IMG/VR virus record: IMGVR_UViG_3300006738_000075
Reading direction: 5' to 3' (one strand)
Source: a virus
DNA: 25,504 nt
Each line of letters begins with the position of its first letter. The first letter of the stretch is position 1. Of the stretch, positions 1 to 25,504 are shown one piece after another. The notes beneath the pieces are model-generated. The model was not told the origin of the DNA and did no database searches. It saw only the letters and a list, made by a program, of their open reading frames with translations. Made by a program: the position numbers and the translations under genes.

Positions 1-61
1 CACACTTGATGTTGGCTGTATAGGGCCTCCCTTGAGAATGTGCTGTAAGAAGCTATAAATA

Positions 62-90
62 TGGGAGATGCGATTGTCTAGTATCTCCCA
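62..90 (+). terminator. Hairpin, possible weak terminator of an upstream gene
   Basis: TGGGAGATGC (62-71) pairs with GTATCTCCCA (81-90), 10 bp with one G.U; followed by an AT-rich stretch rather than a clean U-tract. Confidence 0.3.
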
Positions 91-102
91 CTATAATTAT
101 AT

Positions 103-211
103 TTGACACATACTGGTCACTCCCAATGTTCACAAGAGTCGTGCTCTAGAACTATTGCCAAAGCGTATTTAACCGGAACGGTTTTATGTACGTAGATGGA
201 GTATGTGTCAA
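103..211 (+). ncRNA. Long-stem structured RNA module (module 0)
   Basis: Perfect 12-bp inverted repeat TTGACACATACT (103-114) / AGTATGTGTCAA (200-211) enclosing smaller hairpins (AGAG-tcgtg-CTCT, AACCG-gaa-CGGTT); ends 20 nt before an AGGAGG. Confidence 0.5.
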
Positions 212-241
212 TAACCTTTTAATTAACAAAAGGAGGACGAA

Positions 242-367
242 ATGAAGAGAAGGAAAAGTGTACTGTATTCTATTTCTTCTATTATCTGGAGAATATATAA
301 GAAGGTACAAGCCGGGAAGTTTGAGGCGAGAAGAAAAGAGGATAAAGAGGCTGGTGTAGTAAGGTAA
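242..367 (+). CDS. Small basic hypothetical protein, 41 aa (MKRRKSVLYSISSIIWRIYKKVQAGKFEARRKEDKEAGVVR); below the ORF-track cutoff
   Basis: AGGAGG at 231-236, ATG at 242, TAA at 365-367. Explains the 223..423 minus-strand ORF as a shadow. Confidence 0.65.
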   Translation: MKRRKSVLYSISSIIWRIYKKVQAGKFEARRKEDKEAGVVR

Positions 368-394
368 CTCAAGGTCTCAATTTTTCTTAAAGAA

Positions 395-893
395 GTAGGC
401 AATGAATCTAGCGATGACGTCAACAGATTCGTCTCAGAGTGACGATTCCACGGTTGGCCACTAAGGATAAAACTCCATTGCCTACATATTTTGACATAAC
501 CTCAGGTTGTTGCCCAATAAGGCAAACAAGGAATGGTTAGCGGTACTAACCGTTTACACCTACTGAGATGTCATATATTTACTCTATCAGAGTTAGAGCT
601 TTTGACGAATGTTACTAGCTCACGGAGGGTAGATAGGGTATACTCTGATAGGGTATATTGAACATATGTAATTCTACAGGTGATGGATTGAAAGCCGTTA
701 GCTCATCTCTCGTATTCAAATCCTCAAATGCCTCCAATCTGTCACCTAAAATTAAACCGAGCAAAGACCTCAGATGGTTGAGTAAGGCTCATTAAAGGTA
801 CGTGGATAGCAACCACAGTTCGGTTTAAAGTATTAATAAAATGGTGGCAAATTTTGGCAGTTGCTTAAATGTTGCGACAGCAACAGCCATTTT
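395..893 (+). ncRNA. Tandem array of six sequence-unrelated stem-closed RNA modules
   Basis: Closing helices read by eye: 395-404/476-485 (10 bp); 492-497/568-573 plus 501-505/563-567; 580-593/642-655 (14 bp); 678-690/735-747 (13 bp); 752-760/820-828 (9 bp); 838-845/886-893 (8 bp). Short AU-rich linkers; no ORF of 60 aa or more. Confidence 0.62.
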
Positions 894-914
894 TAATTAT
901 AATCAATAACCAAG

Positions 915-1112
915 ATGGAGAATGATACTATGGCTATGATAAGTGTATTAGACTACATAGAAGGAGAAGAGTTTGCTAAGAAAATGAAAGACCTTTCTTA
1001 TCTTCTCAATAACGAGGAAGAACCAACAGTGTTACATATAGCAACAGCTAAGTTACATAAATGTACTAAACACTGTAAATACCAGAAGTTCAATAAAAAG
1101 GAGTGTAAATGA
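915..1112 (+). CDS. Hypothetical protein, 65 aa
   Basis: ORF in the sense of the block; no clear SD; no recognisable motif. Confidence 0.5.
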   Translation: MENDTMAMISVLDYIEGEEFAKKMKDLSYLLNNEEEPTVLHIATAKLHKCTKHCKYQKFNKKECK

Positions 1113-1162
1113 ACGCATAATGAAAAATAAAATGGCGAGTGAATAAAGGGTTGAAGACCGAT

Positions 1163-1254
1163 AATATTAGAGGACACAATACCTTGTAAGAGACATAAAA
1201 CTAAGTGAGATTGGTTGTAAAGCCTTTGTCTTTGGAATTGTGTCCTTTGATATT
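1163..1254 (+). promoter_or_regulatory. Intergenic long-stem RNA module (possible RNase III processing site)
   Basis: 18-bp helix 1163-1180 / 1237-1254 with two G.U pairs, inner AGACA/TGTCT pair; lies just upstream of the AAGGAG for ORF 1285. Confidence 0.58.
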
Positions 1255-1284
1255 TGAATGGAAGATTAAAAAAAGGAGATAGTT

Positions 1285-1509
1285 ATGACTACACCAATAT
1301 GGATAGCGATAATGTGGTCTACCTTGGCATTTTTAATTTTATGGATTGGTCTAATGATAGTAACAGCGAGCAGTAATTTTAATATGAAATATGCTCTATG
1401 GGTTGTTAAAAGACAAAGAAAAAAGGTCGAAACTGTTGCAAGGTTCAATAAAATGATTAATTCAGAGATTAAAGAGCTTGAAATAGAGCTAAGAAAGGAT
1501 ATACAATGA
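1285..1509 (+). CDS. Small membrane protein, 74 aa
   Basis: AAGGAG upstream; N-terminal hydrophobic helix (IWIAIMWSTLAFLILWIGLMIV) followed by a basic/coiled tail. Confidence 0.75.
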   Translation: MTTPIWIAIMWSTLAFLILWIGLMIVTASSNFNMKYALWVVKRQRKKVETVARFNKMINSEIKELEIELRKDIQ

Positions 1510-1937
1510 CAAAGTTCACAATCGTTATCACGACAATAATAGGACTTATCACATTGGATAAAATCCTCGATAAGTATGGTGATGTTTCTATTAAACAAAC
1601 AAGGAGGTACGTAATGGATAAATCATATATATTAACTAAAGTTATTTTATTATGGCTGGAACACTTTGCGTTAATACTCGGCGGAGCAGTAGGAGGATGG
1701 CTTTTATTTAAGAGAAAGGTAAAAAAGACAGGAAATACTCCTAATCAGTATATGACAAGGGAAGAAGTTAGATCTATTGTAAAAGCAGAAAATAGTTATT
1801 GGGAAGTAGCAGAAGTAAAAGAGATAACTAAAGAAAAACCAAAGGAATTAATATGTCCTGAATACGCTAAACCCTTAATAAATGCATTGGGAGATTATTT
1901 TCTATGGAGTAATTTCCGCACCAAGGTAAAGAGATAA
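1506..1937 (+). CDS. Hypothetical membrane protein, 143 aa (possible internal start at 1614)
   Basis: ATGA overlap with the upstream gene; two hydrophobic segments; in-frame AAGGAGGT (1601-1608) before ATG 1614. Confidence 0.7.
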   Translation: MTKFTIVITTIIGLITLDKILDKYGDVSIKQTRRYVMDKSYILTKVILLWLEHFALILGGAVGGWLLFKRKVKKTGNTPNQYMTREEVRSIVKAENSYWEVAEVKEITKEKPKELICPEYAKPLINALGDYFLWSNFRTKVKR

Positions 1938-1941
1938 GTAT

Positions 1942-2088
1942 ATGGATACTATAACCATAGGATTATCAGTATGTCTTGGATATTTAATGGGGTTTTTAGC
2001 TGGTTGTGTTTGGTGTGATTATAAGCAAGGTAAGAAGGAGGCTAAAAATGAATTCACCAAAAGACAAGAAAAAAGAACCGAAGTCTAA
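1942..2088 (+). CDS. Small single-TM protein, 48 aa (MDTITIGLSVCLGYLMGFLAGCVWCDYKQGKKEAKNEFTKRQEKRTEV); not in track
   Basis: Fills the gap after the 1937 stop; hydrophobic N-terminus plus basic tail typical of small phage membrane proteins. Confidence 0.6.
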   Translation: MDTITIGLSVCLGYLMGFLAGCVWCDYKQGKKEAKNEFTKRQEKRTEV

Positions 2089-2317
2089 TTTTGCAGTTAT
2101 AGGTATGAATGCCAAAAAAAGGATAGATTTTCAAATTGCATTTGGTGTTTATAATACTATGGAAGAGGCAAAGTTCATAAAAGACATAACACAAAAAAAC
2201 TGTCAGCTTAAAATAGTGATAGAATCAACATCAGCAAATGCAGAAGACACGAAAATAGCTTCTCATTTGAAACGTTTACGGGAAAAACAGAGTACCCGAA
2301 TCAAATACTCTGATTAA
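2048..2317 (+). CDS. Hypothetical basic protein, 89 aa (start moved from 2006 to 2048)
   Basis: AAGGAGG at 2035-2041 precedes ATG 2048. Confidence 0.7.
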   Translation: MNSPKDKKKEPKSNFAVIGMNAKKRIDFQIAFGVYNTMEEAKFIKDITQKNCQLKIVIESTSANAEDTKIASHLKRLREKQSTRIKYSD

Positions 2318-2341
2318 ATGCTATAGCAAAGGAGAATAAAA

Positions 2342-2551
2342 ATGCCTAACATAACGTTAGTTTCCTACCATAATGGTAGCGTACCTCTGGAAATGACCGG
2401 AGATACACCAGCAGGAATCGCAGAGAGTTTAAATATCTCTATTAATGAAGTTGAGATATCGGTAGATGGGAAGTCTGTCCCAGCTAATCATAAACTTAGA
2501 GATGATGACCTGGTTGGAATGCAGAAAGCAAAGGTTAAATCAGGTAAGTAA
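2342..2551 (+). CDS. Ubiquitin-like (ThiS/MoaD-type beta-grasp) protein, 69 aa, ending ...KVKSGK
   Basis: Size and pattern (EISVDGKSV...LRDDDLVGM) match beta-grasp Ubls; near-terminal Gly; AAGGAG SD; first gene of an E2-JAB-E1 cluster. Confidence 0.82.
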   Translation: MPNITLVSYHNGSVPLEMTGDTPAGIAESLNISINEVEISVDGKSVPANHKLRDDDLVGMQKAKVKSGK

Positions 2552-2571
2552 TCTGATTTATTCGATGTCTT

Positions 2572-2663
2572 GGATAAGTGATCTTTGGGGAGTATCATCT
2601 ATTGGTACCTGATGAGACGATGTGAAAAAGCGAACGGCGCTCTTGCCTGAGGGTCACTTATCT
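2572..2663 (+). promoter_or_regulatory. Structured intergenic RNA element between Ubl and E2
   Basis: 16-bp helix 2572-2587 / 2648-2663 (9 consecutive Watson-Crick pairs, 5 G.U) with inner hairpins; ends 7 nt before the AGGAGG (2671-2676) of the E2 gene. Confidence 0.6.
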
Positions 2664-2681
2664 TATACCTAGGAGGACAAA

Positions 2682-3995
2682 ATGAAATACTCAGAGTTAA
2701 AACAAAAAGTACTAAAAAGAAATGCATTAATTAAGGTTATTAAGAATATAGTCCCAGTATTAAATGTATCAACAACTATAGTAAAGAAACAAGCTACCCT
2801 ATTAATAAACAAGTTTGATTGGGTAGAAGTAGGAAGAGACTATAAAAGTTTCTATGTCAAATTTGATAATATTAAACTACGTGGTAGTAGAGTATATCAT
2901 TTATGGGACATATATGTTTGTTTCTCTAAGGGAAGTCAAACCTATCCAAAAATAACGTACTATAATATAGCCCCTCATTCCAATGAAGAGGAATTATTAT
3001 GCTATGGAATGGAATACGATTCTATAGCTGATATGGTAAATTATGAATTGCTTATTCCCGCAAGACATCCACATATTTCAACTGGTACTGGTGATGCGTG
3101 TCTTGGTGATTTTGAAAAACCAATATATAATTGTTTAGGTATTTATAATTATGCTGCTGCATTATTAACAATAAAACAATTCCTATTATCTTGGAATGTG
3201 AATAGTCCATATTGGAATGTAAATGATTGTTATAATTACTTTTTTAGGGCAGAACGAGGATATAAATATCTAACATATGCTGAACTAGTATATATATATA
3301 TTAGTGAATGGGGAAGAAAAGCAAATATCGTGGCAGATATATGTGAATCTGTCAAAAGAAAAACTGGCAAATTTGATGAATCTTGGATTGATAAAGTAAA
3401 TAGATTTCAAGTTTGTCAACAGGATAGATTAGATAGATTTCTTGCTGATCTTGTATCTGATGTGGTAATAGATAAACATCCATTCCTTGAAATGTGGCAT
3501 AGAATAGTTAAATTAAAAGGAACTGACTGGACTTGGGGTAGTAATGCTCAAACATCTATAGCTAATTGTGAGAAATTAGACCTTGTTTATAGTGATTTTA
3601 GAACTGTAATTAATTCATTTAGAACTAAAGCTTCACATACTTTCTCAAAATTTGATATAATATTTTATTATTATAATCATCCACTTGGGAATCAATGGAG
3701 ACGTAGTCACTGGGATATAATCATGAAGAAAAGAATGGAACAGATTCTTAATCAGACAATAAATGAGGTAGCATTAACTGGATCATCTGTGCCAGCAGCA
3801 ACAAAAAGAAGATTGCTTAGAAGTCGTGGAATTGAAGCGTTATTTCAAGAAGGAATTAATTTGGATAACGTTGATAAATTACTATACGATTCTGGGATTA
3901 TAGCATATAGAATGGCAATAAAGAACAGCAAAGAGGCAATAAGGAGGCTCAAAAATGAAGTTGACGATTTTAAAGCCAGTTTTGACCAAACTTAA
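2682..3995 (+). CDS. Prokaryotic E2/UBC-like ubiquitin-conjugating protein with long N- and C-terminal extensions, 437 aa
   Basis: RHPHISTGTGDACLG: HPH (129-131) and Cys140 mirror the E2 HPN...C-L motif; followed by E2-like helices; located between Ubl and JAB. Confidence 0.78.
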   Translation: MKYSELKQKVLKRNALIKVIKNIVPVLNVSTTIVKKQATLLINKFDWVEVGRDYKSFYVKFDNIKLRGSRVYHLWDIYVCFSKGSQTYPKITYYNIAPHSNEEELLCYGMEYDSIADMVNYELLIPARHPHISTGTGDACLGDFEKPIYNCLGIYNYAAALLTIKQFLLSWNVNSPYWNVNDCYNYFFRAERGYKYLTYAELVYIYISEWGRKANIVADICESVKRKTGKFDESWIDKVNRFQVCQQDRLDRFLADLVSDVVIDKHPFLEMWHRIVKLKGTDWTWGSNAQTSIANCEKLDLVYSDFRTVINSFRTKASHTFSKFDIIFYYYNHPLGNQWRRSHWDIIMKKRMEQILNQTINEVALTGSSVPAATKRRLLRSRGIEALFQEGINLDNVDKLLYDSGIIAYRMAIKNSKEAIRRLKNEVDDFKASFDQT

Positions 3996-4812
3996 TTATT
4001 TCTTAGAGACATTTCCTAAGAAAGAATGGAGTGGGCCAGGCTGGTTTGCTTGTAAGCAAGAAAAGAATGAATTTCCAGAGGAATTTGTTTTATTGGATTT
4101 TCATCCTCTTGACTTAGGTACTCATAGTTCGACAGAATGGGATTCTAAAGCTATGCTCTCAGTACTTAAGGAGAAGATAAAAATTAATCCTAAATTAAAG
4201 AAATGTTATTTAGGGTTAGTTCACAGTCATCATACTATGGGTGCATTCTTTAGTGATACTGATGATGATACTTTAGAAAAAATGGCACCAGATATTGGAT
4301 TTTATCCAAGTCTTGTGGTTGCAACTGCTAAGGAAAAGTATGCATTTGCAGTGTCATATAAAGATCAGTATCAAATTCCTCATTTGGTAGAATCTGATGA
4401 TGATTGTGAGATATTACCATTAATAAAACCTAAGAAAGACTGGGCGGATATCGCTAAGACACTCAAAAAGACTGCAAAAGCAACAAATCATTGGACAAGG
4501 AAAAATGGACAAGGTATAATCAATTATGGACATGGCGACTATGGTCAAAGCTATGGATATAAACATTTTCCTATTGAAAAAAAGTCTGCCAAAGTGTCAG
4601 TTAATGATATTAAGTCTAGTGAGGAAAGCTATTATCCTGTACTAAGCAACGAAGAAGAAGAAATGGTATATAAATGCTTTGATGCATGGGAAAATAGATT
4701 AATGTCTTGGGATCAAGTCACGCTTAAACTAGAAAAGGTTGGTATAAGAGACCCTCTTGAATTCTTTGGAATGACTTATGATACAAAGGAATATCAATCG
4801 TACAGTAAATAA
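3955..4812 (+). CDS. JAB/MPN+ metallopeptidase (deubiquitinase-like), 285 aa
   Basis: Glu24 (KEWSG) plus H90-S-H92-x7-S100-x2-D103 (VHSHHTMGAFFSDTD), the complete JAMM zinc motif; AAGGAGG SD. Confidence 0.9.
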   Translation: MKLTILKPVLTKLNYFLETFPKKEWSGPGWFACKQEKNEFPEEFVLLDFHPLDLGTHSSTEWDSKAMLSVLKEKIKINPKLKKCYLGLVHSHHTMGAFFSDTDDDTLEKMAPDIGFYPSLVVATAKEKYAFAVSYKDQYQIPHLVESDDDCEILPLIKPKKDWADIAKTLKKTAKATNHWTRKNGQGIINYGHGDYGQSYGYKHFPIEKKSAKVSVNDIKSSEESYYPVLSNEEEEMVYKCFDAWENRLMSWDQVTLKLEKVGIRDPLEFFGMTYDTKEYQSYSK

Positions 4813-4822
4813 GGAGGTTAAT

Positions 4823-5485
4823 ATGGCGCTAGAAAATAGATTCTTACGAAATAAGGATTTAATTCCACAAAACAAACTTGATGAAATAATGGTAATTGGT
4901 TTAGGGGGCATTGGCAGTAATGTCATTGCCCTCTTGTCCATTATGGGATGGGATACTATAATAGGATATGATGAAGATAAGCTTGAAGAACATAACTTAT
5001 CTGGTTGTTTATATCCTATAAATATGTTAGATGTTCCCAAGGCAAAGGCAGCTAGAGATTTGGCATTAGCATTTGGTGCGAAAGATGCTGATATGTCCGA
5101 AATAAATTGGACATATGATTTAGATGTTATGCTTCCCAAAGTAATCTTAGCCACCGATAATATGGAAGTTAGAAGAGATGCTTATGATGAATGGGTAAAA
5201 TTACCTAATCGTCAGCTTTTGATTGATTTACGTATGGATGCACTTGCAATGGAGATTATTACAACAACAAAAGATAATGATTTCTTTAACGAAAGTTGGG
5301 TACCAAGTGCAGAAATAGAGGATGCCCCCTGTACTATGAAACATACAATATTTACAACAAGTATTGTATCTGGTTTAGGGATCAGTCAGTTGTTTAATTC
5401 CCTTGTGAAACTACCATACTATGCGTATATTTGGGTTGGATTAATACCACTTTCAATAAAGAAAACTCATCTAATAAAGGGATAA
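4823..5485 (+). CDS. E1-like ThiF/MoeB-family activating enzyme, 220 aa (start moved from 4778 to 4823)
   Basis: N-terminal RFLRN, GLGGIG nucleotide-binding loop, DEDKLEEHNL, PKAKAA, ATDNMEVR, IDLRM and a candidate thioester Cys170 (APCTM); AAGGAGG before ATG 4823. Lacks CxxC zinc motifs and the Arg of the usual SNLxRQ. Confidence 0.9.
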   Translation: MALENRFLRNKDLIPQNKLDEIMVIGLGGIGSNVIALLSIMGWDTIIGYDEDKLEEHNLSGCLYPINMLDVPKAKAARDLALAFGAKDADMSEINWTYDLDVMLPKVILATDNMEVRRDAYDEWVKLPNRQLLIDLRMDALAMEIITTTKDNDFFNESWVPSAEIEDAPCTMKHTIFTTSIVSGLGISQLFNSLVKLPYYAYIWVGLIPLSIKKTHLIKG

Positions 5486-5488
5486 ATA

Positions 5489-6349
5489 ATGATAAAGCCT
5501 CAGAAAATCTCCACTAATTGGAGTGAAGTACCTCATGGTGTGACTTATTACTTTATAGGTCAACCTAAAACAGGCAAAACAACAACGGCAAGTCGTTGGA
5601 GCGAAAAAGGAACCGAGGGTGTGTTGTTAATTGATACAGACCTCGGTTCTGATTACGTTGAAGGAGCCAATGTTGTAACTGCTACTAGCTTAAATATTCC
5701 TTACAGGGAATTAAAGTTAGATGGTAAATCCGTCATAAAAGATGGTAAAACACAAATGGAAATTATTCCACCGGAAGAACGAGGATATTATTATCGTTCA
5801 GGTGAGAATCGTGGTAAACCAATGCCTGTTTATTCTATGGTAGAAATATATCAATGGTTAAAACAAAATTTCCACAAACAATCTGAGTTTAATACCATAG
5901 TTATTGATACCATTGATGTAATAAATAAATGGATTGAAGAAGAAGTCGTCAAAGAACTCGATATTACTGGTATGGGTGAAGGTTCTTGGGGGGCTGATTG
6001 GTTTAAAGCAAGAAAGAGAAATGTTGATCTCATAAAGAAACTTCAATTATTCATAAAGAAAAATGGATATGATCTTGTTTTAATAAGTCATTCAAAATCT
6101 TCAACATCAACAGATGGTAAAATTCAGTTGTTGCCAGAATTACCAAGAGGTTTAGCCTATGCATTATCAGCAAAAGCAGATGTTATAGGTTATACAACGG
6201 CAAATAAGGAGGACGGAAAATACTATATAAGTTTCCAGTCCTACGATGAACGTGCAGTAGGAAGTAGGTTAAAGCCACTTGCACAAAAAACTTTATTGTT
6301 TGATTATGATGCAATAAAGAACGAAATCCTAAATTACAAAGAGGAGTAA
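5489..6349 (+). CDS. Sak4-like (AAA_24) phage ssDNA-annealing ATPase, 286 aa
   Basis: Walker A GQPKTGKTT, LLIDTD, Walker B IVIDTID, LISHSK, ADVIGY; typical position upstream of an SSB. Confidence 0.82.
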   Translation: MIKPQKISTNWSEVPHGVTYYFIGQPKTGKTTTASRWSEKGTEGVLLIDTDLGSDYVEGANVVTATSLNIPYRELKLDGKSVIKDGKTQMEIIPPEERGYYYRSGENRGKPMPVYSMVEIYQWLKQNFHKQSEFNTIVIDTIDVINKWIEEEVVKELDITGMGEGSWGADWFKARKRNVDLIKKLQLFIKKNGYDLVLISHSKSSTSTDGKIQLLPELPRGLAYALSAKADVIGYTTANKEDGKYYISFQSYDERAVGSRLKPLAQKTLLFDYDAIKNEILNYKEE

Positions 6350-6352
6350 ATA

Positions 6353-6973
6353 ATGAGATTCAGACCTGAAACAGAATCAAATGGAAGTTGGACGGGCTTT
6401 CAAAATGTACAAATAACGGACTTCTCAGATAGAAGTAAAGATACAAGAGATGATGGTGAAATAAAATTTCCTTGGGCAGATGTTTATTTAGAAGTTATGC
6501 TCGCTGGAAATAGTAAGTATCCAGTTAGATTACAAGTAGCTGGGTCTTATGATAAAGATAGTGACGGTAGGATTAGAACCTGTTCATTATTAAATAAGAT
6601 ATATTACTTATTTGATGCCATTGGTTTTGGCGGCGGGCCAAATACTATAGGTGAATGGGAAACTAAGACAGGAGATAAGATAGAAAATATCCAGACATTC
6701 CTGAATAATAACTATGTTGCCGACATATCAGATGATACAAAGCCATATTATGTCTATGTTTATAGGACATTACAAAAAGATAAAAAAACTGGCGAAGAGA
6801 AGGAATGGACAAGAGTATGTCCAAAGATTGTTATTGATACGCCAGAGAACAGAAAGGAATTAGAAAACTATGTAACCTTTATGAAAAGTAGAGGACATAT
6901 AAAAGAAGTAGAACCTAATAGCTCAGGTAATTCAGCAACCGTGAGTACAGGCTCTTCTGAAGATACTTTTTAA
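6353..6973 (+). CDS. Probable single-stranded DNA-binding protein, 206 aa
   Basis: Lies between Sak4-like and primase-helicase genes; beta-rich; flexible C-terminal tail ending in acidic residues plus Phe (GSSEDTF). Context-based call. Confidence 0.6.
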   Translation: MRFRPETESNGSWTGFQNVQITDFSDRSKDTRDDGEIKFPWADVYLEVMLAGNSKYPVRLQVAGSYDKDSDGRIRTCSLLNKIYYLFDAIGFGGGPNTIGEWETKTGDKIENIQTFLNNNYVADISDDTKPYYVYVYRTLQKDKKTGEEKEWTRVCPKIVIDTPENRKELENYVTFMKSRGHIKEVEPNSSGNSATVSTGSSEDTF

Positions 6974-8841
6974 TGTATTTAGAAGTTGCAATAGAAAGCC
7001 CTCGTAAAAGAGGGCTTCTTGTTGCACTAGACAGTCTTCCACATATCCTAGTAACAGAAGGTAAGAAAAAGGCAGTATATCGTAGTACTTATTTATATTA
7101 CGATGATGCCATTGATTACCAAAAGGCAAATGGAACTTTACGTGATTTTCAGGGAATGCGTGGGCTTGATCAGATTATCATAGATATAGACAAGAAAGAT
7201 AATTCTGATAAGTACACTCAAGAAAAGGCACAAAGTATCATTTTTGACCTTTATGAACTAGGTGTGACGGATGGTAATATCCAACCCTACTTTAGCGGGA
7301 CAGGTTATCATATTGCTATTTCCAATAACCTATTTAATATAGAGCCTTCTAAGAATACTCCTTATATTTTAAGAGAGACAATGAGGAAGATATTTGATGA
7401 TATTGACATTTCTATTTATAATAGGACTGGAATATATCGAATGGAACATACCTTAAATTCAAAACGAGGTTATTATAAGATACCATTAAGTATAAGAGAA
7501 TTATTAAATCTTAGTCCAGAACAAATAAAAAACTTAGCAGAAAGACAAAGATTTGAGTTCAATTATAAAGATATTTCCGATGTTGATGATAAGGAAAAAC
7601 TCAAAGGTTATGTAGTAAGAAATGTTCCTCAAGTTAGGGAACTTCAAACAACCTTTGAACCAAAGAATGTGGTTACTTGTTTACAAGCAATATATAGAGA
7701 AGGACCACAAGAGGGAAATAGAAATCACGCAATATTAAGATTTGCTTCCCATTATCTTCGACACGGTATTCCATCTGAGGCTGCGAAAGCAGCTATATTG
7801 AATTGGAATAATGATAGTCTTGACGAACAAGGAGTCCTTCAAAAGATAGAAGACACTTATAACCGTGGTTATCGTTATGGTTGTAATGACTTTTTATTAA
7901 AGGAATATTGTAGTCCAAGATGCGTATATTATAAGAATAAAGATTACCTCGTTGAAATAAAGAATAGTGATGATATGCAAAAAGCATTGGAAGAACGAGT
8001 AAGTGCAAACTTTGATGGAAGAGTAATCTGCTTAGACGAATTATTTGGTCTTCAAGGCAAAGATATAACAATATATCCTGGTGAACTTGTGACAATATTT
8101 GGGCCGACAGGTACTAATAAAACTACATTGGCACAAAATATAGCACTAGGATACGATGCCTATAATGACCTAATTAGAAGTGAATTACAAATTCCTACAC
8201 TCTATTTATCATTAGAACTTACAGATTGGTATAGTCATAAAAGACATCTTCAAATAGTTAGTGGTATGAGTAAAAAGGAAATTGAGGAAAATCTAAAGGA
8301 AATGTATCAATTCCATAGAGAGAATATTTCTCATATTGCCATTAATACTGTAAGTCCAACGATAAAGAAAATTCGGGAAATGGTACAAAATGTACAACCC
8401 AGATGTGTAATTGTCGACTATATAGACCTTGTAGAGCCTCCTGGACACATACGAGGAGAATATGAGTCTATAAGATATATAAGTCATGCACTTTCAAATC
8501 TTGCAATTAATATGGATATTATTATTATCCAATTGTCTCAAACTAGTAGAGAATATTCAAGGAAGGAAGTACTTGATCTTTATGCTGGAAAGGGATCAGG
8601 GGCTATTGAAAATGCCTCAAGAAAGGTAATTGGTATCAGTGGAAATGCTCAAAGAAAAGATCGTAAGGTAGAAATGTTTAAGAATACTGATGGCGAACTC
8701 TTTGAAGTAGATTTAACATGGACACCAAGTTTTAGATTAATACGTCAAGATCGTGTTAATTTAGGAGAATCAGTTACTACAAATAGAACAATACTTACAT
8801 TGGAGCAGAAAGATGACAATAAGACAACAAACGTCGTATAA
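6973..8841 (+). CDS. Bifunctional primase-helicase (AEP/PrimPol-like N-terminus, PriCT-like domain, DnaB/SF4 helicase C-terminus), 622 aa
   Basis: IIIDIDKK (DxD), YFSGTGYHI, GNRNHAILRFA, Cys cluster (GCND...YCSPRC), GELVTIFGPTGTNKT, LSLEL, VIVDYIDL, QLSQ, KGSGAIEN. Confidence 0.88.
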   Translation: MYLEVAIESPRKRGLLVALDSLPHILVTEGKKKAVYRSTYLYYDDAIDYQKANGTLRDFQGMRGLDQIIIDIDKKDNSDKYTQEKAQSIIFDLYELGVTDGNIQPYFSGTGYHIAISNNLFNIEPSKNTPYILRETMRKIFDDIDISIYNRTGIYRMEHTLNSKRGYYKIPLSIRELLNLSPEQIKNLAERQRFEFNYKDISDVDDKEKLKGYVVRNVPQVRELQTTFEPKNVVTCLQAIYREGPQEGNRNHAILRFASHYLRHGIPSEAAKAAILNWNNDSLDEQGVLQKIEDTYNRGYRYGCNDFLLKEYCSPRCVYYKNKDYLVEIKNSDDMQKALEERVSANFDGRVICLDELFGLQGKDITIYPGELVTIFGPTGTNKTTLAQNIALGYDAYNDLIRSELQIPTLYLSLELTDWYSHKRHLQIVSGMSKKEIEENLKEMYQFHRENISHIAINTVSPTIKKIREMVQNVQPRCVIVDYIDLVEPPGHIRGEYESIRYISHALSNLAINMDIIIIQLSQTSREYSRKEVLDLYAGKGSGAIENASRKVIGISGNAQRKDRKVEMFKNTDGELFEVDLTWTPSFRLIRQDRVNLGESVTTNRTILTLEQKDDNKTTNVV

Positions 8842-9430
8842 TAAAATGACATCTAGTGAGCTTATTGGCGAGCATATTGACCTAATAAATGAAAAGATGA
8901 TGCTAGAAAATGAGTTACTGCACAGGGATCAATTAAGTTCATCAGGTTTAGAAGAGACTGAATCTGAATATAAACATGTTGTTAATGAACTTACTATCTT
9001 ACAGCAGACATTGAAAAAGAAAATGGATAATATTGATAAGTTTATGGTCAATCTAAATAAAAGGAAACATCTCATAGTTGGCGAAATAGAGGCACAGACT
9101 TTTGAGATGACACGCCTAAAGAAACGTAAGAATGCCATAAGTAGTACTCTTCAATATTTTAATGAACATCTTCTACCATCTATTATACATGAGATAGGTG
9201 ATAAGAATGGAGTATTTGAAACCAATACCGCTAGATATAAACTATACAACTCGTATGGACCAGTAAAGATAGATGAACAGTCACTTGGGGATGATTATAA
9301 ACAAGTAAAGATGGTAGATTCTATCAACAAAACAAAGGCTAGAAAAGACGCCATTTACGCCCACAAAGCTGGTACACAATTTCCAGATGGGATATCTATA
9401 TATCAAGTTGAAAAAGTTAGAAGATCATAA
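8813..9430 (+). CDS. Gp157/Gam-like coiled-coil protein, 205 aa
   Basis: Long coiled coil (KMDNIDKF...EIEAQTFEMTRLKKRK) followed by FETNTARY...VKIDE...INKT...AGTQFPDG, matching the siphovirus Gp157 pattern; in a recombination module. Confidence 0.7.
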   Translation: MTIRQQTSYNKMTSSELIGEHIDLINEKMMLENELLHRDQLSSSGLEETESEYKHVVNELTILQQTLKKKMDNIDKFMVNLNKRKHLIVGEIEAQTFEMTRLKKRKNAISSTLQYFNEHLLPSIIHEIGDKNGVFETNTARYKLYNSYGPVKIDEQSLGDDYKQVKMVDSINKTKARKDAIYAHKAGTQFPDGISIYQVEKVRRS

Positions 9431-9431
9431 T

Positions 9432-9635
9432 ATGTTTAAAATATATATTTGGTCTGGTGGCTTTCAAATGTTTTTATTAAGATATTTTCATTTGGCAATG
9501 TTGTTTGATGTGGATGAACGTGGAGAATATTTCCAGGTAACATTAGGTATCTGGAAACCAACAATAACAATACAAATAGGAACAATTAACTATGACAAAA
9601 AAAACTCAAGGAGAACGAATCTTAAAAATACTTGA
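9432..9635 (+). CDS. Hypothetical protein (likely start 9432, MFKIYIWSGG)
   Basis: ATG one base after the upstream TAA; the track ORF 9387..9635 overlaps the upstream gene. Confidence 0.55.
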   Translation: MFKIYIWSGGFQMFLLRYFHLAMLFDVDERGEYFQVTLGIWKPTITIQIGTINYDKKNSRRTNLKNT

Positions 9636-9789
9636 AAATGGTGACACATTAACTCCTATGTCAGCATCTACACAAGGTTTGGGGATAAGGTTGGCTGCTC
9701 GCATATTTGATTTACGTCAAAAGGGTCATTCAATTGAGACACTTAGAGACAATACTTTAGGTGTAGCAAGATATAGGATGGTAAGATGA
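9592..9789 (+). CDS. Small winged helix-turn-helix protein (HTH_39-like), 65 aa
   Basis: TQGERILKILENGDTLTPMSA...RLAARIFDLRQKGHSIET matches the common phage TQ..RIL..L..G.SIT..EA...RLAARI.DLR..G..I pattern. Confidence 0.78.
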   Translation: MTKKTQGERILKILENGDTLTPMSASTQGLGIRLAARIFDLRQKGHSIETLRDNTLGVARYRMVR

Positions 9790-9923
9790 AATACATGAAC
9801 CCATTCTATAGAAGTAATCGTAAGTTTTCACGAATATGGAGAACACTTAAACAGCTCCGTCATAGAATACAATTACTCGAAGAGGAGTTTTCTACATTAC
9901 GTTCAAGAACTCCTAAGAAGTAA
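9786..9923 (+). CDS. Small basic protein, 45 aa (MKYMNPFYRSNRKFSRIWRTLKQLRHRIQLLEEEFSTLRSRTPKK); not in track
   Basis: ATGA overlap with the HTH stop; heptad-like helix; TAA 9921-9923. Confidence 0.55.
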   Translation: MKYMNPFYRSNRKFSRIWRTLKQLRHRIQLLEEEFSTLRSRTPKK

Positions 9924-9929
9924 TATAAC

Positions 9930-10232
9930 TAAGAAACAGATAAAAAATCCAGTGGCGAGGGAAGGGAATTCTCAAAAGAGTATATGTGACCATGATCGCG
10001 AAAATCTTCGCCCGAAAGGCACAATACTTTAGAGACTAAGAGCTAGATAGTAACAATACTTGATGGTTATACGATAGCATGTAATTCCAGTTTTCGATAC
10101 TCAGTTGTCCAAAGGGGTGGCTGACTAAAGTTAAGGGAAGTAGTTTAAGTACCTAAACTTATCCATGCTGGTTATGTTGGGTTATCTAATCATCAGACAT
10201 TTTCCCTCTAGTAAGATCGCCTCTGTTTCTTA
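9930..10232 (+). ncRNA. Candidate ~300-nt multi-branched non-coding RNA
   Basis: Long-range closure TAAGAAACAGA (9930-9940) / TCTGTTTCTTA (10222-10232), GGCGA/TCGCC and GAGGGAA/TTCCCTC; several internal hairpins; no ORF of substantial length. Confidence 0.6.
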
Positions 10233-10237
10233 TATAA

Positions 10238-10480
10238 ATGAATAAAATCCTAAAAAAGGTATCAGGCATACATAGACGTGGATTCTTATATGAAGAAAAG
10301 GAGAAGGAAATGGAAAAATGTACGAATATGTTAGACATAATCCCAGATGATGTCGATGTAACTCCTCATAAATATAAATATGCTGGATCGTATGATATTA
10401 ATATTGATGGGATAGGTGGTGACTATTGGGAATGTTCTGAATGTGGAAATATAGAGTTTGATGAACCAGATAATATATAA
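10238..10480 (+). CDS. Hypothetical protein with a C-terminal CxxC (WECSECG); possible true start 10310
   Basis: AAGGAG at 10298-10303 lies 6 nt before the in-frame ATG 10310. Confidence 0.6.
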   Translation: MNKILKKVSGIHRRGFLYEEKEKEMEKCTNMLDIIPDDVDVTPHKYKYAGSYDINIDGIGGDYWECSECGNIEFDEPDNI

Positions 10481-10895
10481 AAAGGTACTTTATCCAATAC
10501 ATAAGCAATTTTGGAAAAGAGCTAAGAAGAAACTTTCTCGTAAAATAACAGCACTGTACTCTAATCTTAAAAAAAGAAGTATGGCAATGGATATTAAATT
10601 TGATATAACAAGAAAAGAACTAGAGAAAATGTTTCTTGACAACTATGGGAAACAATGTGTATATTGCAGTAATATATTATCAATAAAGACAATTGCTTGC
10701 GATCACATCATTCCCATGGTAAAGGGTGGAGAAAGCACGGCAACCAACCTTAGGCTTGTATGTAAAACTTGCAATACACGAAAAGGCCCACTGGATGAAG
10801 AGGACTTCAAAAAGATTATAAAATGGATAAGTAGACAATCAGAAGAGGTAGAGGCATATCTCTTACGTAAACTAGCAAAGGGAGGAAAGTACTAA
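10458..10895 (+). CDS. HNH endonuclease (McrA-like, zinc-binding), ~145 aa
   Basis: CVYC...DHIIPMVKGG...NLRLVCKTCNTRKG; basic N-terminal helix; ATG at 10461. Confidence 0.9.
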   Translation: MMNQIIYKKVLYPIHKQFWKRAKKKLSRKITALYSNLKKRSMAMDIKFDITRKELEKMFLDNYGKQCVYCSNILSIKTIACDHIIPMVKGGESTATNLRLVCKTCNTRKGPLDEEDFKKIIKWISRQSEEVEAYLLRKLAKGGKY

Positions 10896-10896
10896 T

Positions 10897-11292
10897 ATGA
10901 AATTCTATAAAAGAGGATCTTCAGACAATAATTGGCTGGAAAGTAAATACGCAAGAAAGAGCCAAGCAGAACGAGATACTATAGTTTGGTACTTTACTAA
11001 TCATCCCATATTCGGTAGCACTGAGTGGTTTGATAGTGACAAGGTATTGCATACACGAAATAGGGTAAATGGGAATAGGTTATATAGCAACCCTACGAAA
11101 GCAATAGGTCGAAATGTAGAAAGAGTAGGAAGAGGCAGAAAGAATCGTAACAGTGTTCCATTTAGATGCAGCGATTGCAAAAAAGCTTGGCAAAAAGTGG
11201 ATGAAACTTATAACAAGGGTATTAGTTACTTAGCAAAAAGTATATGGAAAAATATACCATTAGACGATAGGAGGTGTCCAAATTGTGAATAG
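10897..11292 (+). CDS. Hypothetical zinc-ribbon protein, 131 aa
   Basis: CSDC...CPNC pair; GGGAGG SD. Confidence 0.7.
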   Translation: MKFYKRGSSDNNWLESKYARKSQAERDTIVWYFTNHPIFGSTEWFDSDKVLHTRNRVNGNRLYSNPTKAIGRNVERVGRGRKNRNSVPFRCSDCKKAWQKVDETYNKGISYLAKSIWKNIPLDDRRCPNCE

Positions 11293-11518
11293 AGTACCGA
11301 AGAGTAAGGGTTCAATAACCATACAATTAAGTATTGATGAGATAAAGAATATAATATTTAGCTTACAAAGCATAGCTACTCACAATATTGAAAGTAAGGA
11401 AATCTACAATGATAAATATGCTAGCTTAGTAAATGACCTATCAATTGGCTTGGCAGATTATTATAAAAGAGAAAAGGCTATCCATGAATGGGATAATGAA
11501 CTTAAATCCGAAGGATAA
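11285..11518 (+). CDS. Hypothetical protein, 77 aa
   Basis: GTG start with AGGAGGT at 11269-11275; overlaps the upstream stop. Confidence 0.65.
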   Translation: MNRVPKSKGSITIQLSIDEIKNIIFSLQSIATHNIESKEIYNDKYASLVNDLSIGLADYYKREKAIHEWDNELKSEG

Positions 11519-11837
11519 TTTCGTGAGACTATGCGACGCCTGTGATCGACCAGCAGAATACGAATATACTGACTGGGATGAAGAAGAACAAAGGACAATT
11601 ACGATTGGATTTTGTTGCGAAACAAATCACGAAATATTCGATGAATTACGTCACCGGATTGAAACGGAAATACGAGACTTAGTAGATACGTTTGAAGGTA
11701 GGAAATCATACCCACAAAAACTACCTATTGACGAAGAGTCTCAGCATGGAATACCGGAAGACGACCAAATAGCAAAAGCTCACAAGTTTATCAAAAAGAT
11801 AGGGCTAGATGACTATCCTTATGATGAAGAGTTCTAA
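11433..11837 (+). CDS. Acidic hypothetical protein with Cys motif (CDAC...CC); true start probably 11484 or 11496
   Basis: Open frame continuing the operon; start position uncertain. Confidence 0.6.
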   Translation: MTYQLAWQIIIKEKRLSMNGIMNLNPKDNFVRLCDACDRPAEYEYTDWDEEEQRTITIGFCCETNHEIFDELRHRIETEIRDLVDTFEGRKSYPQKLPIDEESQHGIPEDDQIAKAHKFIKKIGLDDYPYDEEF

Positions 11838-11838
11838 G

Positions 11839-11923
11839 AGGTTAAAACTAAAGTGCCTAAAACAATAAACGCTCAGGTTAAGGTAAGAAGTAGTTGGCTG
11901 GTGGGTACTACCGAGTTTTAACC
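11839..11923 (+). promoter_or_regulatory. Intergenic stem module upstream of an RBS
   Basis: AGGTTAAA (11839-11846) / TTTAACCT (11916-11923), inner GTAGT/ACTAC; AGGAG follows at 11930. Confidence 0.45.
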
Positions 11924-11941
11924 TAAATTTAGGAGAAAATA

Positions 11942-12154
11942 ATGATAAGCTTTGAAGGAAAAACTGCGCAAAAATATTGCTCAAATTATCGTCGTGGTAT
12001 ATGTGAAGGTGTACACATAGAGGCCCAAGCCATTAAGGGTTTCACCACTCCTGTCCTCCTATACATCGACGATAAGAAAGCTGGGAAGAAATGTACAACC
12101 ATTGTAGAAAAATGTGGTTTTTACAAAAGTGTTGTTCTTCCCGGAGTGCCATAG
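11942..12154 (+). CDS. Small Cys-rich hypothetical protein, 70 aa
   Basis: AGGAG SD; four Cys (YCSNY...ICEG...KCTT...KCGF); last gene before the terminator. Confidence 0.7.
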   Translation: MISFEGKTAQKYCSNYRRGICEGVHIEAQAIKGFTTPVLLYIDDKKAGKKCTTIVEKCGFYKSVVLPGVP

Positions 12155-12174
12155 ATCCTCCATCTATACGGCAA

Positions 12175-12214
12175 GTAGGGCTCCCATGAAAATGGGAGTT
12201 CTACTATTTTTTTT
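12175..12214 (+). terminator. Rho-independent terminator of the + strand block
   Basis: 13-bp stem GTAGGGCTCCCAT / ATGGGAGTTCTAC, GAAA tetraloop, followed by TATTTTTTTT. Confidence 0.9.
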
Positions 12215-12395
12215 CACTCTCTACAAAATATCTGCGATTATTCGACCTATTTACTATTAACAGAATGACCGTCAATAGCCCTAAAACGCCGTTTACGGGA
12301 CTTTCTTGGTCAACCCTGTACATATACTAGTATAAATCATTTTAAAGCGAATTTTGGAAAATTTACCCCAAAATTGAAACTGGTTTTTAAGAAAC

Positions 12396-12422
12396 TTTTC
12401 GGGAGCCCCAGTGGCTCGAAAA
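12396..12422 (-). terminator. Possible terminator hairpin of the - strand block
   Basis: TTTTCG/CGAAAA and GAGC/GCTC arms ~20 nt past the 12441 stop; weak U-tract on the - strand. Confidence 0.35.
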
Positions 12423-12440
12423 CAGACTTTAATTGAGTTT

Positions 12441-12758
12441 TCATTCTTCCCTATACGGCTTTGTAGTCCTTGTCTTGCTTTTTCGCAAGCTAGAAGACCA
12501 ATCCTTATTTTTTATCCTATCAATTTTTATTTGATCAATTCTGGGGTCTTTCGATCCCATCTTTAAATTATGTTCATAGGTACCCATTGAAATTCGTTCT
12601 CTCGCCATTTTTTTTAATGTCGATCTAGAAAATTTAGATTCTGCCGTAGCTTTACGTATTGCACTAGCCATATCCTTCGAATATTTCGGGCTCCTTACCA
12701 TCTTGAGATATCTCCAAGCAACCTTCGCAGATTTTTTTAAAAAAATATTAGCAACCAT
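12441..12758 (-). CDS. Basic hypothetical protein, 105 aa
   Basis: AGGAG SD; Lys/Arg-rich; last gene of the virion block. Confidence 0.7.
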   Translation of the reverse strand: MVANIFLKKSAKVAWRYLKMVRSPKYSKDMASAIRKATAESKFSRSTLKKMARERISMGTYEHNLKMGSKDPRIDQIKIDRIKNKDWSSSLRKSKTRTTKPYREE

Positions 12759-12770
12759 TATTTCTCCTCT

Positions 12771-14006
12771 TTAGATTTTTAATAGCGCCTTCCTCCCAAG
12801 AAATTTAGCACCCTTGATACCGAGCTTTAACGCCAACCTACGTGCCTCTTTTAAATCATTTGCTTTAAGTGCTGCAAGAAAGCGTGACCTTAATGATTTC
12901 CTTGCATAAGTCCTAACTTTCTTCATCTTACTAGCATTAGTACTCCTGGCTACATTAAAATGCTGGTTTCTCTGAACATGTGAACTTTTTAGCACATCAT
13001 ATTTATCGCTAACTAAGATGTCATGTAAAAATCCACCACGAGGACCTTTCCACAACTTAATATTTACATTAGTTCCACCGACTAAATAATGAGGTTTATA
13101 GGCTGAGCTATAATTTAACACAAGCTCGCCATTCTTGCCGACACTAAAATTCTTCATAAATTTACTAACTTCTTCTTCTCTAGATGCAACATTGGCATGC
13201 AATCTATTTACGCCTCTAAGACGAGTTCCCATTTGAACTATTCTATTTTCAGCTTGCCCTCTTACTGCATCCAGGTCATGTAAATCAACACCACTTCTCA
13301 ATACTTTATCAGCCATCTTAAACATGTGATCTTTTCTGGCGGCCTTTATAAGCTGACTCTTGTCACCCCCAACATTTAATATGTTACTAACAGATGCCTT
13401 TGCATCACCACTAAGACCCCATTTATTTATTGCACCCTCATGTCCCTTAAAAATAGTCTTTACATCTGTTCTTGTTGGCCTAGAAAGACCCTTCTCAACC
13501 ATTAGAGAGCCACTATACTTGTTACCCATTGTATATCTTACGAGCTGATTTTTTAATATCTCATGTCTACCAAGCCTCTTGTATTTACCAAGACCAAACC
13601 TTTTTGGCTTTTCTCCCTTTAACTCTGCAAATTCAGCAGCTTGTTCTATTTTAATTTGGTTCGCAGCATGATTTAGCTCGGCTGGAGTAGTATGACCCCA
13701 GTCTCTCATAATTTTCTCAGTATATTTTATTTTAGCAGAGTCAGACATACCTTTAGGAAACTCATCTGGATTGTTCTTAATAAATGTCTGAACTTCATTC
13801 CTCCAGTTGTTCAACATGTGACCCAAAAATAATCTACCTTTCTTTGCACCCTTGCTATAAAAATCTTCTATTAAAGTACTTCTCCTCTCTGGAAGAGCAC
13901 TTAACATCCTTGTTATGGGAGTATGTTTTAGAGCATGGGTCCCACCAACTACTGCCCCATAAACACCTGCAGCACCCAATAAACCACGCTCTACATCTCT
14001 GTCCAT
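12771..14006 (-). CDS. Basic putative internal virion protein, 411 aa
   Basis: TAATG overlap with the vRNAP stop; N-terminal Gly/Ala hydrophobic segment; very Lys/Arg-rich. Function inferred from context. Confidence 0.6.
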   Translation of the reverse strand: MDRDVERGLLGAAGVYGAVVGGTHALKHTPITRMLSALPERRSTLIEDFYSKGAKKGRLFLGHMLNNWRNEVQTFIKNNPDEFPKGMSDSAKIKYTEKIMRDWGHTTPAELNHAANQIKIEQAAEFAELKGEKPKRFGLGKYKRLGRHEILKNQLVRYTMGNKYSGSLMVEKGLSRPTRTDVKTIFKGHEGAINKWGLSGDAKASVSNILNVGGDKSQLIKAARKDHMFKMADKVLRSGVDLHDLDAVRGQAENRIVQMGTRLRGVNRLHANVASREEEVSKFMKNFSVGKNGELVLNYSSAYKPHYLVGGTNVNIKLWKGPRGGFLHDILVSDKYDVLKSSHVQRNQHFNVARSTNASKMKKVRTYARKSLRSRFLAALKANDLKEARRLALKLGIKGAKFLGRKALLKI

Positions 14007-23527: not shown

Positions 23528-24922
23528 CTATTTTGTCAATCTTTTCCATTCTTTATAAAGACCTATTATTTCTACTACCCCATATCCTGCCGCAAATACA
23601 GCGCCAACAAGTTCACCGATAGGAAGCGGGCCATCAATCACTGCTCCTACTCCTATCCTGGCAGCAGCTTTAGCACCCAGACCAGGAAGTCTCCTCTTAA
23701 GGAATCTCGCGAAGCTTTGTTTAACCATAGTTCCTGAGCCTTTAACACCTCGTTCAAGCGCTGGTCTTATAGCTGGGATAATGGCTTTTTTAAGCATATA
23801 AGCGGCGCCAAGGCCCCGACCTGCTAGTGCTCCTTCTTCTGAATGTAAGCCACCCATGGCACTACCTATGGACGGTGCAAAGTATGGAAGCATACCGGGA
23901 GCTGTTTTTGCTAATTTCTTTGTCCATTTACCATAAGGCTCAGAAAGTTTTTTTGCATTTTTAAGTGCGGTTTCTGCCCTTTCAATACTCTTTAACCCAG
24001 TCCTCTCGGGGTTAGCTGAAATACGTTGCCCCCTTTTTCTCATCCACTTGTTATACGTTTCTGTGCCTTTCTCAAATGGTTTCCCAGTTAACTCGTTAAT
24101 AGGCCTAGTTGTTAAATAATCTAGACTTTTTTGCGCTGTTGCAACCTTGCCCTCTAATAACTTTGCTTGCGCCAAAACACTTCTCATTTTATAGCTCATA
24201 CCACCAGTAACCCCCGCAGCAGTGGCAGTCTTTAGGGGATTTTCCTCCACCCAATCTTGTGCCCCCTCCCAAGTGGTTCGATAATTTGGATCATATCCCG
24301 CCCCAGTTACTTTATCCATAAACGCTGCCTTAATTTCATTGATTCCAGAATCCGCTGGACCTTTCAAACCTCGGAACCACTTTCTAAAATATGGATTATC
24401 ACGTAACATAAGATTAAACTCTTTATCAGATAAACGTCTTACTTCTTTTTCATCCATTAAATTTGCAAGAATTTCAGAAGCTTCCTCTGCTCGATTCTTA
24501 TCCCACATTTGAGAAAAAACAGTTGAAGAAGCTAACTTATTTTTTTGTTGGCCAGTCAGCATATCCTTTGCTGCATATTTTGCATATTCTTCTTTATATT
24601 TATCCGGATTAAAGTTAAGTACTCTCTCGCCTTGCGGACCAAGTGGGTCATCTAATTTGCCTCCCTCAGCAATGTGGTCTAACAACCCAGACATCTGCCG
24701 ATAGTCTTTTCCCTCGGTTAGTATATTACTTTGTCGCGTATCTGCTTCAAGTAAAAGACTATTATTTTTCCGCTCTTGTAACTGATCCTGTACATTAAGT
24801 CTTTCCATCTGACGAAGAAGCGTTTTGACTTCACCCTCATCTTTTTCCTTTTGCGCATCAAATACACTATAATTCGGTTGCCCGCCACCACCTCCGGGAC
24901 TAAAACCTTGTCCAAATGCCAT
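23528..24922 (-). CDS. Putative internal virion/ejection protein with a C-terminal hydrophobic hairpin, 464 aa
   Basis: AGGAGG SD; charged helical N-terminal half; Gly/Ala-rich segments and GAVIDGPLPIGELVGAVFAAGYGVVEIIGLY near the C-terminus; immediately upstream of the vRNAP. Confidence 0.62.
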   Translation of the reverse strand: MAFGQGFSPGGGGGQPNYSVFDAQKEKDEGEVKTLLRQMERLNVQDQLQERKNNSLLLEADTRQSNILTEGKDYRQMSGLLDHIAEGGKLDDPLGPQGERVLNFNPDKYKEEYAKYAAKDMLTGQQKNKLASSTVFSQMWDKNRAEEASEILANLMDEKEVRRLSDKEFNLMLRDNPYFRKWFRGLKGPADSGINEIKAAFMDKVTGAGYDPNYRTTWEGAQDWVEENPLKTATAAGVTGGMSYKMRSVLAQAKLLEGKVATAQKSLDYLTTRPINELTGKPFEKGTETYNKWMRKRGQRISANPERTGLKSIERAETALKNAKKLSEPYGKWTKKLAKTAPGMLPYFAPSIGSAMGGLHSEEGALAGRGLGAAYMLKKAIIPAIRPALERGVKGSGTMVKQSFARFLKRRLPGLGAKAAARIGVGAVIDGPLPIGELVGAVFAAGYGVVEIIGLYKEWKRLTK

Positions 24923-24942
24923 CTTAACTTCCTCCTATTTTC

Positions 24943-25503
24943 CTATGTCCAATCATATTTATAATCTTGCTTCTGATACCACTTTTTACCAGTCATCCGC
25001 CTCGTAGCTTTCCGCATCAACCAAGCCTTCATTTTTTGGTCCCACTTGCCCTGCGGATTTGCTTCCACATCCCCATATTTATCTGTTGGATCAAGTATGC
25101 GATATTGCCCTCCCAAATCCTTGAACTCTTCCTGATCTTCCTGCCAATATTTTTTGGTTAAATGAGCATTCTGACTCTTTTCAAGGTCTATCTCATCCTG
25201 TCGCAATAAATCTTTTTGCCGCCCCATTGCATCATTTATCCTCTTCTCTTCAGTACGCGCATCAGTACGCGCAGTACGTGCTGCTTCTATTCCTTCCACT
25301 TTTTCACGATTATGTGTAATAAATCTTCCATACTTTTCCCTTATTTTATCATGTAATGGTTGCTCCGCCGCAACAGCTAATGCAGATGTTTGCTCAGGTT
25401 CTTGTCCCATAGAGGGGGGCGCGTATAAAGATTTTTCATACTCTCTTGTTGGATATGATTTATAGTGGGATTTTAAATCGTAATTTTGCTCAGTACCTCT
25501 GGG
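24943..25503 (-). CDS. Putative virion protein, 5-prime-truncated by the window edge
   Basis: The frame of track ORF 24943..25410 stays open for 31 more codons to the window end (PRGTEQNY...APPS-MGQ), so the true start lies outside the window. Confidence 0.65.
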   Translation of the reverse strand, partial: PRGTEQNYDLKSHYKSYPTREYEKSLYAPPSMGQEPEQTSALAVAAEQPLHDKIREKYGRFITHNREKVEGIEAARTARTDARTEEKRINDAMGRQKDLLRQDEIDLEKSQNAHLTKKYWQEDQEEFKDLGGQYRILDPTDKYGDVEANPQGKWDQKMKAWLMRKATRRMTGKKWYQKQDYKYDWT

Positions 25504-25504
25504 A

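What the first reader, a model, noticed from the sequence alone, without database searches (positions are those of the whole stretch)
395..893. 500-nt tandem array of six different folded RNAs with no coding content
Seen: six back-to-back 56-91 nt units, each closed by an 8-14 bp helix, most with internal hairpins, joined by short AU-rich linkers (ATATTT recurs before the units at 492 and 580). The units share architecture but not sequence. Imperfections in the closing stems are G.U on the + strand (A.C on the - strand), pointing to + strand RNA folding. Inference: a polycistronic precursor cut by RNase III/E into distinct small RNAs, possibly decoys for RNA-sensing defences or antisense regulators, expressed at the very start of infection. 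It fits no CRISPR, tRNA or type III antitoxin repeat pattern that I recognise.
Basis: partly seen in the sequence, partly recalled or inferred. Interest (0 to 1): 0.82.

Follow-up and report, generated by a model that had tools for sequence, protein, structure and literature searches.

The report
Phage leader cluster of folded RNAs
A gene-free 500-base stretch at the head of an uncultured deep-sea phage's early genes really does fold, on the sense strand, into a chain of five or six different helix-closed RNA modules that match no described RNA family, are gained, lost and swapped like cassettes among related phages, and whose job is still unknown.

Summary
Units 1-5 (395-827) each fold far better than dinucleotide shuffles (z -3.5 to -4.3, 0/200 shuffles). 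Unit 6 is weak (z -1.4). There is no tRNA, no Rfam family and no credible ORF.

New evidence:
- Strand: the + strand folds better than the - strand here and in two analogous arrays of syntenic relatives (z -4.5/-3.4, -4.8/-0.9, -4.0/-2.7). Most wobble pairs in the closing stems are G.U on +.
- Cassette behaviour: among near-identical phages one lacks unit 5, one starts at unit 3, and one carries a unit-2 copy nested inside unit 1. Units 0, 6 and 7 are replaced by other hairpins.
- Unit 3 is a wider motif. Three lineages, two of them otherwise unrelated phages, keep an invariant 20-nt purine-rich bulge (GGAGGGUAGAYAGGGUAUAC) between two covarying helices (98.8% of cells paired against 77.6% shuffled; 10 of 19 pairs changed on both sides).
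- Two 52-54 kb relatives have about 500-nt arrays of the same design upstream of the same operon, with no sequence similarity.

Best reading: a sense-strand cluster of independent structured RNA modules in the early leader, probably released at the AU-rich linkers. Transcription, processing, timing and function are untested. The scan has noted similar phage RNA-module chains on other DNA. I class it as a new variant of a known kind.

The parts
395..485 (+). Unit 1. 10-bp closing stem GTAGGCAATG/CATTGCCTAC around an inner hairpin and a long unpaired 3' segment.
   Evidence: Fold z -3.53. The closing stem and 3' half are invariant in all relatives. L014 has an extra hairpin inside it. In L018 that hairpin holds about 200 further nt, including a unit-2 copy, while the outer stem is kept.
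492..573 (+). Unit 2. Three-way junction: closing stems TGACAT/ATGTCA and CTCAG/CTGAG with an AAC bulge, and two hairpins.
   Evidence: Fold z -4.30. The diverged L018 copy (86% identical) keeps the closing stem through a G-C to A-U double change and lengthens it to 11 bp. The inner hairpins are only partly kept.
580..655 (+). Unit 3. 14-bp stem P1, 5-bp hairpin P2, and a 20-nt asymmetric bulge whose last 18 nt, with the first 2 nt of the P1 3' arm, form the invariant 20-mer GGAGGGTAGATAGGGTATAC (624-643).
   Evidence: Fold z -4.31. Homologues in L011/L013 and L021 have the same core and different, still pairing, stems. In the structure-pair count, 98.8% of cells are paired against 77.6% in shuffles, and 10 of 19 pairs changed on both sides. 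All 6 non-Watson-Crick pairs are G.U on +.
678..747 (+). Unit 4. 13-bp closing stem with two tandem G.U on +. The interior is poorly defined.
   Evidence: Fold z -3.55. The predicted small inner hairpin is broken by changes in L020 and L015. An L018 change turns one A.C of the stem extension into A-U.
753..827 (+). Unit 5. 10-bp closing stem, two arms.
   Evidence: Fold z -4.22. It is cleanly absent from L018. In L019 the closing stem and second arm are kept and the first arm is remodelled.
843..891 (+). Unit 6. A weak hairpin pair, terminator-like, followed by TATAAT at 898-903. Probably a boundary element rather than one of the RNAs.
   Evidence: Fold z -1.43. Terminator-like site at 870-885 and promoter-like site at 874-903. 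In L008, L009, L014-L016 and L018 it is replaced by a longer, different stem-closed hairpin.
486..491 (+). AU-rich linkers between units: ATATTT here, and also 574-579, 656-677, 748-752 and 828-842.
   Evidence: Read from the sequence. They are unpaired in the folds. That they are cleavage sites is inference only.
103..211 (+). Flanking module U0. 12-bp perfect closing stem, upstream of the small basic ORF 242-367.
   Evidence: Fold z -4.78. Replaced by an unrelated 150-nt structure in L005 and L017.
1163..1254 (+). Flanking module U7. 18-bp closing stem, upstream of ORF 1285-1509.
   Evidence: Fold z -5.66. It is the longest inverted repeat of the window. In L007 three one-sided stem changes keep pairing, two of them only as G.U on the + strand.

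Best explanation
Window 395-893 is the core of a roughly 1.1-kb, almost gene-free leader at the head of the rightward early/replication gene block of a marine phage of about 52-54 kb. It is most likely transcribed with those genes on the + strand. It folds co-transcriptionally into a chain of independent, helix-closed RNA modules, five solid ones plus a boundary hairpin.

I read each module as a separate functional RNA domain. The modules are held apart by AU-rich single-stranded linkers. Those linkers are the natural targets of host RNase E, and the longer stems could be targets of RNase III. Cutting there would release stable small RNAs of 70-90 nt.

The modules behave as cassettes: they are gained, lost, nested and exchanged between phages. 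At least one, unit 3, presents an invariant 20-nt purine-rich bulge on a variable helical scaffold. That is the anatomy of a binding site for a protein or small ligand rather than of an antisense RNA.

Shown here: folding, strand, covariation, modular mosaic, analogous arrays in relatives, and absence from Rfam.

Inferred: transcription, processing, stability, and action in trans.
For: Folding: units 1-5 give z -3.5 to -4.3 with 0/200 shuffles as good. The whole array gives z -4.54.

Strand:
- z on + against -: -4.54/-3.35 in the window, -4.78/-0.89 in L028, -4.04/-2.71 in L024.
- In unit 3 all six non-Watson-Crick pairs are G.U on +.
- In L007 two unit-7 stem changes keep pairing only as G.U on +.

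Covariation in unit 3: a covariance-model alignment of three lineages gives 98.8% of cells paired against 77.6% in shuffles (0/500 reach it). 10 of 19 pairs changed on both sides. With the partners slid by 1-3 columns only 26-47% pair. 0 of 200,000 shuffles of the L011 3' arm pair at all 15 positions.

Other units: the unit-2 closing stem is kept by a double change in L018. Unit 6 is replaced by a different stem-closed hairpin.

Cassette behaviour: unit 5 is missing in L018, units 1-2 are missing in L016, a unit-2 copy is nested inside unit 1 in L018, and U0, U6 and U7 are swapped. The rest of these loci is 98-100% identical.

Analogous arrays: L024 and L028 share the Ubl/E2/JAB/E1-Sak4-SSB-primase block and the giant ORF. 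They have ORF-free 460-580-nt arrays of 5-7 stem-closed modules upstream of that block.

Not known RNA: no Rfam or tRNA hit in the window or relatives.

Not coding.
Against: There are no expression data of any kind. Promoter and terminator calls are weak.

The inner hairpins of units 2, 4 and 5 are not well supported by the few variants available; several changes break predicted pairs.

Units 1-5 are 98-100% identical in most relatives, so covariation could be tested properly only for unit 3.

The unit-4 stem extension fits the - strand better.

More distant relatives (L029, L030) show no such array in the 7-10 kb upstream that was covered, so it is not essential to the clade.

Similar modules sit directly before ORFs (U0, U7, 2572-2663), and unit-3 homologues lie just upstream of genes. 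That fits a cis role as well as a trans role.
Confidence: 0.45

Rival explanations
1. Cis-acting leader and intercistronic elements. On this reading the modules are not RNA genes. They are parts of the early mRNA: processing sites (RNase III/E), 5'/3' end stabilisers, terminators or antiterminators, and recombination-prone regulatory cassettes. The array would be a pile-up of such cassettes that have lost their ORFs.
For: The same kind of module sits 5-30 nt before a start codon or SD at 103-211, 1163-1254 and 2572-2663.

Unit 6 looks like a terminator followed by TATAAT.

Unit-3 homologues lie between genes (L011/L013) or between a sigma70-like promoter and a gene (L021).

The modules next to ORFs are the hypervariable ones and mark the mosaic breakpoints. 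This resembles the PeSL cassettes of T4-type phages (PMC2839356).
Against: Five modules stand in a row with no ORF between them.

Units 1-5 are multi-branched and not followed by U runs.

The genes downstream of unit-3 homologues are unrelated to each other, and no expression platform (terminator or SD-sequestering helix) follows the module.

Unlike PeSLs, the modules share no sequence within a genome.
Confidence: 0.3
2. A DNA-level element. The inverted repeats would act as single-stranded or cruciform DNA, for example a replication origin, an injection pause signal like that proposed for the T5 first-step-transfer region, or hairpin promoters or entry sites for the phage's giant injected RNA polymerase (as in N4).
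For: The phage encodes a 3170-aa protein with the GADFDGD catalytic signature of two-barrel RNA polymerases.

The virion polymerase of the crAss-like phage phi14:2 transcribes single-stranded but hardly double-stranded DNA in vitro (10.1101/2020.03.07.982082).

The array lies in a long non-coding region next to the junction with leftward genes.

G.T wobble is also tolerated in DNA hairpins.
Against: A cruciform gives no reason for one strand to fold better, yet all three arrays favour the + strand.

As I recall, N4 promoter hairpins form on the template strand and are 5-7 bp with 3-nt loops, not 70-110-nt multi-branched modules.

The unit-3 core occurs once, not before each early gene.

Unit-3 homologues sit inside operons of phages that lack the giant polymerase.
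Confidence: 0.12
3. Selfish miniature palindromic mobile elements (MITE- or REP-like) that insert into non-coding phage DNA and have no function for the phage.
For: Clean presence or absence of single modules between near-identical phages, nested insertion of one module inside another, spread of unit 3 to unrelated phages, and two adjacent L024 modules with the same termini and different interiors.
Against: Every module is single-copy in its genome.

No transposase or target-site duplication was seen.

In unit 3 the termini vary and the interior bulge is invariant, the reverse of a terminal-inverted-repeat element.

The strand bias of the folding points to RNA.
Confidence: 0.08

Closest known systems
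Small RNAs processed out of phage or prophage early transcripts: DicF in the ydfABC-dicF-dicB operon of prophage Qin, and the T4 tRNA cluster with its species 1 and 2 RNAs (from my own knowledge)
   Same: Non-coding, structured, co-oriented with early genes. Several units lie in a row, joined by short linkers. The units are thought to be freed by host RNases.
   Different: No sequence or Rfam relationship. The units are not tRNAs. They are closed by much longer stems. Processing has not been shown here.
RNase III processing hairpins between early genes of T7-type phages (R0.3, R0.5, R1, R1.1, R1.3; from my own knowledge)
   Same: Helix-closed elements of shared architecture but different sequence, in the early transcript and often just upstream of a start codon. 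U7 and 2572-2663 have 18-bp stems.
   Different: T7 sites are single irregular hairpins, one per intercistronic gap. Here five multi-branched modules stand together with no cistrons between them, and unit 3 has a sequence-invariant bulge.
PeSL cassettes (promoter-early stem-loops) of T4-type phages (PMC2839356, PMC4122927)
   Same: Hairpin-containing non-coding cassettes in the variable early regions. They mark the breakpoints of module shuffling between close relatives. Unit 6 pairs a terminator-like hairpin with TATAAT.
   Different: PeSLs are many copies of one conserved promoter-plus-terminator motif. These modules are all different, larger and branched, and most have neither a promoter nor a U run.
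Early, abundant, stable long non-coding RNAs from the g004-g006 intergenic regions of crAss-like phage phi14:2 (10.1101/2020.03.07.982082)
   Same: A long gene-free stretch near the start of the rightward early genes of a marine phage with a giant DFDxD-type polymerase. Its function is also unknown.
   Different: No sequence similarity was looked for. The first 700 nt of the phi14:2 region fold no better than shuffles (z -0.03). The rest contains a tRNA/tmRNA-like end rather than a chain of stem-closed modules. The giant proteins were not shown to be homologous.
Large ornate phage-associated RNAs (GOLLD, ROOL) and the candidate structured RNAs catalogued from IMG/VR (PMC10690425)
   Same: Unexplained structured RNAs carried by phages and found by comparative analysis.
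   Different: No Rfam match to GOLLD, ROOL or any other family. This is a string of separate domains, not one large fold. Whether any module is in the 2023 catalogue could not be checked, because no supplement is held.

Membership tests
tRNA / tRNA-like gene cluster | Cloverleaf with 7-bp acceptor stem, T-loop and anticodon loop, detectable by ARAGORN or Rfam RF00005 | tested here: not met
   ARAGORN finds 0 genes in the window. There is no RF00005 hit even at E<=10 in 1-1400. The same Rfam model did find a tRNA in L021.
CRISPR array or RNA anti-CRISPR (solitary repeat units) | Repeated 24-48-nt units of near-identical sequence | tested here: not met
   No direct-repeat family touches 395-893. 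No CRISPR direct-repeat (DR) family of Rfam was matched.
Type III antitoxin RNA (ToxI-like) | Tandem identical repeats of about 34-36 nt next to a toxin endoribonuclease gene | tested here: not met
   No tandem repeat in the region. The neighbouring ORFs are tiny and unrelated.
Any Rfam 15 family (including GOLLD, ROOL, IMES, Y RNA-like, ribozymes, riboswitches) | Covariance-model score at or above the family's gathering threshold | tested here: not met
   0 matches at gathering score in the window. At E<=10, the hits that reach into the array, one over unit 4 on the - strand (704-767), one over unit 6 (862-945) and one ending at 428, are all far below their thresholds. Nothing credible was found in the L024 or L028 arrays.
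T7-type RNase III processing site | Single irregular hairpin of about two helical turns with an internal bubble, between cistrons, cut by RNase III | tested here: inconclusive
   Closing stems are 10-18 bp. The modules are branched, and five of them lie with no cistron between them. Cleavage cannot be tested with these tools.
PeSL cassette (T4-type phages) | Many genomic copies of one conserved motif made of a sigma70 early promoter and a terminator stem-loop | tested here: not met
   The modules share no sequence. Only unit 6 combines a terminator-like hairpin with TATAAT.
PeSL cassette (T4-type phages) | Lies at the breakpoints of insertions, deletions and replacements between close relatives | tested here: met
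   The breakpoints between the window and L005, L008, L009, L016, L017 and L018 fall at module edges.
MITE / REP-like palindromic mobile element | Multiple dispersed copies with conserved terminal inverted repeats and target-site duplications | tested here: not met
   Single copy per genome. In unit 3 the termini vary while the interior is invariant.
N4-type hairpin promoter for a virion RNA polymerase | Short (5-7 bp, 3-nt loop) conserved hairpin on the template strand, repeated before the early transcription units | tested here: not met
   The modules are 70-110 nt and all different, and they fold better on the non-template (+) strand. The defining features are quoted from my own knowledge.
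Riboswitch | Conserved aptamer followed by an expression platform, upstream of a consistent gene family | tested here: not met
   Unit 3 has an aptamer-like conserved bulge. It is followed by unrelated genes, or by no gene, and no terminator or SD-masking helix follows it.

The most novel reading that the evidence does not exclude
The modules are a shuffled armoury of RNA decoys or sponges. Each would be a small, nuclease-resistant aptamer-like RNA made first in infection. Each would bind and neutralise a different host factor, such as a defence nuclease or sensor, an RNA chaperone, or a nucleotide alarm signal.

Unit 3's invariant purine-rich bulge on a variable scaffold would be one such binding site, shared horizontally among unrelated marine phages. 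This would be an RNA counterpart of the protein anti-defence islands in phage early regions.
Probability: 0.12. Interest if true: 0.9.

Novelty: new variant of a known kind. Interest (0 to 1): 0.58.

Why it matters
Phage early leaders are usually annotated as empty. Here a phage lineage keeps about 500 nt of densely folded, strand-specific RNA at the head of its early genes. The sequences turn over completely between genera while the design stays. Single modules are traded among strains the way anti-defence genes are.

If the modules are released and act in trans, they would be a new class of phage small RNAs, and possibly RNA-based host-takeover or counter-defence tools.

Unit 3 is in any case a clean new candidate RNA motif: an invariant 20-nt bulge between two covarying helices. 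It is fit for Rfam-style curation and for ligand or protein pull-downs.

If the modules act only in cis, they still show how early transcripts of an uncultured marine phage group are punctuated, and how non-coding cassettes drive mosaicism.

Tried and rejected
- **Phage database:** a blastn search of the 'phages' collection with window 1-3000 gave no match. The nearest held record, G001, lacks the region.
- **Exact unit-1 25-mer in viral contigs:** none found.
- **Looser unit-3 core patterns in viral contigs:** only L013 again. The exact core gave 0 hits in 185,579 prokaryote species genomes, so there is no prophage or host target lead.
- **Minus-strand gene:** public callers-318-aa ORFs over the array, but only with TGA read as sense.
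  - The TAA/TAG-free run is statistically odd (0/500 shuffles).
  - It is broken in L014, L015, L018, L019 and L020, has no Pfam hit, and shows no third-position bias by my count.
  - The phage uses TGA as a stop, and its long ORFs contain no TGA.
  - I rejected it as a gene.
- **Window-wide z-score scan:** 90-nt tiles with 12 shuffles were too noisy to rank regions (sd about 1.5). An earlier version timed out. I used the inverted-repeat ranking instead.
- **RNAalifold on the MAFFT alignment of unit-3 types (A4):** it mis-registered the stems and proposed an alternative hairpin inside the core that L021 does not support. I replaced it with the covariance-model alignment A7.
- **Covariance model of unit 3 against the L024, L028, L029, L030 and other loci:** no further members.
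- **phi14:2 intergenic region as a homologue:** not similar in design.
- **Giant ORF:** no PHROG, Pfam or PDB sequence match. Only the GADFDGD motif was confirmed.
- **Supplement of the IMG/VR structured-RNA catalogue:** not held.

Full report
**What the window is**

The 25.5-kb window is part of an uncultured marine phage.
- The + strand holds small early ORFs, a Ubl/E2-like/JAB/E1-like block, a Sak4-like annealing protein, a primase-helicase and a Gam-like protein.
- The - strand holds a late-looking block with a 3170-aa ORF that carries GADFDGD at residue 1525. That ORF has no PHROG, Pfam or PDB sequence match.
- Syntenic complete relatives are 52-54 kb.
- The contig L017 extends the window leftwards. 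Upstream lie leftward genes, then one rightward gene with a strong intrinsic terminator, then about 460 nt of non-coding DNA. Next come the small basic ORF 242-367 and the array.
- The finding therefore sits in a leader of about 1.1 kb that contains only that one tiny ORF.

- Folded one by one, units 1-5 reach z-scores of -3.5 to -4.3 against 200 dinucleotide shuffles. No shuffle folds as well.
- The whole of 380-900 gives z -4.54.
- Unit 6 is weak (z -1.43).
- Two more modules of the same design flank the array: 103-211 (z -4.8) and 1163-1254 (z -5.7).
- Four of the 17 longest inverted repeats of the whole window lie in its first 1.3 kb.
- There is no tRNA and no Rfam family at gathering score. 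At E<=10 the only hits that reach into the array are far below their families' thresholds.
- No repeat family touches the region.
- No + strand ORF is longer than 45 aa, and none has a Shine-Dalgarno sequence.

**The minus-strand 'gene' is an artefact**

- JGI and ENA pipelines call a 189-318-aa minus-strand gene over the array. It exists only if five to six TGA codons are read as sense.
- The lack of TAA/TAG in that frame is unusual: 0 of 500 shuffles reach it.
- However, the frame is broken in five close relatives and has no Pfam hit.
- The variant sites are spread evenly over its codon positions (my count).
- The phage uses TGA as a stop, and its long ORFs contain no TGA.
- I treat it as a by-product and record the TTA/CTA shortage on the + strand as unexplained.

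**Which strand**

The + strand beats its own shuffles by more than the - strand does.

| Array | z on + | z on - |
|---|---|---|
| Window 380-900 | -4.54 | -3.35 |
| L028 4520-5020 | -4.78 | -0.89 |
| L024 6030-6600 | -4.04 | -2.71 |

- In unit 3, all six non-Watson-Crick pairs in three lineages are G.U on + and would be A.C on -.
- In the L007 copy of module 7, two one-sided stem changes stay paired only as G.U on +.
- The one exception is the inner extension of the unit-4 stem, which would pair better on -.
The folded molecule is the sense strand of the early genes.

**Relatives and mosaicism**

Exact-protein look-ups and one metagenome scan gave about a dozen contigs that are 98-100% identical over units 1-5. 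Within that near-identity the modules behave as cassettes:
- L018 lacks unit 5 cleanly. It carries a different module of about 215 nt where unit 2 should be.
- L018 also has a diverged unit-2 copy nested in an insertion inside unit 1, whose outer stem is kept.
- L014 has the smaller first step of that insertion.
- L016 has only units 3-6, starting directly after the stop codon of a protein gene.
- U0, unit 6 and U7 are replaced by unrelated hairpins in several contigs.
- No module is multi-copy in its genome. This argues against a MITE-like element.

**Unit 3 is a wider RNA motif**

- A sensitive BLAST picked up a lone homologue in L011, where the neighbouring protein is 45% identical.
- Scanning for the shared core found L013, from a 55-kb phage without the giant ORF. 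It also found L021, a phage with no protein similarity to the window.
- All three types keep GGAGGGTAGAYAGGGTATAC. The two helices around it change sequence but still pair:
  - P1: 14 bp, 15 bp and 5 bp.
  - P2: 5 bp, 5 bp and 12 bp.
- On the covariance-model alignment, 98.8% of cells form standard pairs against 77.6% in column shuffles (0/500 reach it). 10 of 19 pairs have changes on both sides.
- Sliding the partners by 1-3 columns drops pairing to 26-47%.
- Caveats: there are only three independent lineages, and the alignment was fitted to the model.
- The contexts differ. In the window the module is mid-array. In L011/L013 it lies between genes. In L021 it follows a tRNA, a terminator and a sigma70-like promoter and precedes an unrelated gene.
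- No expression platform follows it, so it is not a classical riboswitch.
- The core has no complement in the window and no exact match on either strand in 185,579 species genomes, so a simple antisense role is unlikely.
- An invariant asymmetric bulge on a variable scaffold is what a protein- or ligand-binding site looks like. That is inference.

**Other units**

- Unit 2 keeps its closing stem in the diverged L018 copy through a G-C to A-U double change. Its inner hairpins are partly eroded.
- Unit 5 keeps its closing stem and second arm in L019, but the first arm is remodelled.
- The small inner hairpin predicted in unit 4 is contradicted by variants.
- The closing stems are therefore well supported. 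The interiors are not yet.

**The design recurs upstream of the same operon in relatives**

- L024 and L028 have Sak4 59-65% identical to the window's. They share the gene order from the Ubl block to the giant ORF.
- Each has an ORF-free stretch of 460-580 nt within 0.6-1.5 kb upstream of the Ubl block.
- That stretch folds into 5-7 stem-closed modules joined by AU-rich linkers.
- Neither has detectable sequence similarity to the window's array or any credible Rfam hit.
- Two adjacent L024 modules share their termini but not their interiors.
- More distant relatives (L029, L030) show no such gap in the upstream DNA that was covered, so the feature is common in the clade but not universal.

**What it most likely is**

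I commit to a sense-strand cluster of independent structured RNA modules in the early leader. I put about 0.8 on 'real, selected, + strand RNA structure'. I put 0.45 on the fuller reading that the modules are released at the linkers as stable small RNAs acting in trans.

The rivals are:
- Purely cis-acting leader and intercistronic elements: 0.30. This is favoured by similar modules sitting just before start codons and by unit 6's terminator-plus-TATAAT look.
- A DNA-level role such as an origin, an injection pause or polymerase entry: 0.12. This is disfavoured by the strand bias.
- Selfish palindromic elements: 0.08. This is disfavoured by single-copy status and by unit 3's conserved interior.

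Nothing here tests transcription, timing, cleavage or function.

**Comparison with what is known**

It works most like the processed non-coding parts of phage early transcripts: DicF, the T4 stable RNAs, and the T7 RNase III sites. In its evolutionary behaviour it resembles the PeSL cassettes of T4-type phages (PMC2839356). It fails the defining tests of each family I could test: tRNA, CRISPR, ToxI, every Rfam family, PeSL repeat identity, MITE copy number, N4 hairpin promoters and riboswitches.

The crAss-like phage phi14:2 makes abundant, stable, early long non-coding RNAs of unknown function from intergenic DNA near the start of its rightward genes (10.1101/2020.03.07.982082). That is a loose precedent. 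The phi14:2 region does not share this design.

Large catalogues of unnamed candidate structured RNAs from phage contigs exist (PMC10690425). An unknown phage RNA is therefore not new as a kind.

Earlier notes of this scan describe comparable chains of RNA modules in other phages. I did not test those notes.

**Verdict**

This is a new variant of a known kind, of moderate to good interest. The best concrete product is the unit-3 motif.

Noticed in passing
window 226-864, minus strand; L009 181-1200: A minus-strand frame runs 213 codons (336 in L009) without TAA or TAG and is interrupted only by TGA. 0 of 500 dinucleotide shuffles reach this. Public gene callers annotate it as a protein, evidently under code 4. 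It is not kept open in relatives and has no family hit. The cause of the depletion is unexplained.
   Followed up: yes
window 242-367: A very basic 41-aa ORF with a strong SD lies just upstream of the array. It appears to be a deletion form of a longer ORF (about 115 aa by my reading of the alignment) seen in L009, L014, L015, L018 and L020, which have about 220 nt extra after window 302. It could be an RNA-binding partner of the array, but this was not examined.
   Followed up: partly
window 14006-23518, minus strand: The 3170-aa ORF has GADFDGDKAF at residue 1525, the catalytic signature of two-barrel RNA polymerases. It has no PHROG, Pfam or PDB sequence match. Homologues 34-37% identical over residues 1100-1900 occur in the 52-54 kb relatives G003 and G004.
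   Followed up: partly
window 2572-2663, 9930-10232, 11839-11923: Further stem-closed modules lie in + strand intergenic gaps. 2572-2663 has an 18-bp stem (z -3.3 on +, -2.3 on -). The other two are weaker (z about -2).
   Followed up: partly
L021 5940-6520, minus strand as held: An unrelated phage carries, in order: a tRNA that Rfam finds (39.8 bits) but ARAGORN misses; a second tRNA-like copy about 150 nt on; a terminator; a TTGACT-17-TATATT promoter; the unit-3-type module; and a TATAAT only 7 nt before an ATG without SD. The last could be a leaderless mRNA.
   Followed up: no
L024 6163-6236 and 6253-6367: Two adjacent modules share the termini GAGAGCCAATAA ... GTGAGGCTCTC but have different interiors. 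The motif occurs nowhere else in that 54-kb genome.
   Followed up: partly
L028 4554-4600: The L028 array opens with a long hairpin rich in G.U pairs, followed by a U run. It looks like a strand-specific intrinsic terminator for the upstream gene, so that array would need its own promoter.
   Followed up: no
window 2342-5485: The Ubl / E2-like / JAB / E1-like gene block is conserved in order in L024 and L028. L029 and L030 matched the JAB and E1-like genes, followed in all by Sak4, SSB and primase-helicase. Only the JAB domain was confirmed by Pfam here.
   Followed up: partly

Follow-up and report, generated by a model that had tools for sequence, protein, structure and literature searches.

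The window, i.e. the whole stretch of 25,504 nucleotides of viral DNA analysed here, carries on its + strand an operon of co-directional genes that includes Sak4-like, primase-helicase and Gp157/Gam-like genes, a HTH_39 winged-helix gene and an endonuclease VII-like HNH gene (Table 1). The Gp157-like protein (8813-9430, + strand) also matches the PHROG entry 'Mu Gam-like end protection' with E = 5e-6. A gene-free element lies between the HTH_39 gene and the HNH gene. The initial annotation placed it at the end of a replication module, and it is actually inside a replication/recombination block, with the HNH gene and further + strand genes following it. A putative intrinsic terminator near 12170-12215 closes the + strand operon, and a convergent - strand block comes next. 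The hairpin at 12170-12215 (+) is strong and resembles intrinsic terminators in its 14-bp stem, its GAAA-type loop and the U run behind it.

Two small open reading frames flank the element. The upstream one, o45, is very basic, with 13 Arg/Lys and 3 Glu among its 45 residues, and its ATG overlaps the stop codon of the HTH_39 gene (ATGA), to which it is translationally coupled. Our protein search with o45 gave one near-identical cluster and no PHROG or Pfam family, and its look-alikes in the atlas were only sub-threshold. The downstream one, o80, starts so close to the element that the 3' strand of the closing helix P1 covers positions -16 to -6 relative to ATG 10238. An in-frame ATG of o80 at 10310 has a GGAG SD, and this GGAG (10300) lies 68 nt past the element.

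The element itself does not appear to code for protein. We found no open reading frame of at least 40 aa on either strand of 9930-10232, except for a 50-aa minus-strand frame (10186-10338) that overlaps the 3' end and is lost in the relatives. Two smaller internal frames, one of 15 aa starting with ATG and one of 27 aa starting with GTG, were rejected as coding because a 19-nt deletion in one allelic type (type C, see below) destroys both.

Table 1. Features of the window and of the element, with the predicted helices numbered P1 to P10.
Feature	Position	Strand	Remarks
Sister module	103..211	+	closed by a perfect helix of 12 bp, z = -3.8; part of the long left-hand region without genes
Sister module, intergenic	1163..1254	+	closing helix of ~18 bp, z = -5.2; AGGAG SD next
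Sister module, intergenic	2572..2663	+	GGAGG SD and ATG next
Sak4-like gene	5489-6349	+	
Primase-helicase	6973-8841	+	
Gp157/Gam-like gene	8813-9430	+	
82-aa ORF	between Gp157/Gam-like gene and HTH_39	+	
HTH_39 winged-helix gene	9592..9789	+	constant upstream neighbour
o45, very basic Arg/Lys-rich ORF	9786..9923	+	45 aa; ends 6 nt before P1
Whole element	9930..10232	+	303 nt in the window; ORF-free, 14 unique variants at the same locus
P1, 5' strand	9930..9940	+	partner 10222-10232; perfect over 11 bp, without change in 14/14 variants
Bulge	9941..9953	+	13 nt, A-rich, ends UCCAGU; one A/G polymorphism; CCAGU repeats the P7 5' strand
P2 (GGCGA) and P3 (GGA, GGGAA), 5' strands	9954..9968	+	partners 10202-10209 and 10217-10221; invariant
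P4, hairpin of variable length	9970..10035	+	conserved base UCUC/GAGA plus AGAGUAU/AUACUUU
Junction block	10036..10060	+	25 nt, invariant; can form mini-hairpins CUA/UAG and AGUA/UACU
3' domain (P5-P10)	10061..10195	+	135 nt, three-way junction; basis: folds and pair counts
P5	10061-69/10187-95	+	part of 3' domain
P6	10075-81/10173-79	+	conserved pairing
P7	10087-91/10167-71	+	conserved pairing
P8	10096-99/10160-63	+	part of 3' domain
P9, hairpin	10102-10/10115-23	+	part of 3' domain
P10, hairpin	10129-36/10152-59	+	conserved pairing
P3, P2 and P1, 3' strands	10196..10232	+	7-nt internal loop AGUAAGA; identical in all variants
o80, small ORF	10238..10480	+	80 aa; ATG 10238 is 5 nt after P1, no SD
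Endonuclease VII-like HNH gene	10458-10895	+	
Sister module, intergenic	11839..11924	+	11-bp closing helix

The two ends of the gene-free gap pair with each other, as had been proposed from the letters of the window, through a perfect 11-bp helix of TAAGAAACAGA (9930-9940) and TCTGTTTCTTA (10222-10232). The further closing helices hold in part: GGCGA/TCGCC (9954-58/10217-21) and a helix of the GGGAA/TTCCC type stand, and the full GAGGGAA/TTCCCTC helix does not stand alongside GGCGA because the two overlap by 2 nt and are not both full-length. Six of the nine longest non-palindromic inverted repeats of the 25.5-kb window lie in + strand non-coding gaps. Long inverted repeats are concentrated in non-coding DNA, so that chance does not account for the closing helix. 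The + strand of the element folds with a minimum free energy (MFE) of -79 kcal/mol and z = -2.3, with none of 100 shuffled sequences being equally stable; the z-score of the - strand is -2.0.

We collected 14 distinct variants of the element from marine metagenome contigs, including those of Tara Oceans, all at the same locus. They fall into the main types A, B and C, and several copies lie on IMG/VR contigs. The lengths are 302-305 nt for type A and its variants, 284 nt for type C and 382 nt for type B. Type B was reached through a protein search with o80, type C through a scan of metagenome contigs with a two-block DNA pattern, and further variants through exact look-ups of HTH_39 variants. 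The upstream neighbours are constant in all variants, i.e. HTH_39 and then o45. There are also mosaic alleles, e.g. L102, in which the P4 hairpin is of type A and the 3' domain of type C. We found no cultured relative of the phage.

The element is single-copy and confined to this one syntenic locus across the viral, metagenome and genome collections that we scanned with several blocks. Exact-pattern scans of viral contigs with four blocks returned type A only; the metagenome pattern scan gave one true new variant (type C, L095) plus three chance matches in coding DNA, and the scan of the genome collection gave chance matches only. Searching 72 loci of relatives, whose HTH or helicase proteins are 35-66% identical, with nhmmer returned near-identical copies only. 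We rejected a 34-nt similarity in L122 as chance, as it lies inside a 556-aa ORF, and a match to the 5' anchor in L071 as a coincidence within unrelated sequence. A covariance model of the 3' domain found no new members among 79 loci and the Cellulophaga phage phi14:2; against bases 1-9000 of phi14:2 with the filters off, its best match had E = 0.14.

The predicted fold is shared by the allelic types. The consensus structure, computed using RNAalifold on types A, B and C, consists of P1-P3, P4, two mini-hairpins and the 3' domain P5-P10. The ends of the element are joined by a basal stack of P1 (11 bp), P2 (5 bp) and P3 (8 bp), 24 bp in all, whose continuity is broken by two bulges of 13 nt and 1 nt and by a 1x7 loop, and the interior is branched into P4, the 25-nt junction block and the P5-P10 domain. 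P4 keeps its base, and its tip is 19 nt shorter in type C, ~80 nt longer in type B and altered in two type A variants. At position 9978 in P4 the window has a G where all the other copies have an A, giving G.U instead of A-U. Types A, B and D independently fold into the common architecture of the 3' domain, and type C adopts it at 1 kcal/mol above its own MFE.

The smaller internal pairings listed in the initial annotation are all contained in the sequence, namely GCGAA/TTCGC, CAGTTGTCC/GGGTGGCTG, AGTTTA/TAAACT and AGCATG/CATGCT, and three of them did not survive the comparison of types. The AGCATG/CATGCT helix is broken in type B and the AGTTTA/TAAACT helix in types B and C, so neither is conserved, and the GCGAA/TTCGC hairpin is a dispensable tip, which type C has lost by deletion and type B has exchanged for another sequence. 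Several motifs picked out by eye were also rejected: a K-turn in the P2/P3 loop mismatches the consensus, and GNRA tetraloop-receptor pairs as well as a 7-bp alternative pairing ACUUUAG/CUAAAGU are either unconserved or expected by chance.

The core of the element is more strongly constrained than the adjacent protein-coding genes. The DNA identity of the flanking genes between types A and B is 84-94%, and their four-fold synonymous sites differ by 16.8% between A and B and by 3.7% between A and C. The conserved blocks of the element, i.e. the strands of P1-P3, the junction 10024-10069 and P7 with its adjoining strands, cover 186 nt and differ at 7 positions (3.8%) between A and B and at one position between A and C. 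Compared with the four-fold rate for A-B this gives a binomial P = 3e-8, which is descriptive only because the blocks were chosen after seeing the data. A core more constrained than its coding flanks would therefore exclude a neutral spacer or a decayed gene. The variable parts, about 100-110 nt in the interior of P4, P6, P9 and the interior of P10, differ by 43% (A-B) and 22% (A-C), and all the indels are located in these variable hairpin-tip parts. The tips thus diverge beyond the four-fold sites, with 22% versus 3.7% for A-C and 43% versus 16.8% for A-B. We did not adopt diversifying selection on the tips; recombination with older alleles explains their divergence equally well, since mosaic alleles occur and the downstream gene switches in or next to the element.

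Homologues of the element exist, with a conserved core, helices that are kept through substitutions and indels confined to the hairpin tips. In P6 the pairs are UAGCAUG/UAUGUUG in type A and UAACGCA/UGUGUUA in type B, so that all 7 pairs are kept with 6 of them varying, including one double change from U-A to C-G. P5 has a double change from UA to GU and a change from GU to GC, and P9 reads CAGUUGUCC/GGGUGGCUG in type A and CAGCAC/GUGCUG in type B; the changes in P5 and P9 are compensatory or one-sided. Conserved homologues and supporting pair changes are therefore both found, whose absence was named beforehand as a finding that would speak against a structured RNA.

The statistical support from covariation is modest, as only about three independent lineages are available. 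In the model-aligned 3' domain 95.6% of the cells are paired and the covariation is 0.128, compared with 0.098 +/- 0.009 in shuffles; 2 of 500 shuffles reach 0.128, and slid controls give 0.042 or less. In the full MAFFT alignment, which misaligns P9 and P4, 94.8% of the cells are paired and the covariation is 0.055 versus 0.053 in shuffles. Among the 95 pairs 65 never vary, and the changes that are kept mostly affect one side of a pair, as transitions within G.U-rich helices, where they cost little to retain. P4 contains A.C mismatches arising from G9986A in type C and G9988A in two type A variants. Since P1-P3 are invariant, covariation neither probes their pairing nor fixes the register of P2 and P3.

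The folding models favour the + strand, i.e. the sense strand of the operon, as the RNA strand. Reading the - strand would turn about 10 G.U pairs of the conserved helices into A.C, and the MFE of the + strand is below that of the - strand in all 14 variants. The consensus folding energies of the two strands are nearly equal (-51.1 vs -50.1). Overall, the element is genuine, structured and strongly constrained, and it is probably an RNA.

None of the described RNA families matches the element, as had been proposed, and it was found only in one lineage of uncultured marine phages. Rfam 15 gave zero matches over the whole window at gathering scores and a single match, a chance snoRNA, at E<=10 over 9700-10500, and the type B and type C variants had zero Rfam matches. 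ARAGORN found no tRNA or tmRNA, RNase P RNA was not found with the Rfam models, and a blastn search of 50,697 phage records with the element came back empty. No match to the group I intron model RF00028 was found, and the element sits between complete ORFs. The two ends of group I introns do not pair together, unlike those of the element, which pair mutually. We found nothing pointing to a ribozyme or a degenerate ribozyme, which had been suggested as one possible identity. As for the other suggestion, a free-standing gene for a large phage RNA, no promoter-like or terminator-like site was found flanking the element, which may instead be an intercistronic domain of the operon mRNA.

The element is not the only structure of its kind in the window. 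Smaller helix-closed modules occupy other intergenic gaps on the + strand (Table 1), and a ribosome-binding site of the AGGAG type follows 8-19 nt behind the modules at 1163, 2572 and 11839. In the closing helix of the 11839 module, type B has a compensatory double change that turns G-C into A-U, and one A-U pair has become G.U. Further inverted repeats (389/491 and 577/658) lie in the 915-nt non-coding left region. This region (1-915) has no convincing ORFs and contains helix-closed units at 103-211, 389-491, 577-658 and about 838-893. The element at 9930-10232 is the largest and the sole richly branched member of the set. Helix-closed modules are present in nearly every + strand gap of this abundant uncultured marine phage, and RNA structure in the early transcript may therefore organise its gene expression.

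Our preferred reading, to which we give a probability of roughly 0.6, is that the element is a lineage-specific structured RNA domain of ~300 nt (284-382), lying on the + strand within the transcript of the early/replication operon. It would be part of the operon mRNA, where the basal duplex, like those of the smaller sister modules, could punctuate the polycistronic message as a site of processing or stability. The conserved branched core would be a binding platform, with a host factor, the HTH_39 protein or o45, the Arg-rich peptide inherited together with the element, as candidate partners, and the platform may set how the genes of the variable cassette, which starts 4 nt past P1, are expressed. 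The case for o45 or HTH_39 as an RNA partner is circumstantial and consists of adjacency and charge, to which translational coupling and co-inheritance are added for o45.

The processing part of the reading has a model in phage T7, where the RNase III sites R0.3, R0.5, R1, R1.1 and R1.3 lie between early genes. Like them, the element and its sister modules are helix-closed and intercistronic in a co-directional operon, shortly upstream of the next ribosome-binding site, with several per genome that are mutually unrelated in sequence. The position of the element is also of the T7 type, i.e. 6 nt after the o45 stop and 5 nt before ATG 10238. Each T7 site is a plain, irregular hairpin some 50-60 nt in length, whereas the element is 284-382 nt long and branched, with at least 8 helices and an invariant junction core, and an 11-bp helix by itself is short for RNase III.

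The regulatory part can be compared with riboswitches and other cis-regulatory leaders, with which the element shares a closing P1, a conserved multi-helix junction, variable peripheral stems and a place directly upstream of a gene. Unlike riboswitches, it has no Rfam riboswitch match, and we identified neither a terminator nor a clear SD-sequestering helix. [quoted passage not shown] As in Aca-type regulation, a HTH gene is nearby and a swappable small-gene cassette lies downstream (PMC13551039), but the element is far larger than the Aca-bound hairpins and the HTH gene is upstream rather than downstream. We speculate that the element might even be a new kind of RNP or switch, in which a scaffold of P1-P3 plus the junction is bound by o45, carries swappable specificity tips, and gates or protects a hypervariable accessory, possibly anti-defence, cassette; this stronger version is rather unlikely. 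If it were true, the element would be the largest of ~10 structured RNA modules in the early transcripts of a phage that may carry a virion RNA polymerase.

Such a polymerase is hinted at by a 3170-aa orphan ORF on the - strand (14006-23518), which has an ADFDGD motif at residue 1525. The DFDxD motif is the metal-site motif of two-barrel RNA polymerases. We found no match of this ORF in Pfam, PHROG, the sequences of solved structures (PDB) or by tblastn of phages. The marine Cellulophaga phage phi14:2, which has a virion RNA polymerase, transcribes long early intergenic regions above most genes, and these RNAs, of unknown function, are still abundant late in infection (doi 10.1101/2020.03.07.982082). 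Both phages are marine and have long ORF-free stretches among rightward early genes, and the 3170-aa ORF shares the DFDxD motif with the phi14:2 polymerase. Unlike in phi14:2, the genes of the window phage have clear AGGAG sites, and there is no sequence or model similarity between the two, so the parallel to the element is one of analogy only.

An alternative hypothesis, which we regard as improbable, is that the element acts as DNA, e.g. as a replication origin, a target of recombination or of an endonuclease, or an array of protein-binding sites, with the conserved blocks being the binding sites. The setting is suggestive, as the neighbours are primase-helicase, Sak4, Gam-like, HTH and endonuclease VII-like genes, the blocks are near-perfectly conserved, gene cassettes have been exchanged by recombination at the 3' edge, mosaic alleles occur, and the consensus folding energies of the two strands hardly differ. 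However, we found neither iterons nor an AT-rich stretch for unwinding, the only repeats were two-copy matches of the kind expected by chance, and the G+C content of the element (0.38-0.39) is slightly above that of the flanks (0.27-0.35). Binding sites in DNA would also not call for pairing that is kept through substitutions with imperfections that are G.U on the + strand, for hairpins that survive indels, or for comparable helix-closed modules in front of many unrelated genes.

Equally doubtful in our view is a free-standing, stable non-coding RNA, either excised or separately transcribed, that acts in trans and whose variable loops give specificity as an antisense, a decoy or an RNP scaffold. 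Paired ends are typical of stable RNAs, and an ultraconserved scaffold with fast-changing tips and shuffled alleles would suit such a role, for which the abundant early intergenic transcripts of phi14:2 would be a precedent (doi 10.1101/2020.03.07.982082). This precedent comes without homology to phi14:2, though, and the excess divergence of the tips follows equally from recombination with older alleles. The lack of flanking promoter- or terminator-like sites speaks against a free-standing RNA, and so does the number of complementary ten-mers elsewhere in the window, which is no higher than expected by chance (13 vs 12.0).

By far the least probable is a functionless miniature inverted-repeat mobile element (MITE), or the remnant of a decayed gene or insertion: the 11-bp perfect terminal inverted repeats with TATAA on both sides (the left one offset by one base) are MITE-like, and the closest relative without the element has HTH_39 directly before the HNH gene, but the element is single-copy at one locus with no copies found at unrelated sites, other matches of the block scans being chance ones in coding DNA, it is never missing alone, the conservation of its core exceeds that of the coding flanks, and no reading frame is conserved, the type C deletion being 19 nt.

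That relative, L040, whose helicase is 66% identical, bears on the RNA-domain reading as well. In it the HTH_39 gene is followed directly by the HNH gene, and compared with it, o45, the element and o80 have been inserted together. Across the loci o45 and the element are jointly present or jointly absent. It is rare to find a large structured RNA of unknown function, and several of these have proved unusual. The element should be a tractable one, with a defined predicted fold, a core more conserved than its neighbours, allelic variants as built-in mutants and a fixed candidate partner gene in o45. Fremin et al. 2023 predicted 10,006 candidate structured RNAs in IMG/VR viral contigs (PMC10690425), and the element is the same kind of object from the same data source.

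Variable small-gene cassettes begin at a junction formed by the 3' edge of the element. The sequences downstream diverge exactly 4 nt after P1: types A and B continue with o80, and the type C contigs have different small genes there (93, 95, 101 or 153 aa).

We made several further observations on this cassette, which occupies 10233-10457 between the element and the HNH gene and consists of o80 alone in types A and B. In type C contigs (L097:2123-2720) the element is followed by ORFs of 93 and 89 aa. In L079:1-1700 the same two ORFs lie ahead of an 88-aa homologue of o80 and of the HNH gene, and the cassette additionally has a 2OG-Fe(II) oxygenase gene. A homologue of o80 (P0005, 90% identical over 71% of the 56-aa query) also occurs in another phage lineage (L088:1-553, also L089 and L090), preceded by a different ORF-free stretch of ~520 nt that is dissimilar to the element and to the other loci compared. 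On these short contigs, the stretch may represent a second case of a non-coding element that precedes a homologue of o80.

Small differences were also seen among close copies. In L003 and L061, which represent one metagenomic strain, o80 has a 3-nt indel in an AT-rich repeat (window 10370-10400) that keeps the frame and gives 81 instead of 80 aa. When 9592-10950 was compared with the near-identical L001, L005 and L006, the window had G/C and the copy A/T at 9690, 9978, 10814, 10880 and 10913; these differences are one-directional transitions, with the sole exception of one T/C in L005.
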